DNA from: an uncultured Verrucomicrobiota bacterium
GTDB lineage: Bacteria; Verrucomicrobiota; Kiritimatiellia; PWTM01
Length of the DNA: 64,000 nt
Assembly: GCA_964610105.1 (NCBI GenBank)
Contig: CAZSUU010000005.1
Location: forward strand, 97,499 to 161,498
Direction of reading: 5' to 3'
In this document: piece after piece, positions 1 to 64,000 of the stretch
How positions within the stretch are numbered: the first letter of the stretch is position 1
How the letters are laid out: each line of letters begins with the position of its first letter
Program-made: the position numbers and the translations under genes
Notes under the pieces: generated by a model
Database searches by the model: none
Told to the model about the DNA's origin: nothing
Seen by the model: only the letters and a program-made list of their open reading frames with translations

Positions 1-2324
1 GCGGTCAGCCCCTGAAGATCCTCGACCACGTCCGGATCGGACATCTCGCGCCGGACCTCGTCGTAGATCGGTTTGCGCGTGAGGGCGAAGAAGCCGCCGA
101 GATCGTCGCGGATGTACTTCACCTCGCGCCGGTTCTCCTCGTGCGCGCCCGCCAGCCGCTGCAGCGCCGACACCTCGGCGCGGCCCAGCCGGCCCGTCTC
201 CATGCCCACCGTCCGCGGAAGCATCTGACGCAGGCCGGCCCCCAGGTCCTCCTCGCGGCGCGCCGCCTCGCGCAGGCGGTTGATGAAGTTGCGCGCCGTG
301 AACGTATCCAGCGAGTCGCTCCCCGACTCGATCATGCCGCGCAGGGCCTCGAGGGCGGCCGCCTGCTGCTCCATCGCCTGCTGCAGATCCTCCGACCGGC
401 GGGCGGCGTTCATGGCCGCCTGGCGCATCGCCTGGGCGGCGCTGTTCATCGGCCCGCCGGCGGTCGACTGCATCCGGGCGGCGATCTCCGCCCACTCGCG
501 CAGGGTGGCGGCGGCGACGTCGCGGTTGCGCAGGCCCTCGCGGGCGAGACGGGCCAGATCCTCCGCCAGCCGCTGCACCTGCGCGGCGTTCATCCGCTCG
601 CCGCGCTCGTTCTCCGCCAGCGCCTGCTCCGCCCGCGCGGTCGCGAGGGCGTGGGTGTCCTCCGCGAGGCCGGCGTTGGCATTCAGCAGACGCTCTTCCT
701 CGCGCACCGCCTCCTCGAGCCGAGTCTGCAGATCGCGGAAACGCTCCTGCAGAAGGCGGGCGTGTTCCGCGCGGCTGAGCACGAAGATCCGGTACACGGG
801 CGATTCGGAGGGCGTCCGGTCCGGGAAGTAATCCATCGCCCGGGCGCACACATTCAGGGTGCTCCCCTCGCGAATCCCCAGCGCCACGGGGGAGAACGCC
901 GTCGAGCCCTCCAGACGGGTCCGGTCCGGGGCGCCCGCGGCCGGCGCCCGCGAGCGCACGGCGGGCGCCGCGCCGCCTTCCGCCCGCTCCTCCCACCAGT
1001 CCACCCAGAGACGCTGCACCCCGAAATCGTCCGTCGCGATGACCTTCATCGTCACGGTCTCGTCCTCCAGGATCGCGACCGAGCCGCGCAGGCCTTCGCA
1101 CTGGAGGAGGGGCGGCTCGTCCGACCGTCCCCGCAGCTCCAGCCGGAAGGGCGTGGTGCAGTGCAGGCCATGGGTGTCGGTCCAGCGGAACTCGATCGCC
1201 GCCGCCCGCGGCGGGCCGCCCGTGGCCGGCGCCGGGCCGCCCAACCACTGATCGAGCGGCAGGGCTTCCGTGCGAAAGACGGCGCCGGATACCGCCAGGG
1301 GCCGGACGGTCGCACGGCTGACCTCCGCCGCGGACACCGGCCGGTTCGCCTGCCCCTCGAAGGCGACGGTGGCGCCCTGCAGGATCTGGATCGAGGCGTT
1401 CTCGACGGGCAGCCGGTCCGGCGCGCGTCCCAGGTAGCCGGGCCACTGAACGTCGGCCGCCAGGCGCGCCAGCTCCGGCCTGTACATCGGCCTCAATGAG
1501 AGGTGTCGGGTCGCGTCGCCGGCCCGGACGTTGAGCCGCCCGGCCCGTGTCTGCCCCGGGAACCTGAACACCGCCAGGCCCCCGCGGAACACGGCGCTCA
1601 CCACCGGTTGATCCTCGATGCGCGCCTGGGCGGCCGCCGGTTTCCAGCGCGAGCGGTCCTTCAGCCGGCACGCGATCTCGAACGGTTCGCCGTGCGGCAC
1701 GACCAGCTCCGCGGGCAGCGCGTCGAGGCCGACGAAGGTGTAGCGTTCGAGCGGCGCGAGCGGCCGGAACCACCGCGAGAGCGCGTTGCGCGCCGCCTCC
1801 GGCGCGACCCACACCAGGACCGAAACCCCGCCGAGCGCGGCCGCGGCGGCGAGCGCGAGCCGGCGCGGCCGGCGGGTGTCGACCGCGCGGCGGAAATCGT
1901 AGGCGCGGGTCTCCGCCGCCACCTGCCGGATGGCCGCGCGCCGCAGGGCCGGCGAGACGACCTCCACGTCCGTCCCGTTTCCGGCCAGCTCCACCGCCCC
2001 GAGGAGCCGGTCGCCCATCCGCGGGAAGTGCCGCTGAACCAGCCGCGAGAGCGCACGGGCGTCCCGGCGCGCCCATCCCCAATGCCCCGCCCACCACAGC
2101 AGGACGGCCAGGGGAGCCGCCAGGCCCGCGACCGCGAACAGCAGACGCAGGAGGCGCGGCGTGTCCACCAGCCGGTCGAAGCCGAAGAGCAGCAGATACC
2201 CCGCGAGGAGCCCCGCCACGCCCGCGCCCGCCGCGGCGACGGTCTCCATCCCGCGCAGCCGCCCCTCGAACGTGCGCAGCTGCTGCTTCAGTTCGTCCGG
2301 AAGCTCTGGGGGCCACCTGTTCAC
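1..2324 (-). CDS. Large membrane-anchored, coiled-coil-rich protein of MoxR/BatA clusters (3' end runs off the window)
   Basis: Open frame from GTG 2324 (VNRWPPELPDELKQQLRTFEGRLRGMET...LLFGFDRLVDTP) to the window edge; N-terminal TM helices then helical Glu/Arg/Ala-rich region; last gene of the MoxR operon. Absent from the ORF track because it has no stop in the window. Confidence 0.75.
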   Translation of the reverse strand, partial: MNRWPPELPDELKQQLRTFEGRLRGMETVAAAGAGVAGLLAGYLLLFGFDRLVDTPRLLRLLFAVAGLAAPLAVLLWWAGHWGWARRDARALSRLVQRHFPRMGDRLLGAVELAGNGTDVEVVSPALRRAAIRQVAAETRAYDFRRAVDTRRPRRLALAAAAALGGVSVLVWVAPEAARNALSRWFRPLAPLERYTFVGLDALPAELVVPHGEPFEIACRLKDRSRWKPAAAQARIEDQPVVSAVFRGGLAVFRFPGQTRAGRLNVRAGDATRHLSLRPMYRPELARLAADVQWPGYLGRAPDRLPVENASIQILQGATVAFEGQANRPVSAAEVSRATVRPLAVSGAVFRTEALPLDQWLGGPAPATGGPPRAAAIEFRWTDTHGLHCTTPFRLELRGRSDEPPLLQCEGLRGSVAILEDETVTMKVIATDDFGVQRLWVDWWEERAEGGAAPAVRSRAPAAGAPDRTRLEGSTAFSPVALGIREGSTLNVCARAMDYFPDRTPSESPVYRIFVLSRAEHARLLQERFRDLQTRLEEAVREEERLLNANAGLAEDTHALATARAEQALAENERGERMNAAQVQRLAEDLARLAREGLRNRDVAAATLREWAEIAARMQSTAGGPMNSAAQAMRQAAMNAARRSEDLQQAMEQQAAALEALRGMIESGSDSLDTFTARNFINRLREAARREEDLGAGLRQMLPRTVGMETGRLGRAEVSALQRLAGAHEENRREVKYIRDDLGGFFALTRKPIYDEVRREMSDPDVVEDLQGLT

Positions 2325-2411
2325 GTATTCGCGCCATTCACCCGCGTCACCGCGCGGGCAGCGAACGGCCCATTCCCGGTTGCATTCTCCACCCTCGTTC
2401 CGAGTTGTCCA

Positions 2412-4616
2412 TCATATCTGTCCCTGCCATTTCCGCGCCACCCAGTAGGCGGCGAGCAGACCGACGACGAGCGCGGCCCACAGGGGGTGACACCAGAGGC
2501 GGAATCGCCGCTCCTCGGGCCTCCGGTCCGGCAGCACCCGCACCGCCTCGATCAGCCGGTCGAGGTCCGGCGTCCCGACGCAGAGGCCGCCGGTGATGTT
2601 CGCCACCTCGCGCAGGACCTCGGCGCGCGCGGGGCGGCCGATCTGCTCGCGCCGCGGCTGATGGACGGGGATCGCGGCCGTCACGCGCCGGCCGGTGTCG
2701 AGGCACACGGCCTCCGCCGCGTATTCGCCCCCCTCCGTCGCGACGAACGATCCTCCGCTGACGCCCCACCCGCCGGGGTCCGGGAGCAGGTCGACGATCT
2801 GCGACGCGCCGCCGGGCGTCCGCAGATGGACCTGCACGCGGGCTTGGTCGATCGGCGCCCCGCCGGCGTCGAACGCCGTGGCGTGGAGGAACACGCGATC
2901 GCCGCGGTTCGGCGCCTCGGGCACGAAGAAGAAGCGTATGCCCTCGGTGTGCGCGAGATGGCGCTGGTGGGCCATCCAGCGGACGACCTGGCCCCAGAAG
3001 CGGTAGTGGTAGAAGTCCTCCACCCCGCGGCGCCAGCGCCAGGCGCTGTCGGTGCCCATGAACAGGACCTTGCCGTTGCCCGCCGCGCGCGTAACCAGCA
3101 GGGGGATGCGCCCCGACACGTTCCGCGCGTCGGAGTGAACCGCCAGCACATCGCCGCCCGGCTTGGCGCGCACCACGGGCGCATACCAGAAGAAGCCGGG
3201 CAGGCCACGCCAGACCGACTCGTTCTCCTCGGCCGTGCCGGCCAGCAGGGTCAGGAGGTGGCCCCGGCCCCGCGTCGTCAGCGCCAGCCGCGATTCGAGC
3301 GAGAAACCGAACCCGCCCGGGGCGCTCTCGTCCAGGACCACCGGCATCAGATCGGCGAGCGGCGACGTCCGCAGGCTGGACTGGCGCCCCATCGGCCCCG
3401 GCAGGAACACCAACCCGCTCGCCTGCTGCTCGACGAGGCCCCGGATCTGCCGGACCTGCTCCTCGGTCAGGCCTTCCGGCCCCATGCCGACATCGCCGAG
3501 GAACACGACGTCGTACTTCGACAGCGCGTCGCGGGTCCCCGGGAACGCGGAGAGGTAGAACCGTCCACCGCCCGGCCCGAGGCCTGGATGCAGAAGCAGG
3601 CAGTCCACGTCCGCGCCCGGATCGCGCACCAGCGCGTTGCGCAGGTAGCGGTACTCCCAGCGGGGCGCGCTGTCGATGAGCAGCACCTTGAGCACCTCCC
3701 GGCGGACGGCGATGTGGAACGCGCGTTCGTTGTTGTCGCGCCGGATCTCTTCGGGATCCGCGGGAAGCCGGAGCTTGAGCGCCTGGTCGCCCTCGGCGGA
3801 CGGCACCCAGACCACGCTGGCCTGCGCCTGCGCCATGGGGGGGACGACGATCTCCCTGCGCGCGACCACGCCCGCCCCGCCCTCCAGCTCGACGGTGGCG
3901 CGGATCTCGCGCGGGATGCGGCTCTGGACGGTGAACGGGAGGTTGATCTGCTCGTCGACCAGCCCGTAGGCCGGCACCGCCACCGCCTGGAGTTCCAGGT
4001 CCGGCAGATGCTTCTCGCTGCCCACGGCCACGCAGAACACCGGCGCCTCGCGGGCGCGCAGGCGTGTCGCCGCGCCCACGGGCGAGAGCCCCTCGTTCCA
4101 GTCGCCGTCGGTCAGCAGCACGACGGCGCGCAGATTGCCGTGCAGGGTGACGGCCCGGTCAAGGGCCGCATTGATGTCGGTGCCCGGATCCGGCGAGGCC
4201 CCCTCCTCCTGGGGCGGGGCCGCGAAATCGGCCGTCTGGACCTCGTAGAGGGATTCGAGGGGGGTCCAGAAACGGCGGGCTTGCTGTTCCGCCAGCCACG
4301 CCTCGCGGGCAAGGACGCCGGCCACCCCCCCGGTGGCCACCGCCACGTCCTTCGTCGCCATGCTCCCCGAACGATCGGCGAGCACGACAATGCCGGGCTT
4401 CCGCTCCCGCTTCACGACGTGGACGCGCTCGGGCCGGAGGAGGGTCAGAGCGAAGGCGGCCACGGCGGCCACCCGAAGCGCGTCGGTCCACCGGATGCCG
4501 CGACGGACGCGGTCGCGACGGACCTGGCGGACGGCCAGCGTGACGGCCAGCAGCAGGGCCGCCGCCACGGCCGCCAGGCGCCACGACGCCAGATCGAATG
4601 ACCAGAAGCCTTCCAT
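2412..4616 (-). CDS. vWA domain + glutamine-amidotransferase-like (DUF1355-type) membrane protein
   Basis: vWA MIDAS-like 'LADRSGSM', 'LLTDG'; 'VLLIDSAPRWEYRYLRNAL', 'YDVVFLGD', 'TDSAWRWR'; terminal TM helices. Confidence 0.8.
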   Translation of the reverse strand: MEGFWSFDLASWRLAAVAAALLLAVTLAVRQVRRDRVRRGIRWTDALRVAAVAAFALTLLRPERVHVVKRERKPGIVVLADRSGSMATKDVAVATGGVAGVLAREAWLAEQQARRFWTPLESLYEVQTADFAAPPQEEGASPDPGTDINAALDRAVTLHGNLRAVVLLTDGDWNEGLSPVGAATRLRAREAPVFCVAVGSEKHLPDLELQAVAVPAYGLVDEQINLPFTVQSRIPREIRATVELEGGAGVVARREIVVPPMAQAQASVVWVPSAEGDQALKLRLPADPEEIRRDNNERAFHIAVRREVLKVLLIDSAPRWEYRYLRNALVRDPGADVDCLLLHPGLGPGGGRFYLSAFPGTRDALSKYDVVFLGDVGMGPEGLTEEQVRQIRGLVEQQASGLVFLPGPMGRQSSLRTSPLADLMPVVLDESAPGGFGFSLESRLALTTRGRGHLLTLLAGTAEENESVWRGLPGFFWYAPVVRAKPGGDVLAVHSDARNVSGRIPLLVTRAAGNGKVLFMGTDSAWRWRRGVEDFYHYRFWGQVVRWMAHQRHLAHTEGIRFFFVPEAPNRGDRVFLHATAFDAGGAPIDQARVQVHLRTPGGASQIVDLLPDPGGWGVSGGSFVATEGGEYAAEAVCLDTGRRVTAAIPVHQPRREQIGRPARAEVLREVANITGGLCVGTPDLDRLIEAVRVLPDRRPEERRFRLWCHPLWAALVVGLLAAYWVARKWQGQI

Positions 4617-4885
4617 CGCTCATCCGCCCGGGATCACCGACTCGCGCCCCGCCGCGCTCACGCCACACTTTGAAAAGGGTGCCGCGGCCCGCATGTCGCG
4701 TCGCGGCCGGGCAGTCCGGAATGTGCTTTGCGGAGTGCGACGATTCGTCATCGCCACACCTCCAGGTCGGTCACCCGGAAGCGCACACTCAGATGGACAC
4801 ACTTTGAAAAGTGTGACGCGGCCATATGCCGGAGACCGGCGGCGAAGAAGCCGCACCGGGTCGGCGCGGCGCGCGTGGCCGAGGA

Positions 4886-6892
4886 TCATGGCCCCGTTCC
4901 TCCCGCGGCGGCCGTCCGGGCGGGCACCGTTTCAGCCAGGATCAGCAGCGATTCCGCGGCCAGGAACAGGAGCCCGAGCACGATCATCGCGGGCCAGATC
5001 TCGGTCGGCATCGGCGTCTTCCCCCCGGCCAGAACGTCGGAGACCGTCACATCCACTCCCGGGAACAGGCGGCGAATCCGCGCCGCATCCACCGTCTCCG
5101 GATCGTCCTCCGCGGGCGGGCGGTTCAGGGCGACCATGCGGGCGCCGGACCGATACACCCCCGCCCGCGTGAGCGGATCGGCGGTCTCGCCGCCGCCGAC
5201 CGGGGCCCAGATCTCGCCGACCGATCCCGGCCGCCACTCGCCGCACCACGCGAGTTCCACGCCCGCGAGCCGCCGGGCGCCCTGCGCCAGCAATCGCTGG
5301 ATCATCGGCACCAGGATCCAGCCCTCGTGGAGGTTGGAATCCGCGGGGTCCGGCAGCGCGGCGACGGCATACATCCAGCCGCGCCCGACCGGGCGACGCG
5401 TCAGGAAGGGCCTGCCGTCGACGAAGGCGGCGAGCGCCGTCCACCGACCGCCCTCGGGGCTGTCGCCGGACGCCGTGGGCACGACCCTCCGCGTCACGGC
5501 GAGTTCAGGGACAGGCAGGTGGCGGCCGTCCGCCGTGTCGGCCAGCGGGCCTTCGCGTTCCTCCCACGAGGCCACCCGGAAGGGGCGCTCCGGCGGGGCG
5601 GGTTCGGCCGCCGACCAGGCAAGGCCCCACGCCGGGTTGCCGCCGTCCCCCGACGGCGGCAGCAGCAGAACGGATCCGCCGTCGCCGGCGAAGCGCTCCA
5701 GCGCCGCCGCCGCCTCGCCGGCCGGCAGGGCCCCCTGCCATGCGACCATCGCATGCGCGCCCAGCGGCGGGAGGGTCGTCGTGGGGGTGTGGAGCTCGCC
5801 CACGCCCGGCAGGGCGGCGGAGGGGGCGACGGCCAGCTGCAGAACGCGGCCGATCGCGGAGGATTCGGCGAAGACCGCGGCGCGAAGCTCGGCGGCGCCG
5901 CCGTAGACCAGGTACACCTCGTTGTCGCGCGCGTTCTCGTCGGCCGGAAGGGAGAACATCCCCCAGCCCTGGGAAACCTCGTCCTCGGCGACGTCCAGGG
6001 TTCGGGTGAAGTCCACGCGGGAGGCCCGTCGTTCGAATTCGTAGGTCGCCCGGCGGCCGTTGATCACCTCCGCCAGCGGCACATCGGCGCCCGCGGCGGC
6101 CGGTCCGAGGCACGTGAGCGCCGCCTGCACCCGCGGCCGGCCCGCCGCGCGGACGACCTGGACGTCGCGCAGCGAGAGCGAGCAATTGCGCGCGGCCGCG
6201 CCGCCCAGGCCGAGGACGCGGATCCGGATCTTCTGCGGAAGGGCGGCGAAGCGGCTCGCGAGGGCGCTCCACTCGCCCGCCGAGGGTTTCCAGTTGGATT
6301 CCTGGAGATCCGACGCCACCCAGATCTCGGGGCGCCCGGGTTGGTGGCGCTGCAGGTGGTCGGCCGCGGCGCGGAAGAGCGCCGGCCAGTCGGCGGCCGT
6401 GTCCGACGGCCCGGCGGAGGCCATGGCGGCGAGGGCCTCCAGCGACGCGACCTCCTGCGGCGCGACGCGGGCGCTGTCGATGAGGACATACCGGGTCGTG
6501 CGGCCGACGGTGCGCGCGGCCTCGGCGAGCATCCGGAGCGCCATCTGCCGGCGGCTGGCCTGCTGGCGGGGGTCGGTGGCCTCCATGCTCGCCGACCGGT
6601 CGAGCAGCACGATCACCATCTCCGGCGAGCCCCCCAGTACCGTTCCCAGCCAGCCGCCGGTGAGCGGACGGCAGAGCGCCCACGCGAAGAGCAGCACGGC
6701 CATGGTGCGGCAGAACAGGATCAGGTAATGGCGCAGCCTGGCGTTGCGCGTGGAGCTGCGCGCGGCCTTGATGAGGAAGAGCATGGCCGCCCATTTCACC
6801 GACCGGTACCGCAGGCGGTTGAGCAGGTGGATCAGGACGGGGATGGATGCCGCCGCCAGCCCCCAGAGCATCACCGGTTGAAGCAGGGTCAT
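4886..6892 (-). CDS. BatA N-terminal double-TM domain + vWA protein
   Basis: 'MTLLQPVMLWGLAAASIPVLIHLLNRLRYRSVKWAAMLFL' BatA motif; 'LLDRSASM'; ATG overlaps DUF58 stop (ATGA). Confidence 0.85.
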   Translation of the reverse strand: MTLLQPVMLWGLAAASIPVLIHLLNRLRYRSVKWAAMLFLIKAARSSTRNARLRHYLILFCRTMAVLLFAWALCRPLTGGWLGTVLGGSPEMVIVLLDRSASMEATDPRQQASRRQMALRMLAEAARTVGRTTRYVLIDSARVAPQEVASLEALAAMASAGPSDTAADWPALFRAAADHLQRHQPGRPEIWVASDLQESNWKPSAGEWSALASRFAALPQKIRIRVLGLGGAAARNCSLSLRDVQVVRAAGRPRVQAALTCLGPAAAGADVPLAEVINGRRATYEFERRASRVDFTRTLDVAEDEVSQGWGMFSLPADENARDNEVYLVYGGAAELRAAVFAESSAIGRVLQLAVAPSAALPGVGELHTPTTTLPPLGAHAMVAWQGALPAGEAAAALERFAGDGGSVLLLPPSGDGGNPAWGLAWSAAEPAPPERPFRVASWEEREGPLADTADGRHLPVPELAVTRRVVPTASGDSPEGGRWTALAAFVDGRPFLTRRPVGRGWMYAVAALPDPADSNLHEGWILVPMIQRLLAQGARRLAGVELAWCGEWRPGSVGEIWAPVGGGETADPLTRAGVYRSGARMVALNRPPAEDDPETVDAARIRRLFPGVDVTVSDVLAGGKTPMPTEIWPAMIVLGLLFLAAESLLILAETVPARTAAAGGTGP

Positions 6893-7809
6893 GCCCGGCC
6901 TCCCGGACCCTGACGCCGACGCATGCGCGGCAGGAGAAACGCGGCGAGCACCTTCTCGTAGTCCTGGTCGGTGGTCACCCGCTGGTAGTCGACGCCGAAC
7001 TCGCGGCATCCGCGTTGCAGGCCGCCCAGCCAGCCGTCCAGCTCCCGCCGGTAGTCGGAGGCGATGACGGCGGGATCGGTGACGAGCTGAAAGGGCGATT
7101 CAAGGTCCACGAAGCGGATTGGCCGGTCGAACTCGAACGCCATCTCCTCGTCGTCCAGCAGGTGGAAGGCCGCGACGTCGTGCCGCTGGAACCGGAGGTG
7201 GCGGAAGGCGCGCATCAGCGGCTCGACCTCGGCGAACAGATCGGAGAAGACCAGCACCAGCGCGCGGCGCCGCAGCCGGTCGGCCAGGCCGTGCAGCGCG
7301 GTCACCAGATCCGCCTGTCCGTGCGGCTTCAGGCCGGCGAGCTCATCGAACAGGACCTTGAGGTGCGCGGGCGAGCGGCGCGGCGGGATCTCGCGGGCGT
7401 CCTTCGCCCCGACGCAGAGCAATCCGATGGCGTCGCCCTGGTGGGCCAGGAGGTAGGCCAGCGTGGCGGCGAGGCGCCGCGCGTACGCCAGGCGCGATCC
7501 GTGCCGGCCCGCGAAGGCCATGGACCCGCTGGTGTCGAACACGAGCATGCAGCGCAGGTTGGTGTCCGCCTCGAACTCCTTCATGTAGAACCGGTCCGTG
7601 CGGGCGTACACGCGCCAGTCCACGTGCCGCACGTCGTCGCCGGGCACGTACTTGCGGTACTCCGCGAACTCGACGCTGGAGCCGCGCGTGGCGCTGCGGT
7701 GGATGCCGGTCACGGTCCCCAGCATCGGCGCGCGGGCGTTGACCGACAGCCGGGACAGCCGGGCGAGCACCGCGGAATCGAGGAACTCGCGATGGGGAGG
7801 GGCGGGCAA
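6889..7809 (-). CDS. DUF58 domain protein (MoxR partner)
   Basis: 'GSSVEFAEYRKYVPGDDVRHVDWRVYAR', 'FDTSGSM'. Confidence 0.92.
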   Translation of the reverse strand: MPAPPHREFLDSAVLARLSRLSVNARAPMLGTVTGIHRSATRGSSVEFAEYRKYVPGDDVRHVDWRVYARTDRFYMKEFEADTNLRCMLVFDTSGSMAFAGRHGSRLAYARRLAATLAYLLAHQGDAIGLLCVGAKDAREIPPRRSPAHLKVLFDELAGLKPHGQADLVTALHGLADRLRRRALVLVFSDLFAEVEPLMRAFRHLRFQRHDVAAFHLLDDEEMAFEFDRPIRFVDLESPFQLVTDPAVIASDYRRELDGWLGGLQRGCREFGVDYQRVTTDQDYEKVLAAFLLPRMRRRQGPGGRA

Positions 7810-7812
7810 GGG

Positions 7813-8850
<1,038 letters not shown>

Positions 8851-9186
8851 AGGTGACGCTTCCTTTCCCGGGTCTTTCGGTTGCGTGCGAACGTATCGCA
8901 CCCACACCCTTACATCAAACGCTTTATACCCCACCCTTCTTCAGGGGATGACGAAGAACAGGACACGACGGAGTGGACCGGCGTTCAATGCCGCGGCGCC
9001 CAAAAGCGGCAGGCGCGCCCTTGCCGCTCCGTCGGATCCGCCGCGACCCGCCGGGTGCGTGTCCGCGACTCAACCGCGATGGGAGCACCGGAGGATGGCG
9101 TGCGCACGTCTCCCGGGTGTTTGGCCGCGTCAAGCGGCGAGATCAGGAAGCCCGCGCGCGTTCGGATGTGCCGCGAATCGCCCCCC

Positions 9187-10104
9187 TCACCGCCGCGCGG
9201 TGGGCGCCGTGTCGGCGAGCGCGACCACGAGGGCCCCGATGTGCTCGGGCGTCGTGCCGCAGCAGCCGCCGACCACGCTGACGCCGTAACGCGTAACGAA
9301 CGCGCGCAGGTGGCGGGCGAAATCGCCGGGGGAAAGGCGGTACACCGTCCGGCCCTCGCGCACCTCGGGCAGGCCGGCGTTCGGAAGGCAGGAGATGCGC
9401 CCCGGCCAGTGGTGCGACAGGTATCGCACGTGCGACTCCATCGCCTCGGGACCGGTGGCGCAGTTCAGGCCCAGCGAAAACAGCGGAAAGGGCTCCAGCG
9501 TCGCGCACACCGCCCCGATGTCCGACCCGACCAGCAGCGTCCCCGTCTGCTCGATCGTCACCGAGACCATCAGCGGCACCTCCCGCCGCAGCTCGCGCAT
9601 CGCGCCGAGCGCCGCGATGACGGCGGTCTTCACCTGCAGCAGGTCCTGGCAGGTCTCGACGATCAGCGCGTCCACGCCCGCGTCCAGGAGCGCCCGCATC
9701 TGTTCGTGGTAGCTCGCCCCCAGCGCGTCCACCGTCGTGTGACCGAGCGAGACCAGCTTGGTCGTCGGACCCACCGACCCGGCCACCCACCGGCCCGGCC
9801 GGCCCGCGATGGCCTTCCGCGCGCGGGCGACCGCGGCGGCGTTGATCTCGGCCACCCGCCCCTCCAGACCGTACTCCGCGAGGACGATCGAGTTGGCTCC
9901 GAAGGTGTTGGTCTCGAGCACGCGGGCGCCGGCATCGACGAACGAGCGGTGCAGGTCCTCGACGACATCCGGCGCGGCGACATTGAGCCACTCGTTGCAA
10001 CCCTCCCGGCCCGCCCAGGCCGACGCGGGGATGCTCATGCGCTGCAGGTTCGTTCCGCAAGCGCCGTCGAGAACGAGGAGGGGCTCGTTGGCAAAATCGC
10101 TCAT
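9187..10104 (-). CDS. Homocysteine S-methyltransferase family protein (stand-alone Hcy-binding module of MetH)
   Basis: 'LDGACGT', 'ETNTFGAN', 'GLNCATGP', 'PNAGLP', Zn-binding 'GGCCGTTPEHI'; ends after about 305 aa. Confidence 0.88.
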   Translation of the reverse strand: MSDFANEPLLVLDGACGTNLQRMSIPASAWAGREGCNEWLNVAAPDVVEDLHRSFVDAGARVLETNTFGANSIVLAEYGLEGRVAEINAAAVARARKAIAGRPGRWVAGSVGPTTKLVSLGHTTVDALGASYHEQMRALLDAGVDALIVETCQDLLQVKTAVIAALGAMRELRREVPLMVSVTIEQTGTLLVGSDIGAVCATLEPFPLFSLGLNCATGPEAMESHVRYLSHHWPGRISCLPNAGLPEVREGRTVYRLSPGDFARHLRAFVTRYGVSVVGGCCGTTPEHIGALVVALADTAPTARR

Positions 10105-10289
10105 GCGGCGCAGCGTACCGCAGCCCGGACGCGTTGGCGAGCGCCCGGTCCGGCCGCGAGGCCGAGGAAATCCGAAGGAAACCGGAATGCCGAACGGGGG
10201 AATCCGCTGTTGGCGTTTGGGATCGAGACTTGAGGATTGCGACCGGGATGGGGGTTGCCGAGGCGTGCCCAACGTCCGGCAAGGCGCCA

Positions 10290-11912
10290 TCAGTCCTCGA
10301 TCGGCCCGCCGGGGACGTCGCGGATGACCGTCTCGCGCCCGTCGAGGCGGTGATCGGTGTCGGGATAATCGAGGGTGTAGTGGAGACCCCGGCTCTCGTG
10401 GCGCTGAATGGCGGAGCGGATGACGAGCTCGGCCACGCAGGCGATGTTGCGCAGCTCGATGACGTCGGGGGTGACCAGGTACTGGAGGTAGTACTGCCGG
10501 ATCTCGCGCCGGAGGTTCCGGATGCGCCGCAGCGCCCGCTCCAGTCGCTTGTCGGTGCGCACGATGCCGACGTAGTCCCACATGCAGGTGCGGACCTCGT
10601 TCCAGTTGTGCTCCACCACCACGGCCTCGTCGCTCGGCACCGCGTCTCCGCTCTTCCAGTCCGGGATCTCCACCCGCGACGCGCCTCCGCCCGCCCCTCT
10701 CTCGGCGAGGATGGCCGCGGCGGCGTTGGAGGCGCAGACCACCGCCTCCAGCAGCGAATTGCTCGCCAGCCGGTTGGCCCCGTGCAGGCCGGTGCAGGCG
10801 ACCTCGCCGACCGCGAACAGGTTCGGCATGGCCGTGCGGCCGTCCGGGTCCGTCTCGACGCCGCCGGAAAAGTAGTGCGCCGCGGGCACGACCGGTATGC
10901 GATCGCGCGCCATGTCGATGCCGTGCCGCAGGCAGTTGGCGTAGATGTTCGGGAAGCGGTTGACCAGGAAGTCGGCGCTCTGGTGGGTGATGTCGAGATA
11001 GACGCAGGGGTCGCCGCGCGTCTTCATCTCGTTGTCGATCGCGCGGGCGACGATGTCGCGCGAGGCGAGCTCCCCCCGCGGGTCGTAGCGGGGCATGAAG
11101 CGTTCGCCGGCGGCGTTGAGCAGCCGGGCGCCCTCGCCCCGAACGGCCTCGCTGACGAGGAACGACTTCGCGGCCGGGTGGTAGAGCACGGTCGGGTGGA
11201 ACTGGACGAACTCCATGTTCTTGATCGGGAGACCCGCGTGCCAGGCCATCGCCACCCCGTCGCCCGTCGCGATGTCCGGGTTGCTGGTGTAGAGGTACAC
11301 CTTCCCCGCCCCCCCCGTCGCCAGCACGGTCCATCCGGCGCGCACGGCGAGGATCTCGCCCGTTTGGTGATCGATGCAGTAGGCGCCGATGCAGCGGTTG
11401 GGACCGGGCCGCCGGAGCCAGCCGGTGGTGACGAGGTCGATGGCGAGGACATCCGACCGGAGCTGGATGCCCGGGCTGCGCTCGACGACGTCGAGCAGGA
11501 CGCGGATCAGCTCGCGGCCCGTGATGTCGCCCGCGTGCAGCACGCGGCGCCGCGAGTGCCCACCTTCCTTGCCGAGGTCATACTCCTCGCCCGAACCTTC
11601 CAGGCGTTCGAAGGAGATCCCCAGCTTCTCCAGCTCCCGCACGCACCGGGGGCCGGCGCCGATGATCGCGCGCACCGCGGCCTCGTTGCCCAACCCGCAG
11701 CCCGTCGCCAGCGTGTCCTGCACGTGCGATTCCACGCTGTCGCCCGGCGCGATGGCGCAGGCGATGCCCCCCTGGGCGTAGTTCGTGTTGCTCTCGGTCA
11801 GCTCGCGCTTGGTGGCCACGACCACCCGCCCGTGCGGGGCGAGGTGGTACGCCGTGAGCAACCCCGCCAGCCCGCTGCCCAGGATCAGAAAATCGCATTC
11901 GATCGTTCGCAT
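10290..11912 (-). CDS. nadB: L-aspartate oxidase
   Basis: 'GSGLAGL', 'SNTNYAQGGIA', 'EGGHSRRRVLH', 'QFHPT', 'SEAVRGEG', 'HGANRLASNSLLE', 'ESRGLHY'. Confidence 0.96.
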   Translation of the reverse strand: MRTIECDFLILGSGLAGLLTAYHLAPHGRVVVATKRELTESNTNYAQGGIACAIAPGDSVESHVQDTLATGCGLGNEAAVRAIIGAGPRCVRELEKLGISFERLEGSGEEYDLGKEGGHSRRRVLHAGDITGRELIRVLLDVVERSPGIQLRSDVLAIDLVTTGWLRRPGPNRCIGAYCIDHQTGEILAVRAGWTVLATGGAGKVYLYTSNPDIATGDGVAMAWHAGLPIKNMEFVQFHPTVLYHPAAKSFLVSEAVRGEGARLLNAAGERFMPRYDPRGELASRDIVARAIDNEMKTRGDPCVYLDITHQSADFLVNRFPNIYANCLRHGIDMARDRIPVVPAAHYFSGGVETDPDGRTAMPNLFAVGEVACTGLHGANRLASNSLLEAVVCASNAAAAILAERGAGGGASRVEIPDWKSGDAVPSDEAVVVEHNWNEVRTCMWDYVGIVRTDKRLERALRRIRNLRREIRQYYLQYLVTPDVIELRNIACVAELVIRSAIQRHESRGLHYTLDYPDTDHRLDGRETVIRDVPGGPIED

Positions 11913-11982
11913 GCTTGTACCCGTTTCCGGCCCCCATCGTACCAGACTCCCCCCTCCGCTCGAACTCCCAATCGCACCTCGG

Positions 11983-12079
11983 AGTTCAGCGTTCGGTGTT
12001 CAGTGTTCAGTGTTCAGTGTTCGGTGTTCAGTGTTCAGTGTTCGGTGTTCAGTGTTCGGTGTTCAGTGTTCGGAGTTCA
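11983..12079. repeat. Tandem heptamer array (TGTTCRG) x14
   Basis: About 14 consecutive units TGTTCAG/TGTTCGG read directly from the sequence, upstream of nadB. Confidence 0.95.
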
Positions 12080-12141
12080 TCGGCGACCGAAGGAACGGGG
12101 CGGTTTGAACCACCTCGTCCTTCCTGGTCCGTCCGTGTTCC

Positions 12142-13311
12142 TCAGGGGCCTGACGCGCGGTTGGCTGCGCCCTCCCCGCGCTCCCGCCCGTAGATGGGGA
12201 ACTCCAGCAGGCGGCATTCGATCGGGCCGTTGAACAGCGTGCGGATGCGGCCGGCCTTGAGCCCGATGCGGCGCGAGAGCCGCAGGTTGCCGGTGAACAG
12301 ATACCCGGCCCCGCCCGTCGCCTGGGCGCGGAAGAACCGGCCGATGCGGCGGTAGGTCTCGATCAACTCGTCCTCCTCGCCCATCCGCTCCCCGTATTCC
12401 GGGTTCAGCACGATGCACGGCCGGCCCGGCGGAACCGGGGTATCGGCGAAGTCGCACACCTTCCACTCGATGAACGGTTCGACCCCGGCCGCCCGCGCGT
12501 TGCGCCGGGCGGCCGCCACCGCACCGGGATCGCGGTCGGCGGCGACGAGGCGCGACGCCGGCGCCGGCCGCAGCCGCGCGCGGGCCTCCCGCCGGACCGC
12601 CTCCCAGGCGTCCGGATCATGGCCGCGCAGGTGCAGGAAGGCGAAGTCGCTGCGCGCGAGGGCCGGCGCGCGATGCAGGGCGATCAGGGCCGCCTCGATG
12701 GCCAGCGTCCCGCTGCCGCACATCGGATTGACGAAGGGCGCGCTCCCGTCCCAGCCCGTCGCGAGGACGATGCCGGCCGCGAGCGACTCGCGCAGGGGGG
12801 CCGCGAGCCCGGCGCGCCGGTAGCCGCGGTGCGAGAGGGAGACCCCGGTGGTGTCGAGGTACACGTCGGCCCGCTCGTCTTCCCAGCGCAGGAAAAGCGC
12901 CGCGCCGGCCGTCCGGGGTCCGGAATCCGGCCGCCGGCCCAGCCGCGCGCGCAGGCGGTCGGCCACCGCGTCCTTCAGTTTGAGGGCCCCGTAGCGGGAA
13001 TCCCGGACGGCCGGCGTCCGCACGGACGCGCGGACGGTGAACGGCACGTCGCCGCGCAGCCAGTCCTCCCACGGCAACCGGACGGCGGCGGCGTGAAGAT
13101 CGTCCGGGGTGGCGGCGGCGAACCGCCCCACCCGCATGAGCACGCGATGAGCGGTGCGCAGATGGAGGTTGAGGCGCATCGCCTCCGCCAGTCCCCCGCG
13201 GGCGTGGACGCCCGACTCGCCGGCCGCGGGCGCCGCCTCCAGTCCGAGCGCCGCGACCTCTTCCCGGAGCACATCCGCGAGGCCGCGCGCGCAGGTGGCG
13301 AACAGCGTCAT
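12142..13311 (-). CDS. THUMP-domain RNA methyltransferase (RlmL/YpsC-like)
   Basis: 'FATCARGL', 'LDTTGVSLSHRGYR', 'APLRESLAAG', 'NPMCGSGT', 'LNPEYGER'. Confidence 0.88.
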   Translation of the reverse strand: MTLFATCARGLADVLREEVAALGLEAAPAAGESGVHARGGLAEAMRLNLHLRTAHRVLMRVGRFAAATPDDLHAAAVRLPWEDWLRGDVPFTVRASVRTPAVRDSRYGALKLKDAVADRLRARLGRRPDSGPRTAGAALFLRWEDERADVYLDTTGVSLSHRGYRRAGLAAPLRESLAAGIVLATGWDGSAPFVNPMCGSGTLAIEAALIALHRAPALARSDFAFLHLRGHDPDAWEAVRREARARLRPAPASRLVAADRDPGAVAAARRNARAAGVEPFIEWKVCDFADTPVPPGRPCIVLNPEYGERMGEEDELIETYRRIGRFFRAQATGGAGYLFTGNLRLSRRIGLKAGRIRTLFNGPIECRLLEFPIYGRERGEGAANRASGP

Positions 13312-13372
13312 GCCTTCCGGCGCCCCGTCGGGGGAACGGCTCCGCGCTTGACCGCCCTCTTCGCGCCTTCTA

Positions 13373-14386
13373 ATGTCTCCACCCGTGACCCTACGTGCAT
13401 TCATCCGGACCGCCGGCGTCGCGGCGGCCCTCTGTCTCGTCGGCGGAACCGCCCTCGCCGCGGCCGAACCATACCGCGAAGTCCAGAAGCGGAGAAGCTG
13501 GTTCAGCTTCATGCGGCCCGCCAAGGCGACGCCGCAGGAGCAGCTGGCGTACGCCCGCGCGCTGCGCGCCGGGCGCCATGTCTTCCGCGCCAGCCGCCAC
13601 TATCGCGCCCTGGTGTCCAGCTGGCCGAGCGCCCCGGAGGCCCCCATCGCGCAGCGCGAGATCGCGGAGATGCTGGACGCGCGGGGCTGGATCGAAAGCG
13701 CCTTCGATCAGTACCAGCTGCTCGTGGAGAAGTATCCCGACGCCTGCGACTTCGATGCCGTCATTGCGCGGCAGTACGCGCTGGCGGAACGCATGCGGAC
13801 CGTCCGCCACGCCCCGCTCCTGTTCGGGGGCTGGAGGACGCCGGAGCGCGCGATCCCGCTCTACGAGCGGATCGTGCTCAACGCCCCCATGTGGACCAAC
13901 GCGCCGCAGGTCCAGTTCACGATCGGCGCGCTGCAGGAGGCGGCCGCGAACTACGCCGAAGCCTCGGTGGCCTTCCAGGAAGTGCAGTACCGCTACCCCC
14001 GCAGCCCGCCGGCCGAGGAAGCCGCGTTCCGGCGGGCGCGCTGCCTGTACTGGATGTCGATGGAGGCGCCGAACGACCCCACGACGCTGGACGAGGCATG
14101 GACCGCGCTGAGCCAGTTCGCCCGCGAGCGGCCCGCGTCGCGGTTCGCCTCCGACGCCATGCGGCTCCGCGACACCCTGCAGACCCGCCGCGTCCGCGCC
14201 GCCTACGAGATCGCCTGCTACTACGACCGCCACGGGCGCTCGCCCGAGAACGCGCTCATGGCCTACGAGCGGTTCCTCACCCTCTTCCCGAACACCGAAT
14301 GGACCCCCACCGTCCAGCAACGGCTGGAGGCAATCAAGAAGACCAAGGGAGCGCCGGCAAATGAAACTGGCCAGAAGGATTCGTAA
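13373..14386 (+). CDS. TPR protein, outer-membrane assembly factor BamD-like
   Basis: Signal peptide, repeated TPR helices ('FQEVQYRYPRSPPAEEAAF', 'YERFLTLFPNTEW'); precedes lptE. Confidence 0.75.
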   Translation: MSPPVTLRAFIRTAGVAAALCLVGGTALAAAEPYREVQKRRSWFSFMRPAKATPQEQLAYARALRAGRHVFRASRHYRALVSSWPSAPEAPIAQREIAEMLDARGWIESAFDQYQLLVEKYPDACDFDAVIARQYALAERMRTVRHAPLLFGGWRTPERAIPLYERIVLNAPMWTNAPQVQFTIGALQEAAANYAEASVAFQEVQYRYPRSPPAEEAAFRRARCLYWMSMEAPNDPTTLDEAWTALSQFARERPASRFASDAMRLRDTLQTRRVRAAYEIACYYDRHGRSPENALMAYERFLTLFPNTEWTPTVQQRLEAIKKTKGAPANETGQKDS

Positions 14387-14891
14387 GGCCGCGGGACCGG
14401 GTCTGGCGGCGGTCATGCTGCTCATGCCGGGCTGCGTCGGATACCAGCTCGGATCCACCCTGCCCCCCGGCCTCAATCGGGTGTGCGTGCCGGTGTTCGT
14501 CAATGAGACCGACGAGCCCCTGATCGAGAACGACGTGACCCGCCAGGTCATTGCCTCGATCCAGCGCGAAGGCTCGCTGAAGGTCGTGCCCGAGGCCGAG
14601 GCCGACACGGTGTTGAGGGTCAGTCTGAGGAAGTTCATCTTCTCGCCCGTCGGATTCAGCCGCGATCAACGCACGCGGGCCAATGAGTACCGGTTGATCA
14701 TCAGCGCCTCCTTCGTCTTCGCCAACGCCAGGACGGGCCAGGTGATCGTGGAGCATCCGGCGGTCGAGGGAACCTCCCTGGCGCCCATTGTCGGCGACAT
14801 GACGACGAGCAAGCGGGCGGCCATGCCCGAGGCCTCCAAACGGCTGGCCTACGATATCGTGGAGAAGATCGTCGAGACGTGGCCGGAATAG
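14361..14891 (+). CDS. lptE: LPS assembly lipoprotein LptE
   Basis: Lipobox 'LMPGC', 'GYQLGSTLPP', 'VPVFVNETDEPLIE'. Confidence 0.8.
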   Translation: MKLARRIRKAAGPGLAAVMLLMPGCVGYQLGSTLPPGLNRVCVPVFVNETDEPLIENDVTRQVIASIQREGSLKVVPEAEADTVLRVSLRKFIFSPVGFSRDQRTRANEYRLIISASFVFANARTGQVIVEHPAVEGTSLAPIVGDMTTSKRAAMPEASKRLAYDIVEKIVETWPE

Positions 14892-15002
14892 CGCCTCCTC
14901 AAGCGGCATGGAAGGTCTCGCGCCGTCCCTTCCTGCCTGTCCCCTGTCGTCCCCTCTACGTCAGCGCCGCCCCGACGGGCCGCCCGGATCGCGGGCGGAG
15001 GG

Positions 15003-16304
15003 CTAGCGGACGACCGGGAGGAGGACGATATTGCGGAATTCCTTGGCGGAGCCTTCCGCCTGGAGGCAGATCTTGCCCGGGACCTCCTCGACCTCGGTCG
15101 CGACGTTCTGCAGCAGGCGATTGACGTAGATGCGCAGGTCGCCGCCGTTGAGATACACCTCGTACTCGTTCCACTCGCCGATGGGTTTCTCGTTCGACGG
15201 GTTCATCTTGACCGTGTGTCGGCCCTGCGTACGTTCCGCGGCGACCTTCATCGGGAACTGGTCGATGTTCCAGATGTCGCCCATGCTGCCGGACTGCCCC
15301 TGCGCCTCGATGGACTTCGGCCAGACCTTGTCCGGCCCCACGCTCCGCAGCAGCACTCCGCTGTTGCCGGGCTGGACGTGCCGCAACTGGAGACGGACGA
15401 CGTAGTTGGCGAAGTCCCTCTCGGTGCGGATGTATCCCGCCGGCTTCCCGGTGTCGGTCATCACACCGTCTCTGACGCCGAAGGTGTCCTTGAGGGCATC
15501 GCTGGAGAACGTCCACCCGGCCAGATCCTTGCCGTTGAAAAGGCGCTCGGCCCTTCCGTACCGCTCGGGGAGGTGCGTCAGGAGGATGTCCTTGAACTCC
15601 ACGACCATGGGAGGCCCGGCGTGAATCTGCAGGGCCAGCAGTCCCTCGAGCGCGGCGCCCTTGTTGTCGCGCGGGTCGTTCGGGTCGGTCACGCGGTCGT
15701 TGTCGATCAGCTCGACGGTCGGATAGCCGTTCAGGTAGTGGAGGATGTGGTTCCCGCGCGCGATGATGGCGTATTCGTTCCAGTCCTTGTCCTTGTAGTA
15801 TCCCGCGGCCTTGAGCGCCTCGACATCGGCGATCTTGCCGACGACGCTCTTCCCGCCCTTCTCGTCGATGACCATGAAGTCGCCCACGTCGACGAGCCAC
15901 CCGCGTCCGCCTTCATGGTAAAGGAATCCCGCCTTGCCGGGGTTGTTCTCGACCTCGGCCTGGTAGCCGGCGATCCGCCACTTGTCGAACTCCTTGCTGC
16001 GATACTGGATGCCCGAGTTGCCGCCTTCGATGCGGAACTTGATCTTGAGGATGAAGTCCTTGACCTTGCCGCCCCGCCAGACGCAGAAGGTGTTGCCGTT
16101 GGCGGGATTCTCCTTCGTCGTCTCGCCGCGGATCACACCCTCCTTGACGGACCATAGCCGCGGATCCCCCTCCCAGCCGCTCAGGTCCTTGCCGTTGAAG
16201 AGACTGACCGCCTCCGGCTCGACGCCGCACGCCGGACGGCTCCAGAGGGCGCCGGCGGTCAGGCTGGCCACGATAAGCACGCCGCGTACACACGATCTTC
16301 TCAT
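15003..16304 (-). CDS. Tandem DUF1080 (3-keto-disaccharide hydrolase-like) secreted protein
   Basis: Two 'LFNGKDL.GW' domains, 'NSGIQYRS', 'GYQAE', 'GLLALQIH', 'ICLQAEG'; signal peptide. Confidence 0.9.
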   Translation of the reverse strand: MRRSCVRGVLIVASLTAGALWSRPACGVEPEAVSLFNGKDLSGWEGDPRLWSVKEGVIRGETTKENPANGNTFCVWRGGKVKDFILKIKFRIEGGNSGIQYRSKEFDKWRIAGYQAEVENNPGKAGFLYHEGGRGWLVDVGDFMVIDEKGGKSVVGKIADVEALKAAGYYKDKDWNEYAIIARGNHILHYLNGYPTVELIDNDRVTDPNDPRDNKGAALEGLLALQIHAGPPMVVEFKDILLTHLPERYGRAERLFNGKDLAGWTFSSDALKDTFGVRDGVMTDTGKPAGYIRTERDFANYVVRLQLRHVQPGNSGVLLRSVGPDKVWPKSIEAQGQSGSMGDIWNIDQFPMKVAAERTQGRHTVKMNPSNEKPIGEWNEYEVYLNGGDLRIYVNRLLQNVATEVEEVPGKICLQAEGSAKEFRNIVLLPVVR

Positions 16305-16484
16305 CTCACACCTTCCTTGCTCGCACGTCACCTTGCCTTCACACAAACACACCCCACCCGCGGCAAATCGAACGTGCCACGAATGGCGGAATGATAACAC
16401 CGACGCGGCTCATTCTTCAATGCGATTCTCAGCAAGAACCTGGTCTTGGGCGGTTGACCGTCGCGGACGCGTCGGGCGCGCCCG

Positions 16485-17150
16485 TCATTTTGCGTTCTTC
16501 AGGGCGTCCACCAGACGGGTCACGAATTCAGTCATCGCCTTGTCCACCTCCTCCGCGGATGCGCCTTTCTGGTCCTCCCTGGGCGTCAGGATCGTGACCC
16601 CCGGCACGCTTCGGGCGCCCGCCTCCTTGAACGCCTTGTCGGCAACCGCCATGGCCTCCTTCCCCTTGCTCTCGGGGTACCATGCGGGGATGATCGTTGA
16701 GCAGAGCAATCCGGGATGGCGTGCGACAACCTCCTTGAGTTTGGGATACAGTGCGGCGAGTTGTTCGGGTTGCTTGCTGAAATGCGCCGGCCCGGCGAAA
16801 ATGACCACATCCGCGCGGTCTCCCGCGCGATCCGGGGCGGCGGAGAGGCACGTCAGATCCTTGCACGCGGAAAAGGGAACAACCTTCACGTCCGTGTCCA
16901 TCGCCGCGAGTTTCCCGATGAGCACAGTCGTCAGCGAATAGGTGTTAATCCCTTTCGTCGTCGGCTGTGTGATGGCGTCGACCCCCTCCGGTTTCTTTGC
17001 ATCGGGTAGATATCCTCCGCCCTGGATCACCACGGCATGATATTTCGCTTTCGGAGGATTCCCATCCGTGGCTGCAGAAAAGACGGTCAGGTAGATAGCG
17101 CACGGAACAAGAAACGACACCAGAACCAGACCCTTGATCTTCATCTTCAT
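16485..17150 (-). CDS. Secreted flavodoxin-like hypothetical protein
   Basis: 221-aa ORF with signal peptide; alpha/beta pattern 'ADVVIFAGPAHFS'; more AT-rich than flanks. Confidence 0.55.
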   Translation of the reverse strand: MKMKIKGLVLVSFLVPCAIYLTVFSAATDGNPPKAKYHAVVIQGGGYLPDAKKPEGVDAITQPTTKGINTYSLTTVLIGKLAAMDTDVKVVPFSACKDLTCLSAAPDRAGDRADVVIFAGPAHFSKQPEQLAALYPKLKEVVARHPGLLCSTIIPAWYPESKGKEAMAVADKAFKEAGARSVPGVTILTPREDQKGASAEEVDKAMTEFVTRLVDALKNAK

Positions 17151-17245
17151 AGACAGCCCCTTTCAGGCCAACACCCAACACGTCTTTCGCCGTCTGCTCA
17201 CCGCAGTTCTCCATGGGCAGCGTTCCGCTCAGGTCTCGTGCTCTT

Positions 17246-17896
17246 TCACCCCTCCTTTCCATAGCGGGTGAACTGTCGCAGTATCGCCTCGGCGGTCCAT
17301 CGGCTGGCCGTTCCCACGATGAACGGGCAGTCGCCTCTGCCCTTGTCCCTGACGTCTTTGCACAGAACGCTTCCGTATGCGTTCCTGAATCGTTCATAGA
17401 CCGAGTGGATCAGGGCGTGCGCCAGGCTCGTGTCCCCGAAAGCGGACCTCCCGCACAGGTAACCGATGATCATGCCCGCCCCCGTGAACGCCCCGCAGTT
17501 CTGCACCCCGGAGCCCGTGGCTCCTCCGTCCAGGCAGCACGCGGCTCTGAAGAGGTCGTCGTCGGCCGGGATGAACTCGATGGTTTTCTGAAGGGCCGCC
17601 ACGGTGCAGCGACAACATCCGCCGTGCTTCCCCTCGTACTCGTGGCCCAGTCGGTAGGCCTGTTCCAGGATCTCGTCCCCCCTGCCGCCGACATCGATCC
17701 GGGTCGTACGGTCGAAGGCCTTGAACGGCATCGCCTCCCCCTCCGCGCTTCCGGCCCGGCGCGGCGCCAGGAACGCCAGCAGACCGGCGCCCCCGCACTC
17801 CAGGAACGCACGCCGGCGTCGGTCCGGTCTTCGCCCCACGCCGCCGCCGCTGTGCTCCGCGCGCGTGGCTGTCGTCCTCGTCGCCGGAGAGGCCAT
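17246..17896 (-). CDS. C_GCAxxG_C_C family redox-active protein with Tat-like leader
   Basis: 'GGCCRC', 'NCGAFTGA', 'VLCKDV', 'DCP'; 'RRRAFL' leader. Start uncertain. Confidence 0.8.
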   Translation of the reverse strand: MASPATRTTATRAEHSGGGVGRRPDRRRRAFLECGGAGLLAFLAPRRAGSAEGEAMPFKAFDRTTRIDVGGRGDEILEQAYRLGHEYEGKHGGCCRCTVAALQKTIEFIPADDDLFRAACCLDGGATGSGVQNCGAFTGAGMIIGYLCGRSAFGDTSLAHALIHSVYERFRNAYGSVLCKDVRDKGRGDCPFIVGTASRWTAEAILRQFTRYGKEG

Positions 17897-18202
17897 GGCT
17901 CTGCCGCGGATGGGAGAAGACACACCGGTCTTTTCAAGAGGTGCGCTCACGTCTCGGCTACCCTGCCAAACGGAAGGGGGTGTGTCAAGCGGGCGGGACG
18001 GCGACAGGCGAGACGGCCACCTCCGGAATTGCGCAACCGGACGCAGATCGCGCGCGGCCTTGACGATCCGGGTGTCTGGCGGTAGAAGTCGCATTGCGCG
18101 CGCGGCGCGCGGGGGGCTTCGTGGCGGGATTCGTCCTTCACGGCCGGGTGGGGAGAGCGGGGCAGACCGGCGTTCGGAACAGAGCATGAGGAATCGAGAG
18201 CC

Positions 18203-19144
18203 ATGAGTGAATCCAACCGCAGGACAGGGCATGTGGACCGGCGCGACTTCCTTCGCATCGCGCTCGCGGGCGGCGGCGTGCTGTGGCTGCCCGCGACTCC
18301 CCGCGCGGCCGAGCCCGGACCGTCGGTGGACGTCTGGGTCATACACGGAGAGGACAAGGCGCGACTGATGGCCGAGGCCCTCAAGATCATCCGCGCCAAC
18401 GGCGGATTCGGGCGGGGTGCGAGGTCGCTGGCGCTGAAGGTCAATGCCGCCTGGACGCGGACGCCGGAGATGGGCGCGTGCACCCATCCCGATCTCGTGT
18501 CGGCGTTCATATCCGGGGCGAAGGAGGATGGTCTGACGAACATCGAGGTGCCCGAGAACCCGTGTAACCGCGCCGAGGAGTCGTTTGCGCGCAGCGGCGT
18601 GGAGGCCGCGGTCAGGAAGGCCGGCGCCAAGATGTACGACCTCAAGAAGGAGGCGCGTTTCTTCGCCGAGACGGCCCTCCCCAGGGGCCGCGTTCTCCAG
18701 AAGGCCAAGGTCGCGAAACAATTCCTGGAAGCGGATGTCGTCGTGAACATGCCGGTGGCCAAGCACCATGGCGCCGCCGTGCTGACCATGGCGATGAAGA
18801 ACTGGATGGGGGCGGTCGAGGACCGGTCGTTCTGGCACCGGAACAACCTCATGCAGTGCATCGCCGACTTCTGCTCGCTGGTCCGGCCGCACTGGACGCT
18901 GATTGACGCCACGCGCGTCATGCTCAAACGAGGCCCGCAGGGCGGCGAGCTCGCCTTCCTGAAGTCGCCGAGCCCGAACCTTCTCATCGTGTCGAAGGAC
19001 CAGGTGGCCGCGGACGCCTATGCGACGATGCTCTTCGACAAGAAGCCGGCGGACGTGGCGTACCTCGGATTCGCGGCGGAGATGAATCTCGGCATCACGG
19101 ACCTCGCCCGCATCAAGGTCCACGCGGTGGAAGCGGGGGCGTGA
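18203..19144 (+). CDS. DUF362 domain protein, Tat-exported
   Basis: 'RRDFL' Tat motif; 'LKVNAAW', 'THPDLV', 'NMPVAKHHGAAVLTMAMKNWMG'. Confidence 0.88.
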   Translation: MSESNRRTGHVDRRDFLRIALAGGGVLWLPATPRAAEPGPSVDVWVIHGEDKARLMAEALKIIRANGGFGRGARSLALKVNAAWTRTPEMGACTHPDLVSAFISGAKEDGLTNIEVPENPCNRAEESFARSGVEAAVRKAGAKMYDLKKEARFFAETALPRGRVLQKAKVAKQFLEADVVVNMPVAKHHGAAVLTMAMKNWMGAVEDRSFWHRNNLMQCIADFCSLVRPHWTLIDATRVMLKRGPQGGELAFLKSPSPNLLIVSKDQVAADAYATMLFDKKPADVAYLGFAAEMNLGITDLARIKVHAVEAGA

Positions 19145-20553
19145 ACTCCTCGCCTCGCGGGGCGCAGCCCGAACCAGCCCCGCCGGCTCCGGCGGGCCGG
19201 CGGAGGGGTCGGGGGATTCGTTGGGGGGTGCGAGGGGCCTGCCTCGCCGCGGCGGTACTCCTGGCCCTGGGGGGGCCGCTGCCCGACATGGTGAAGCGGA
19301 TGTTTCCGTCGCTGAGTCCGCTCACCCTCTGCCTCGACTCGATCACCCAGCGGCGCTGGTACGCGGGCGTGTTCTGGGGTCTTCCCGCGCTCGCGGTGCT
19401 TGCGGCGGCCGTCGCGCGGGGTCGCTTTTTCTGCCGATGGATCTGCCCGGCCGGAACGGTGTATGCCGCAGCGGAACCGATCGCGCTGCGCAAGCCGATC
19501 TGGCGCCGGAAGATCAACGGTGTGCTGTTCTGGACGCTGGCGGCCGGGGCGCTGGCGGGGTTTCCGCTGTTCCTCGGTCTGGACCCCCTGTCCTCCTTCA
19601 ACCGGATGACGCCGCTGCTTCGAGGGTGGCACGGAGTGGCCGTCCTGATCCCCGGCCTGGTGGTGCCGTTGTTCCTCGTGCTCAGCGCCGTCCAGCCGCA
19701 TCTCTGGTGCACGCACTTCTGCCCGCTGGGGTATCTGTTCGACCTGGTGCGCCTCCGCCCGGCGGGCCAGGGCCGACCCGACCGGGTGCGGCGCGACCTG
19801 GTGATCGGCCTCGCCGTGGGCGTCCCGCTGGCCGTGGCCGGCCGGAGGCTTCGTCTCGTCCCCCCTCTCACGGGCGAGCCGGAGTGGCCGGTCCTGCCCC
19901 CGGGCGCCAGACCCGCGATGGAATTCGCCGCCCTGTGCACGCGGTGCTACGCCTGCGTCAACGCCTGTCCCACCGGCGTGATCGGCGTCGGCCCGTTGGC
20001 GGGGCGTCCGGTCGGCCAGTGGTTCCAGCCGGAGCTGAACACGTTGCGCGCCTGCTGCGAGGAATTCTGCACCGCGTGCACGCGGGTCTGTCCCGCGGGC
20101 GCGATCGTGCGGCTGACCGAGGACGAGAAGCGCCACCGCCGCATCGGAACGGCCGTGATCATCCGTGAGGCTTGTCTCGCCTGGGAGGACAAGGAACGCT
20201 GCACGGTCTGCGACGAGTACTGCCCGTACCACGCCATCGAGTTCGACGAGTCGGAGGAGGGCATCCCCCGCCCCATCGTCAACGAGGCCATCTGCCGGGG
20301 GTGTGGCGCCTGCAGCGCCAACTGCCCCGCCGTGCGCGCCGGGTGCGCCATTGTCATCCGCGGGGTGCCGGCCCAGGGCGTAGCGAAGGACTACGTCGAC
20401 GATCCGGCTTCGACGGCCCGCGCCTCCACGAAGAACTCGTCGTCCGCATCGGTGGCGCAGACCACCCGGAATCCGTGCTCCTCCAGCAACCTCGCCGTCC
20501 CCCGCGCGCAGGGCATCCGGTCGTGGCGGACGGGCTCCGAGAATCCCGCGTGA
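19141..20553 (+). CDS. Membrane polyferredoxin (NapH/MauN-like 4Fe-4S binding domains + NapF-like diclusters)
   Basis: 'GRFFCRWICPAG', 'WCTHFCPLG', 'CTRCYACVNACP', 'CTVCDEYCP', 'CRGCGACSANCP'; GTG overlaps DUF362 stop. Confidence 0.88.
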   Translation: MNSSPRGAQPEPAPPAPAGRRRGRGIRWGVRGACLAAAVLLALGGPLPDMVKRMFPSLSPLTLCLDSITQRRWYAGVFWGLPALAVLAAAVARGRFFCRWICPAGTVYAAAEPIALRKPIWRRKINGVLFWTLAAGALAGFPLFLGLDPLSSFNRMTPLLRGWHGVAVLIPGLVVPLFLVLSAVQPHLWCTHFCPLGYLFDLVRLRPAGQGRPDRVRRDLVIGLAVGVPLAVAGRRLRLVPPLTGEPEWPVLPPGARPAMEFAALCTRCYACVNACPTGVIGVGPLAGRPVGQWFQPELNTLRACCEEFCTACTRVCPAGAIVRLTEDEKRHRRIGTAVIIREACLAWEDKERCTVCDEYCPYHAIEFDESEEGIPRPIVNEAICRGCGACSANCPAVRAGCAIVIRGVPAQGVAKDYVDDPASTARASTKNSSSASVAQTTRNPCSSSNLAVPRAQGIRSWRTGSENPA

Positions 20554-21008
20554 AGGGCGTTCAGGCGGGCGCTGCCTTCCAGGTTGGCGATCACCAGCCG
20601 CCCCCCCGGCGCCAGGCCGGGACGAAGATGGCGAAGCACGGCCCCCTTGTCGTCGAAGTGGGGGAAGACGCGGAACAGGATCGCCAGGTCCCAGGCGGCG
20701 GGCTGCAGTTCCACCGTCTCCGCCGCGGCCTCGACCGTCTCGACGTTGCGCCGGCGGCCGAGGCGCCGGCGGCATTCCCGGACCATGCCGGGACTGGCGT
20801 CGAAGGCGAGCACGCGCCCGGCGGGGCCGACCCAGGCGGAGAGGTACTCCGTCAGCGGCCCGACGCCGCAGCCGGGCTCGAGGACCCGCATCCCGGCGAT
20901 GTCCCCGATCCGCTGGCGCAACCTCGCGACCTTGCGGCGGTCGTCGTCCGTGAACAGCAGCGGGTCGTCGCTGACCGCGACCCGGTCGAAGAACGCTCGT
21001 TTGCTCAT
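20391..21008 (-). CDS. Class I SAM-dependent methyltransferase
   Basis: 'VLEPGCGVG', 'FDASPGM', 'VFPHFDDK', 'LAPGGRL'; ATG overlaps permease stop. Confidence 0.85.
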   Translation of the reverse strand: MSKRAFFDRVAVSDDPLLFTDDDRRKVARLRQRIGDIAGMRVLEPGCGVGPLTEYLSAWVGPAGRVLAFDASPGMVRECRRRLGRRRNVETVEAAAETVELQPAAWDLAILFRVFPHFDDKGAVLRHLRPGLAPGGRLVIANLEGSARLNALHAGFSEPVRHDRMPCARGTARLLEEHGFRVVCATDADDEFFVEARAVEAGSST

Positions 21009-21826
21009 CCCCACCCCCCGCGGGTCACCGCCGCGCCCCGCGCGCCCAACGCGCGCAGGCCCAGGGCGGCGGCGTACACCAGCGAAGACACCAGCACGAT
21101 GCTCGCGCCGGCCGGCCAATCGAGCCCGAACGACAGGGCCAGCCCCCCCGCGGCGCAGAGCGCGCCCAGCCCCATGGCCCCCGCGACGGCGGCCCGGTAC
21201 GTCCGCGCGAATTGCAGGGCCGCCACCGCCGGATTGGTCAGCAGGCTGTACAGCATCAGTCCGCCGACGATGTTGAGGTTCACGGTGACCGTGAAACCGC
21301 ACAGCGCGATGATGGCGTAGTAGATCGCCGCGGCGTGAATCCCGCAGGCGCGCGCGATCTCGCGGTCGAACAGGACCGCCTTGGTCTCCTTGGCGAAGAC
21401 GACCAGCAGAATCAGCGGCAGCAGCCACGCCAGGACCAGCGGCGGCAGGTCCGCCCAGCGCACCAGCAGCAGGTTGCCCCACATCAGGCCGAGCAGCTCC
21501 GAGCGCTGATCCTGCATGAGGCCGATCCCGAGGAAGGCGAGCCCGAGGGTCAGGGAGAACAGGATGCTCATGACCGTATTGGCGTGCGTGCGCGTGCGGT
21601 CGGCGAGCGGCCCGACCAGGGCGGCGACGCCCAGCGAGAACGCGAGGGCGGTGCCCACGACGGGCGTGCCCAGGAAGTGCGCCAGCACCGCGCCGGCCAG
21701 CGCGGCGTGCGCCAGGCAGACGCCCATGAACGGCAGGTTCAGCGAGATCAGCAGGAAGCCGGCCAGGCCGCAGCCGGCGCCGCCGACCAGCGCCGTCAAC
21801 AGCCACTTCGCCTGGAGCGCCGTCAT
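21005..21826 (-). CDS. Metal ABC transporter permease (ZnuB/ABC-3 family)
   Basis: 'HAALAG', 'LMWGNLL', 'LFDREIARACG', 'VGGLMLYSLLTNPA'. Confidence 0.9.
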   Translation of the reverse strand: MTALQAKWLLTALVGGAGCGLAGFLLISLNLPFMGVCLAHAALAGAVLAHFLGTPVVGTALAFSLGVAALVGPLADRTRTHANTVMSILFSLTLGLAFLGIGLMQDQRSELLGLMWGNLLLVRWADLPPLVLAWLLPLILLVVFAKETKAVLFDREIARACGIHAAAIYYAIIALCGFTVTVNLNIVGGLMLYSLLTNPAVAALQFARTYRAAVAGAMGLGALCAAGGLALSFGLDWPAGASIVLVSSLVYAAALGLRALGARGAAVTRGGWG

Positions 21827-22617
21827 CGCAGGACCTCCGGCAGGACGACGTACCGTCCGTCCGTCTCGAGGATGCGCAGCGGCAGCCCGTAGAGATCCGA
21901 CAGCAGCGCGCCGTCCATGGCCTCCGCGAGCGTGCCCATGCGGACCAGGCGGCCGCCGCTGAGGATGGCCCCGTGCGTGATACCGGTCGGCAGATGCCGG
22001 GGATCGTGGGTGACCATGATCACCGTCAGACCCGAGCCCCGCCACATCCGGCCGACCAGCTGCGTGATCGCCTCCTGCCAGCGCAGATCGAGATGGCCGG
22101 CCGGCTCGTCCAGAAGGAGGAGATCCGGCTGCTGCGCCAGGGCGCGGGCGAGATGGACCTTGCGCTGCTCGCCTCCCGACAGCACGCCGAAGGAGCGGTC
22201 GGCAATCCGGTCCAGCTCCACCTGCCGCATCACGTGGTCGCAGATGCTCCGGTCGTCCGGAGTCAACGGCCGGCCCGGCCCCCTCACGCCGGCGCGGCCC
22301 GTCTCCACGACCTCCCGCACGGACAGCGGCATGACCGAGGCGGCCCGCGCATGCAGCTGCGGAACGTAGCCGATGCGCCTCCGCAGCCGGCCGCGCGCGA
22401 GCGGGGAGAGCCGGGACACGTCGGCGTCCAGCACCCGCAGGCTGCCCGAGAAGGGGACCAGCGCCGGGATCGTGTTCAGGAGCGTGGTCTTCCCGGCGCC
22501 GTTCGGTCCCAGCACGGCCAGGAAGGCGCCCCGGGGGAGGGAGAACGACACGTCGTCGAGGATGACGGTCCGCTGCTGTCGTACGGTCAGCCGGACCATG
22601 TCGACGGCCGCGGTCAC
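21823..22617 (-). CDS. Metal ABC transporter ATP-binding protein
   Basis: 'GPNGAGKTT', 'LSGGEQRK', 'LLLLDEP'. Confidence 0.92.
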   Translation of the reverse strand: MTAAVDMVRLTVRQQRTVILDDVSFSLPRGAFLAVLGPNGAGKTTLLNTIPALVPFSGSLRVLDADVSRLSPLARGRLRRRIGYVPQLHARAASVMPLSVREVVETGRAGVRGPGRPLTPDDRSICDHVMRQVELDRIADRSFGVLSGGEQRKVHLARALAQQPDLLLLDEPAGHLDLRWQEAITQLVGRMWRGSGLTVIMVTHDPRHLPTGITHGAILSGGRLVRMGTLAEAMDGALLSDLYGLPLRILETDGRYVVLPEVLR

Positions 22618-23429
22618 GGGAATCCCTTCTGAAGGGCGCTCAGATTGGCCTCCAGCAGCCGCCAGTAGGCCCCCGCCTCGCCGCCGTCGGGGAAGTTGCT
22701 CAGCATGATCCCCGGCAGCCGGGAGGCCTCGGCCAGCGCCTCCAGGTGGCGGGGCCCCCACTGCAGGTTGCCGATGACCGCCTCGGCGCCCGCCGTGCGG
22801 GCCATGTCCACGGCGCGGCTGAGCTGGAAGGCCGATTCGTCGGTCCCGGCCTGGAAACTCGCGACCGCGTCGAGGCCCAGCCACCGGCAGAAATCGCGCT
22901 GGTAGCGGGCGCAGAGCACCTTCCGGCCCCGGAGCCGCGCCGTCCGCGCGGCCAGCGCCTTCTCCGCCTCCGCCGCCCGGCTCCGCACGCCGGCCAGTCC
23001 GGTCTGAATCCCGGCGGCCTTCTCCGGCCACGCCCGCGCCAGGCGCTCCGCCAGCTCCGCGCACATGGCCGTGTAGTGGGCGGGAATGGTGAAGGCGGGA
23101 CGCGACGCGAGCGCCACGATGCGGTTCGTCGACAATCCGCTCTTCGCCACCCCCGCATCGAGGCTGCCCTGGAAATCGTGCCGGATGAAGAGCCCCGCGG
23201 AGGAGAGGCGCCTGACCTGGCCGGGATCGAGATCAAAATGCCCGGGGCAGGACCCGGGCGGCATCAGGCGCACCACCGGCGCACCGTCCCCCATGAGATC
23301 GCGCACGGCCGTCTCGATGAGCGTGGTGGTCACGACGATGCCCCCGCCCGGCGTCGCCTCCCCGGCGCACGCGGGGCGCGCCATGCCGGCCAGGACGAGC
23401 AACGACCCCGCTATCCATCCGCGGTTCAT
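22614..23429 (-). CDS. Metal ABC transporter substrate-binding protein (ZnuA/TroA fold)
   Basis: Signal peptide; 'IVVTTTLIETAVRDLMG', 'LMPPGSCPGHFDL', 'FIRHDFQ'. Confidence 0.8.
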   Translation of the reverse strand: MNRGWIAGSLLVLAGMARPACAGEATPGGGIVVTTTLIETAVRDLMGDGAPVVRLMPPGSCPGHFDLDPGQVRRLSSAGLFIRHDFQGSLDAGVAKSGLSTNRIVALASRPAFTIPAHYTAMCAELAERLARAWPEKAAGIQTGLAGVRSRAAEAEKALAARTARLRGRKVLCARYQRDFCRWLGLDAVASFQAGTDESAFQLSRAVDMARTAGAEAVIGNLQWGPRHLEALAEASRLPGIMLSNFPDGGEAGAYWRLLEANLSALQKGFP

Positions 23430-24058
23430 GGCGTCTGAAAGGCGTCCCTCCCCCGGGGCTTTATGCGGGCGATCACCCCGTGGTCGCCGGTCTCCCGGTA
23501 CCACGTGAAGGCCGGAATCGGCGCCCGCGCGTTCAGGGCCTTCTCCTGGCCCTGGCGGGGGCCCAGGCTCCACACCACCCAGTCCAGCGGAACCTCCGCG
23601 TCCTCCCGGTAGCGGCCGTCGTCGCTCTGGCAGGCCGGGAAATCGTCGGGGACGAACATGGCGAAGTTCTCCTCCTGCGGCGAGCCGTTGAGGAGGTACG
23701 GCCCGATGGTCGCGTACTTGTACGTGCGCCCGCGGTTGAAAGGGTCCTCCATCCCGCACGACATGCCGCCCCGTCCGCCGCCGGGCAGGTAGTCGCCCTC
23801 GGCCAGCTCGGGCGGGAGCTGGCACCAGTGGTCGCGCTCGCTGGTGTTGCACGAGACGCGCACGGGCGGATACCGCCGCTGGTCCTGGAAGTACATCTCC
23901 AGCGCCAGGCCGATCTGCCGCAGCTCGACGAGCGCCTTGGTCACGCGCGCCTTCTCGCGGGCGGGCGACAGGGCCGGCGCCAGCAGGGCGATCAGCAGCC
24001 CGATGATCCCGACGACCACCAGGAGTTCCACCAGCGTGAATCCGGCGCGCCGCGTCAT
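23426..24058 (-). CDS. Prepilin-type N-terminal cleavage/methylation domain protein
   Basis: Class III signal 'RRAG|FTLVELLVVVGIIGLLIALLAPAL', then 'AREKARVTKALVELRQIG'; Cys pair 'VSCNTSERDHWC'. Confidence 0.92.
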   Translation of the reverse strand: MTRRAGFTLVELLVVVGIIGLLIALLAPALSPAREKARVTKALVELRQIGLALEMYFQDQRRYPPVRVSCNTSERDHWCQLPPELAEGDYLPGGGRGGMSCGMEDPFNRGRTYKYATIGPYLLNGSPQEENFAMFVPDDFPACQSDDGRYREDAEVPLDWVVWSLGPRQGQEKALNARAPIPAFTWYRETGDHGVIARIKPRGRDAFQTP

Positions 24059-24060
24059 GG

Positions 24061-25194
24061 TCAATCCTGTTGCCTCAATCGGTAGAACCTGGCCGGACCG
24101 CCGGCGGCGGCCGGGTCCTCTTCCACCGCGATCCACCTCGCGGGCGGCGATTCCACGCGCTGCCAGCCCGACGTGGCGGTCAGGTTCGTCGTGAATTCCA
24201 GGGCGTAATTCGTGTAGGTCGCCGGCCAGTAGATCAGGGTCGTCCCGCCGCTCGACGCCACGCGCAGCGTCGGCCCGATCTCCTGCACGAACAGCTCGTA
24301 GCCGAACGTGCCGTCCGTCCCCGACCCGGACTCCTGGTTGAGGATGCCGACGGCCGAGAACCAGCCCGAGGGCGCGGGACCCAGGTCGGCCCGCGGCATG
24401 CGCAGGGGGAAGAACCGCCCCTCGCCATCGGTCGCCGTGCACAGGCGATCGGCCCATGCCGACGCGCCCCACCCGCCCGATCCGTAGTAGTTGGTCGCCA
24501 TGCGGATGGACTCCAGGCGCACCCGCATCCCCTGGTAGCGCTCGCCCCCGCTCAGGCGGTCCTGGTCGAAGATGTCCTCGCGCGTCCCGGGATCGTCGTC
24601 ATCGACGCGCACGAGGTCGGAGAGGTGCAATACCTCCGGCTCCGGGAGACCGTACCCCGCCTGCACCAGGGAGATCGCGAAGTCGTTGGCGTTGGTGATC
24701 CGGTGCGACTCGTTGACGTTGCGCTTGCCCCCGTAGAACAGCGACTTGCGCGCCGTCACCTCCACCAGGTCGCCCTTGCGGAAGCGGCGCAGGGTGTTCG
24801 GGTCGTAATGGACCCGCTGCATTTCGTTCGACCACTCCGCCTCCGGGTAGCTGTTGCCGGGCGGGACGAACGGGCCTATGCTGTTGTAGTTCTGTCCCAT
24901 CCACAGGGCCGTGCCTCCCCGATCGCCGCCCGCCGCCGCCTGGATGAAGATCTGCCACTCCGCGCCCATGCGGTTGCCGCCCTCCGCGCCCGGATCCCAC
25001 GCGGCGTCGAGCATCTCCTCGGGATCGTTCAGGATCACCCCCTGCAGGGCGAACGGATGCGTCCCCGCCCACGCGCTGACGCCGGCGGCGTCGACCGCCT
25101 GCAGGGCCGCGTGCGTCTCCGCCCACCCCCATTCCGCCCCGCCCGCCAGCAGTCCCAGCACCACCGCCGCCATCCGCGCGCCGTCGCACTTCAT
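24061..25194 (-). CDS. Secreted/surface protein with OB-fold-like segments and C-terminal FYR-type domain
   Basis: Signal peptide; 'RKGDLVEV', 'YQGMRVRL'; C-terminus 'TLIYWPAT..YALEFTTNL...W...ARFYRLRQQD'. Confidence 0.75.
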   Translation of the reverse strand: MKCDGARMAAVVLGLLAGGAEWGWAETHAALQAVDAAGVSAWAGTHPFALQGVILNDPEEMLDAAWDPGAEGGNRMGAEWQIFIQAAAGGDRGGTALWMGQNYNSIGPFVPPGNSYPEAEWSNEMQRVHYDPNTLRRFRKGDLVEVTARKSLFYGGKRNVNESHRITNANDFAISLVQAGYGLPEPEVLHLSDLVRVDDDDPGTREDIFDQDRLSGGERYQGMRVRLESIRMATNYYGSGGWGASAWADRLCTATDGEGRFFPLRMPRADLGPAPSGWFSAVGILNQESGSGTDGTFGYELFVQEIGPTLRVASSGGTTLIYWPATYTNYALEFTTNLTATSGWQRVESPPARWIAVEEDPAAAGGPARFYRLRQQD

Positions 25195-25228
25195 TCCTTC
25201 ACCCCTTCCGACGAACCGTTCCAGAACC

Positions 25229-25262
25229 GTAACAACTTACTTGAAATCGTAACACGAAGCAA
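25229..25262 (-). promoter_or_regulatory. sigma70-type promoter (TTGCTT-N17-TAAGTT) overlapped by candidate NikR operator (GTGTTAC-N13-TTGTTAC)
   Basis: Minus-strand -35 at 25257-25262, -10 at 25234-25239, 17-nt spacer, 40 nt upstream of ATG 25194; AT-rich island; repeat half-sites at 25229-25235 and 25249-25255. Confidence 0.6.
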
Positions 25263-25424
25263 CACGGAAATCGCGGCGCGCAACCGAAGGGCCACGAGCA
25301 CGCGGCGAGGGCGGCGCGTCCCCCGACGGCGTCCCGTGTTCCCCTGGAAATGCGGCCGGGCCGCTCGCCCATGGTCGACAGGCCGGCGGCGGGCAGGGCG
25401 AGGGCTCCGACCGGGCCGCGGCGC

Positions 25425-25838
25425 TCAGGGGAGATGGGCGCCGGTGGTGCCGGCGGCGAGGGAGACGTGCTTCAGTCCTTTGACGGCTTTCAGACGCCTG
25501 GCGATGGCATCGATCCGAATTGGCTCGCCGCGCACCGCGACGATCTCGAGACAGTTGTCGTGGTCCAGGTGGATGTGCTGGGTCGAGATGATGGACTCGT
25601 GGCAGTCGTGCTGGACGTCGGTGAGCTTGCGGACGATATCGCGCTTGTGGTGGTCATAGACGAGGACGATCGCCCCCGCCACCTCCGCCCCCTTCTGCCA
25701 TTCCGCCCGGACAAGGGCGCCGCGGATCAGGTCGCCCACCGCCTTGGATCGGGTCGGACAACGCTCGGCCTTGATCTTCCGGTCGAACCGGGCGACCAGT
25801 TCCCTGTCGAGCGACACACTGAACCTGACCAGCGACAT
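25425..25838 (-). CDS. nikR: Nickel-responsive regulator NikR
   Basis: RHH N-terminus 'VRFSVSLD', 'RSKAVGDLIR'; metal site 'VYDHH', 'STQHIHLDHDNCLE'. Confidence 0.95.
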   Translation of the reverse strand: MSLVRFSVSLDRELVARFDRKIKAERCPTRSKAVGDLIRGALVRAEWQKGAEVAGAIVLVYDHHKRDIVRKLTDVQHDCHESIISTQHIHLDHDNCLEIVAVRGEPIRIDAIARRLKAVKGLKHVSLAAGTTGAHLP

Positions 25839-26113
25839 ATCTTCACCATGGGTTGACCGGCGGCCACGCTATCACGCCCCCTCCCCCGCCGCAATGCCGT
25901 CCCGCCCGATCGCGATCTGCGCGCAGGGGGGGGCTAGACTCACGACGAGACCGCGTCGCCCTACCCTCCGTGGATTCGGCAAGCCGACCCGGTGAGGCGG
26001 CGAGGCTCGAAAGGCCGCGCCGGTCATGCACCCGGCCTCCGGGGGCCGGGGAGGCCTCTCGGCACACCTCCGCCGGCGCAGCGGCGGGGCGGGCCTCCGC
26101 CCCGCGCCCCGGC

Positions 26114-26148
26114 ACAGCCGCGGGCGGCGCAACACCGCCCGCGGCTGT
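26114..26148. terminator. 14-bp perfect hairpin downstream of the peroxiredoxin gene (no U-tract)
   Basis: ACAGCCGCGGGCGG-cgcaaca-CCGCCCGCGGCTGT, 10 nt past the stop at 26158. Confidence 0.5.
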
Positions 26149-26157
26149 CCCGCGCGT

Positions 26158-26841
26158 CTATTTGGACGGGCACTTCTTCAGGCACATGAACCAGTCGAGA
26201 CACTTCACGTCTTCGTCCGGCTTCTCCATGCGATCCTTCGCCGTGCCGCAGGAACCCGGAGGCGGCACGATCACGTCGTCGCCCGGCTGCCAGTTGGCGG
26301 GCGTCGCGATCTTGAACTGGTCCGAGTACTGCATGGCCACCAGCAGGCGCTTCACCTCGTCCATGTTCCGCCCGTTCGAGAGCGGGTAGTACAGGATCGC
26401 CCGGACGATGCCGTTGGGGTCGATGATGAACACCGCCCGGACGGCCTGGGTGTTGCTGGCGCCCGGCTGCAGCATGCCGAAGGCCTTCGACACCTCCATC
26501 GTCAGGTCGCTGATCACCGGGAACATGACCTCGACGTTCTTCATGTCCTTGTAGGCGATCTTCTCCTTGATCGTCCGCAGCCACGCGATGTGGCTGTAGG
26601 TGCTGTCGATCGAGAGGCCGAGCAGCTTGCAGTTCAGCTTCTCGAACTCCGGCGCCATCGTGGCGAAGGTCATGAACTCGGTGGTGCACACCGGCGTGAA
26701 GTCCGCCGGATGCGAGAAGAACACGACCCACTTCCCCTTGAAGTCGTCCGGAAAGTTGATCGGTCCCTGCGTCGTCTCCGCCTTGAAGGCCGGGGCCTTC
26801 TCCCCGATCAGGGGCAAGCGTACGGTTCCTTCTTCACACAT
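26158..26841 (-). CDS. Peroxiredoxin (Prx6/archaeal-type)
   Basis: 'FFSHPADFTPVCTTEF', 'GRNMDE', 'ATPANW', C-terminal 'CLDWFMC'. Confidence 0.93.
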   Translation of the reverse strand: MCEEGTVRLPLIGEKAPAFKAETTQGPINFPDDFKGKWVVFFSHPADFTPVCTTEFMTFATMAPEFEKLNCKLLGLSIDSTYSHIAWLRTIKEKIAYKDMKNVEVMFPVISDLTMEVSKAFGMLQPGASNTQAVRAVFIIDPNGIVRAILYYPLSNGRNMDEVKRLLVAMQYSDQFKIATPANWQPGDDVIVPPPGSCGTAKDRMEKPDEDVKCLDWFMCLKKCPSK

Positions 26842-26970
26842 GGTCTTTCCCTTTCCTGGTTGCGGTTCTCTTGTCTTCTCAGAGCGCCTCAATCTCCGTC
26901 AAAATCCGCGTCTTTCAAGTCCGTTTGTGGCAGCCTGCCATCACTTCTCCGCCGCGAGTTGCCTCGCATG

Positions 26971-28668
26971 CTATTTTTCGCGTTTGAACGGCCACGCCAC
27001 GATGCCCCCTTCCATCACTTTCACATGACGCCACCCATGCGCATGCAGCAGGCTTGCCGCCTCGTATCCGCGCAGGGAAATCTTGCAGAAACAGATGATC
27101 TCCTTGTCCTTATCCTTGGGAAAGTCATCGAGGCGCTTTCGCAGGGCGCCGAGGGGGATGAGCACCTCCCCGATGCCGAGCCTCATCTGCTCGTACTCGG
27201 CGGGATCGCGCGTATCGAGAAGGAACATGTCCTCGCCGGCATCGGCCTTTCGCTTGACTTCACTGCACGAGATCCCGGCCATGCGCCCGTGCATCTTGTT
27301 CTCCAGCGCGTGTGCCGCGGTGATCATGTTGTCGATCGCGGGAGAGAACGGCGGGGCGTAGGGCAGGTCGGCGACGGTCAGGTCGGTGACCGACAGCTTG
27401 CCGTGCAACGCCATGGCGGCACAGGCCAGGCGTTTGCTCACGTCGCCGGTGCCAATACACTGAACCCCCAGCAGCCGTCCCGTGTCCTTCTCGGCCACCA
27501 TCTTCATGATGAGCAATTTGCCCCCCATGAAACCCGGCTTGTCGGGAGCGGCTGTCAACACGCTCGCCGTTTTAAGACCCGCACGGTGCGCGGCGGTCTC
27601 CGAGAGACCGGTGGCTCCGGCCGCATAGTCGAACACCTTGCAGACTCCCGTCTGCAGCGTTCCGGGGAACTTCGCGCACGGCCCCGTGATCACGTTCTGC
27701 CCGACGATTCGTCCCTGAAGATTGGCCAGATCGCCGTACGGCGCATGAACGCGGGCGCCGGTGATAAGGTGGGGAATCTCCACACAGTCCCCCGCGGCAT
27801 AGATGTCGGGATCGGACGTCTGCATGAATTCGTTCACTAGGATGCCGCCCTTGTGCCCCACCTCGAGGCCGGCATGCTTCGCAAGCTTCCCGTTGGGCCT
27901 GACGCCGGTGGCCACCACGGCCAGCTCGCACGGGAGCTCGGTGCCGTTCCTCAGCCGCACGCTCGTGAGCTTGCCGTTCTCGCCCAGGAATGCGGCAACG
28001 GGGTTGTCCGTGACGATATGTGCGCCCTTGGCCCGCATGTGATTCTCAACCAGCCGGGCCATCTCCCAATCCAGGAACATCAGGATCTGCGGCATCATCT
28101 CGACCACGGTGATGGCGATTCCCGCCAGGTGCAGGGCTTCACAGGTTTCGACCCCGATCAGCCCGCCCCCCACCACGACCGCCCTTTTGATCCGGTGCTC
28201 GTCACGAATCCGGCGCAGGTAGTCGGCATCCCGCATGGACTGCAGCGTGGAGATGCCCTCGAGATCCCTTCCCGGAACCGGCGGCACGATGGGCGTCGCG
28301 CCGGTGGCCAGAACCAGCCGGTCGTAGGGGATCTCCTTCGGTTCGCCCCCGCTGGCCGCGCGACAGTGGACGACATGCCGCTCCCGGTCTATCGAGACCG
28401 CCTCGGTCTCCGTCAAGGCGGCGATCCCCTTGGCGTTCATGTAGTACAGGGGATCGCGCACCGCCCCGGTGGGCGTGCACAGCAGTTGGTTGCGATCATT
28501 GAAGACTCCGCCGACATAGTAGGGATAACCGCACGAGGCCATGGACAGGTCGGGATCCTTCTGGATGATGGTGATCTCCGCGTGCTGATCCATGCGGCGA
28601 GCCTTGGCGGCGGTCTTGGGCCCCGCGGCCGAACCCCCGATGATGACGATGCGCTTCACGTTCTTCAT
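26971..28668 (-). CDS. CoA-disulfide/persulfide reductase with C-terminal rhodanese domain
   Basis: 'GGSAAG', redox Cys 'SMASCGYPY', 'VVGGGLIG', 'LPYAPPFS', rhodanese 'CFCKISLRG', 'MEGG'. Confidence 0.9.
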   Translation of the reverse strand: MKNVKRIVIIGGSAAGPKTAAKARRMDQHAEITIIQKDPDLSMASCGYPYYVGGVFNDRNQLLCTPTGAVRDPLYYMNAKGIAALTETEAVSIDRERHVVHCRAASGGEPKEIPYDRLVLATGATPIVPPVPGRDLEGISTLQSMRDADYLRRIRDEHRIKRAVVVGGGLIGVETCEALHLAGIAITVVEMMPQILMFLDWEMARLVENHMRAKGAHIVTDNPVAAFLGENGKLTSVRLRNGTELPCELAVVATGVRPNGKLAKHAGLEVGHKGGILVNEFMQTSDPDIYAAGDCVEIPHLITGARVHAPYGDLANLQGRIVGQNVITGPCAKFPGTLQTGVCKVFDYAAGATGLSETAAHRAGLKTASVLTAAPDKPGFMGGKLLIMKMVAEKDTGRLLGVQCIGTGDVSKRLACAAMALHGKLSVTDLTVADLPYAPPFSPAIDNMITAAHALENKMHGRMAGISCSEVKRKADAGEDMFLLDTRDPAEYEQMRLGIGEVLIPLGALRKRLDDFPKDKDKEIICFCKISLRGYEAASLLHAHGWRHVKVMEGGIVAWPFKREK

Positions 28669-28681
28669 GGACTCCTTCCGC

Positions 28682-29161
28682 TCAGCCTGAGATTCTCAGA
28701 ACCCCGGTCCGACCATCGGGATTCAGCTTCACGTCGAACTTGCGCAACGACGTTTTCGCGAAACCCTTTTTCCGGGCGCCATCCGTGCCGAAGGTGGAAT
28801 GCCCGAGGCTCGCGCAACGGAACTGGTTGTCTTTGTGCCGGTATTCGACCTCGGCGCCACGATGCGGGCAGAGCAGGGAAACGGCGGCGTATTCCGAGTC
28901 GCCGATCCGCCCGATGATCATCGGCTGGGGCAGGCGGGGATCGATCACCTTCACCGCCCCTCCGACCGCTCTCAGCTCCGGCACCTTGTCCAGGGAGACG
29001 GTGACCGTCCGGCCATCGATGGCATACGCGTCGGTCGCGATGGCCGGCGTGTTCCCGATCTTGGTGAAGGTGGCGCACCCGGTGGCGCCGCACAGACACG
29101 CGCCCGCGCCCGCCGCGGCGGCCAGCCCGGTGATGAAGTCCCTGCGGTTGATCTCTGTCAT
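28682..29161 (-). CDS. Tat-exported Rieske 2Fe-2S domain protein
   Basis: 'RRDF' Tat motif; 'CPHRG' and 'FRCASLGHSTF'. Confidence 0.8.
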   Translation of the reverse strand: MTEINRRDFITGLAAAAGAGACLCGATGCATFTKIGNTPAIATDAYAIDGRTVTVSLDKVPELRAVGGAVKVIDPRLPQPMIIGRIGDSEYAAVSLLCPHRGAEVEYRHKDNQFRCASLGHSTFGTDGARKKGFAKTSLRKFDVKLNPDGRTGVLRISG

Positions 29162-29199
29162 GTCGATCCGTCCTTTCTCATGCGCGCCTTTCCCGATCT

Positions 29200-30489
29200 T
29201 CAGTGGTCACAGACATTATCTCCGGTTTGAAGCGTGCCGGCGAGATAGGCTTCCACCAGCGCTTCCGGCGTCTCCGCCGGGGCGCCGACCTGGACCGCGA
29301 TGCCGTTTTGCTTGAACAGCGCCTGCGCCCGGCTGCCCATCCCACCGGCTATGATCATGGTCGCGCCTTGCTCGTGCAGCCATCGCGGCAGCACTCCCGG
29401 TTCGTGGGGTGGCGGATCGAGCATCCGCTTGCCCACGATCTTCTTCGTCTTCTCGTCCACCTCCACCAGGGCGAACTGCTCGCAGTGTCCGAAATGCATG
29501 CACAGCTTCCCTTCCGCCACCGGTATCGCAATCTTCATGATGTCTCCTGTTTCCTTCTGGCTCACCGCAGTCTCGGAAACGTCCTTGGTCTCGTCCGCCC
29601 GAACCAGTATCTGCGCGGTCACCCGCTCAAAGGCCTTGGCCGTCTCCGTCCGCCCATAGTGGTAGACGAACGGCATGCCGGCATCGCACGCCTCGCCGAC
29701 TGCCGGGTCGATCGGGATGCGGCCGAGAAAGGGCACGCCCGTCTCCCGCGCCATCTGTTCCCCGCCGCCCGACTTGAAGATATCCGTGACCTCCCCGCAC
29801 TTCGGGCAGACGAATCCGCTCATGTTCTCGACGACGCCCAGCACGGGCAGGTTCAGCTGCCGGCAGAAACCGATGGACCGGCGGACATCGGCGGTCGACA
29901 CCTCCTGCGGCGTGGTGACCACGATCGCCCCGTCCGCGTTCTGCACCAACTGGCACACCGACAGCGGCTCGTCGCCCGTCCCCGGCGGCGAATCGATCAC
30001 CAGGTAGTCCAGCTCGCCCCAGTCCACATCCTGGAGGAACTGCCGGATGACGTTCATCTTCATCGGCCCCCGCCAGATCACCGCGTCGTCGGAGTTCCGG
30101 AGCAGGAAGCCGATGGACATGATCTTCAGCCCGGCCTTCGCCACCGGTTGAATCGCGCCGTCCCTGACCTGGGCCCGCGCGTCGTCCAGCCGCAGCATCT
30201 TGGGGATGCTGGGGCCGTGGATGTCGACATCCAGCAGGCCGACCTTCCTTCCCGCGAGGGCGAGCGAGATCGCCAGGTTCGCCGCGACCGTGCTCTTGCC
30301 CACCCCGCCCTTGCCGGAGAGGACGATGATCTTGTGTCGAATCAGGCCCATGCGCTCCTGGAGCGCCTTGTGTTCGAGCCACGCGTCGAGGGACTGTTCC
30401 TCGCCGCGGGTCGTCGAGGGGCCGGCCGCCCCCTGCCCCGCCGCGCAACCCATATTCTCCGCCTCACGCTTTCCGCTGTCGTCTGCCAT
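29200..30489 (-). CDS. Mrp/NBP35 (ApbC) Fe-S carrier ATPase fused to NifB/NifX domain (Mrp-ORP type)
   Basis: 'SGKGGVGKST', 'DVDIHGPS', 'IWRGPMK', 'DSPPGTGD', 'FVCPKC'; C-terminal 'MKIAIPVAEGKLCMHFGHCEQF...GGMG'. Confidence 0.92.
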   Translation of the reverse strand: MADDSGKREAENMGCAAGQGAAGPSTTRGEEQSLDAWLEHKALQERMGLIRHKIIVLSGKGGVGKSTVAANLAISLALAGRKVGLLDVDIHGPSIPKMLRLDDARAQVRDGAIQPVAKAGLKIMSIGFLLRNSDDAVIWRGPMKMNVIRQFLQDVDWGELDYLVIDSPPGTGDEPLSVCQLVQNADGAIVVTTPQEVSTADVRRSIGFCRQLNLPVLGVVENMSGFVCPKCGEVTDIFKSGGGEQMARETGVPFLGRIPIDPAVGEACDAGMPFVYHYGRTETAKAFERVTAQILVRADETKDVSETAVSQKETGDIMKIAIPVAEGKLCMHFGHCEQFALVEVDEKTKKIVGKRMLDPPPHEPGVLPRWLHEQGATMIIAGGMGSRAQALFKQNGIAVQVGAPAETPEALVEAYLAGTLQTGDNVCDH

Positions 30490-30510
30490 GTCTGTTCCTT
30501 TCGTTTGCCG

Positions 30511-31347
30511 TCAGAACTCGAACCTCGTGCCGGCGCCGCCGGCCAGGCATTTCGCGCCGAAGGCCGTCTGCATGGCCGCCGCGGCCCTCTCCCCCGTGCA
30601 GTGCAGGGGGCAGAGGACCCCGACATCCATCCGGCACAGCGCGTCGACGGTCCACGCGATCCGCGCATCGGACGCCGCACGCAGGTGCATGCCGCCGATT
30701 ACGGCGCGCAGGGCCTGGCCCTCCGCCAGGTGCCGGACACGGTCCAGGGTGTTGATCACGCCGGCATGCGCGCAACCCAGCAGCACGACGAGGCCGGATG
30801 GCGTCAGCACGTACAGCGCCTGGTCGTCGACCACCGGATCGCCGCGCCCGCCGTCCTCGTCCAGAAAAAACCCCTCTTCGCCGCGTTCCTCGGCGTGCCG
30901 CCGGGGAATCACGCCGGTCAGGAAGACGCCCGCCGCAATCTCGGTCGGTTTCTCGACCGGACAGAACCGCACCTGCGGACGGCGCAGGGCCTCGCGGGCG
31001 CGACCGGGAATCCCGATATAGCGCGCGACGGAACCCGCCCGGTGGTACTTGGACGGGAGGGCGTCCGGATGAAGATAGACGGCGACGGGCCCCGCCACGC
31101 ACGCCAGCACGTCCGCCAGCCCGCCGGTGTGATCGTAATGACCGTGGCTCAGCGCGATCGTGTCGACGGCGCCGAGGTCGATGCCCAGCGCCGTCGCGTT
31201 GGCGCACACCAGGCCGCTCTGCCCCGTATCGAAAAGAACGCGGTCCGTGGCGGTTTCGATCCAGAAGGCCAGCCCGTGTTCCGACCCCACGTCGGGGCGG
31301 GCGGCGCGGTTCTCCACGAGGACGGTGATGTTCACGTTCAGGGGCAT
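30511..31347 (-). CDS. MBL-fold metallo-hydrolase
   Basis: 'SEHGLAF', 'LFDTG', 'LSHGHYDHTGGL', 'DDQAL', 'GCAHAG', 'GGMHL', 'HCTG'. Confidence 0.88.
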   Translation of the reverse strand: MPLNVNITVLVENRAARPDVGSEHGLAFWIETATDRVLFDTGQSGLVCANATALGIDLGAVDTIALSHGHYDHTGGLADVLACVAGPVAVYLHPDALPSKYHRAGSVARYIGIPGRAREALRRPQVRFCPVEKPTEIAAGVFLTGVIPRRHAEERGEEGFFLDEDGGRGDPVVDDQALYVLTPSGLVVLLGCAHAGVINTLDRVRHLAEGQALRAVIGGMHLRAASDARIAWTVDALCRMDVGVLCPLHCTGERAAAAMQTAFGAKCLAGGAGTRFEF

Positions 31348-32213
31348 AGCGCCTCCCATACGGCCCGGACGTCGGCCCCCGCGACCGTCGCAGGCAGCTC
31401 GACCACCGCCTTGCCCCGCACCTGCGCCTCCGTGACCGCGCGATCGTAGCGGACGCGCCCCGCCAGCCGCGCGCCTCTGGCCCGCGACTCCCCCTCGATC
31501 CGCTCCGCCATCTCCGGGTTCAGGTCCCACTTGTTCACGCACACGGCCGCGGGGATCCCGAAGTGGCCCGTGAGGTCCAGGACCCGCGCCAGATCGTGCG
31601 CGCCCGAAAGGGTGGGCTCGGTGACCACGACCACAAGGGATGCGCCCGTGATCGAGGCGATCACCGGGCAGCCGATCCCCGGGGGGCCGTCGACAAGGAC
31701 GACGTCCGCCTTCCGCTCTCCGGCCAGCGACCGGGCGGTCTCCCGCACCTGGCTGACCAGCTTGCCCGAGTTCTCGCCGCCGGGATTCAGACGGGCGTGG
31801 ACCATGGGGCCGTGCCGGGTGTTCGAAACGTACCACTCGCCGGCCTCGCGCTCGCGGAAGTCGATCGCCTTGACCGGGCAATGGTCCACGCACACCCGGC
31901 ATCCTTCGCAGGCGGTCGGATCGATCGAGAAATCCGCCTCGCCCGCCCGGCCCGGACCCTTCCTCACCGCGCCGAACCGGCATCGCGCGAGGCAGGCGCC
32001 GCAGCGGAGGCAATCCGCCCGCCGGATGGCCGCCTCGTGCCCGCAGCGAAACGGCTCGCGGCGGAGAATCTCCGGCGCCAGCACCAGGTGCAGGTCGGCC
32101 GCATCGACGTCGCAGTCGGCCAGCACGGCCTTCCGCGCCAGCGCGGCGAAGGAGGCAACGATGCTCGTCTTGCCGGTGCCGCCCTTGCCGCTGATGACCA
32201 CGATTTCCTTCAT
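31338..32213 (-). CDS. MinD-superfamily P-loop ATPase with 4Fe-4S insert (orp-type)
   Basis: 'ISGKGGTGKTS', 'DCDVDAADLH', 'CLRCGAC..RC', 'CEGCRVC..HCP', 'NSGKLV', 'DGPPGIGCP'. Confidence 0.92.
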   Translation of the reverse strand: MKEIVVISGKGGTGKTSIVASFAALARKAVLADCDVDAADLHLVLAPEILRREPFRCGHEAAIRRADCLRCGACLARCRFGAVRKGPGRAGEADFSIDPTACEGCRVCVDHCPVKAIDFREREAGEWYVSNTRHGPMVHARLNPGGENSGKLVSQVRETARSLAGERKADVVLVDGPPGIGCPVIASITGASLVVVVTEPTLSGAHDLARVLDLTGHFGIPAAVCVNKWDLNPEMAERIEGESRARGARLAGRVRYDRAVTEAQVRGKAVVELPATVAGADVRAVWEALCP

Positions 32214-33103
32214 GGATGCGACCGTCGATTCGATCCCTTCGCTCCGTTCCGAGAGTCTTTCACCACCAGCGCACCCACGGGGGCGCCGATGACCTCCGCG
32301 ATCTTGGGGCACTTGACGGTGAGCAGGAAGAACACGTTCTTATGGGTGTCCGACAAGGTCTCGTAGTTGCCCTGGCCTTTGGCGACGATCAGATCGGCGC
32401 GGTCAAACCGGGAACGGAACTCCTCCGAGCACTCCTCGATCACCGTGCCCGGCGCGTCGGATCCGTTGTCGATGACCGGGGCGATGCGAGAGATGCCGGC
32501 CACCTCCGCGTCGGGCCGCGTGGCGTCGTTGATCGCCGGAGCCCCGCGCACAACTACCGTCACCCTCCCGCGGGGAAGCGCCTCGACCAGCAGGCGGTCG
32601 AAGACGATCTCGCCCGCATTGTCCGCGAGGTAGAGGATGCGGCGGGCGCGATCGGCGGCCCGGAACAGGGCGGCGACGCTGCCGACCAGCGGCATGTCCC
32701 ATATTCCATCCAGGTGCGCCGGCAGGTCCTCCGGGGCGAGGCGGTTCTTCGACCCGGCATCCAGCAGGTTCCCGGCGATCGCCATGCGCACCGCGGCCTC
32801 GCGCGGATTGCGATGGCGGCGAGCGGCGACGCTCATGGCGGGCAGCAGGTCCAGGGCCATCCGGTTCATCCGATCCTTGAGCGGACGGTAGGGGTCCGAC
32901 TGTCCGGTTTCTTCGCGGATCAGCCGCTGGATGCGTTGTGAAATCGCCACCGGCATGACCGCCCAGTCGGCGTCGGCGATCTCGTACAGCAGACGGCGCA
33001 GGATGCGTTCCTGCCGCCGCTTCCCGACCGCCGACATCTCGACGGCCTCCACCGCCTGGCGGACAAAGCACGGAATGCATTCAAGAGCAGTTTTCATCTT
33101 CAC
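32210..33103 (-). CDS. DUF89/ARMT1-like damage-control phosphatase
   Basis: 'CIPCF', 'DPY..K', 'AGNLLD', 'DNAGEI.FD', 'KGQGNYE'. Confidence 0.9.
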   Translation of the reverse strand: MKMKTALECIPCFVRQAVEAVEMSAVGKRRQERILRRLLYEIADADWAVMPVAISQRIQRLIREETGQSDPYRPLKDRMNRMALDLLPAMSVAARRHRNPREAAVRMAIAGNLLDAGSKNRLAPEDLPAHLDGIWDMPLVGSVAALFRAADRARRILYLADNAGEIVFDRLLVEALPRGRVTVVVRGAPAINDATRPDAEVAGISRIAPVIDNGSDAPGTVIEECSEEFRSRFDRADLIVAKGQGNYETLSDTHKNVFFLLTVKCPKIAEVIGAPVGALVVKDSRNGAKGSNRRSHP

Positions 33104-33891
33104 CGTGCCTCCCGCGCGCCGCCGCGCCCGTCCGCTGCGCGTTGTCCCGGATGGTTCGTGTTTCCCGCGGCGGTGGATCCGCGCTCCGCTCCTGCCGGTT
33201 GTCCCTCCGTCCTCGTGAAACTCAACACCGTCCCCGTGACACAGCCATGGCCGTGCCACAGACGCGCTTCGCGCCGACCGCGCAAGCCGAATCCCGCGTC
33301 CTCGATTTCCCGAACGAGGTCCTCGATCGTCACGCCCCGGAAGAAGCCCGTCGCGTGGTCGCCCTGTACGTGCGCGGGATGCACCGAAAGCGCGCCACCG
33401 GGGCCGAGGATCTCGCGGAAGGCGCCGTAGAGGACCCTCCGATCGTTCCGATTGATCATGTGCAGGACATCGTAGAGCAGGACGGTCGGACGGCCGCGGC
33501 CTTCCAGAAGACGGGGCACTTCGGCCACGGATGACGCCGTTCGAATGTTGTGCAGTCCACGTGCGGCGACCCTGCGCGACAGGTGGACCATCGCCCGTGC
33601 GCGGACGTCCACCGCGACAACCAGCCCGGCGGCGCCGACCCGCACGGCGGCGGGGATGGTGTAGGCGCCGGAACCGCACCCGAAATCCACCACCGTATCG
33701 CCGGGGGCGATGCCTATGCCGCCGAGAAAGACGACGCCGTCCTCGTTCTCCCACCGCATCCGACGCCGGCGTTGCAGAGGATTGCACGCGGCGAGCAGGT
33801 GCAGGACCTCCCGCCGCACTTGCAGGAAGCCCGCACGGACGGCGGATTCCCATCCTCCGGCGAACGTCGATCCTGGCGCATGATTCGTCAT
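33100..33891 (-). CDS. Class I SAM-dependent methyltransferase
   Basis: 'VVDFGCGSG', 'LLYDVLH'. Confidence 0.75.
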   Translation of the reverse strand: MTNHAPGSTFAGGWESAVRAGFLQVRREVLHLLAACNPLQRRRRMRWENEDGVVFLGGIGIAPGDTVVDFGCGSGAYTIPAAVRVGAAGLVVAVDVRARAMVHLSRRVAARGLHNIRTASSVAEVPRLLEGRGRPTVLLYDVLHMINRNDRRVLYGAFREILGPGGALSVHPAHVQGDHATGFFRGVTIEDLVREIEDAGFGLRGRREARLWHGHGCVTGTVLSFTRTEGQPAGAERGSTAAGNTNHPGQRAADGRGGAREAR

Positions 33892-34733
33892 GGCGTCGTT
33901 TCCATCCCGATCGCTTCCCACAGGCGCAGCATCATCCCGGGCCACTCCGGCAGGACGCGCGCGGCCATGAGTCCGCGGGAGTAGGCCTCCGCCACCCGGC
34001 GGTCGTCGGGGAGCTCGGCCAGCACCGGGATACCCGCGGTGGCGCAGTACGCCTGCACCCGGCGATCGCCGCCGTCGGCGCGGTTGATCGCCACGCCGTG
34101 CCGGAGGCCGAGCGAACGGATCGTCTCCACCGCCAACCGCAGGTCGTGGAGGCCGAACGGCGTGGGCTCGGTGACCAGGAGCACGAAATCCGCATCGCGG
34201 ACCGTCGCGACCACCGGGCACGACGTGCCCGGCGGCGCGTCCATGACCGCCACGCCCCCGGAGGCCGTCTTCGCTTTCACGGCGCGAACGAGCGGCGGGG
34301 CCATGGCTTCTCCGACATTCAGGCGTCCCTGGACAAAAGCCACCCGGTCGGCCCATCCCGTCTCGACCACGCCGATCGGGCGATTCTCCTCGCGAATGGC
34401 GCCCTCCGGGCACACCAGCATGCAGCCGCCGCATCCGTGACAGAGCTCGGGGAACACCAGCGGTTTCTTGAGGACCGCGATCGCATGGTACTGGCAGACC
34501 TCGGCGCACTTGCCGCCCCCCGTGCACTTCTGCTCATCCACCACGGGCACGGGGATGCCCACCGGCTCGCGGGTGGTGATCCGGGGCCTGAGGAAGATAT
34601 GGCCGTTCGGTTCCTCCACGTCGCAGTCAAGGTACTGAACCGTCTCGCCGCCATCCGCAAGGACCCAGGCCAGGTTGACCGCGACCGTGGTCTTCCCGGT
34701 CCCCCCCTTGCCGCTGGCGATGGTGATTCGCAT
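33888..34733 (-). CDS. MinD-superfamily P-loop ATPase with 4Fe-4S insert (orp-type), second paralog
   Basis: 'IASGKGGTGKTT', 'DCDVEEPN', 'CHGCGGC..VCP', 'DAPPGTSCP', 'TEPTPFGLHDL'. Confidence 0.92.
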   Translation of the reverse strand: MRITIASGKGGTGKTTVAVNLAWVLADGGETVQYLDCDVEEPNGHIFLRPRITTREPVGIPVPVVDEQKCTGGGKCAEVCQYHAIAVLKKPLVFPELCHGCGGCMLVCPEGAIREENRPIGVVETGWADRVAFVQGRLNVGEAMAPPLVRAVKAKTASGGVAVMDAPPGTSCPVVATVRDADFVLLVTEPTPFGLHDLRLAVETIRSLGLRHGVAINRADGGDRRVQAYCATAGIPVLAELPDDRRVAEAYSRGLMAARVLPEWPGMMLRLWEAIGMETTP

Positions 34734-34744
34734 ATCCCGCATTC

Positions 34745-35569
34745 TTATCCGATCGTTCTTCTGGCCCAACTCCAGCTGGCACAGGCCGCCAGACTGATTC
34801 CGAGAAACAACGCTACACCGACTCCGGCCGAAAAATCCATCCGCTGGGAGAAGATCAGGCCGGCCGCCGAACTGACCGCGCCAGTCACCGATGCAACCAG
34901 CAGGCGGGTGCCCCACCGGCGGGAGAACAATGCCGAAACGGTGGCCGGAATGACAAGAAAGCAGAAGGTGACGATCACGCCGGCCAGCCGAACGGCCACG
35001 GTAATTACAATACCGCAGAGGGCGTAGAACAGGAAGTCCCAACCCACCACGGACATCCCGGCCGCAATGGCGTCTTCATATCCGTCGGAAATCCGCTGGA
35101 ATGTCCGGCCAAACAGGGCAAAACAAGCTCCGACGGCCGCAAAAACGGCGCTCGCCCATGCCAGGTCCGACGCCGTCACCCACAGAAGGGCGCCGCTCAG
35201 CATCGCCTGCACATGCGTGTGGCCGCCGGTTCCCTTTCCGATCATGAACAGGGCGCCGGCGGCGGCCACGGCATAGGTGATGCCGATCACCGCCTCGATG
35301 GGGATCTGCGTGGCCTTGCGGCGTGCAATAGCAAAGAAGACCGCCGCCAGCAGGGTGGCGCCAATTCCAGACAACAAGGCCGGGACGGAATCGCCGGGCA
35401 CATCGAACAAGAGGTGGGCCATCAAGGCTCCCATCACGGCAATCTGCGCCATCGCAATGTCGATGAAGATGACCTCCCGTTTGAGCACGTGAAACCCCAG
35501 GTAGCCGAGCACAAGGCTGAGCAACACGCACGCAAGGAAGGGAAGCCCGAGCATGGACACCATGTTCAT
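34745..35569 (-). CDS. Metal ABC transporter permease (ABC-3 family)
   Basis: 'GFHVLKREVIFIDIAMAQIA', 'EAVIG..Y', 'WDFLFY', 'FLVIPA'. Confidence 0.85.
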   Translation of the reverse strand: MNMVSMLGLPFLACVLLSLVLGYLGFHVLKREVIFIDIAMAQIAVMGALMAHLLFDVPGDSVPALLSGIGATLLAAVFFAIARRKATQIPIEAVIGITYAVAAAGALFMIGKGTGGHTHVQAMLSGALLWVTASDLAWASAVFAAVGACFALFGRTFQRISDGYEDAIAAGMSVVGWDFLFYALCGIVITVAVRLAGVIVTFCFLVIPATVSALFSRRWGTRLLVASVTGAVSSAAGLIFSQRMDFSAGVGVALFLGISLAACASWSWARRTIG

Positions 35570-36438
35570 GGCGTGCCTCCCGACCCCGTTTGCATTGCGG
35601 TGCTGGGCAACACGCCGCGCGCCGCGCTTTTGCGAACGGTGATCCAGGTGCTTACCACAAGCGCCACCATGAAAACAAGCCCCATGGCCAACATGAGAGT
35701 GGGCCCATATGGACTGTCCGTCTTGTAAGCCCCAATGACGCCCGCTGCGCACGCGACGAAACCCGCTCCCCATCCGATCAGGAGCGCTGGAATCCATCGC
35801 TTGGAAAACATCGTGCCGATGGCGGCTGGGATCATCAGGAAACCGTACGCCAGCAGGACGCCTGCAACCGGGACAATCAGGATCGTGACAATGCCTTGCG
35901 TCACAAAGAACAGGAAGTCCCACGCGGTCCTGCGCGGCCATGTGGAGGCATCCTCGGTCAGCCGCAGGATTGGCCTTCTGCACAGAATGTGCAAAAGGCC
36001 CAGTCCAACGTAGAGCCCCATCGTAACCCACACCAGCGGCCAAGACACCCAGAGCATGTATCCCACCAAGGTCGTGCTGAAGGACGAGCCTCCTTCATGG
36101 AGCTTGTCCGCCAGGAGCAGTGAACCCACCAGTGCCATTCCATACAGAATGCCGATCACGGCTTCCTGGGGGATGTGCTTGTTCTTCGGGCGCAACACCG
36201 CCAGAAGCACGCAACCCACCAACGTCGCGCTAAGGGCAAGGACATAAGACAAGGGTGTTCCGTACCGGATGCCGCAACCGATGCCGAGCACTATCCCGAA
36301 AGCGGCCAGTTGATCGAGCACCAGATCGCTGAAGATGATGCCGCGCCGGATGATGTGAAGTCCGATATAGGTATGCAGAACCAGTACCACCGCGATCAGG
36401 CTGATCTGCATGACAAAGAAATCGGCTACCGCATTCAT
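35566..36438 (-). CDS. Metal ABC transporter permease (ABC-3 family), paralog
   Basis: 'GLHIIRRGIIFSDLVLDQLA', 'EAVIGILY', 'WDFLFF', 'FLMIPA'. Confidence 0.85.
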   Translation of the reverse strand: MNAVADFFVMQISLIAVVLVLHTYIGLHIIRRGIIFSDLVLDQLAAFGIVLGIGCGIRYGTPLSYVLALSATLVGCVLLAVLRPKNKHIPQEAVIGILYGMALVGSLLLADKLHEGGSSFSTTLVGYMLWVSWPLVWVTMGLYVGLGLLHILCRRPILRLTEDASTWPRRTAWDFLFFVTQGIVTILIVPVAGVLLAYGFLMIPAAIGTMFSKRWIPALLIGWGAGFVACAAGVIGAYKTDSPYGPTLMLAMGLVFMVALVVSTWITVRKSAARGVLPSTAMQTGSGGTP

Positions 36439-37499
36439 GTGGCGTCCTGCTTGATCACCTGCTTGGTCCGTGCCGCGGCCAGGAGGCGGTTCACCCACAA
36501 GTCCACCAGTTCGAAATACGTTTGCACACCCTTTTCGCCCCCGACGTACAGCGGCACGATAACGGCCTCGGCATTGACTCGCGCGGCAACGGTTCTGACC
36601 TGATGCTGATCGAAGTAACTCGCCGCCAGAAGAATGCGGACGTCTCGTCGGCGCATATGGTCGATGAGCCCCAGGACATGATTCGGCGAGGGCGGGATAC
36701 CCGGTTTCGGCTCCACCGTGCCGGCTTCCTCAAGCTCGAAGAGGGTGAAGAAGTAGACCCAGTTCTTATGATACGTGACGATCATCTGCCCGCGGAGGGG
36801 AAGCATCTGCTTCATCCATCCGTCAAGCCGTTCGATCAGGGGTTTGCCCTCATGGGTCTGCTTCTCGAGAAAGCCGTACAGCTTGCCCTGAGCGGCGAGT
36901 CTGGCCAGCGTGTCGCCGCCCAGCATCTCCACCAACGCCTTGCCGAACGTCCGTTCGTCCAGTTCACGGAGGAATCGTACCAGGCCTTCCTCGTAAACCG
37001 CCTTTCCGCCGGGGTCATTGGAGATGAGTCCGGCTGTGATGTTTCGCGCCACCGTTCTCATGTTGACCGGGCTGCACGTGATGTGCGGATTGCCGTACAC
37101 ATGGACCCCCCCCTCGGATCGTGACAGGACCTTCGGCTTTTCCAGGAGATCCAAGCCCTTGGCGACGGCCACATACCCCGACTGACCGCTGCGAACCCTC
37201 GCGTTTCCTGATTTGTCCACCACGGTCGGCAACCACATCTCAAGGTCCAGTCCCGTGTCCAGCAGCACATCGGCATCGCGAACCATGGCCACGAACGAGG
37301 GCTTGGGCCGGATGTAGTGCGCATCCTGGTCCCCCAACACGATCGCCTGAGCGTTTATCCGGTCGCCGCCGATCGCCTTCGCGATCACCGCATAGTCCGG
37401 CAATGTCGCGACCACTCGCAACGGTTTTTCCGATGCCCACCCTGGCACGGCCATTCCCGCCACTGTCCATCCCAGCAGAACCGTTCGATACATTCTCAT
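36435..37499 (-). CDS. Metal ABC transporter substrate-binding protein (ZnuA/TroA)
   Basis: 'DAHY..PKPS', 'GGVHVYGNPH', 'TYHKNW.YF', 'EPKPGIPPS'. Confidence 0.9.
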   Translation of the reverse strand: MRMYRTVLLGWTVAGMAVPGWASEKPLRVVATLPDYAVIAKAIGGDRINAQAIVLGDQDAHYIRPKPSFVAMVRDADVLLDTGLDLEMWLPTVVDKSGNARVRSGQSGYVAVAKGLDLLEKPKVLSRSEGGVHVYGNPHITCSPVNMRTVARNITAGLISNDPGGKAVYEEGLVRFLRELDERTFGKALVEMLGGDTLARLAAQGKLYGFLEKQTHEGKPLIERLDGWMKQMLPLRGQMIVTYHKNWVYFFTLFELEEAGTVEPKPGIPPSPNHVLGLIDHMRRRDVRILLAASYFDQHQVRTVAARVNAEAVIVPLYVGGEKGVQTYFELVDLWVNRLLAAARTKQVIKQDAT

Positions 37500-37535
37500 G
37501 ATAGAAGACCTTCTCCACGATCCCCCATTCGCAGT

Positions 37536-38789
37536 TCAGTAACGTTCGTGCTTGTGTGGTCCGGCCGCGAAGATGCACTGCAGCCAGACCACCCGCTCTT
37601 CCGGACCCGTCCCGTCCCCGTCCTGGTGATCGTACTCTGCCCGAAAATGAACGAATGGACTTTGATACCACGTGAGATAGGGGCCCACCTGCCAGCGGCG
37701 AGCGCCCTCCTCGGAGGCGATCATCGGGGAGAGGCATTCCGGGGCGGATGCGGCATAGGTTTTCACCGCAGGTTCGAAGTAGTCACCCCGAACGCCCACA
37801 CTCACCGTCCGCGACACCTTCGCGTCCACGTAGCTGTACATGCCCCAGGAATCCACGGCGTCCTCCCCCGAGCCATCGGGGGCGAGGATGTCCTTGTTCA
37901 GCGCATAGGCTTCCGTACGCCAGGTCACGCTCCGGTACCGCATGCGATCGGTCGGCTCCCACAGGAGCGTGAGATCCATACCGAATACCCAGGCGTCCAA
38001 GGTCTCGTCGATCGTGCTTTCGCCGACCGTCCACTCATTGTTCCTTCCGTAGAGTCCGCTGAATCCCATCTCGGCATAGGTGGAGGGGGTGAGATCCCTA
38101 AACAGCTTGTAATGAACCAGCCCACTCGGGATGTTGTCCGCGTTCTCGGCAAACACCTGGTCGTTGTCGCCATCCGTCACCTGGAAGATCAACTCCTGAG
38201 AATTGCCGGCCAGATCAGGCATGGCCCACTCGATCGAACCGCCGGTCTGATTCAGCCCGGCCGGCCCGAAAATCCGGCGCAGGGCCAGCGGGAAGTCCAC
38301 CTGATCCAGCCCGTGTTTGTGCCATCGGTTCACGACACCGAACTGCTGGCGAAACTTGCCCAGCGTCACGTTGACCTGCGGCAGTACTCCGAAGCGAGTC
38401 ATATAGGCTTCGCCCAGCACCGTCTCGTTTTCGCCGACGGAAAAGGCCGCCTTGAAGCGCGTGAACGGATCCAGATAGGCCTCCGCATGGATGCCAAGGC
38501 CGCGGAACAGGAAGTCCCACTCCTTGTCCGCCGTCTCGCTGTCGGTATAGGACCCGAGAATATCGCCCGTGATGCTGATCTCGGGGTTCAACGCCTGGAG
38601 TCCCAGCGCGCCGGAGGTAAACGTTTCCTCCTGCGGTGGTTCGACCGCCTCTGTCGCGAGTTCCGCTTTCGCCGCTCGACGCAAATCTTCGATCGAAGCC
38701 TCCTCGCTCGCCTCCTGTCCGTACACGAGGCTCACGCAAAGGAGCACAGCGAGACCGTAACCTGCCAGACCGCCATGCCATGGTCTCAT
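37536..38789 (-). CDS. Putative outer-membrane beta-barrel metal channel/receptor (no TonB plug evident)
   Basis: 'ALNPEIS..GD', 'GKFRQQFG..NRWHKH..DQVD.P', amphipathic strands, 'FRAEY', C-terminal 'FAAGPHKH'. Confidence 0.7.
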   Translation of the reverse strand: MRPWHGGLAGYGLAVLLCVSLVYGQEASEEASIEDLRRAAKAELATEAVEPPQEETFTSGALGLQALNPEISITGDILGSYTDSETADKEWDFLFRGLGIHAEAYLDPFTRFKAAFSVGENETVLGEAYMTRFGVLPQVNVTLGKFRQQFGVVNRWHKHGLDQVDFPLALRRIFGPAGLNQTGGSIEWAMPDLAGNSQELIFQVTDGDNDQVFAENADNIPSGLVHYKLFRDLTPSTYAEMGFSGLYGRNNEWTVGESTIDETLDAWVFGMDLTLLWEPTDRMRYRSVTWRTEAYALNKDILAPDGSGEDAVDSWGMYSYVDAKVSRTVSVGVRGDYFEPAVKTYAASAPECLSPMIASEEGARRWQVGPYLTWYQSPFVHFRAEYDHQDGDGTGPEERVVWLQCIFAAGPHKHERY

Positions 38790-38964
38790 CCAAACGTCCT
38801 TTCACAATCGTTCGTTTGCCTGTGACGATTTCCGCCGCCAGGGTTCCCCTCCGGCGCCGCATTCGGGACTGGTTCCTCGGCCGATCGCTCCACCGGGCAG
38901 GGTGGCGCACCCCCGACGCCCGTCAGCGAATCCGAGGGTTCTCCTGCCTGATTGGGATTCGTCA

Positions 38965-39588
38965 TCATGGCGCGAGCAGGTAGTCCGCGATCGCCCGGTA
39001 GAGAGTTGTCACGGCCAGAATCGCGCAATGCCGCCCCGCTTCCGGCTCGCATTCGCCGGACCTGATGAGTTCACCCGCGCTGATCGAAAGCGCATCCGTG
39101 ATGGACCGGCCCTTCGCCCGGCGTGCCACGGCGCGACCACACGAACGGGTATTGCCGCATCCCGTCGTATAGTACCGAACGTCCTCAATCCGGTCGTCGC
39201 GAATGACCAGGTCAAACTGCATCTCGTCCCCGCACAAGCCCTGGATCGAAGCCGAGGCCGTTGGGTCGTTCAACCGTCCGAAAAACTCATCGCGCTGCGA
39301 CTCATCCATCGACCGCTCCTTACGAGTACACCGCTTTTTCTCTCTCTCACGCCACACATCGTACCGCTCGACCAATCGCGCCAGAAGCGCCCAGCCTTTG
39401 GAGGGCCGATCGCTTCGCCGGGACATAGCCATGCCACGCCCCCACCCCCGGCCTCCGCTGTCCGCACCCGTTCCTCTGCCCCCGCCACGCCCTTGGCCTT
39501 GCCCCATTCCCCCGCCAGGTCCGCCACCCATTCCCCTGCCGGTCCCCGAACCTGCACCCCTCGGTCCCATTCCGTATCCTCTCGGCAT
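38965..39588 (-). CDS. Gly-rich DUF5320-like N-terminus in frame with NifU/IscU-like scaffold domain (internal start at 39309)
   Basis: 'MPRGYGMGPRG...GRG' then 'GLCGDEM', 'GCGNTRSCG', 'HCAILA'; AAGGAG RBS before both ATG 39588 and ATG 39309. Confidence 0.7.
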   Translation of the reverse strand: MPRGYGMGPRGAGSGTGRGMGGGPGGGMGQGQGRGGGRGTGADSGGRGWGRGMAMSRRSDRPSKGWALLARLVERYDVWREREKKRCTRKERSMDESQRDEFFGRLNDPTASASIQGLCGDEMQFDLVIRDDRIEDVRYYTTGCGNTRSCGRAVARRAKGRSITDALSISAGELIRSGECEPEAGRHCAILAVTTLYRAIADYLLAP

Positions 39589-39658
39589 AGCCGTCTCCTT
39601 CGTGTTGCGCGTCCTTTCATCTTCGCCGCCTTCGCGCATCGTGCCGTGCCGCAACCGC

Positions 39659-40687
39659 TTACCCCCCCAAAGCCATCACCAGCGCGCCGAGGGTCAGGCC
39701 AACCGCCAGATTGGTCAATTTGATCACCACGAACGCCCGGCGGGAATGGGCCAGCATCGGCAACATGCCGTGTCCATCCTGCACGATCGAGCTGGCCAGC
39801 AGCACGCTGAAAGGAACGAGGCCCTGGGCGAACAGGGTCACGAAGATCAGATGCGGCCCGGATTCGGGAATGAGTCCGACCAGGGCCGCCGTCACCAGCA
39901 CCATCCACGGGCTCTCTCGAATCACATCTCCGACCTGCCAATGGCCTTCGATCAAGTGCATCGCCAGAAGGGCGCCGAAGGTCCACGCAAAAACGCGAGG
40001 AACGTGACCGCGCATGACATGGCCCCAGAGATGTTCCTCCAGAAAATGATCCGGAACCGTGGCGACAATGAAAAGGGCCGCCGAGGTTACGACCAGGAGC
40101 GAAATACGAATCCAGTTCCATTCCTCCGGCCCCACTTGGCCGAAAGACACCGCCAGCAGGAAGAGAAGCAACACGGCCGTGAGGATCCCACGGCTCGAGG
40201 AACATCGGCGCCACTGCGACGAAATTTCCTTGCGTGGAAAGCAGCGACAATCCGCGTCTGCGTGCAACTGGAAATCGGCGGCGCAGGAAAGGTTGGTCGT
40301 GAAGCGATGCCCGAGCACGCGATCCGTCAGCGCGCCTGCCAGCCAGCCGATCACCAACAGCGCGGCGGTCAGCCCCAAGGCCGTCCGGGGAATCATGGCC
40401 AGCATCACGAAGGTTTCGTCGCCGCTGGTCGCCACCATGGCCGCCACGACGGCCCCCAGCGACAACCTGCGGTGCGCGTACATGGCGACCACGGCAAACG
40501 CGCCCAGGCAGCCGGGCGTGGCGCCCAGGAAGGAGGCCAGGAGGTACTGCCCCCAGGGCCTGCGACTCAACCGATCCTGCCACTGCCCCCGGGTCAGCAC
40601 GTTGACATACTCGATCACCAGCATCATCACGCCGACAAACGCCGTGATCATGAGGGCCTGTTTGGTCAACGGAATCATCGCCGTCAT
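39659..40687 (-). CDS. Putative manganese/arsenic-resistance permease (ArsP-like)
   Basis: 'LGATPGCLGAF', 'ATSGDE', 'DHFLEEHLW.H', 'IPESGPHL', 'QDGHG.LP'. Confidence 0.8.
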   Translation of the reverse strand: MTAMIPLTKQALMITAFVGVMMLVIEYVNVLTRGQWQDRLSRRPWGQYLLASFLGATPGCLGAFAVVAMYAHRRLSLGAVVAAMVATSGDETFVMLAMIPRTALGLTAALLVIGWLAGALTDRVLGHRFTTNLSCAADFQLHADADCRCFPRKEISSQWRRCSSSRGILTAVLLLFLLAVSFGQVGPEEWNWIRISLLVVTSAALFIVATVPDHFLEEHLWGHVMRGHVPRVFAWTFGALLAMHLIEGHWQVGDVIRESPWMVLVTAALVGLIPESGPHLIFVTLFAQGLVPFSVLLASSIVQDGHGMLPMLAHSRRAFVVIKLTNLAVGLTLGALVMALGG

Positions 40688-40817
40688 GTTCTCCAGCCGA
40701 ACGGCATTCCTTCTCCGACACGACGATCACGATGCCGTACGCGCCCGCCGGCCAGGCCGCGGGCCCCGCGGCCCGTTCGGGCCGATAGGCCGCGGAATGC
40801 CGATCGAGCCACAACAG

Positions 40818-41075
40818 TCATTTCTCGCAACCCGGCGTGTCGCAACGCGCGCTGCGTCCGCAACAGGTGCGGCCCGTCGCTTCCAGCGCACAGGTTTCCG
40901 TTCCGGAGCGGCGTGCGCTTCCCCCACCCTTGAGGAAGATGCTTGCGCCCGTCCCGATGAGCCGCCGCACCCCTTTCCCGCATTTCGGACACGTCTTGAG
41001 CGGGGGCGCCGATATGGGATGCATGCGCTCGAAATGATAGCCACAGTGCGTGCACTCGTACTCGTAGGTGGGCAT
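40818..41075 (-). CDS. FmdB-family zinc-ribbon protein
   Basis: 'MPTYEYECTHCG', 'CPKCG', 'FLKGGG'. Confidence 0.88.
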   Translation of the reverse strand: MPTYEYECTHCGYHFERMHPISAPPLKTCPKCGKGVRRLIGTGASIFLKGGGSARRSGTETCALEATGRTCCGRSARCDTPGCEK

Positions 41076-41078
41076 GGG

Positions 41079-41432
41079 TCAGTCCTTCATTCCTCGGGGA
41101 CGGTTCTCCTCGGTCACACGGACGACCACCGGTCGTCTCGTTCGGGCCTCCTCGTCACTCATCACGCCGAAGGCCATGACGATCACGCGGTCGCCGACAT
41201 GGCCCAGACGGGCCGCGGCGCCGCGCAGGCCGACGCGACCTTTCCCGCCGACTATTGCGTACGTTTCCAAACGCGCTCCGTTGTTCATGTTCGCGACCAG
41301 GACCTTCTCTCCCGGCAGGATATCCGCGGCCCGCAACAGGGACGTGTCGCAGGCAATGCTGCCCTCGTACTCGAGTTCCGCATCCGTGATCGTGGCGCCA
41401 TGAATCTTGCTCTTCAGCATCTCGCGCAGCAT
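41079..41432 (-). CDS. panD: Aspartate 1-decarboxylase
   Basis: 'MLKSKIHGATIT', self-cleavage site 'YEG|SI', 'NGARLETY', 'GAAAR', 'GDRVI'. Confidence 0.94.
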   Translation of the reverse strand: MLREMLKSKIHGATITDAELEYEGSIACDTSLLRAADILPGEKVLVANMNNGARLETYAIVGGKGRVGLRGAAARLGHVGDRVIVMAFGVMSDEEARTRRPVVVRVTEENRPRGMKD

Positions 41433-41434
41433 GA

Positions 41435-42634
41435 TCAGGCCTCCTTCGTGACCGGTCCCAGGGCCTGGTCAATGTCCGCCAGGAGTTCGGCCACCGGTTC
41501 GATGCCGATGGACAGGCGGACGGTATTGGGCTTGACGCCGAAGGTCGTGCGCCGCTCGGGCGGCATGTAGAGCATGGTCGTCAGGAATGGAATGCAAATC
41601 AGCGATTCCGTGGAGCCCAGGCTGACCGCATGACGGATGACGTGGAGCGCGGAGATGAACCGTTTGGCGTCTTCCTGCGTCCGGCCCACGTCGAATGCCA
41701 GCATGCCGCCGAAACCGCGCTTCATCTGCCGGACGGCGATCCGGTGGCCTTCGCAGGTCTTCAGACCGGGATAGCGCACGGCCGACACCCCGCGGCATCG
41801 GGCGAGGTGCCGGGCGACCGTCATCGCGTTGGCGCACATCCGCTCGGCGCGCAGGGAGAAGGTCTTCAACCCGCGTTCGAGCAGCGAGGCCGAGTAGGCA
41901 TCGAGAGTGGTCCCGATCGCCTGCCGGGTGAACCACAGCTTGTCGTAGTCCTCCTTCGACCCGGCGATGGCGCCGGCCATGAGGTCGTTATGCCCGCCCA
42001 GGGCCTTGGTGGCGCTGTGAACGACCAGGTGCGCACCCAGCGCCAGGGGGGATTGATGGTAGGGCGTGGCAAACGTGTTATCCACCACCACCATGGCGCC
42101 CACCCGTTCGGCCATCGCCCGGACCGCGGCCACGTCGATGAGTTTGCAGAGCGGATTGCTCGGCGTTTCCAGGAAGATCATCTGCGTGGCCGGTTTGATG
42201 TGGCGGTCCAGCCGCCGCCAATCCGAGGCGTCCACCCACGTGACCTCCACTCCCAGATGCTCGAGGATCAGGGAAACCTTGTAGTGCGCGCCGTAGATGT
42301 CGTGAAAGAGGATCACGTGCCCTCCCGCGCGCAGGTAGGTCAGGTACACCATGGTGCAGGCGGCCATGCCCGTGGTGCACACGACGCAGTCCTCCGCGCC
42401 CTCCAGCGCGGCGATGCGCTTTTCGACCGCCCGCACGGTCGGGTTGTCGTCGCGGTGATAGGTGTAGCCGTCGATCTCCCCGTCCGTGATCTTCCGCAGC
42501 ACCTCGAAGTCGAGATACTCGTAGTTCACCGCATTGACGATCGGGGTCACCATCGGGCGGTTGCCGTAGGGTGTCAGGGGATCGGCGGGGTGCCGCCGTG
42601 CGTAGTGGGGACGAGAGGATTTCTTTCTGGCCAT
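41435..42634 (-). CDS. PLP-dependent Cys/Met metabolism enzyme (cystathionine gamma-synthase/lyase or methionine gamma-lyase family)
   Basis: 'YHRDDNPT', 'TTGMAA', 'ETPSNP', 'DNTFATP', PLP-Lys 'HSATKALGGH', 'SLGSTESL', 'RLSIGIE'. Confidence 0.9.
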   Translation of the reverse strand: MARKKSSRPHYARRHPADPLTPYGNRPMVTPIVNAVNYEYLDFEVLRKITDGEIDGYTYHRDDNPTVRAVEKRIAALEGAEDCVVCTTGMAACTMVYLTYLRAGGHVILFHDIYGAHYKVSLILEHLGVEVTWVDASDWRRLDRHIKPATQMIFLETPSNPLCKLIDVAAVRAMAERVGAMVVVDNTFATPYHQSPLALGAHLVVHSATKALGGHNDLMAGAIAGSKEDYDKLWFTRQAIGTTLDAYSASLLERGLKTFSLRAERMCANAMTVARHLARCRGVSAVRYPGLKTCEGHRIAVRQMKRGFGGMLAFDVGRTQEDAKRFISALHVIRHAVSLGSTESLICIPFLTTMLYMPPERRTTFGVKPNTVRLSIGIEPVAELLADIDQALGPVTKEA

Positions 42635-42639
42635 ACGGA

Positions 42640-43638
42640 TCACTCCGTGGGACTCGCGCGATCTTCGCGGTCCCGGTTGGATTTGGGGGCGGCGCGGAAG
42701 TAGACTTCCCCCCCGCGCCACTCGGGTTGGATGCGATGCGTACGCACCAGTTCGCCCGTGTGTTTCGAAACCTCGTTCACGTGCATGCCGAACGCCTTCC
42801 CGATCTCCAATGTCGTGCATGGACGCCGTCGAAGCAGATCCAGAATGGCGGTCTGGCCGGCGGCGACGCCCGCGCCATTGTGTGCGGGGAAGCCGGCAAT
42901 GACCTTGCCCGGCGGTCGAAACGTTGCGGCAAGAACCTCCATGCCTCCGTGATCCAAGGGCAACACCGACTGCTCCGCGGGGGGGCGCACAGCCGTGTTG
43001 AGATGGATCTCATCCGGCGCCAAGGATTCGACGATCCGGGCGATCTTCTTCACATCCTCGGGACGGGAGTTCACCCCTTCGATGAGAAAGACCTCGATCC
43101 ACAGCCGGCCGTGGAAGGCATGCCGGAAGGCGCGTTGTCCCTCGATCACCCGCTCAAAGTCGATGCCCGGATGCGGCCGGTTGACACGCTGGAACGAGGA
43201 CTGATCCCATGCGCTGAGCGAAAGCTTGACGAGTGCGGCGTGTCCCGCAGCTTCTCGCACGTCCGGCAGCCAGAACAACGTGCCGTTGGACAGCAGGGCC
43301 GTCGGAATGTCGGTTCGCGCCCGGATGAACTGGAGCACGTCTCCGAACCGGGTGTGCAATGTCGGTTCCCCGGACCCGGAGAGGGTAATGTAGTCCGCTC
43401 TCGCGCCTTCTCCGATCCAATTCTCCATTTCCGCTTCAACGACCGCCGTCGGCACATACTCCCTGCGCTCGATCGTCCTGCGGGTGGTCCGCCCCAGCTG
43501 GCAGAAAACGCAATCCAGCGAGCAGGTCTTGAACGGAGTCAGATCCACACCCAGCGACCTCCCCAGCCGCCGAGAAGGCACCGGCCCGAACAGATACCGA
43601 TACTCGCGCCGCGCGCGCGTCTGGATGCCCGTCAGCAT
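42640..43638 (-). CDS. Radical SAM Fe-S oxidoreductase
   Basis: 'FGPVPSRRLGRSLGVD', 'CSLDCVFC', 'SGSGEPTL'. Confidence 0.9.
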   Translation of the reverse strand: MLTGIQTRARREYRYLFGPVPSRRLGRSLGVDLTPFKTCSLDCVFCQLGRTTRRTIERREYVPTAVVEAEMENWIGEGARADYITLSGSGEPTLHTRFGDVLQFIRARTDIPTALLSNGTLFWLPDVREAAGHAALVKLSLSAWDQSSFQRVNRPHPGIDFERVIEGQRAFRHAFHGRLWIEVFLIEGVNSRPEDVKKIARIVESLAPDEIHLNTAVRPPAEQSVLPLDHGGMEVLAATFRPPGKVIAGFPAHNGAGVAAGQTAILDLLRRRPCTTLEIGKAFGMHVNEVSKHTGELVRTHRIQPEWRGGEVYFRAAPKSNRDREDRASPTE

Positions 43639-44279
43639 GGCGAACCGCCCGGTTTCCTTCCGCGAATGACCACGAACGATCCCGCCCCAAATCCGGCCCG
43701 CACGGGGTCGGGCGCCCGCATGGTATCGGGATGCATGAAGAGTGTCTGGCAATAGTCCAGTTCTGTGAAGCCATTCTGGGCCAGGAGTTCCGAGACCTCC
43801 GACGTGGCGAACAGGTGCGCGTTGCGATAGAAAGCGCTGGATTGCCGTTGGCACTCGTAGTCCTGCCCCAACGGGCTCTGGCGATCCACGAAGGCCACCA
43901 CCGCACAGCCGCCCGTGCGAAGGACACGGAGCACTTCCTGAACGCTCTTCACCGGGTCATCCACAAAACACAGCGTGGTCACCATCAGCACGGCATCGAA
44001 CCGATCCCCCGGGAAGGGCAGATGCTCGGCTGTGCCTTCTATGGCGTGGACCCCACGCTTCAAGGCCGCCCTGCGCATGGCGGCGGACGGCTCGATGGCG
44101 GCGGCAATTCCAAACGAAGCCGCAAAATGGCCCGCTCCAGAGCCCACTTCAAGACCCTCGCATGTCGGCGGCCAGAACGTGCGTATCGCGTTCAACTCGG
44201 ACTGAAACGCCGCGGCGTGTCGTTCGAACCACGACTCGTAGCGGTCCGCGTGTTGTTCAAATGCTTCCGTCTTCGGCAT
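43632..44279 (-). CDS. Class I SAM-dependent methyltransferase
   Basis: 'YESWF', 'GLEVGSGAGHF', 'AEHLPF', 'EVLRVL..GG'. Confidence 0.88.
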   Translation of the reverse strand: MPKTEAFEQHADRYESWFERHAAAFQSELNAIRTFWPPTCEGLEVGSGAGHFAASFGIAAAIEPSAAMRRAALKRGVHAIEGTAEHLPFPGDRFDAVLMVTTLCFVDDPVKSVQEVLRVLRTGGCAVVAFVDRQSPLGQDYECQRQSSAFYRNAHLFATSEVSELLAQNGFTELDYCQTLFMHPDTMRAPDPVRAGFGAGSFVVIRGRKPGGSPC

Positions 44280-44301
44280 CCAGAAACCAGGGCGGAACAA
44301 T

Positions 44302-44658
44302 TTAGAAGGTGATGATCTTGTCGCTTTCGACAACCCATTGGGCCAGGTCGGGCATGGTCGCTTTCTCGGCGCCATCGAAGTACGGATGATTTCGGTGAAC
44401 GCCGCATCGAGCCATGCAGGTCCCGCAGACCTTGACCACGACGCCCCTGGAAATGAGAGCCTTGAGCATCTGCGACAGGTCTTGATCATAGCCTTCCGGT
44501 GGCTTGCACACGTCGCGCGCCAGGTCCACGGCATCGTTCATCAGGAAGATCCGCACCTCCTGCCCTGTTTCCAGCAGTTTCCCTGCCAGGCGCAGGCCAT
44601 TCCACGTCACGTCCGTATTGTCGTACGGCGGACGGTTGAAGACGATCAGGATACGCAT
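44302..44658 (-). CDS. DsrE/F-like sulfur-relay protein (YchN-like)
   Basis: 'NRPPYD', 'FLMNDAV', 'VCGTCMARCG', 'SDKIITF'. Confidence 0.85.
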   Translation of the reverse strand: MRILIVFNRPPYDNTDVTWNGLRLAGKLLETGQEVRIFLMNDAVDLARDVCKPPEGYDQDLSQMLKALISRGVVVKVCGTCMARCGVHRNHPYFDGAEKATMPDLAQWVVESDKIITF

Positions 44659-44666
44659 ATCTTGCG

Positions 44667-44903
44667 CTACTGCCGCGTCATCGCCGCGCCGCAGGCGGGG
44701 CACTGGACCTGCGTGCAAGGCACCCCGCGCTGGTGCGGCACGGACTTCCCGCACTTCGGACAGACGCACGTGCCGCCGGCGCCGAATCCCAGTCCGCCCA
44801 TCCGGCCCCCGCCCTGACCCCTCCCCATACCGCCTCCTCCGCCCATGCCCCGGCCGCTGCCCGGCCCGGCGCCCATCGGTCCCGTTCCATTTCCGCGTGG
44901 CAT
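44667..44903 (-). CDS. Small DUF5320-like Gly-rich protein with C-terminal zinc ribbon
   Basis: 'MPRGNGTGPMG', 'CVCPKCG...PC..VQCPACG'. Confidence 0.8.
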   Translation of the reverse strand: MPRGNGTGPMGAGPGSGRGMGGGGGMGRGQGGGRMGGLGFGAGGTCVCPKCGKSVPHQRGVPCTQVQCPACGAAMTRQ

Positions 44904-44912
44904 GTGCTTCCC

Positions 44913-45293
44913 CTATGGCTCTGACTTCTCTGCTTCGAGTTGTTCGATCCGCTTGCGGAGATCACCCAGCGTACCTTCCAGGAACTCCGCCTGGCCCTTC
45001 ATCGCGTCCAGCTGCTGCTCGCGGGAAGGCATTCCAGCCGGGGGCAAGGCTCCGCCCCACGCCGGCCCGCCCGCCGCCGCGCGCTGCCATCCGGTCAGGC
45101 CCGTGGCGTAGAACATGTTCCGCCATCCGCGCCCTCCTCCCCGACCGCCGCGCCCTCGTCCGAATCCCATTCCGAATCCGCGGCCGCCGCCTCGGTTCGC
45201 GTATCCGGGCATCCCGAATCCCGCGCAGAATCCCGCGGCCCTTCCGGTCATAGGCCCCATACCCAGGGGTCCCGTTCCATCTCCTGCTGGCAT
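44913..45293 (-). CDS. DUF5320 family protein
   Basis: 'MPAGDGTGPLGMGPMTGRAAGFCAG', 'GRGWRNMFYATGLTGW', coiled C-terminus. Confidence 0.88.
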   Translation of the reverse strand: MPAGDGTGPLGMGPMTGRAAGFCAGFGMPGYANRGGGRGFGMGFGRGRGGRGGGRGWRNMFYATGLTGWQRAAAGGPAWGGALPPAGMPSREQQLDAMKGQAEFLEGTLGDLRKRIEQLEAEKSEP

Positions 45294-45316
45294 GACTGTC
45301 TCCTTCTGTGTTTCTC

Positions 45317-45883
45317 TCACATTCGGCGCGGCCGTCGAGCGAGGCTCGCGCCCGCTCGGCCCGCCGCGCCCCTTTTCTGAACGCGCACGCTCTTCCGCCC
45401 GTAGCCGCGCCGGCCCCGCCGGCGGGCGGTTCCCTCGTCCACCTCGTCCTGCCACCCGTTTCGCGTCGCTTCGATCCGGTCGAACTTCGCGGTGTAGGGC
45501 TTGATGTCGAGGAGCGGCGTCCCGTCCAGGACATCCAGACCGTCCACGTAAAGGACACGGCCCGCGCGCCGGATCAGCCGCACGACGCTCAATCCGAGGG
45601 GATTCGGACGGCAGGGCGCGCGCGTCGCGAACACCCCCCGCTCCACGTCCTGCAGATACGGCTTCACGGTCAGCCGGCACGGTCCCGCCCTGTGGAACGC
45701 GTAGAGAAGGTATACGTGGGAGAATCCCTCCAGGTCCCGCAGGCCATCGGCGTACTTCGCGAGGACCTCCACCCGACCCCTGCATCCCCCGGCGTAGGCC
45801 GGCTGGATCGGCGTGCGCTCCGGGACCGTGTGTTCGCTGCGGATCGTCCCGATCGGCTTGAAGACCATGCCCCCGCGACTCAT
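45317..45883 (-). CDS. tsaA: tRNA (N6-threonylcarbamoyladenosine37-N6)-methyltransferase TrmO/TsaA family
   Basis: 'LEGFSH', 'GVFATRAPCRPNPLGLS', 'LDGTPLLDIKPY'. Confidence 0.88.
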   Translation of the reverse strand: MSRGGMVFKPIGTIRSEHTVPERTPIQPAYAGGCRGRVEVLAKYADGLRDLEGFSHVYLLYAFHRAGPCRLTVKPYLQDVERGVFATRAPCRPNPLGLSVVRLIRRAGRVLYVDGLDVLDGTPLLDIKPYTAKFDRIEATRNGWQDEVDEGTARRRGRRGYGRKSVRVQKRGAAGRAGASLARRPRRM

Positions 45884-46242
45884 AGCCAGTGCCCCTCCGC
45901 GTTGGCCGCCGCGGCCTCCTTCAACGCGCCGGCCTTGAACTGGCGGACGGCGTCGGCCACCGTGCCTTCGCCGGCCAGGTACATCTTGACGCCCGCCGCC
46001 GCGAGGACGCGAAACGCCTTGGGACCCACGTGGCCCGTGATCACCGCCTCCACCCCCAGCCGCGCGACCGCCTCCCCCGCCTGAATGCCCGCGCCCTGCG
46101 CCGCATTCAGGTTCATGGCGTTGTCGTGGCAGGCCCACTCGCCCGACTCCGTGTCGACGATCAGGAAATGCCGGGCCCGCCCGAATCGCGGATCGATGGC
46201 GCTCGACAAGTCCGTGCCCATGGACGCTATGGCAATCTTCAT
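45880..46242 (-). CDS. NifB/NifX-family protein (orange protein ORP-like)
   Basis: 'MKIAIAS', 'DPRFGRARHF', 'AQGAGIQA', 'GHVGPKAF'. Confidence 0.9.
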   Translation of the reverse strand: MKIAIASMGTDLSSAIDPRFGRARHFLIVDTESGEWACHDNAMNLNAAQGAGIQAGEAVARLGVEAVITGHVGPKAFRVLAAAGVKMYLAGEGTVADAVRQFKAGALKEAAAANAEGHWL

Positions 46243-46691
46243 TCGTGCATCCTCCCGAATCCGGCATTCCGCTGTCCGCGTCCGCCACAACCCCACCCCC
46301 GTCCGCCTCCGCCCCGGCCTCCACCGCCGCCTCCGCCGCCGCGGCAGCGTCGCCGTCCGAAGCAGCCCGGCATGCTCAGCGTCGGGTCCGGCAGGCCTCC
46401 GGACAGCCATGCGGCCAACACCTCCTCCACCGCCCCGGCCGTGAACGGAACGACGCGGATGCCCGTATCGGCCAGCGTCGCGGCCATCGGCTGCGAGAGA
46501 GCGCCGCAGATCAACACCTCCGGCCCCACCGCCGCCAGCCCGTTCGCCTGGGCGCGTGGATCCGTCCCCGGCAGCTCGGCCTCGCGCCGCCCGACGATGC
46601 GCCCCCCCTCGATGTCGACCACCTCGACCCTTCGCGCGACATCGAAAACCGGAGAGATCCTCCCGTTCCACGTGGTCAGCGCCAGCCTCAC
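46239..46691 (-). CDS. NifB/NifX-family protein with Gly-rich tail
   Basis: 'RISPVFDVAR', 'LICGALS', 'MPGC', tail 'GGGGGGGRGGGGRG'. Confidence 0.85.
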   Translation of the reverse strand: MRLALTTWNGRISPVFDVARRVEVVDIEGGRIVGRREAELPGTDPRAQANGLAAVGPEVLICGALSQPMAATLADTGIRVVPFTAGAVEEVLAAWLSGGLPDPTLSMPGCFGRRRCRGGGGGGGGRGGGGRGWGCGGRGQRNAGFGRMHE

Positions 46692-46726
46692 GGTCTCGTT
46701 TCCCTTCCGCTCATGCCCGCTGTAGT

Positions 46727-46743
46727 ATCAGGAATCGTGCCAA
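46727..46743 (-). promoter_or_regulatory. Candidate sigma54 -24/-12 promoter (TTGGCACGATTCCTGAT)
   Basis: -24 TGGCAC perfect; -12 reads TGA instead of TGC; 36 nt upstream of the first NifX-like gene. Confidence 0.55.
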
Positions 46744-46825
46744 CCGCCGACGCGCGGAGCGCGATGGTCACAGCACGTTGCGGCGCCGTGGTTTACGAAT
46801 TGCCTGCGAGCGCGGCACCAAGCGA

Positions 46826-46851
46826 ATACAGTCGCGTTGTAGCGACTGTAT
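46826..46851. promoter_or_regulatory. Perfect 10-bp inverted repeat, candidate enhancer (UAS) for the adjacent sigma54 activator
   Basis: ATACAGTCGC-gttgta-GCGACTGTAT, about 85-110 nt upstream of the -24 element. Confidence 0.5.
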
Positions 46852-46893
46852 CGTGCGGTTAAAGAAGCGAGAACGCGACGGTATATCGCCGGC

Positions 46894-48258
46894 CTACTCG
46901 GAGTTGCCGGGCGACTGGAAGAGCAGGAAGAACCGATCCGCGGCCGGCGGATCGAGTTCCCGGACGAAGGCGAAGCCGGCCTGCCGAAGGTCCTCTTTCA
47001 CGAGGCCCGGTGCGATGCGACGGCGATGTCCGGACAGGCGACGCGGTTCGTCCGGCGGCCCGGCGCGATCGAGCACGGCCACGTAGCCGCCGGTGTCGAG
47101 CGATGCCCGAAGGCGACGCAGGAGGGGCGCAGGATCCCAGAGGCGGCTGTAGGCGTCGGCGAAGACCGCGGCATGAAGGACACCGTTGGTGAGGCCGGGC
47201 AGATCGCCCTTCGCCGTTCGGAAGATGGAGACCGCGGCGAGCCCGGCCGCATCCGCGCAGGCCGCCGGCCGTTCGTTCGTGACGGTGGTCCACTCCTCGA
47301 GGATCACGTCATGGACGTGCGCGCCCGGCCCGGACACCGCCCGGAGAGGCTCCAGCAGGGCCCGGCCGCGATCCACCCCTGCGAAGAGCGTGCGACGGTG
47401 TTCGCCGGAGATGGGCGGAAGGGCGGAGACCGCCTTGCGGACGTCGATCTCCGAGGGCAGATCGGGATCGCCGGCGGTCGTCGCGGCTTCGGCGGACGGC
47501 TTACGAAACACCAGGACGAACGGCCGGGGCTCGTGCCACAGGTCGTCGAGGAGGGTTTCGAACCGGAACCCCGCCTCGCGCGCGAGTCTGACCACCGTCG
47601 TCTCCCCGGTCCAGTAGTGCTTTCGCTCGCGCACCGCCATGTCCACCCACTCCCGCTGCGGTCCCTCCTCGCGATCGACGATGACGAGGAATCCGCCCGG
47701 TTTCAGGTCCTCCCGGAGCCGGGCCAGCATGCTCACGGGTTTGGCGAAATGGTGGAACACGGCATTCATGTAGACCAGGTCGACGGCGCCGTCGGGCAGG
47801 CAGGGATCCTCGGTTCCGCCCAGCAGGGCCACGACCTGGTCCAGGCCGCGTTCCTTCGCCCTGCGCAGAAGGTTCGTCTGCATGGCGCCGGTGATCTCCT
47901 CGCTGAAGACCTTCCCGGTCGGACCGACGATCTCCGCGAAGGTGAAGGTGTCCGCTCCCCCGCCGGCGCCCACGTCGGCGATCGACGCGCCCGGACCCAC
48001 CCCGAGCCGCTCGCAGACGCGCCGGAGCGCGTCCGCCCGCTTCCGGGCGGACTCCGCCGCGGCGGTCCGGGCCGGCGAATTCGTGATCCCAGGGCCTGCC
48101 GACGACGCCGGGGCATCGGCGCCGCGCCCCGCGACAGCGATCAGGCAGAGACATGCCGGCAGTGCGCAGCGCATCCATCTTGCCACGGAGGAGAACACCG
48201 GCATGCAGGGGGACATCCCCCGGCCCGACGGTCCCGGCATCCGACCTCGATCGTTCAT
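46894..48258 (-). CDS. Signal-peptide-bearing SAM methyltransferase with duplicated (degenerate) second domain
   Basis: 'LCLIAVAG', 'IADVGAGGG', 'LKPGG.L...DR'; second copy 'LDTGGYVAVLDR...AGF.F'. Confidence 0.75.
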   Translation of the reverse strand: MNDRGRMPGPSGRGMSPCMPVFSSVARWMRCALPACLCLIAVAGRGADAPASSAGPGITNSPARTAAAESARKRADALRRVCERLGVGPGASIADVGAGGGADTFTFAEIVGPTGKVFSEEITGAMQTNLLRRAKERGLDQVVALLGGTEDPCLPDGAVDLVYMNAVFHHFAKPVSMLARLREDLKPGGFLVIVDREEGPQREWVDMAVRERKHYWTGETTVVRLAREAGFRFETLLDDLWHEPRPFVLVFRKPSAEAATTAGDPDLPSEIDVRKAVSALPPISGEHRRTLFAGVDRGRALLEPLRAVSGPGAHVHDVILEEWTTVTNERPAACADAAGLAAVSIFRTAKGDLPGLTNGVLHAAVFADAYSRLWDPAPLLRRLRASLDTGGYVAVLDRAGPPDEPRRLSGHRRRIAPGLVKEDLRQAGFAFVRELDPPAADRFFLLFQSPGNSE

Positions 48259-49652
48259 GGGCCGGCCTCCTCGCGCGAGCGGCCGTCCTTCTCCGGGAGC
48301 ACGATGCCGGCGGCGCGGATCTTGCGGAAGAGCGTGCTCTTGTGGATGCCGAGCGCCCGCGCGGCGGCGAGGCGGTTGAATCCACTCCGTTCGAGCGCAG
48401 CGCGGATCGCCTGCGCCTCCGCGGCGCGAGTCCGGAGCGAGAGGGTGTCGCCCGCCGCCGCGGGCGCCGGAGGGCTGGAGCCGGCGAGCTCGGGGGGCAG
48501 ATGCCCGCGCTCGATCCTCCCCGAGCCGCAGAGCACGAAGGCGCGCTCCACGATGTTCTCCAACTCCCGCACGTTGCCCGGATAGTCGTGCGCCATGAGG
48601 AGGGCCAGGACATCCGGCGCGACGCCCGACACGGACCGGTTCTGCACCCGGTTGAAGCGCGCGACGAAGTGGTCCACGAGCAGCGGAATGTCCTCCCTGC
48701 GTTTCCGGAGCGGGGGAAGATCCAGCTTCACGACGTTCAATCGGTAATAGAGATCCTCCCGGAACGTCCCCTTGCGCATCAGGGCGGCCAGATCCCGATG
48801 GGTCGCGGCGACCACCCGCACGTTCGCGCGTCGCGACTGGGTCCCGCCCAGCGGTTCGTAGGACCGGTCCTGGAGCACGCGCAGCAGGCGGACCTGGAGC
48901 GCGGGACTGATGTCGCCGATCTCGTCGAGGAAGATCGTCCCGCCCTCCGCCCGGTCGAAGCGGCCGGGCTTGTCGCGCGTGGCGCCGGTGAACGCCCCTT
49001 TCACGTAGCCGAACAGCTCGGACTCCAGCAGCGTATCGGGCAGGGCGCCGCAGTGGACCGGCACGAACGGCCCTTTCGCGCGCGGGCTCAGCCCGTGGAG
49101 GGCGCGCGCCAGCAGCTCCTTGCCGGTCCCGGTCTCCCCGTGGATGAGCACCGTCGCGTCGCTGGCCGCGATCTGCGGAAGGAGGTCGAAGACGCGGCGC
49201 ATGGAGGCGCTCCGACTGACCAGGTCGCCCGCCTGGAACCGGCCTTCCAGCTCCTTGCGCAGCTCCTCCACGAGACTGAGGTCGCGGAAGGTCTCCGCGC
49301 CGCCGGTGATCCGCCCCCGCGCATCGCGGAGGATGGCGGTCGATACGGCGACGGGAATCCGGCGCCCCGCGGCGTTGACGATGAACCCGGACTTGTTGAT
49401 CACCGGCCGACCTGTCCTGACGGTCTGCCGCAGCGCGCATTCCGCCTCGCACATGCTGGCGCGGAAGACGTCGGAGCAGGTCCGGCCGATGGCGTCGCGG
49501 CGGCGGATGCCCGTGATGGTCTCGGCGGCGCGGTTGAAGGACGTGATGTGCCATTCGGCATCGACGGTGAACACGCCGTCCGAAATGCTCTCCAGGATCG
49601 CCTCGGCGCCCGTGCCGAGCGCGTGTCCCGCTTTCGTCATGCGACGGCCCAT
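48255..49652 (-). CDS. PAS-domain sigma54-dependent transcriptional activator (OrpR-like)
   Basis: PAS 'ILESISDGVFTVD', 'FNRAAE.ITG', 'CEAEC'; 'GETGTGKE', 'ESELFGY.KGAFTGA', 'FREDLYYRL'; Fis-type HTH. Confidence 0.95.
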   Translation of the reverse strand: MGRRMTKAGHALGTGAEAILESISDGVFTVDAEWHITSFNRAAETITGIRRRDAIGRTCSDVFRASMCEAECALRQTVRTGRPVINKSGFIVNAAGRRIPVAVSTAILRDARGRITGGAETFRDLSLVEELRKELEGRFQAGDLVSRSASMRRVFDLLPQIAASDATVLIHGETGTGKELLARALHGLSPRAKGPFVPVHCGALPDTLLESELFGYVKGAFTGATRDKPGRFDRAEGGTIFLDEIGDISPALQVRLLRVLQDRSYEPLGGTQSRRANVRVVAATHRDLAALMRKGTFREDLYYRLNVVKLDLPPLRKRREDIPLLVDHFVARFNRVQNRSVSGVAPDVLALLMAHDYPGNVRELENIVERAFVLCGSGRIERGHLPPELAGSSPPAPAAAGDTLSLRTRAAEAQAIRAALERSGFNRLAAARALGIHKSTLFRKIRAAGIVLPEKDGRSREEAGP

Positions 49653-49835
49653 GTCGTCTTCCTCTCCACCGTCTTCCGGGCGGCTCCGGAGCCGCCCGCC
49701 GATGTGCCGGGCGATCATTGCATTCCGTTCACGGTCCCTGCAATACCGCGTGTACCATCCTCTCACGGGCGCGGTCGTGACCAACCTGACGTTGGACGCC
49801 GGCGGCGAGGTCCTGCTCCCGCGCGGCCCGGGCGC

Positions 49836-50531
49836 CTACATCATTCGGGGTTCTCCCCTCGACTCCCGAATGCCCGCCGCGCCGGGCGGCATGACGCGGA
49901 CGGGGACCCGTGATGTCGAGTGAGGGGAAGCGAGCCCCCGGATGTGCGCTGCGGGGATCGCCCCTTCCCGCAGGATCTCGATGCCCGCCCCGGTCACGCG
50001 CACGACCGTGCTCGGCACGCCGCCGGGAACCGGGCCGCCATCCACGACCAGGTCGACCGCGTCGCCGAGCGCCGCCACCGCCGCGCCGGCCGTGAGGGCG
50101 TCGGGTCCGCCGCTCCGGTTCGCGCTGGTGGCCGCGACCGGACGTCCGAAGGCCCGCACGACGGCCTGCGGAAACGGGTGATCCGGCCAGCGGAAACCGG
50201 TCGGTCCACGCGGCGTGTCGATCACCAGCGTCAGCGGGCCGGGCCACAGGCGCTCCGCCAGCCGGCGGGCGCAACCGGCGAGCCGGCCGCCTTCGGACTC
50301 GATGTGCTCCAGCCCCGCGATCAGGAGGGCCACCGGCTTCCCGGCATCCCGCCCCTTGGCGGCGCCCAGGCGCGCCATGGCCTCCGGATCGCGCGGGTCC
50401 GCGGCCAGACCGTACACGGTCTCGGTGGGCAGGACGACCAATCCCCCCCGGCCGAGAACCCGGACGGCCTCGTCAATCGCGTCCCTGACCGGCGGAGCAC
50501 CCGCCGGCGCGCGCACGATACGCGGGCTCAT
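49836..50531 (-). CDS. tsaC: L-threonylcarbamoyladenylate synthase (Sua5/YrdC)
   Basis: 'PTETVYGLA', 'LWPGPLT', 'ATSANRSG', 'STVV', 'LREGAI'. Confidence 0.93.
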   Translation of the reverse strand: MSPRIVRAPAGAPPVRDAIDEAVRVLGRGGLVVLPTETVYGLAADPRDPEAMARLGAAKGRDAGKPVALLIAGLEHIESEGGRLAGCARRLAERLWPGPLTLVIDTPRGPTGFRWPDHPFPQAVVRAFGRPVAATSANRSGGPDALTAGAAVAALGDAVDLVVDGGPVPGGVPSTVVRVTGAGIEILREGAIPAAHIRGLASPHSTSRVPVRVMPPGAAGIRESRGEPRMM

Positions 50532-51799
50532 GGCGACGCCACGGTTGGCCGCAGGGCCTGGAGCCCGAGGAGCAGATCCACCGCGCGCTGCAGGGCGGCA
50601 TCGTTCTTGACCCGCTGGCGCAGCGCCCGGTCTTCCTTCTCGATGGCCAGGTCGCGCCGCCGCGGATTGAGGTCCACCACGTCGTCCTCCGACACCGGTT
50701 CATCGGACGGCGCGGCGCCGTCGGCCACCGCGATGTGCGGACGCACGGGCTCGGACGGATCGCCGTCGTCCGTGCCGGACCGGCCGCCGAGCCGCCGGGT
50801 GGCGACGTAGAGCACGCGGTTGGCGCCGAACGGCAGCCCCTCGCGGATCAGGGGATCGCCGGCCGTGGGCCGGCCGACGAGCAGGCGTCCGCCGCCCCCG
50901 GACTCCAGCACCGCGGCCAGCCACTCGGCCGCGCCGGCCGTGCCCGGCCCGATCAGGAACATGACCGGCAGCCGGACCGGCGTCGCGTTGGTCTCCGTCT
51001 GCCGCACGGATCCCTCCGGCGACGAACGCGCCACCGGCATGGGCAGCGCCGACCCCGGCGGCGCCAGGAGGCCCGCCAGCCGCACGGCTTCATCGAGGTC
51101 GTCGCCGGCCGCCGCGCGCAGGTCGATCACCGCCCCCGCGATCTTCTCGCGATCCCACGTCCGCAGGTGTTCTTCCACCGCCTTGAAGGCGCCGGGCCAG
51201 ATGCCGGCGAGGTGGATCAGGCCGATCCTCCGGGGCAGCATCTCACGGCGTGTCATCGCCGGCGGGCGCACCCACTCGACGCGGGCCTCGAGGTTCGTCA
51301 CCGCCTTCCCGCCCTTGCGAACGACGGTCAGCCCGACCGTGCCGTTGGTGGCGCTGCGCATCCACTCGTCGCGTCGCGCGGGCGGCACGCCCGTGACATG
51401 GCGGCCGTCGACGCTGTCGAGCACGTCGCCCGGCTTCAGTCCCGCCCTCGCCGCCGGCGTATCGGGCGGAACGGCGGTGGCGACCGACTGGCCGTTGGTC
51501 ACCGTCCATTCGACCCCGATCCCCCGCTGCCAGCCGCCCCGTTCCTTCAGAAAGGTCTCGAAATCGCCGGCGGTCGCCACCCATCCGCCCGGATCGACCG
51601 TCCGGACCACGCCCTCCAGCAGCCGCCGGCTGAGCGTGTCGGTCTTCGCCTGCAGCCCCTTGTCCTCCAGCATCCGGACCGCGTCGCACACGTCCATCGC
51701 CACCGGCGACAGGTTCGTCTGCGCCGCCGCGACGGACGCCCCAAGCGAGACCGCGAGGAGGCCCGCCATGCCCCGGCCCTTCATCGACCGCCGCCGCAT
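50528..51799 (-). CDS. PDZ + S41 (CtpA/Prc-like) peptidase-fold protein, catalytic residues apparently lost
   Basis: 'GIG', PDZ 'TPAARAGLKPGD', 'IDLRAAAG', 'GTAGAAE', 'VRPHIAV', 'DAALQRAVDLL'. Confidence 0.75.
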   Translation of the reverse strand: MRRRSMKGRGMAGLLAVSLGASVAAAQTNLSPVAMDVCDAVRMLEDKGLQAKTDTLSRRLLEGVVRTVDPGGWVATAGDFETFLKERGGWQRGIGVEWTVTNGQSVATAVPPDTPAARAGLKPGDVLDSVDGRHVTGVPPARRDEWMRSATNGTVGLTVVRKGGKAVTNLEARVEWVRPPAMTRREMLPRRIGLIHLAGIWPGAFKAVEEHLRTWDREKIAGAVIDLRAAAGDDLDEAVRLAGLLAPPGSALPMPVARSSPEGSVRQTETNATPVRLPVMFLIGPGTAGAAEWLAAVLESGGGGRLLVGRPTAGDPLIREGLPFGANRVLYVATRRLGGRSGTDDGDPSEPVRPHIAVADGAAPSDEPVSEDDVVDLNPRRRDLAIEKEDRALRQRVKNDAALQRAVDLLLGLQALRPTVASP

Positions 51800-51816
51800 C
51801 ACGTCGCGCCGCCCTC

Positions 51817-52329
51817 TCACTGGCTTCCCAGCTCCGCCTGCAGCTCGGCATTGACCTTGTCCACGTTCTCGCGCATCGACGCCTTGTGCGCCTCCAGCCT
51901 CGCCTGCAGGGCCGGATTGGAGAGGGCGAGGATCTCGACCGCCAGCAGGGCGGCGTTCACGGGGCCGGCCTTCCCGACGGCGACCGTGGCGACCGGGATG
52001 CCGCTGGGCATCTGCACGGTGGAATACAGCGCGTCGACCCCGTTCAGGGCCCCGCCGGCGACGGGGATGCCGATGACCGGCAGGGTGGTATGCGCCGCGA
52101 GCACGCCGGCGAGGTGCGCCGCGCCCCCGGCCGCGGCGATGATGACCTTCAGCCCGCGCCCCGCGGCCGCTCGCGCGAACTCCGCGGCGGCTTCCGGCGT
52201 GCGATGGGCGGAGCAGACCTTCACCTCCGCGCTCACGCCGTACTTGGCGAGGGTCTCGAAGGCCGGCCGGATCTCCGGCCAGTCGGACTTGCTGCCCATC
52301 AGGATCGCAACGGTCTTGGTCGTGCTCAC
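51817..52329 (-). CDS. purE: N5-carboxyaminoimidazole ribonucleotide mutase
   Basis: 'MGSKSD', 'SAHRTP', 'AGGAAHLAG', 'SIVQMP'-like 'STVQMPSGIPVATV'. Confidence 0.96.
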   Translation of the reverse strand: MSTTKTVAILMGSKSDWPEIRPAFETLAKYGVSAEVKVCSAHRTPEAAAEFARAAAGRGLKVIIAAAGGAAHLAGVLAAHTTLPVIGIPVAGGALNGVDALYSTVQMPSGIPVATVAVGKAGPVNAALLAVEILALSNPALQARLEAHKASMRENVDKVNAELQAELGSQ

Positions 52330-52366
52330 AAGGGACGCTCCCTCCTTGCCAGTTGGTCGTCATCGC

Positions 52367-52672
52367 CTAATGCGGCGAGCCGCGACTCACCGGCTCTGGC
52401 CGCTCAATCCTTCCACAACCCGAACCCTTTTGGGACTTTCTCTTCTCCACATCGAAATCGTTATCGGGATCGAAATCGCCTTGCTCGCGGCCGTCGAAGG
52501 CTCGCTCCCCGACCGCCTGGCAGCCCCGGCCGCCCAGTCGGCTGAGTATGGCTGCCATGCGGTCCGGTTCTTGTTTCCGGCCTTGGTTCAGCGCTTCCGA
52601 CTTCCTGCAAACCCATGCCACGCAGCCAATCGAGAGCCGATAAACGTCGAGTTTCTCGTGCCCAAGTCCCAT
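52367..52672 (-). pseudogene. Four-helix-bundle (23S rRNA IVP-like) gene with internal deletion
   Basis: N-terminus 'GHEKLDVYRLSIG' joined directly to C-terminal 'DRMAAILSRLGGRG'; central 'SI.LNIAEG' segment absent; flanked by GATCCC/GATTTC-type hexamer arrays. Confidence 0.75.
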
Positions 52673-52758
52673 CCCGATTCGATCCCGATGACGATCCCGA
52701 TTTCGATTTCGATCCTCAGTCCCGACAACCTACACTCTGTATCCTGCAAGGCGTGGCG

Positions 52759-53060
52759 TCAAGACCACCCCCGAGCAGCGGCATTCCTCATTCCCGGACG
52801 GTTCGTCGCGCCGGCCGATGCCGCCTGTGCTTCCAGCTCTTCCACCGTCTCGGGGCCGGGCGTGGAGATGCCGCGACGCGCGAGCAGGGATCCGTCGAGG
52901 CGGTGGAGATCGGCGAGTGTCTTGAAACAGTCGCCGGCCGCCTTGAGTTCCGTTAACTCGCTGTCCATGAGATCCCGCCGCGCCTGGTCGGAGAATGGCC
53001 TGGTTCACCTTCCGGAGTTCCCGCGGATCTCGAAGTTCGTGTTCCGACGGCGAGATTCCG
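52759..53060 (-). pseudogene. Unidentified frameshifted ORF remnant
   Basis: Protein-like text 'ELRKVNQAI' and 'FSDQARRDLMDSELTEL...' lie in adjacent frames separated by an apparent 1-nt frameshift near 52995. Confidence 0.3.
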
Positions 53061-53172
53061 TGTTGAAATCCCTCTTGCCTCCGTTGCATACTGCGCCGGT
53101 GCGTCACCCGCCCGGAACTGAGTGGACCGGGGGGAGCGCGGATGATCATGCATAACGACCAGGAGGAATGAC

Positions 53173-54216
53173 ATGGCCAGACCTGTCACGCTGTTCACCG
53201 GCCAGTGGGCCGATCTCTCGCTCAAGGACCTCGCCCCGCTCGTCAAGAAGATGGGCTACGACGGAGTCGAGCTCGCCTGCTGGGGCGATCACTTCGATCC
53301 GGAGCAGGCGGCGTCGAGCGCGAAGTACTGCAAGGAGCTCTGGCAGGTCCTGTGCGACAACGGCCTGACCTGCTTCGCGGTCTCCAACCACCTCGTCGGA
53401 CAGGCGATCTGCGACAACATCGACGAGCGCCACCAGGCGATTCTCTCCCCCGCGATCTGGGGCGACGGCGAGCCCGAGGGCGTCCGCAAGCGCGCCGCGA
53501 AGAACATGATCCTGGCGGCCAGGGCGGCCCGGAATTTCTTCAACGCGAAGCCCGGCCGCGGCAACAAGGACGCGTTCCCGGTGGTCGTCAACGGCTTCAC
53601 CGGGTCGAGCGTCTGGCACGCGATCTACGCCTTCCCGCCGACGAACCAGGCCTACCTGGAGAAGGGCTTCCAGGACTTCGCGAAGCGGTTCGGGCCCATC
53701 CTCGACGCCTTCGACAAGGTCGACGTCAACTTCGGCCTCGAGGTCCATCCGACCGAGATCGCGTTCGACATCGCCTCGTCGCAGCGCGCGATCGAAGCGG
53801 TGAAGGGGCACAAGCGGTTCGGATTCAACTACGACCCGTCCCACCTCGGCTACCAGGGCGTGGACTACGTCAAGTTCATCCGGACCTTCGCGTCCCGCAT
53901 CTTCCACTCGCACGTCAAGGACGCCTGGTGGGGCCATGGCGACGGGACCGTCGGCGTGTTCGGCGGGCACACGGACTTCTGCGATGCGCGGCGGTACTGG
54001 GATTTCCGCTCGCCCGGACGCGGCGACACGAACTTCGAGGAGATCATCGTCGCGCTCAACGACATCGGCTACGCCGGCCCGCTTTCCGTGGAGTGGGAGG
54101 ACGGCCGGATGGACCGCGTGCACGGCGCCACCGAGGCCTGCGCCCTCGTGCGCAAGCTCGACTTCGCGCCGAGCCGGATCGCGTTCGATTCGGCGTTCGA
54201 CAAGAAGAACCAGTAA
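53173..54216 (+). CDS. Sugar phosphate isomerase/epimerase (xylose-isomerase-like TIM barrel, IolE-like)
   Basis: 'LFTGQWADL', 'GYDGVEL', 'LEVHP', 'FNYDPSH', 'HVKDA', 'VEWED'. Confidence 0.9.
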
Positions 54217-54264
54217 GAGAAGATCCGAGTTCCAATACTCAAATTCCAAAGCAGGAGGACTGAA

Positions 54265-55428
54265 ATGACACGTATTCTTCGCATGGGTCTGGTCGGCGGC
54301 GGGCCGGGCGCCTTCATCGGCGAGGTTCACCGCAAGGCCGCGCGCATGGACGGGCACATCCGGCTGGTCGCCGGCGCGTTCGACATCAATCCCGACAAGA
54401 GCCGCCAGATGGGCGAGCAGCTCGGGCTGGACATGAGCCGCGTGTACGGCACGTACCGGGAGATGATCGAGGGCGAGAAGCAGGTGCCGCCCGAGCTGCG
54501 GGTGGACTTCGTGTCGGTGACGACGCCGAACAACTGGCACTTCCCGATCGCGAAGGACCTGATCGAGGCCGGTTTCCACGTCATGTGCGAGAAGCCCATG
54601 ACGCTGAACGTCGAGCAGGCGGTCGAACTCGAGGCCATCGTCAAGAAGTCCAAGCTCGTCTTCGGGCTGATGCACAACTACGTCGGCTACCCGATGGTCA
54701 AGCTCGCGAGGGACATGGTGAAGCAGGGCGACCTGGGCAGGATCCTCAAGGTCGTCGTGCAGTACCCGCAGGGCTGGCTGTGCCGCGCGATCGAGAAGGA
54801 GGGCCAGATGCAGGCCTCGTGGCGCACCGATCCGAAGCAGAGCGGCGCCGCCGGCTGCATGGGCGACATCGGGACGCACGCGGCCAACCTGGCCGAGTAC
54901 ATCAGCGGCCTCCGCATCCAGTCGGTCGCCGCGGACCTGACCACCTTCGTGAAGGGCCGCAAGCTCGACGACGACGGCAACGTGCTCCTGCGCTTCAACA
55001 AGGGCGCGAAGGGCGTGCTGCACGCGAGCCAGATCTCCATCGGCCAGGAGAACAACCTGGCGATCTGGGTGCACGGCGAGAACGCGAGCATCGAGTGGCA
55101 CCAGGAGCACCCGAACCACCTCTACGTGGACACGATCAACGCCCCCACGCAGGTGTGGAAACGCGGCAACGGCTACGTCGGCGCCAAGAGCGCCGCGGCC
55201 GGCCGGGCCACGCGGCTGCCCAACGGCCATCCCGAGGCGTTTCTCGAGGCGTTCGCGAACCACTACGTCAACTTCGCCGACACCGTGCGCGCGAAGATCG
55301 CGGGCAAGAAACCCGACCCGCTGGCGCTCGACTTCCCGGGCGTCGACGAGGGCGTGCGCGGGATGAAGTTCATCCGCGCCGTGGTCGCTTCCGGCAAGGC
55401 CAACGCCGCCTGGACGAAGATCGACTGA
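54265..55428 (+). CDS. Gfo/Idh/MocA family oxidoreductase
   Basis: 'MGLVGGG.GAFIG..H', 'TTPNNWH', 'CEKP', 'DIGTHA', 'GHPEAFLEAFAN'. Confidence 0.93.
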   Translation: MTRILRMGLVGGGPGAFIGEVHRKAARMDGHIRLVAGAFDINPDKSRQMGEQLGLDMSRVYGTYREMIEGEKQVPPELRVDFVSVTTPNNWHFPIAKDLIEAGFHVMCEKPMTLNVEQAVELEAIVKKSKLVFGLMHNYVGYPMVKLARDMVKQGDLGRILKVVVQYPQGWLCRAIEKEGQMQASWRTDPKQSGAAGCMGDIGTHAANLAEYISGLRIQSVAADLTTFVKGRKLDDDGNVLLRFNKGAKGVLHASQISIGQENNLAIWVHGENASIEWHQEHPNHLYVDTINAPTQVWKRGNGYVGAKSAAAGRATRLPNGHPEAFLEAFANHYVNFADTVRAKIAGKKPDPLALDFPGVDEGVRGMKFIRAVVASGKANAAWTKID

Positions 55429-55448
55429 CGCGACCCGTCAGAAGAATG

Positions 55449-55481
55449 AAAGCCCGCCCCCCACGGCGGGCTTTCTTCTTT
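55449..55481 (+). terminator. Rho-independent terminator
   Basis: AAAGCCCGCC-ccccac-GGCGGGCTTT followed by CTTCTTT, 20 nt after the stop. Confidence 0.85.
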
Positions 55482-55497
55482 CCGGGAAATGAAGCGC

Positions 55498-55770
55498 TCA
55501 TTCGTACTCCTCCGGCTCCTCCCGGCGCCACTGTCGCCACAGGCGGTGGAACCGCCGCACGTAGACCATCTCGAACAGGCGCATCCTCTGGGGAAACAGG
55601 CGCTCGGCCTCGGTCCGGAGGCGTTCGATCCGGATGGCGACGTCCGGCCACGGCAGATCGGTGTCGATGATCAGCCGCGACACCGCATCGGCCTTCGCCT
55701 GGAACCGCCGCAGGTTCCGGTGCTCCCTGGCTATCTGGTCCGCCCGCGACTCCAAGGTCTCCAGCCCCAA
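55498..55770 (-). CDS. Small helical hypothetical protein (may extend upstream through an in-frame TGA)
   Basis: 'LESRADQIAREHR..RRFQ..AD.VSRLI...W.DV.I...RLR...ERLFP.....FEMVY..RF.RLW.QWR' reads as a natural protein; start uncertain. Confidence 0.6.
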   Translation of the reverse strand: MGLETLESRADQIAREHRNLRRFQAKADAVSRLIIDTDLPWPDVAIRIERLRTEAERLFPQRMRLFEMVYVRRFHRLWRQWRREEPEEYE

Positions 55771-55931
55771 CCCTCAGGCGGCGAGCCGCACGCCCATGGC
55801 CCTGGCCGCGCCAGGGTCCGGCGCCCCGCGCCTTCGGGATTCGTCCGTTGGTGTTCTCACGTCCGTGACCTTCGTCTCGATCCGTATCGCGGCCGGGTCG
55901 CTGTTCGCGCGGGTGTCGGACCGCGGGGCGT

Positions 55932-56909
55932 TCATTCGCCGGGGAGCCACAGGTAGTACAGGCCCGAGCGCACGCGCAGGGCGCCGGGGAGACGCAGATT
56001 CACCACGCCGGGGGCGCGGGCGGATCCGGCGGGGGAGTAGAGATTGGCGTCCTTGCTGCGCTCGTAGGCATAGGTGACCACGTCGGCCGAGCGGATCCCG
56101 GCCTTCTGTTTCGCCGCATCGATCGTCTCGTCGAGGAAGCCGACGCTGTCGATCAACTTGCCTTCCAGCGCCTGGGCCGCCGTGAAGACACGGCCGTCGG
56201 CCTGCGGGCGCAGGCGTTCGAGCCCGCCCACCTGCGGCCGCTGCGCGAGGATCCAGTTCAGGAAGGCGGCATAGTCGGTCTCGATGAGTCCCTGGAAGAC
56301 CCTGCGTTCCTCGTCGGTCATCCGGCGGAACAGGCTCCCGATGTCCTTCATGCTGCCCGACTTGATGACGTCCTGCTCATAGCCCACCTTGTCCGCGAGC
56401 CGGTGCAGCTTGGGCAGGATCGCAATGACGCCGATGCTCCCGACGATCGCCGAGGGCTGGGCGTCGATCCGGTCGCAGGCGGAGGCGAGGTAGTAGGCGC
56501 CGGAACAGCCGAGACCGGTGATGTTCGCGAAGACCGGCCGGCCCGTCCGCCTCCTGAACTCCGCCACCTCGCGCGCGATCCGTTCGCTCGCGCCCACCGT
56601 GCCGCCGGGCGAGTCGATGCGCAACACGACGGCGCGGACGGAGGCGTCCCGCTCGGCCTTCTTCAGCACGGCGCGCAGGTAGTGGGGCGAACAGGCGAAC
56701 CCGCCGAAGAGTCCGCCATCGTCCCCTTCGGCGATCTCGCCGCTGATGTCCACGAGCAGCACCTTGTCGGCGAACCACCCCCCGGCCTTCTCCACCGTCA
56801 CCTCCTCCAGCTCGCGCGTGCCCAGCGAGCCGAGGTCCACCATGAGGCAGCCCGACACCGCCGCGGCCAGCGCCCCGGCCACGCCGACGACCCACGCCTG
56901 TCGTTTCAT
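55932..56909 (-). CDS. sppA: Signal peptide peptidase SppA (S49), lipoprotein
   Basis: Lipobox 'AVSGC', 'LRIDSPGG', 'GCSGAYYLAS', 'GSIGVI', 'KSG.MKD', 'ADGRVFT'. Confidence 0.9.
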   Translation of the reverse strand: MKRQAWVVGVAGALAAAVSGCLMVDLGSLGTRELEEVTVEKAGGWFADKVLLVDISGEIAEGDDGGLFGGFACSPHYLRAVLKKAERDASVRAVVLRIDSPGGTVGASERIAREVAEFRRRTGRPVFANITGLGCSGAYYLASACDRIDAQPSAIVGSIGVIAILPKLHRLADKVGYEQDVIKSGSMKDIGSLFRRMTDEERRVFQGLIETDYAAFLNWILAQRPQVGGLERLRPQADGRVFTAAQALEGKLIDSVGFLDETIDAAKQKAGIRSADVVTYAYERSKDANLYSPAGSARAPGVVNLRLPGALRVRSGLYYLWLPGE

Positions 56910-57310
56910 CCCGTTCTCCTTCCCGCGGCGGCGATCCGGAGCCCGGCGGCCCTGACCGTTCAACGCCTCCGCTCCAATCCGTCCGTTCCTCCGCGCGGCG
57001 GCGCCGCCTTCAGAGATGGTCCCGCCCCCTTTTACCACGGAGAAGCCCCACGGGAAACCCCGCGCATCGGCGTATCATCTCCCGCGCGACCCTGTAAGGT
57101 CACGGACGCCCGCTTGCGACTGCAGAAACCGCTTCACCCAGCGCGCGCAGGGCGGTCCATGCGTCGAATCCGGGCCGCCAGCCACGCTGCAAACGCATGC
57201 AAGTCCATTTCCTCGGACCTACTCACCCTCCCGTACCTGGTTGGCGGATAGAAGACGTGCACGTTCACAGCGACGGGGCCTCCGTAGCGTCGTGCGCGGA
57301 GGACAAAGCG

Positions 57311-57384
57311 GTTCGCGTTCACGTGCACGAGGAAACGATGTTCGTGAAGGGAGTATCGTGTACGGGTACGTGAACGGGAACGGG
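57311..57384. repeat. Inverted pair of hexamer arrays (GTTCAC/GTGAAC family) with no gene between
   Basis: Left GTTCGCGTTCACGTGCACG; right CGTGTACGGGTACGTGAACGGGAACGGG, whose reverse complement matches the left arm. Confidence 0.6.
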
Positions 57385-57432
57385 AAATCGGAAGGCCAAC
57401 AACATAGGGATTCGTTCCGACTCCGAGTCGGC

Positions 57433-57680
57433 GAGTAGAACAGCTCGATCCCGCTGTAGCTGATGCGCAGCGTCGCCGCGCCCCAGCCGAGTTCCTCCTT
57501 GCAGTACAGCCGGTACTCGCGCACGTCCTCCTCGCTGATGTCCTCCACCGTCGTGCAGGTGAAGTTCTGCAACGGCCGCATCGCCCGCAGGTACGACTGC
57601 GCACTGCGTTTCTGACGGTTCTTCCGACTCAGGTCTGCTGCAAACCGCTCGTAGATGCCGTCGTTCATCCTGCTCCTCAT
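57433..57680 (-). pseudogene. Truncated tyrosine recombinase (N-terminal SAM-like domain only; type usually paired with IS91-like transposases)
   Basis: 'ERFAADL...RSAQSYLRAMR......EDISEEDVREY..Y...E..W..ATLRISYSGIELFY'; homology stops near 57433 with no catalytic RHRY domain. Confidence 0.75.
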
Positions 57681-57784
57681 GGGTTACCACCCTGAAGGGC
57701 AAGACCGGCCTGCCCGCGAATGTCATCCCGCGTATCCCAGAACGACGGTGTCCTTGACAACCCTGCCGCGCCGCGGTTACTTGG

Positions 57785-57850
57785 ACCACCGGCTGCACCG
57801 TATTCCTCACCCGCAGCGGGTCCGGAATCCGGTGAGGCGTAATGTTCGGC
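57785..57850 (+). other. Degenerate attC-like site preceding first cassette
   Basis: Imperfect hairpin CACCGTATTCC...GGAATCCGGTG ending in R' GTTCGGC (57844-57850); R'' not intact. Confidence 0.4.
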
Positions 57851-57859
57851 AATAGGAGC

Positions 57860-58963
57860 ATGGCCATGACAAGGTTCATGTGCATGGCGTTGATGGTTGC
57901 GTTGACCGTCATTTCCGCTCCCGAGAGAGCGGTGGCGGTGAACGTGACCGACTTGACCTTTGTGTACGGAATCTATGGCGGCTGGTCCTACTATCACGGC
58001 ACCGTGGCGGTTAATGGCGGGTCAGCCGGAGAATGGACGGCTCGCGTCGATGGCAGACCGGCGTTGGGGTATTTCTTCAACCCCTTGAATTCAAGCATGA
58101 CGGGAGGATCGGTCACCAACCTCGGCAGCCTGGCGGGAGGCTACAAAGCCGCATGGCTGATCGACAATTTCGCGCTTGGGCTCGGAAACGAGGGCACACC
58201 AGCGGGCTGGGCTGGAGATCCCGTCAGCAGCGAGAACAAGCGGGCGGCTCTGGCCCTCGCGGTATTCGAGGTGGGCATGTCGCCCCCCGGCGACCCGCTT
58301 GATTTGGATGCCGGACACTTCAAGTTGTTCTTCACAGACGCTGTGCTTGTCAGCTTCGGCCAGGCCTATCTCGATGCGCTCGCGTCCGCGTCGCCAGACG
58401 AGTCGGCGTTGGAGGCCAAGTATGATGTTCTCATCGGCAACCAGTGGAATGGAAACGCGTATGCAACCTGGGTGGCCCTCGTGGAGCAACCGGTGCTGAA
58501 CCGAATTGATGTCGCCCCGTCGAACGCCACGCTTCACGTGGGGGAACAGCGCATCTTCGCCGCTGCCGGCACCGATCAATTCGGTTATCCCATGGCCTTC
58601 ACGCCGATCTGGTCAGCATCAGGCGGACCCATTGATGGCACGGGCTACTACATGCCGACGAACTCCGGCGTTTTTGAGCTCATCGCCCAATCCGCGGGCT
58701 CCCCGGTCCGGGGCACCAGCGTCGTAACGGCTACCGCCATTCCCATCACCGGCCTGACGCGCGGTCCCCCATTCGCTCTGACCTTCCCGAGTTACACGAC
58801 GACCCTGTACAGGCTTCAGCACAAGTCGAACTTGATGACGGGAGACTGGACCGACCTGCCTGGCGATGTGCGGGGTGTGGGTGGCCCCATGATGCTGACC
58901 GACACCAACGACGTCCTGGAGTCGATCCGCTTCTACCGACTGCTCTACTCTGTTGCGCCATGA
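57860..58963 (+). CDS. Cassette-borne secreted protein with Ig-like and C-terminal FYR-type domain
   Basis: RBS AGGAG, signal peptide, 'IDVAPSNATLHVGEQRIFAAAGTDQFG', C-terminus 'YRLQHKSNLMTGDW...IRFYRL'; AT-richer; followed by attC. Confidence 0.78.
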   Translation: MAMTRFMCMALMVALTVISAPERAVAVNVTDLTFVYGIYGGWSYYHGTVAVNGGSAGEWTARVDGRPALGYFFNPLNSSMTGGSVTNLGSLAGGYKAAWLIDNFALGLGNEGTPAGWAGDPVSSENKRAALALAVFEVGMSPPGDPLDLDAGHFKLFFTDAVLVSFGQAYLDALASASPDESALEAKYDVLIGNQWNGNAYATWVALVEQPVLNRIDVAPSNATLHVGEQRIFAAAGTDQFGYPMAFTPIWSASGGPIDGTGYYMPTNSGVFELIAQSAGSPVRGTSVVTATAIPITGLTRGPPFALTFPSYTTTLYRLQHKSNLMTGDWTDLPGDVRGVGGPMMLTDTNDVLESIRFYRLLYSVAP

Positions 58964-58977
58964 CGATCACGGAGATC

Positions 58978-59037
58978 GCCGAACCCGCAAACGCGGCCCA
59001 CCCCGCTTCGCTCCGAGGCGGGTGCGCGGCGTTGGGC
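58978..59037 (+). other. attC site
   Basis: R'' GCCGAAC and R' GTTGGGC bracket an imperfect palindrome, 15 nt after the cassette stop. Confidence 0.75.
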
Positions 59038-59272
59038 CACTTGAAAGCGGATACCGATGTCAGAGAAGCGCAGGAGACACGGACACGCGGGCGCGGCGGA
59101 GCATGCTCTCCTGGCTCACCGCCAGCGGGTTGGCACGAAACGGGCCGGGGCGCTCTCCACGGCCCCATTCACCTCCCGGACTGCGCCGAACGGCTTCGCT
59201 GGGTTGCCTGTCCCGCCATAGCTCCTGTGCCGCGATAGCTCCGCAGGGGCGACGGCGGATGCCATCTCGCCT

Positions 59273-59459
59273 CGCCCGGTCGGCCTTCCATGGGGTTCTT
59301 GTTCATCCGCTCGCGGCTCTTGCCTAGTCTTCCTCCAGCCGGACGGTGGCCCGCCCGACCTTGACTTCGGCGGGTGCTTGCCATGATGCTCTCGCTTCAT
59401 GTTCGACTCTCGCACTGGGGACTTGAAGCCCATCAGGACTGCGGCCATGCTGGGCGCAC
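59273..59459 (-). mobile_element. Group IIC-type intron 5' fragment inserted in attC (copy A)
   Basis: Minus strand begins GTGCGCCCAGCATGG at 59459 immediately after attC bottom-strand ...GT; no domain V or RT downstream. Confidence 0.8.
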
Positions 59460-59515
59460 ACCACGGCGTGCATGGTAGGCTCGCCAGCTCGCCACCATGA
59501 CGCCGACGTTCGGTG
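59460..59515 (+). other. attC site split at R'' by intron copy A
   Basis: (A)AC-CACGGCGT-GCATGGT...ACCATG-ACGCCGAC-GTTCGGT. Confidence 0.8.
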
Positions 59516-59558
59516 AGTAGACAAGGCAGAGATGCAATAGTAGTCTATGGATATCCTC

Positions 59559-59768
59559 ATGAACACGTATACAGCAGTAACAAAACGAGATGGTGATTGG
59601 TGGATCGGCTGGATCGAGGAAGTACCGGGCGTAAACTGCCAGGAGCGGACGCGTGAAGAACTCCTTCAGAGCCTAAGGATCACCCTGAAGGAAGCTCTGG
59701 ACTTCAACCGCCACGAAGCCATCGAAGCTGCCTCTGCCGATTTCTCAGAAGAACCACTCACGGTATGA
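59559..59768 (+). CDS. hicB: HicB-family antitoxin
   Basis: 'YTAVTKRDGDWWIGWIEEVPGVNCQERTREELL.SL...LKEAL'. Confidence 0.88.
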   Translation: MNTYTAVTKRDGDWWIGWIEEVPGVNCQERTREELLQSLRITLKEALDFNRHEAIEAASADFSEEPLTV

Positions 59769-59953
59769 AGCGGCAGCAACTGCTCAAGCATCTCCGAGAG
59801 CACGGATGCGTGTTTGTGCGAGAGGGCGGCAGCCATTCATGGTGGGCAAATCCCCAGCAGAATAGGCGTTCATCAATCCCTCGCCACACCGAGATCAGGG
59901 ATCTGCTGGCAAGGAAGATCTGCAAAGATCTCGGCATCCCATTTGTGAAATAA
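59765..59953 (+). CDS. hicA: HicA-family toxin
   Basis: 'MKRQQLLKHL..HGC...REGGSHSWW.NP.....S.IPRH.EI...LARKICK.L.IP'; ATGA overlap with hicB. Confidence 0.9.
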   Translation: MKRQQLLKHLREHGCVFVREGGSHSWWANPQQNRRSSIPRHTEIRDLLARKICKDLGIPFVK

Positions 59954-59954
59954 T

Positions 59955-60046
59955 CACCAACCATCGCCTCCAGTTCACGGCTTGTCCGGCACGCCTTTTG
60001 CGGAGCAGAAGTCGCGTTAGCCTGTGCCGATGCTGAGGCGTGACGT
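59955..60046 (+). other. attC site (R' GT|TGGCG split by mini-intron)
   Basis: R'' CACCAAC, arms CATCGCCTC...GAGGCGTGAC, R' GT at 60045-60046 completed by TGGCG at 60286-60290. Confidence 0.8.
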
Positions 60047-60285
60047 GTGTGCCGGGCATGACTGATGACTGAGAGGGGAGAGACCTCCGTCCAGGTAGGC
60101 GCGCAGCCGAAGAACTAGTGGAAACACAAGGGCTGCCGTCGCGAGGCGGGGTCTGAAGGAAGTGCAACCCCAAACGGGGGCTTCCCAAGTTGCAGGAGGT
60201 TTGCCAACGGAATCGCCGGGTACGTGATCCGTATGCCCGGGTGGTGTGGAAGAAGCGGCCTCGCGAGGCGCCCCCTTATCCCGAT
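60047..60285 (+). mobile_element. ORF-less 239-nt group IIC-type mini-intron
   Basis: 5' GTGTGCCGGGCATG; domain V GAATCGCCGGGTACGTGATCCGTATGCCCGGGTGGTG (60210-60246) with CGC triad; domain VI ending CCTTATCCCGAT. Confidence 0.85.
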
Positions 60286-60349
60286 TGGCGGAGAAGAAAA
60301 GAGAACTGCGGTCGATCAGGGTCGGGGTCGGGGTCGAAAAGGAGTCGGC

Positions 60350-60510
60350 ATGGCCTTCGGACACGAGAAGCTGGACGTCTATCGCGCCGCCATCGAGTAC
60401 GTCGGCTGGGCGTATCGGTTCTGCGAGGCGTTGGCCACAGAGGAAAACGAGAAGGCCAAGGCCCTGCCGGACCGGATCGTGGCGATGCTTACAGAGCTCG
60501 GGCACCGGCT
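60350..60510 (+). pseudogene. Four-helix-bundle gene cassette with internal deletion, 3' end fused to intron fragment
   Basis: 'MAFGHEKLDVYRAAIEYVGWAYRFCEAL|ATEENEKAKALPDRIVAMLTELG'; preceded by GGGGTC hexamers and RBS AAGGAG. Confidence 0.78.
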
Positions 60511-60530
60511 GTCGCAGGCGCGATTTCCTC

Positions 60531-60717
60531 CGCCCGGTCGGCCTTCTATGGGGTTTTTGTTCATCCGCTCGCGGCTCTTGCCGAGTCTTCCTCCAGCCGG
60601 ACGGTTGCCCGCCCGACCTTGACTTCGGCGGGTGCTTGCCATGATGCTCTCGCTTCATGTTCGACTCTCGCACTGGGGACTTGAACCCCATCAGGACTGC
60701 GCCCATGCGGGGCGCAG
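60531..60717 (-). mobile_element. Group IIC-type intron 5' fragment inserted in attC (copy B, about 96% identical to copy A)
   Basis: 8 mismatches over 187 nt vs 59273-59459; starts CTGCG (G1 mutated) after bottom-strand TTGT. Confidence 0.8.
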
Positions 60718-60775
60718 ACAACAGCTCGGACGTTATCGTCGCGAAGCGACCCGAAACGTCAAGGTGACGTTCGGC
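60718..60775 (+). other. attC site split at R'' by intron copy B
   Basis: (A)ACAACAGCTC-GGACGTT...AAACGTC-AAGGTGAC-GTTCGGC. Confidence 0.75.
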
Positions 60776-60785
60776 CGGAGAATGC

Positions 60786-61267
60786 ATGAATACGGTTGCG
60801 GATAGTGGTACACGTCGCAAGTACCTTGTGTACCTCGCCGGATTCGCGGATGAACTTCGCGGAGCCGAGGTGGTACTGAATGATGACATTGAGCGTCTCA
60901 ATCGAGAGTTGGACGGATTCATCCAGCAACCCAAGGCCAACGAATGTGAACTCCCTCTGATCAAAGCCCTTGAAGACTCCCGCATGACGACAATCGCAAC
61001 GGCCCCAAGTACAACGTCATAAGGCCGTTCTACGCAAAGACACCGTCCCAGATGGGTGAGGATTTCGTTGGGTTCACCTTTGGCCAGTCTAAGCCGGATT
61101 CAGACGGTTTCGTGAGGCTCCGCTGCATCGTTCCCGTGAAGCCATTGCGGGGTTGTGCGGGGCAGCCAGAAGAACTCCGGGCGAAAACCGAAGGGTGTGT
61201 GTCCGTCTCGACGAGAACGGCAAGGTTCGGGGATTCGAAACAGAAGAACCCAATCGGGTCCCCGTGA
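60786..61267 (+). pseudogene. AT-richer cassette ORF, apparently frameshifted
   Basis: ORF 60786-61022 and a second frame open from about 60975 to 61267 overlap; starts 11 nt after attC. Confidence 0.4.
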
Positions 61268-61289
61268 CTGACTGAGGGGTACTCAGCCA

Positions 61290-61390
61290 GCCCCGGGTCC
61301 CCCGCCACCCTCCTTCGGCTACTCGTTTGCGATCCTGATCCTCCGGGAGAAGACGTGAACTCCATTAGTTCTTGGACGTGCTGGGCGTAC
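61290..61390 (-). mobile_element. Third group IIC-type intron 5' remnant (different lineage)
   Basis: Bottom-strand TTGT|GTACGCCCAGCA..GAACTAATGGAG...TAGCCGAAGG. Confidence 0.6.
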
Positions 61391-61443
61391 ACAATGAAAG
61401 GTCCGCACGTCGGCGCCGCCCGACGTGCAGCCTTGGGTTGAGC
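61391..61443 (+). other. attC-like site split at R''
   Basis: (A)ACAATGAAAGG..GCACGTCGG-cgccgc-CCGACGTGC..CCTT..GTTGAGC. Confidence 0.6.
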
Positions 61444-61723
61444 ACGCCGCGGGGCCATGGATTCTGCACGGCCGGCGGGTTCAGCGCGGGAGGGCCGTGA
61501 GCGGGAGCGCGGAACGGGCGGGGCGAGCGCGGGAGACGGGAACTGCTTCCATCGCACGGTGTGCAACCGCCGGGCGCGATGCGGATGGGGCCGGACGGGT
61601 TGCGCGTGATCCCGGCCCATCGGCGGCGGTGCCGCCGCGGGGGGGGGAAGAGAGGACCGTCGTACGTTCCTTGTCTTCCTAGGTGGCCTGGAATCTGCTT
61701 CTCTGCAGGTCGGGTGAGACGCC

Positions 61724-62887
61724 ATGAATAGACGCCTGAAACGGATGAAGCGGCTGACGGCGGGGCTGGCATGGGCGGCGGGCGCGGCCTGCGGCGCCGA
61801 GATACCGTGCGCGATCTTCCCGTCGAACAGTATCTGGAACATGCGCGTGGACGTCCTGCCGGTCCATCCGGCCTCCGCGGCCTTCATCGCGTCCATCGGC
61901 TCGAACACCGGCTTCCATGCCGACTTCGGCGCCGGCCTGTGGGAAGGGGGGCCGATCGGCATCCCGTTCGTCGTGGTCCCGAGCCATCAGCCGAAGGTGG
62001 AGGTGGACTTTGAATACGCGAACGAGAGCGATCCCGGCCCCTACCCCATCCCGCCGGACCCGCCGATCGAGGGGGGACCGGCCTCCACCGGCGACCGCCA
62101 CATCCTGATGGTCGACGCCCAGGGTGGCATGCTCTACGAGCTGTACAGCGCCTACACCAATGCCGACGGTTCGTGGCGCGCGGGATCGGGGGCGATCTTC
62201 GATCTCGCGTCGCACGCGCTTCGCTCCAACGGCTGGACGTCCGCCGATGCCGCCGGCCTCCCGATCCTGCCCGGGTTGGTCCGATACGAGGAGGTCGCCG
62301 CCGGCGAGATCCGGCATGCGATCCGCTTCACCGTCTCGCGGACGCGCCGCGCCTACGTATGGCCCGCCCGCCACTACGCGTCGAGCTACACGCAGACCAA
62401 CTACCCCCCGATGGGCCAGCGCTTCCGGCTCAGGAGGGATTTCGACATCAGCGGTTTCTCCAACGACGTGAAGGTGATTCTGCGCGCGATGAAGACCTAC
62501 GGCATCATCCTCGCCGACAACGGCAGCAACTGGTACCTCTCCGGCGCCCCCGACGAGCGGTGGAACAACGACCACCTGCAGCAGATGAAGAACGTCCGCG
62601 GCCGCGACATGGAGGCGGTGGACGCGTGCGTGCTGCAGATCCATCCCGATTCCGGCGAAGCCCGCAGTCCGATCCCCGGCATCCGCCATCTCCGCATTTC
62701 CGGCGCCCAGGCCAGCCTGGGGCTCGGCAATCTGCTCTCCAACGTGGGCTACCGCGTCGAGGCAGGGACCGGCCTCGCCGCCGGCGCCTGGCAGGAGGTC
62801 GGCCGCTTCACCGGCGCCGCCGACCAGCGCGAGTGGACCGGAGCCGTCGATGGCGCCCGGCGGTTCTACCGGCTGGCGGTCGAATGA
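61724..62887 (+). CDS. Secreted protein with C-terminal FYR-type domain
   Basis: Signal peptide; 'WN..VD.LPVHP.S', 'GIPF.VV', 'YPIP....IEGG', 'GDRH', 'AAGLPI..GL', 'YGIILADNG'; C-terminus 'YRVEAGTGLAAGAW...RRFYRL'. Confidence 0.8.
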   Translation: MNRRLKRMKRLTAGLAWAAGAACGAEIPCAIFPSNSIWNMRVDVLPVHPASAAFIASIGSNTGFHADFGAGLWEGGPIGIPFVVVPSHQPKVEVDFEYANESDPGPYPIPPDPPIEGGPASTGDRHILMVDAQGGMLYELYSAYTNADGSWRAGSGAIFDLASHALRSNGWTSADAAGLPILPGLVRYEEVAAGEIRHAIRFTVSRTRRAYVWPARHYASSYTQTNYPPMGQRFRLRRDFDISGFSNDVKVILRAMKTYGIILADNGSNWYLSGAPDERWNNDHLQQMKNVRGRDMEAVDACVLQIHPDSGEARSPIPGIRHLRISGAQASLGLGNLLSNVGYRVEAGTGLAAGAWQEVGRFTGAADQREWTGAVDGARRFYRLAVE

Positions 62888-64000
62888 TCCCCGATTCGGG
62901 GTCGCCGGAGGCCGGCTCCGGACATGATCCGCACCCGGATGGCGCGCTCCGGCCGGACCGGGCACGCGAATTCGCACGCCCCGCAGCCGTTGCAGCGGAC
63001 CGGGTCCACGACCGGCTCGGCGGAGAATCCGCCATCCGCCGACCGCGTGGTGATCGCCTCGCAGGGACACGCGCGGAGGCATTCGGTGCATTCCCGGCCG
63101 GCGGCCAGCAGGCAGGAGTCGGTATCGACCTCGGCCAACCCGATCACGGCGCGCCGCTTGGCCTCGAGCAGTAGCCGGGCGATCGCGCCGCTCGGACACG
63201 ACTGACCGCAGCGGTTGCAGTCCTCGCGGCAGTACCCGCGGTCGAAGTTCAGCACCGGTGCCAGCAGCCCCGCGAGGCCGTGGTCGATGCCGTCGGGCCG
63301 GATGATCTGCGTCGGACAGACCCGAACGCAGGTGCCGCACCGCACGCATACGCCGCCGAAGACGCTCCCCGCCGCGGCGCCGGGCGGTCGGAGGGGCGCC
63401 TCCCCTTCCGATGCCCGGACACCGAAGGCCCCCGCGCTTCCAAGGGCCAGACCCAGCACGGCGCGGCGCCCCAGGACCACCCCACCCCACGCCGGCGGAT
63501 GCGCGGCTTCCCGCGGGGGCGCCTCCCGCCTGCGCCTGCGCCGCGCCCTCGCCGGCCACGCGAGCGTCTCCTGCAGGGCGCCGAGCGGGCACATGCGAAG
63601 GCACCAGATCCGCGGCATCGCGAGATCGAGCAGCAGAAGGGCGGGCAGGCCGAGGGCCGCGGACAGCCCCGCCATGGTCACCGGCCTACCCCAGACGGCG
63701 AAGAAGCCGTTGAACACCGCCAGCGGATCCATCCAGAGGAACAGCGGGATCCCGAACAGGGCGCCGCCCACGGTCAGCGCCAGGAGCCACGGACCCACCG
63801 GCGGCATGCGCAGCCACGGACGGCGCGCCGCGGGGCGGAGCCGTTCCAGCCCTTCCTGAAGCAGTCCCACCGGACAGGCGAAGCGGCAGAATCCCCGCCG
63901 CCGCCAAAGGGCGAGCAGCCCCACGGGCAACGCCACGGCCGCGAGGAGGCCGGCCGAACGCAGGGCGATCGCGGATCCCATCGCGACGAACGGACTGAAC
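62866..64000 (-). CDS. Membrane polyferredoxin (paralog of 19141-20553), 5' end beyond window
   Basis: 'RGFCRFACPVG', 'WCLRMCPLG', 'CVRCGTCVRVCP', 'CNGCGACEFACP'; frame open to the edge ('FSPFVAM'). Confidence 0.85.
   Translation of the reverse strand, partial: FSPFVAMGSAIALRSAGLLAAVALPVGLLALWRRRGFCRFACPVGLLQEGLERLRPAARRPWLRMPPVGPWLLALTVGGALFGIPLFLWMDPLAVFNGFFAVWGRPVTMAGLSAALGLPALLLLDLAMPRIWCLRMCPLGALQETLAWPARARRRRRREAPPREAAHPPAWGGVVLGRRAVLGLALGSAGAFGVRASEGEAPLRPPGAAAGSVFGGVCVRCGTCVRVCPTQIIRPDGIDHGLAGLLAPVLNFDRGYCREDCNRCGQSCPSGAIARLLLEAKRRAVIGLAEVDTDSCLLAAGRECTECLRACPCEAITTRSADGGFSAEPVVDPVRCNGCGACEFACPVRPERAIRVRIMSGAGLRRPRIGDHSTASR

Follow-up and report, generated by a model that had tools for sequence, protein, structure and literature searches.

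The window, a stretch of 64,000 nucleotides from an uncultured Verrucomicrobiota bacterium, contains five attC-like sites within 2.5 kb; the first is empty, and the four consecutive ones after it are occupied by remnants of group IIC introns (c1 to c4). The best explanation, to which we assign a probability of about 0.85, is a degenerate integron or CALIN (a cluster of attC sites without a working integrase), in which four of the five attC sites were entered by retrohoming group IIC introns that then decayed through deletion. A preliminary description of the region had recognized IIC-type remnants in four consecutive attC-like sites, as both the RF02001 matches and the homology to full-length introns bear out; the unoccupied first site of the array had been missed.

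Structure of the locus

The array lies in a low-GC island at 57.7-61.45 kb of the window (GC 0.56-0.63 versus 0.67-0.75 in the flanks), represented by a truncated tyrosine recombinase gene followed by the five attC-like sites on the plus strand. In the recombinase gene (57428..57668, minus strand), the N-terminal SAM-like domain alone remains (Pfam PF13495, E=3.4e-8), about 80 of about 320 amino acids; homology to the proteins P0002 and P0003 ends past ...ISYSGIELFYS, the gene being cut after about 80 codons. A homologue search with the fragment returned three short proteins. The closest homologue, P0002, scored 64 bits on the integron-integrase model TIGR02249 and 68.6 bits on XerA, while the fragment of about 80 residues, too short to type, did not reach E<0.01 with TIGR02249. 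A complete integron comprises an intI gene with the IntI-specific additional domain and an adjoining attI site; judging from sequence, the recombinase gene may be a remnant of an integron integrase.

All cassette ORFs are on the plus strand, according to the ORF list and Pfam. The first cassette contains an ORF of 373 aa (57842..58963) with no Pfam or NCBIfam match. The second is a toxin-antitoxin cassette (59547..59953), consisting of a 73-aa upstream ORF, a putative antitoxin with no family match, and the gene of a HicA toxin (59765-59953; PF07927, E=2.3e-12). A short ORF running into c2 (60351..60515), without a family match, is probably a decayed cassette gene. The last ORF, of 78 aa (60786..61022), also has no family match and is called as a gene in the Logan contigs L007 and L008. 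Exact-protein look-ups of HicA, the 373-aa protein and SppA found nothing. No empty-site or variant alleles were detected among the Logan contigs carrying the downstream gene, all of which match the window at 100% identity and have their start within c2.

attC-like sites

An integron or CALIN is characterized by at least two attC sites within a few kb, having the architecture R''-L''...L'-R' with boxes RYYYAAC and GTTRRRY, and folding into imperfect hairpins with extrahelical bases. Inspection of boxes and folds revealed this organization in all five sites, the calls being based on the arrangement of the sites and on the targets that these intron lineages are known to prefer. Site attC1 (58978-59037, plus strand) is intact: its boxes R'' GCCGAAC and R' GTTGGGC are complementary at 6/7 positions, and the DNA fold is an imperfect hairpin with extra bases in the 5' arm. 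The same hairpin was considered as D5 of c1 and rejected, being an intact attC (GCCGAAC...GTTGGGC) with no c1 homology.

The other sites, all on the plus strand, are each interrupted by a remnant. The portion of attC2 right of c1 (59460..59514) starts with AC of R'' and continues with a hairpin and R' GTTCGGT (59508-59514); an extra base is found in the arm adjoining c1, as expected for the bottom strand. The left portion of attC3 (59955..60046) comprises R'' CACCAAC, a hairpin and GT of R'. The portion of attC4 right of c2 (60718..60775) ends with R' GTTCGGC (60769-60775). In attC5, the left half of R'' is GAACCCA (61246..61252), and the right portion (61391..61443) consists of AC of R'', a 9-bp hairpin and R' GTTGAGC (61437-61443).

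Deletion of c3 in silico gives R' GT/TGGCG (the slash marks the insertion point throughout), a 6/7 complement of R'' CACCAAC, and the fold pairs CCAAC with GTTGG. Deletion of c4 joins GAACCCA to ACAATG, giving R'' ACCCA/AC, and a 7-bp pairing AACCCAA/TTGGGTT (the second strand at 61433-61439) spans the rejoined junction. The restoration of R boxes that had been anticipated was thus obtained for c3 and c4, and does not apply to c1 and c2, which have no 3' ends; the placement of these two in R'' is read from the half-site on one side and is accordingly probable. The strand of each insertion agrees with the folds and exon sequences, since extra unpaired bases fall in the arm expected for that strand.

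Intron remnants

Each remnant begins right after ...GT, as had been described: the exon ends are GTGGT/ (c1), GTTGT/ (c2), GACGT/ (c3) and ATTGT/ (c4). Of the four, c1, c2 and c4 lie in the bottom strand at R'' and c3 lies in the top strand at R', and at least three lineages can be told apart by sequence (c1/c2, c4 and c3), both in agreement with the earlier account. The 5' starts are GTGCG in c1, CTGCG (mutated) in c2, GTGTG in c3 and GTACG in c4. A degenerate 37-nt pattern of the intron 5' end matches c1, c2 and c4 and has no further match in the window, with 0 matches expected by chance.

Remnant c1 (59151..59459, minus strand, 5' end at 59459) is represented by the 5' part, about 310 nt (domain 1), of a 3'-truncated intron of the IIC-attC type. 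Model RF02001 (group-II-D1D4-3) matches at 59143-59356 with 35.4 bits and thus exceeds the gathering score of 32. Identity to the full-length intron L003 is 90%/82%, and blastn against plasmids gave no match. The left end lies somewhere within 59038-59150, with no significant homology left of 59151. Position 59273, taken previously as the left end of c1, is where the repeat shared with c2 ends; the homology to L003 and the Rfam match continue to 59151 and 59143, respectively. The coordinate given for the 5' end of c4, 61390, was correct. A 3' end of c1 at 59059/59060 (ACCGA/TGTCAG) was set aside as unproven: it would restore an R'' (ACCGAAC) fully complementary to R' GTTCGGT, but the intron would end in ...CTGACA, unlike the ...CCCGAT of its lineage, and the probability of meeting the 5-mer by chance in the 113 nt concerned is about 10%.

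Remnant c2 (60531..60717, minus strand, 5' end at 60717) is the 5' part, about 190 nt, of a 3'-truncated intron of the same lineage, the left end of which may be at about 60517. Its first base is mutated from G to C, and RF02001 gives 25.4 bits, below gathering (E 0.009-0.05). Remnants c1 and c2 are 96% identical over 186 nt, the identity stopping exactly at the intron 5' end, and both are 89-90% identical over about 190-200 nt to the 5' end of the RT-encoding introns L002 and L003 (c2, 89.5%).

Remnant c3 (60047..60285, plus strand, thus on the cassette or top strand) is an internally deleted intron of 239 nt with both termini kept. What is left is about 130 nt of the 5' part and, towards the 3' end ...CCCGAT, a degenerate D6 and a hairpin that resembles D5, with two indels. 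In comparison with introns of about 1.9 kb, the first ~128 nt are 72-77% and the last ~76 nt 80-84% identical; the 3' end is 84% identical to that of the pPp47 intron. Model RF02001 gives 27.7 bits, below gathering (E 0.003-0.01), and the stability of the fold is at the level of shuffled sequence (z=0.07).

Remnant c4 (61253..61390, minus strand) is an internally deleted intron of 138 nt, also with both termini. It retains the 5' part of about 39 nt, a well-formed D6 (fold z=-3.6) and the 3' end ...CCCGAT; D5 is absent. The first 39 nt are 72% and the last 57 nt (D6 and 3' end) 81% identical to the L003 intron. No Rfam match at all was found for c4, so the case for an intron here is made by these short homologies (39 + 57 nt). 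The 3' ends CCCGAT of c3 and c4 are the same as in L003 and the plasmid introns.

Identity and class of the introns

The full-length intron of L003 (2583-4457) matches RF02001 with 104 bits and RF00029 with 41.7 bits and encodes a 464-aa RT (TIGR04416, E=2.6e-114), which is about 50% identical to the RT of the antisense intron in a class 1 integron (pEc5706) and 47% to the RT of the top-strand lineage. The closest intron relatives belong to MAGs of Kiritimatiellia and Verrucomicrobiales. Group II covariance models, proposed previously as a check, recognize c1 above gathering, c2 and c3 below it and c4 not at all, while RF00029 (D5/D6) matches nowhere in the window. At the level of sequence comparison, homology to full-length introns is the stronger evidence for intron identity than the Rfam matches; by this evidence all four segments were identified as intron remnants.

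Group II introns have a 5' GUGYG start and a domain 1 fold, as well as a catalytic D5 and a branch-site D6 at the 3' end, and as retroelements they encode an RT/maturase in domain 4. The 5' start and domain 1 features were found, while a D5/D6 pair was not, c1 and c2 having neither domain. No intron-encoded RT is present in the remnants, which are only 138 to about 310 nt long: tblastn of two intron RTs against the window gave a best E=2, confirming the earlier observation. The four segments are remnants rather than functional group II members.

Introns of group IIC insert directly 3' of a stem-loop and have a short IBS1 (3-4 nt) and a one-base IBS3. Every one of the four 5' exons is a hairpin with ..GT at its end, the base of the 3' exon is T for c3 and c4, and relatives show the same pattern. 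The target of IIC-attC introns (bottom strand, R'', antisense) is seen in c1 (TGGT/), c2 (TTGT/) and c4 (TTGT/T), but not in c3. The IIC-attC clade is also defined by monophyly of the intron-encoded protein with S.ma.I2 and its relatives; this definition by RT phylogeny is not applicable to the remnants, which have no such protein.

Proposed origin of the array and alternative explanations

Mobile group IIC introns would have reached the four occupied sites by retrohoming, each recognizing the folded single-stranded attC hairpin and a short ...GT/T motif. Three of them would have entered the bottom strand at R'' (TTGT/T or TGGT/T), antisense to the cassettes, in the classical IIC-attC mode, and the fourth, c3, the top strand at R' (ACGT/T), in sense orientation, as a member of a separate lineage for which that strand is the habitual target. 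All four copies presumably decayed later through deletion: c1 and c2 would have lost everything 3' of domain 1, the left half of the attC and probably neighbouring cassette DNA, and c3 and c4 about 1.7 kb of the interior including the RT gene, with both ends kept.

No remnant can splice or move, because an RT is absent from all of them, D5 from c4 and most of D1 from c3; c1 and c2 have no D5/D6, and in c2 G1 is also changed to C. An R box is split at each remnant, so the four occupied sites are most likely unusable for integrase-mediated excision. The truncated recombinase alone would freeze the array, which is a simpler explanation than the introns invoked previously.

Since c3 and c4 keep exact 5' and 3' termini, they could be taken for non-autonomous, MITE-like mini-introns, mobilized in trans by the RT/ribozyme particles of full-length relatives, instead of copies decayed in place. 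ORF-less relatives of 595-650 nt do occur in three different attC-like sites, colinear at 74-81% identity, and ORF-less members of the lineage seem to have moved. However, reverse splicing is impossible for both, c4 being devoid of D5 and c3 of most of D1 with its exon-binding regions; the fold of c3, as noted above, is no more stable than that of shuffled sequence, and neither the window nor the fetched loci showed another copy sharing the deletion junction. We consider a mini-intron origin highly improbable. Nearly as improbable, if slightly less so, is the maintenance of the antisense 5' stubs c1, c2 and c4 by selection for outward promoters (Pout) driving downstream cassettes, as in S.ma.I2. 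Such promoters are located in the 5' part of IIC-attC introns (PMC3001079), and closely downstream of c1 and c2 come the HicA cassette and the 78-aa ORF, respectively; yet a scan of 57600-61800 with the sigma-70 consensus, which may not be that of the host, revealed no promoter-like site, with 0.8 expected by chance.

The hairpins themselves might be terminator-like or repeat palindromes, behind which the introns inserted by the generic IIC homing to any stem-loop. Insertion behind terminator hairpins is general among IIC introns, the hairpin of attC5 has a terminator-like score on the minus strand, and the recombinase may not be an IntI (P0002: 64 bits on TIGR02249, 68.6 on XerA). Against this, the five sites have a common RYYYAAC...GTTRRRY frame with complementary boxes, each follows a short plus-strand ORF in a low-GC island adjoining a recombinase remnant, and genuine class 1 attC sites carry both intron lineages at precisely the homologous positions, which makes palindromes other than attC very unlikely. 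A degenerate integron or CALIN with decayed IIC introns remains the preferred reading.

A broader interpretation concerns the lineage of c3. In a metagenome scan, exons in ...CGT/ were found for 26/122 pattern matches, and the nearest upstream ORF was in the same direction as the intron in 19/21 informative loci, which suggests that sense-strand attC-targeting introns are much commoner than the single published case implies. Top-strand, R'-targeting IIC introns (5' GTGTGCCRGGCATG, target ...RCGT/T) might even form a widespread, little-noticed guild of attC specialists, parallel to the bottom-strand IIC-attC clade and with still-mobile ORF-less derivatives, the array then representing both guilds saturating four of five sites, with occupancy locking the cassettes; we regard this as a tentative, rather doubtful proposal. 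Introns in sense orientation can be removed from the cassette transcript by splicing and so bear on cassette expression; sense-strand attC introns bear on cassette mobility as well.

Group II introns homing to attC sites are known parasites of integrons. The locus illustrates how far such parasitism can extend: lineages that target opposite strands have filled four of the five sites, and every copy is now a dead stub that still splits its recombination box. Intron stubs also break assemblies, public contigs ending inside c2, and conceal attC sites from integron finders.

Comparison with known systems

According to the literature, the target of IIC-attC introns is TTGT/T in the R'' box of the bottom strand, and their orientation is antisense to that of the cassettes (PMC3001079, PMC7923331); the classical antisense ltrA intron in the dfrA16 attC of pEc5706 (NZ_MZ465529) is located at ...GCTTGT/TAAC. 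Similar to these introns of the S.ma.I2 type, c1, c2 and c4 are antisense to the cassettes in the bottom-strand R'', after (T)TGT and before T, and in its 5' end (GTACGCCCAGCA..GAACTAATG) c4 is similar to the pEc5706 intron. Unlike them, c1, c2 and c4 are fragments of 138 to about 310 nt without an RT, and the exon of c1 ends in TGGT instead of the classical TTGT.

Relatives of c3 were found in class 1 integrons of the clinical plasmids pEC732_IMP14, at ...AAGCGT/TAGAT of the aadA1 attC, and pPp47, at ...AAACGT/TAGAT of the aacA4 attC, in both cases sense to the cassettes. They share with c3 the sense orientation, the position GT/T of R' and the termini (GTGTGCCGGGCATG... and ...CCCTATCCCGAT), and at either end they are 77-84% identical to it; c3 differs in that it has been reduced by deletion to 239 nt, has no RT and belongs to the chromosomal array of a high-GC, uncultured bacterium, not to a class 1 integron. 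[quoted passage not shown] 2012, as cited in PMC7923331) and is probably the same as the copies on pEC732_IMP14 and pPp47. Top-strand targeting of R', regarded as unusual in the preliminary description, is therefore the rule for the lineage of c3, in plasmid integrons as well as in many metagenome contigs.

Truncated introns have been found in CALINs (UHB.F1, H.ha.F1/F2; PMC7923331), and the remnants are similar to them in being fragmentary, non-functional and located in attC clusters without a working integrase. However, UHB.F1 and H.ha.F1/F2 are 5'-truncated, which fits incomplete reverse transcription, whereas c1 and c2 are 3'-truncated and c3 and c4 internally deleted, which points to later DNA deletions. 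The high density noted earlier holds, with four of five sites occupied; in other respects the array is an ordinary example of known attC-specialist lineages. The locus is a further, unusually dense case of a known type of intron in attC sites.

Array Structure and attC-like Sites

The most fitting description of the structure at 57.2-61.4 kb, with a GC content of 56-63% versus 67-75% in the flanks, is a degenerate integron or CALIN, an attC cluster without a working integrase. A tyrosine recombinase remnant on the minus strand (57428-57668) comprises the N-terminal SAM-like domain (PF13495, E=3.4e-8); homology to its closest relatives ends after ~80 residues, and the gene is therefore truncated. 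The best homologue of the fragment scores equally on the XerA and integron-integrase models. The gene adjoining the remnant encodes an S49 peptidase. The missing recombinase part is replaced by a minus-strand stretch without recognised content (57038-57432), where a short reading frame with the end ...MDLHAFAAWLAARIRRMDRPARAG lies immediately before the peptidase gene. To the right of the remnant, the plus strand carries a 373-aa ORF, a toxin-antitoxin pair with HicA last (PF07927, E=2.3e-12), a short decayed ORF (60351-60515) and, to the right of the latter, a 78-aa ORF. Visual inspection suggests a likeness between the decayed ORF (MAFGHEKLDVYRAAIEYVGWAYRF...) and the N-terminus of TIGR02436-type four-helix-bundle proteins, the middle being absent; the likeness was not confirmed by Pfam or NCBIfam.

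Imperfect palindromes bounded by ...AAC and GTT... boxes were found at five places after or between the plus-strand ORFs, namely, attC1 (58978-59037, GCCGAAC...GTTGGGC), the right part of attC2 (59460-59514, ...GTTCGGT), attC3 (59955-60046 plus 60286-60290, CACCAAC...GT/TGGCG, the slash here and below marking the intron insertion point), the right part of attC4 (60718-60775, ...GTTCGGC) and attC5 (61246-61252 plus 61391-61443, ACCCA/AC...GTTGAGC).

Identity and Boundaries of the Intron Remnants

The identity of c1, c2, c3 and c4, four RT-less segments within attC-like sites, as group II introns is settled by homology. Among the covariance models, RF02001 (group-II-D1D4-3) matched c1 with 35.4 bits, above the gathering score of 32, while c3 (27.7 bits) and c2 (25.4 bits) fell below it and c4 had no match; RF00029 (D5/D6) had no match over the whole 64 kb. 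A degenerate pattern derived by aligning c1, c2 and c4 at their 5' ends occurs in the window only in these three (chance expectation 0), and in species-representative genomes it occurs at three loci. Two of the three, L002 (a Kiritimatiellia MAG) and L003 (also in a MAG), contain full-length introns with RF02001 scores of 100-104 bits; the L003 intron also matches RF00029 (41.7 bits) and encodes a 464-aa RT/maturase (TIGR04416, E=2.6e-114). The first ~200 nt of both introns are 89-90% identical to c1 and c2, and c1 has an additional homology block, reaching 59151. Remnant c4 aligns with both ends of the L003 intron, with 72% identity over 39 nt at the 5' end and 81% over 57 nt covering D6 and the 3' end; its D6 folds well (z=-3.6), and D5 is absent. 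Remnant c3 shares its first ~128 nt (72-77%) and last ~76 nt (80-84%) with introns of ~1.84-1.96 kb from metagenomes and plasmids, and retains a degenerate D6 along with a D5-like hairpin that carries two indels. No RT coding remnant was found in the window.

The 96% identity between c1 and c2 breaks off precisely at the 5' splice site (59459 in c1, 60717 in c2); the two are therefore independent insertions in different sites and did not arise by segmental duplication. In c2, the first base is C instead of G. Position 59273, where the preliminary description had started the intron-bearing region, is merely the end of the c1/c2 repeat; c1 extends at least as far as 59151 and lacks its 3' end, and full-length relatives show no significant similarity to 59038-59150. 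Remnant c2 ends at ~60517-60531, abutting the decayed ORF. Both c3 (60047-60285) and c4 (61253-61390) end in ...CCCGAT, followed by T, a 3' end common to them, the L003 intron and the plasmid introns.

Contigs from many sequencing runs (L004-L008), identical to the window, start at 60679 inside c2, one contig with this start being present in 19 samples. Public short-read assemblies break at this position because of the c1/c2 repeat, and most data sets thus contain the array in fragments. The public contigs, all identical to the window, yielded no empty-site allele.

Target Sites and Strand Orientation

The 5' exons end in GTGGT/ (c1), GTTGT/ (c2), ATTGT/ (c4) and GACGT/ (c3). Since the cassette ORFs are on the plus strand, c1, c2 and c4 lie antisense at the outer box R'' (bottom strand) and c3 lies sense at the outer box R' (top strand). 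The position of the extra unpaired bases, in the intron-adjacent arm for c1 and c4 and in the intron-distal arm for c3, agrees with this assignment. Removal in silico restored the boxes for c3 and c4: without c4, the sequence ...AACCCA/ACAATG... rebuilds R'' ACCCAAC, with a 7-bp pairing of AACCCAA with TTGGGTT across the rejoined junction, and without c3, ...GTGACGT/TGGCG yields R' GTTGGCG opposite R'' CACCAAC (6/7), paired in the fold. At the c1 and c2 sites, the half on the 5'-exon side is all that survives.

The reported target of group IIC-attC introns is TTGT/T in R'' on the bottom strand of attC, with the intron running against cassette transcription (PMC3001079, PMC7923331). An ltrA intron in pEc5706, antisense and flanked by dfrA16 and qacEdelta1, has the insertion point ...GCTTGT/TAAC; its start, GTACGCCCAGCATGGGCATGAACTAATG, is much like that of c4, and its RT is ~50% identical to the RT of L003, where the intron is antisense to both neighbouring genes. 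According to these comparisons, c1, c2 and c4 behave as classical IIC-attC introns. In L002, a co-directional metallopeptidase-like ORF (1877-2269, minus strand) is located 217 nt upstream of the c1-type full-length intron (1-1660, minus strand), and the hairpin has a bottom-strand look despite this ORF; L002 is possibly something other than a regular cassette array.

Top-strand insertion at R', regarded in the preliminary description as unusual, is a trait of the lineage of c3, which is already present in clinical class 1 integrons. In pEC732_IMP14 (L130, NZ_CP015139), the intron interrupts the aadA1 attC at ...GGCTTAACTCAAGCGT/intron/TAGATGC, and in pPp47 (L129, NZ_MG516912), the aacA4 attC at ...CATGTCAAACGT/intron/TAGATGC; ltrA is co-oriented with the cassettes in both. 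Matches to c3 were found in 44 plasmid records. Among the matches listed in the metagenome scan, exons ending in ...CGT were found in 26/122 pattern matches; these exons form RYYYAAC...hairpin...CGT/, the 3' exon, where known, starts with T, and, according to a crude greedy ORF call, 19 of the 21 loci with enough flank have a co-directional ORF as the nearest one upstream, its end lying 5-230 nt from the intron. Three sites of the window have GACGT as their top-strand context before GTT and another has GGCGT, the exact target of this lineage.

L129 and L130, both class 1 integrons, are on plasmids of clinical or wildlife origin and contain full-length sense-orientation group II introns at GT/TAGAT. 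ORF-less introns of the c3 type occur in L041 (637 nt), L075 (650 nt), L077 (595 nt), L047 (414 nt) and L014 (723 nt). Those of L041, L075 and L077 occupy three different attC-like sites, are colinear from end to end (74-81% identity) and have a variant 3' end, CCCGAA, in common, which suggests an ORF-less sub-lineage that stayed mobile, presumably moved by an RT in trans. Locus L103 contains two tandem full-length copies, at 1640 and 3580; the ...CCCAAT that terminates the first is followed immediately by the second.

Origin and Consequences of the Insertions

The most likely history is that three intron lineages retrohomed into single-stranded attC hairpins and that the copies would then have undergone deletional decay. 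Incomplete reverse transcription results in 5' truncation (PMC7923331); the 3' truncation of c1 and c2 and the internal deletion of c3 and c4 are unlike such products and point to subsequent DNA deletions, which for c1 and c2 would also have taken the left attC half and probably cassette DNA.

The R boxes are still split at all four sites, which should accordingly be poor integrase substrates, but with a truncated recombinase gene the array would be frozen regardless of introns. The previously proposed decay of the array through its introns is not distinguishable from this simpler explanation. A promoter role of the retained 5' stubs was unsupported by a consensus scan. Overall, the description of four group IIC-type insertions in consecutive attC sites was largely right as an observation, and its interpretation mostly holds; an already known host-parasite relationship is recorded here densely and in good preservation.

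Follow-up and report, generated by a model that had tools for sequence, protein, structure and literature searches.

A 239-nt group IIC intron derivative that splits the attC site of a hicBA cassette is probably the dead remnant of a full-length intron

The 64-kb stretch of DNA that we analysed (hereafter the window) contains, at 60047-60285 of its plus strand, a 239-nt derivative of a group IIC intron that begins with GTGTGCCGGGCATG and finishes with CCCTTATCCCGAT. Its letters run GUGUGCCGGGCAUG ... CCCUUAUCCCGAU, between the flanks ...GTGACGT on the 5' side and TGGCGGAG on the 3' side. Upstream of this mini-intron and on the same strand lies a toxin-antitoxin cassette (59547-59953) made of a hicB-like gene (59547-59768) and of hicA (59765-59953). 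The hicA product matches the Pfam family HicA_toxin with an E-value of 2.3e-12, and the hicB-like assignment is putative, made from position and sequence look with no family match.

Exact excision of the 239 nt gives GTTGGCG (GT|TGGCG), that is the R' core of the attC following the hicBA cassette. The matching R'' (CACCAAC, 59955-59961) lies immediately 3' of the hicA stop codon and is complementary, save for one mismatch, to the rejoined GTTGGCG; the L boxes are complementary too. Given this pairing, we conclude that the mini-intron splits the R' core of the hicBA attC, and that its precise removal restores R', as the initial annotation had proposed. By sequence and fold, the left part of the attC (59955-60046, plus strand) extends from R'' to the GT of R' and ends with the four bases ACGT, an IBS1-type 5' exon, while the right part of the split core (TGGCG, 60286-60290, plus strand) starts with a T that is the IBS3-type 3' exon base. 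Once rejoined, the 105-nt attC folds into an imperfect hairpin with R''/R' pairing, with a z of -1.3 that is weak when taken alone. The mini-intron is therefore found at the top strand of attC, at ACGT/T and co-oriented with hicBA. A DNA stem-loop and a short IBS1 immediately precede the insertion, the attC hairpin ending in ...GACGT|, a 5' exon class also seen in relatives.

The surrounding array looks like a degraded chromosomal integron. Its plus-strand cassette-like units comprise a 373-aa ORF, an attC-like hairpin (~58983-59047), the hicB-like/hicA pair and small ORFs. On the minus strand, divergent from the cassettes, we found a tyrosine recombinase remnant (57219-57680) with only the N-terminal SAM-like domain of an integron-integrase-like protein (Pfam Phage_int_SAM_4, E 3.4e-8, residues 10-85) and a weak NCBIfam match to recombinase/integron integrase; the space left before the S49 peptidase gene is insufficient for a full integrase. 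Also on the minus strand are two group-II-like 5' fragments, A (~59143-59461; 35.4 bits with the Rfam model RF02001, under high composition bias) and B (~60517-60719; RF02001 25.4 bits), the latter starting with GUCUG, not GUGUG. These fragments are 92% identical to each other over 212 nt, and each is adjacent to what is left of an attC (R' GTTCGGT and GTTCGGC). A search of the window with a covariance model revealed no DV-DVI for either of them, and fragment A had no match among plasmids. They are of a different sequence type from the mini-intron and occupy the opposite strand, and they fit the orientation of canonical IIC-attC introns (bottom strand, opposite to the cassettes; PMC3001079, PMC7923331) better than the mini-intron does. 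The integrase is truncated and two other pieces of intron lie within the same 1.7 kb, signs of decay across the whole array.

Downstream of the mini-intron, a short ORF (60351-60520, plus strand; MAFGHEKLDVYRAAIEYVGW...) looks truncated and runs into fragment B. Diverged paralogues of this ORF continue differently in metagenomes (X5 record 14). We considered it as the remnant of a four-helix-bundle (23S rRNA IVS-type) protein and dropped this candidate, as it had no Pfam or NCBIfam match.

By using blastn on plasmids, we found two blocks that match ltrA-carrying introns of class 1 integrons, with an E-value of 3e-12 each: nt 1-128 of the mini-intron are ~75% identical to the 5' end of these introns, and nt 164-239 share 83-84% identity with their 3' end. 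The two halves are thus each homologous to full-length introns. Two of these plasmid introns served as references: the 1840-nt ltrA intron in the aac(6')-Ib4 attC of pPp47 (NZ_MG516912.1, locus 3001-4840; L001) and the 1838-nt ltrA intron in the aadA1 attC of pEC732_IMP14 (NZ_CP015139.1, locus 1238-3075; L002). In a global alignment with the former, nt 1-132 of the plasmid intron correspond to nt 1-133 of the mini-intron, and nt 1765-1840 to nt 164-239. The 5' part shows 75-80% identity to 28 relatives. Together these data indicate that the homology of 60047-60285 to group II introns is, as judged from the alignments, far beyond chance.

The first part of the mini-intron (60047-60179, plus strand) is colinear with the pPp47 intron and consists of the 5' GUGUG (60047-60051) and the first 133 nt of domain I, up to a GNRA hairpin and the UCUGAAGGAAG motif (60152-60162). 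It is followed by a deletion-junction segment of ~30 nt (60180-60209; internal junction GGGGGCTTCCCAAGTTGCAGGAGGTTTGCCAACGGAATCGCC), for which no above-chance match was seen in the window or among the 129 loci fetched. At this place the relatives carry ~1630 nt (distal DI, DII, DIII and DIV with the ORF). According to the alignment of relatives and a pair check, the 3' part comprises a linker and domain V (60210-60247, with the DV helix at 60213-60244), then domain VI and the 3' end ...CCCGAU (60248-60285, DVI proper being 60248-60281). Domain V displays the CGC triad (60214-60216), a two-base bulge (UG, 60234-60235) and an extra G in its 3' strand (within 60239-60241), and all 12 of its 12 family pairs are standard. 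Domain VI keeps 11 of 14 family pairs, with 3 broken, and its bulged A (60278) lies seven nt from the 3' end. Both group II boundaries, GUGUG and the ...CCCGAU that ends at 60285, are identical to those of the relatives. Domain IV and the ORF are absent, the 239 nt holding no ORF where relatives carry ltrA.

For DV-DVI, we built a covariance model (R1) on 26 relatives with the candidate left out. In the underlying alignment, 95.7% of the cells are paired, both-sided changes occur at 11 pairs, and the structure is well supported, as no shuffled or slid version comes close. Applied to the window, R1 scored 60210-60285 at 67.7 bits (E 4e-14), the sole significant match, the next one reaching 16 bits. 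Among Rfam models, RF02001 gave a partial match at 60135-60206 with 27.7 bits, under its cut-off of 32, and 23 nt stand in for 121 model positions in that alignment; the outer stems of its consensus disagree with the basal DI helices read from the sequences, and we did not use them for structure claims. RF00029 (DV-DVI) had no match on the candidate and is uninformative here, since it also missed the intact introns of pPp47 and pEC732_IMP14. With RF01998 (DII/J2-3/DIII), nothing was found in the mini-intron at E <= 10, for 54 bits in each of these two plasmid introns. Homology and the family covariance model therefore agree with the initial annotation on a mini group II intron with both ends, DV and DVI, sitting exactly in the attC R' core, and the 5' GUGUG, the domain V with its CGC triad and the 3' ...CCCGAU that it listed as retained are all seen. 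Its further statement that most of DI-DIV and the whole ORF are gone is correct for distal DI, DII-DIV and the ORF but not for DI itself, about half of which (the first 133 nt) survives.

We then looked at the lineage from which the mini-intron derives by scanning for GTGTGYCGGGCATG followed by 80-100 nt and GGTCTGRAGGAAG, with one genome per species and exact motifs required. This intron lineage was found in at least 119 stretches from many phyla, mostly environmental MAGs (L006-L124). Among the matches listed, 55 copies have both ends and measure 587-1954 nt; ~40 of these are 1793-1954 nt long and ~15 are ORF-less or ORF-damaged copies of 587-1396 nt, with the true ORF-less relatives at 587-953 nt. 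Bacterial ORF-less introns are described as rare (PMC4424553), whereas their share is higher here (~15/55, among the matches listed). At 239 nt, the mini-intron is indeed far shorter than its relatives, as first noticed: among the matches listed, the 55 with both ends have at least 587 nt. Two arrangements of neighbouring copies were also noticed. One locus (L032, 3038-6915) carries two introns head to tail, the 3' CCCGAT of the first being directly followed by the GTGTGCC of the second, and in another (L016, about 2620-2694) an intron begins right after the DV-DVI of another intron.

The copies can be sorted by how their 5' exon ends (NCGT, CGTT, AGTC, TTAT and others), and a hairpin loop located at intron nt ~185-195 varies in concert with these classes, NCGT going with GCACGUGA, CGTT with AACG, AGTC with GACUA and TTAT with AUAA. 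Among the matches listed, the loop is fully complementary to the four terminal nt of the 5' exon in 53 of 87 copies, for 21 expected and a maximum of 32 in 200 shuffles. This co-variation identifies the loop as EBS1. It also defines sub-lineages across L001-L124, with NCGT copies at the attC top strand and those with CGTT, AGTC, TTAT or TTGTG downstream of other hairpins or terminators. The EBS1 hairpin is missing from the mini-intron, whose DI is kept only to nt 133, and falls in the deleted stretch. As for the exons, NCGT precedes the intron in 62 of 108 relatives and GACGT, the 5' exon of the mini-intron, in five further relatives (both among the matches listed), while a 3' exon T follows most relatives of the same DVI type. 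The mini-intron thus sits at a canonical target of its own lineage (NCGT|T), but without the hairpin that reads this target.

The introns of pPp47 and pEC732_IMP14 occupy the top strand of the attC R' at GT|TAGAT and are co-oriented with the resistance cassettes. The mini-intron resembles them by its 5' 14-mer, the UCUGAAGGAAG motif, DV-DVI (83-84%), the NCGT|T target within GTTRRRY and the orientation. It differs from them in that they span 1838-1840 nt and contain an entire ribozyme and an RT/maturase ORF, whereas it is devoid of intron nt ~134-1764. The placement of these two plasmid introns is unlike the bottom-strand, opposite-orientation rule stated for IIC-attC introns.

Group II ribozymes such as the Oceanobacillus iheyensis IIC intron form their catalytic triple helix from J2/3 and DV, and rely on DI for exon binding. 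Because of these established roles of J2/3 and DI, the parts lost from the mini-intron are likely to be essential. In the part of DI that is left, the basal DI helices are unable to close, the sole CCCGG partner for CCGGG (nt 6-10) being the 3' strand of DV itself. In DV, the extra G is private to the mini-intron, occurring neither in the 30 aligned relatives nor in the 45 relatives listed. In DVI, pairs 46-68 and 53-62 are broken, which are paired in 26/26 and 25/26 relatives, respectively. The DV-DVI score of 67.7 bits is close to that of the relic L126 (71.3 bits) and below the 82-103 bits that most intact copies sharing its DVI type reach; it may partly come from lineage divergence rather than decay. 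Finally, we counted 5 changes at positions that are invariant in 28 relatives, which is the highest number of any copy.

A longer paralogue of the mini-intron was found in four Logan metagenome runs (X1, X5, X8 and X9), on a second contig of 1873-1987 nt that matches 60044-60170 with 10 differences. Runs X1 to X7 stem from biogas and wastewater samples. The paralogue shares ~92% identity with the first 124 nt of the mini-intron, then runs on as normal domain I (AAAGGTGCGGGACGACGAACAGG...), and has its own, different NCGT flank. At 60077 and 60104, which are mutated in the mini-intron, the paralogue keeps the base that is invariant in the 28 relatives, a pattern that fits relaxed constraint on the mini-intron. 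Its depth and that of the host contig are 6.7 vs 5.9 (X1), 27.3 vs 27.4 (X5), 4.5 vs 7-8 (X8) and 5.5 vs 5.1 (X9). The paralogue is probably full-length and very likely belongs to the same genome as the mini-intron, which opens in principle the way to help in trans; being at the same depth as the host, it suggests that a maturase and a complete ribozyme may share the cell.

The mini-intron itself behaves as a single copy. By sequence comparison and with the covariance model, we found no second copy in the 64-kb window. Its junction and 3' part were recovered at host depth in runs X1, X5 and X8 (5.9, 27.4 and 8.1), always with one set of flanks; these three runs contained neither other flanks nor an empty-site joint skipping the mini-intron. 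Among the sequencing runs looked up for the region, none of RNA contained it. An exact-motif scan of JGI metagenome contigs did not find its 5' 23-mer. We also searched for short copies in which no more than 86 nt would separate UCUGRAGGAAG from DV, exact motifs being needed, and obtained 5 loci. Only two (L125 and L126) are true intron relics, each broken at different points and damaged in DV or at the 5' end, and the remaining ones (L127-L129) were discarded as chance matches within coding sequence. Since the break points of both relics differ from that of the mini-intron, internal deletions seem to recur as accidents, and not as a propagating form. Identical short copies at other attC sites, the presence of which the initial annotation had suggested checking as a sign of mobility, were thus found neither in the window and the metagenomes nor in the JGI contigs and the short-copy scan. 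No empty-site allele was obtained: an exact-protein look-up with HicA returned no contig, and the oxidoreductase neighbour only gave short metagenome contigs that end before the array.

Taking these observations together, we propose that 60047-60285 is most probably the dead remnant of a full-length group IIC intron of about 1.8-1.95 kb that suffered an internal deletion. Introns of the parent lineage target the attC hairpin in its top strand, inserting at NCGT|T in the R' core and in the direction of the cassettes, and the exact match to this target suggests that the ancestor retrohomed into the hicBA attC. Later, ~1.6 kb would have been lost from the middle, probably through one deletion that starts within domain I and stops right before domain V, which removed the EBS1 hairpin, the rest of DI, domains II-IV, J2/3 and the reverse transcriptase/maturase gene. 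The remaining half of DI, DV and DVI would be unable to recognise exons or to assemble a catalytic core and, as a consequence, the remnant would neither move nor self-splice and would be accumulating private mutations. Its sole effect is likely passive: as long as the R' core stays split, the hicBA cassette would remain fused to the next one, in an array where the integrase is already truncated. Of the three possibilities raised in the initial annotation, this favours the third, a deletion relic, as the mini-intron is single-copy and has lost essential DI contacts, two of the three observations (the third being a lack of splicing) named beforehand as speaking against a mobile or functional element.

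Some features count against a relic. The mini-intron keeps its two splice boundaries, a DV whose pairing is complete and a DVI that has its bulged A, which a random 1.6-kb deletion need not have spared; the retained parts are only mildly degraded, and the longer paralogue may provide a maturase and a complete ribozyme in the same cell. The preserved boundaries, DV and DVI with its branch A fit a non-autonomous element, whose 239-nt RNA would be excised or even mobilised in trans while the longer paralogue supplies the maturase and possibly the missing RNA domains. This paralogue is indeed at equal depth in X1, X5, X8 and X9, and ORF-less copies dependent on a maturase in trans are common in the family (~15/55, among the matches listed). 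However, a maturase is no substitute for the absent EBS1, J2/3 and DIII, and DIV, which is the main maturase binding site of group II introns, is gone. Trans-acting maturases are documented for ORF-less bacterial introns (PMC4424553), but the mini-intron is a single copy in the window and the metagenomes, it bears private mutations at invariant positions, and a second element of the same architecture was found neither among the two-ended relatives listed nor in the JGI contigs or the short-copy scan. We therefore consider trans excision or mobilisation improbable, and the single copy in the window, the single-copy depth, the lack of a copy in JGI contigs and of any shared architecture among the copies scanned contradict the MITE-like mobile family first envisaged.

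A minimal ribozyme that self-splices from half of DI, DV and DVI alone is barely credible. What speaks for it is only the conservation of both boundaries, the CGC triad, the bulge of DV and the branch A, and the mini-intron is devoid of EBS1, J2/3 and DIII, its basal DI helices cannot close, and the other two-ended copies are all at least 587 nt long among the matches listed. When folded for minimum free energy, the 239 nt do no better than shuffles (z = 0.07), a value that is uninformative for a group II fragment and that we weighed against this ribozyme only. Based on the missing EBS1 hairpin and RF01998 block (J2/3-DIII), the ribozyme considered in the initial annotation is thus not plausible. 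We also considered a hybrid, in which deletion or recombination between introns of neighbouring attC sites would have linked the 5' portion of one copy with the 3' portion of another and eliminated the intervening DNA. The 30-nt junction that matches nothing, the 5' strand of the basal DI helix that is left with no downstream partner and the other intron fragments of the array, which reveal rearrangements at this place, are all in line with such an origin. Yet the flanks form one coherent attC, in which CACCAAC and GTTGGCG pair with one mismatch and the L boxes pair, the 5' and 3' exon bases are both as expected, and the other fragments of the array are on the opposite strand and of a different sequence type. 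A hybrid is thus unlikely.

The introns of euglenoid chloroplasts provide another point of comparison. Their group III or degenerate group II introns are present in more than 150 copies, interrupt essential genes, demonstrably splice and usually have no DV (PMC4424553). They share with the mini-intron an extreme shrinkage that keeps boundary motifs and DVI, and they are thought to depend on trans factors (PMC4424553). The mini-intron would be their bacterial counterpart if its 239-nt RNA was still removed from the cassette transcript, with the paralogue giving the maturase and the missing RNA parts in trans. We regard this as highly improbable. Unlike euglenoid introns, the mini-intron is a single bacterial copy located in a non-essential spacer, and they are a formal analogue only.

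The closest precedents of the mini-intron, taken as a deletion relic, are the truncated introns UHB.F1, H.ha.F1 and H.ha.F2 of integron arrays and CALINs, which are 5'-truncated and keep DV-DVI and part of the ORF (PMC7923331). H.ha.F2 lies in a HicA cassette, and such fragments, which are often beside toxin-antitoxin cassettes, are said to outnumber full-length copies (PMC7923331). In both cases these are non-functional leftovers of arrays, but the mini-intron keeps both ends and loses the middle. The group II intron fragments met across bacterial genomes are a similar case. Canonical IIC-attC introns (S.ma.I2 type) target the bottom strand of attC at TTGT/T, opposite to cassette transcription (PMC3001079, PMC7923331). 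The mini-intron is like them a class C type with a CGC triad, at an attC hairpin with a 4-5-nt IBS1/IBS3 target; because strand and target differ, it would not qualify as a canonical IIC-attC intron. The proteins of that lineage form a monophyletic clade, while the mini-intron has no ORF left to be placed in it. The top-strand type is mentioned as an unusual target reported in Enterobacter cloacae, in a work cited in PMC7923331. ORF-less bacterial introns, as summarised in PMC4424553 from Simon et al. 2008, keep six RNA domains and can splice. They have in common with the mini-intron the loss of the ORF, the conservation of both boundaries and genomes that also hold related full-length introns. 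However, the mini-intron is not one of them, because ORF-less introns keep all six domains, while here about half of DI is missing together with the whole of DII-DIV.

The mini-intron is in this respect another example of a group II intron remnant in a cassette array, which is an ordinary finding. As a relic, it indicates that this chromosomal array of cassettes was in the past invaded by an intron of the IIC lineage that targets the attC top strand, and that intron insertions can persist as stumps that leave the attC core split and the neighbouring cassettes frozen together. If it were spliced, it would set a precedent among bacterial group II introns, as the first to function with most of DI and the whole of DII-IV missing, with a bearing on the origin of spliceosomal introns; if it were excised in trans, it would represent a natural step toward a split, spliceosome-like arrangement. 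The by-products of the analysis are possibly more useful, namely a widespread lineage in which about a quarter of the two-ended copies are ORF-less (among the matches listed) and a clean co-variation between EBS1 and target. Elsewhere in the window, at 11965-12090, we noticed a tandem array of about 18 copies of a 7-nt unit (GTTCAGT / GTTCGGT).
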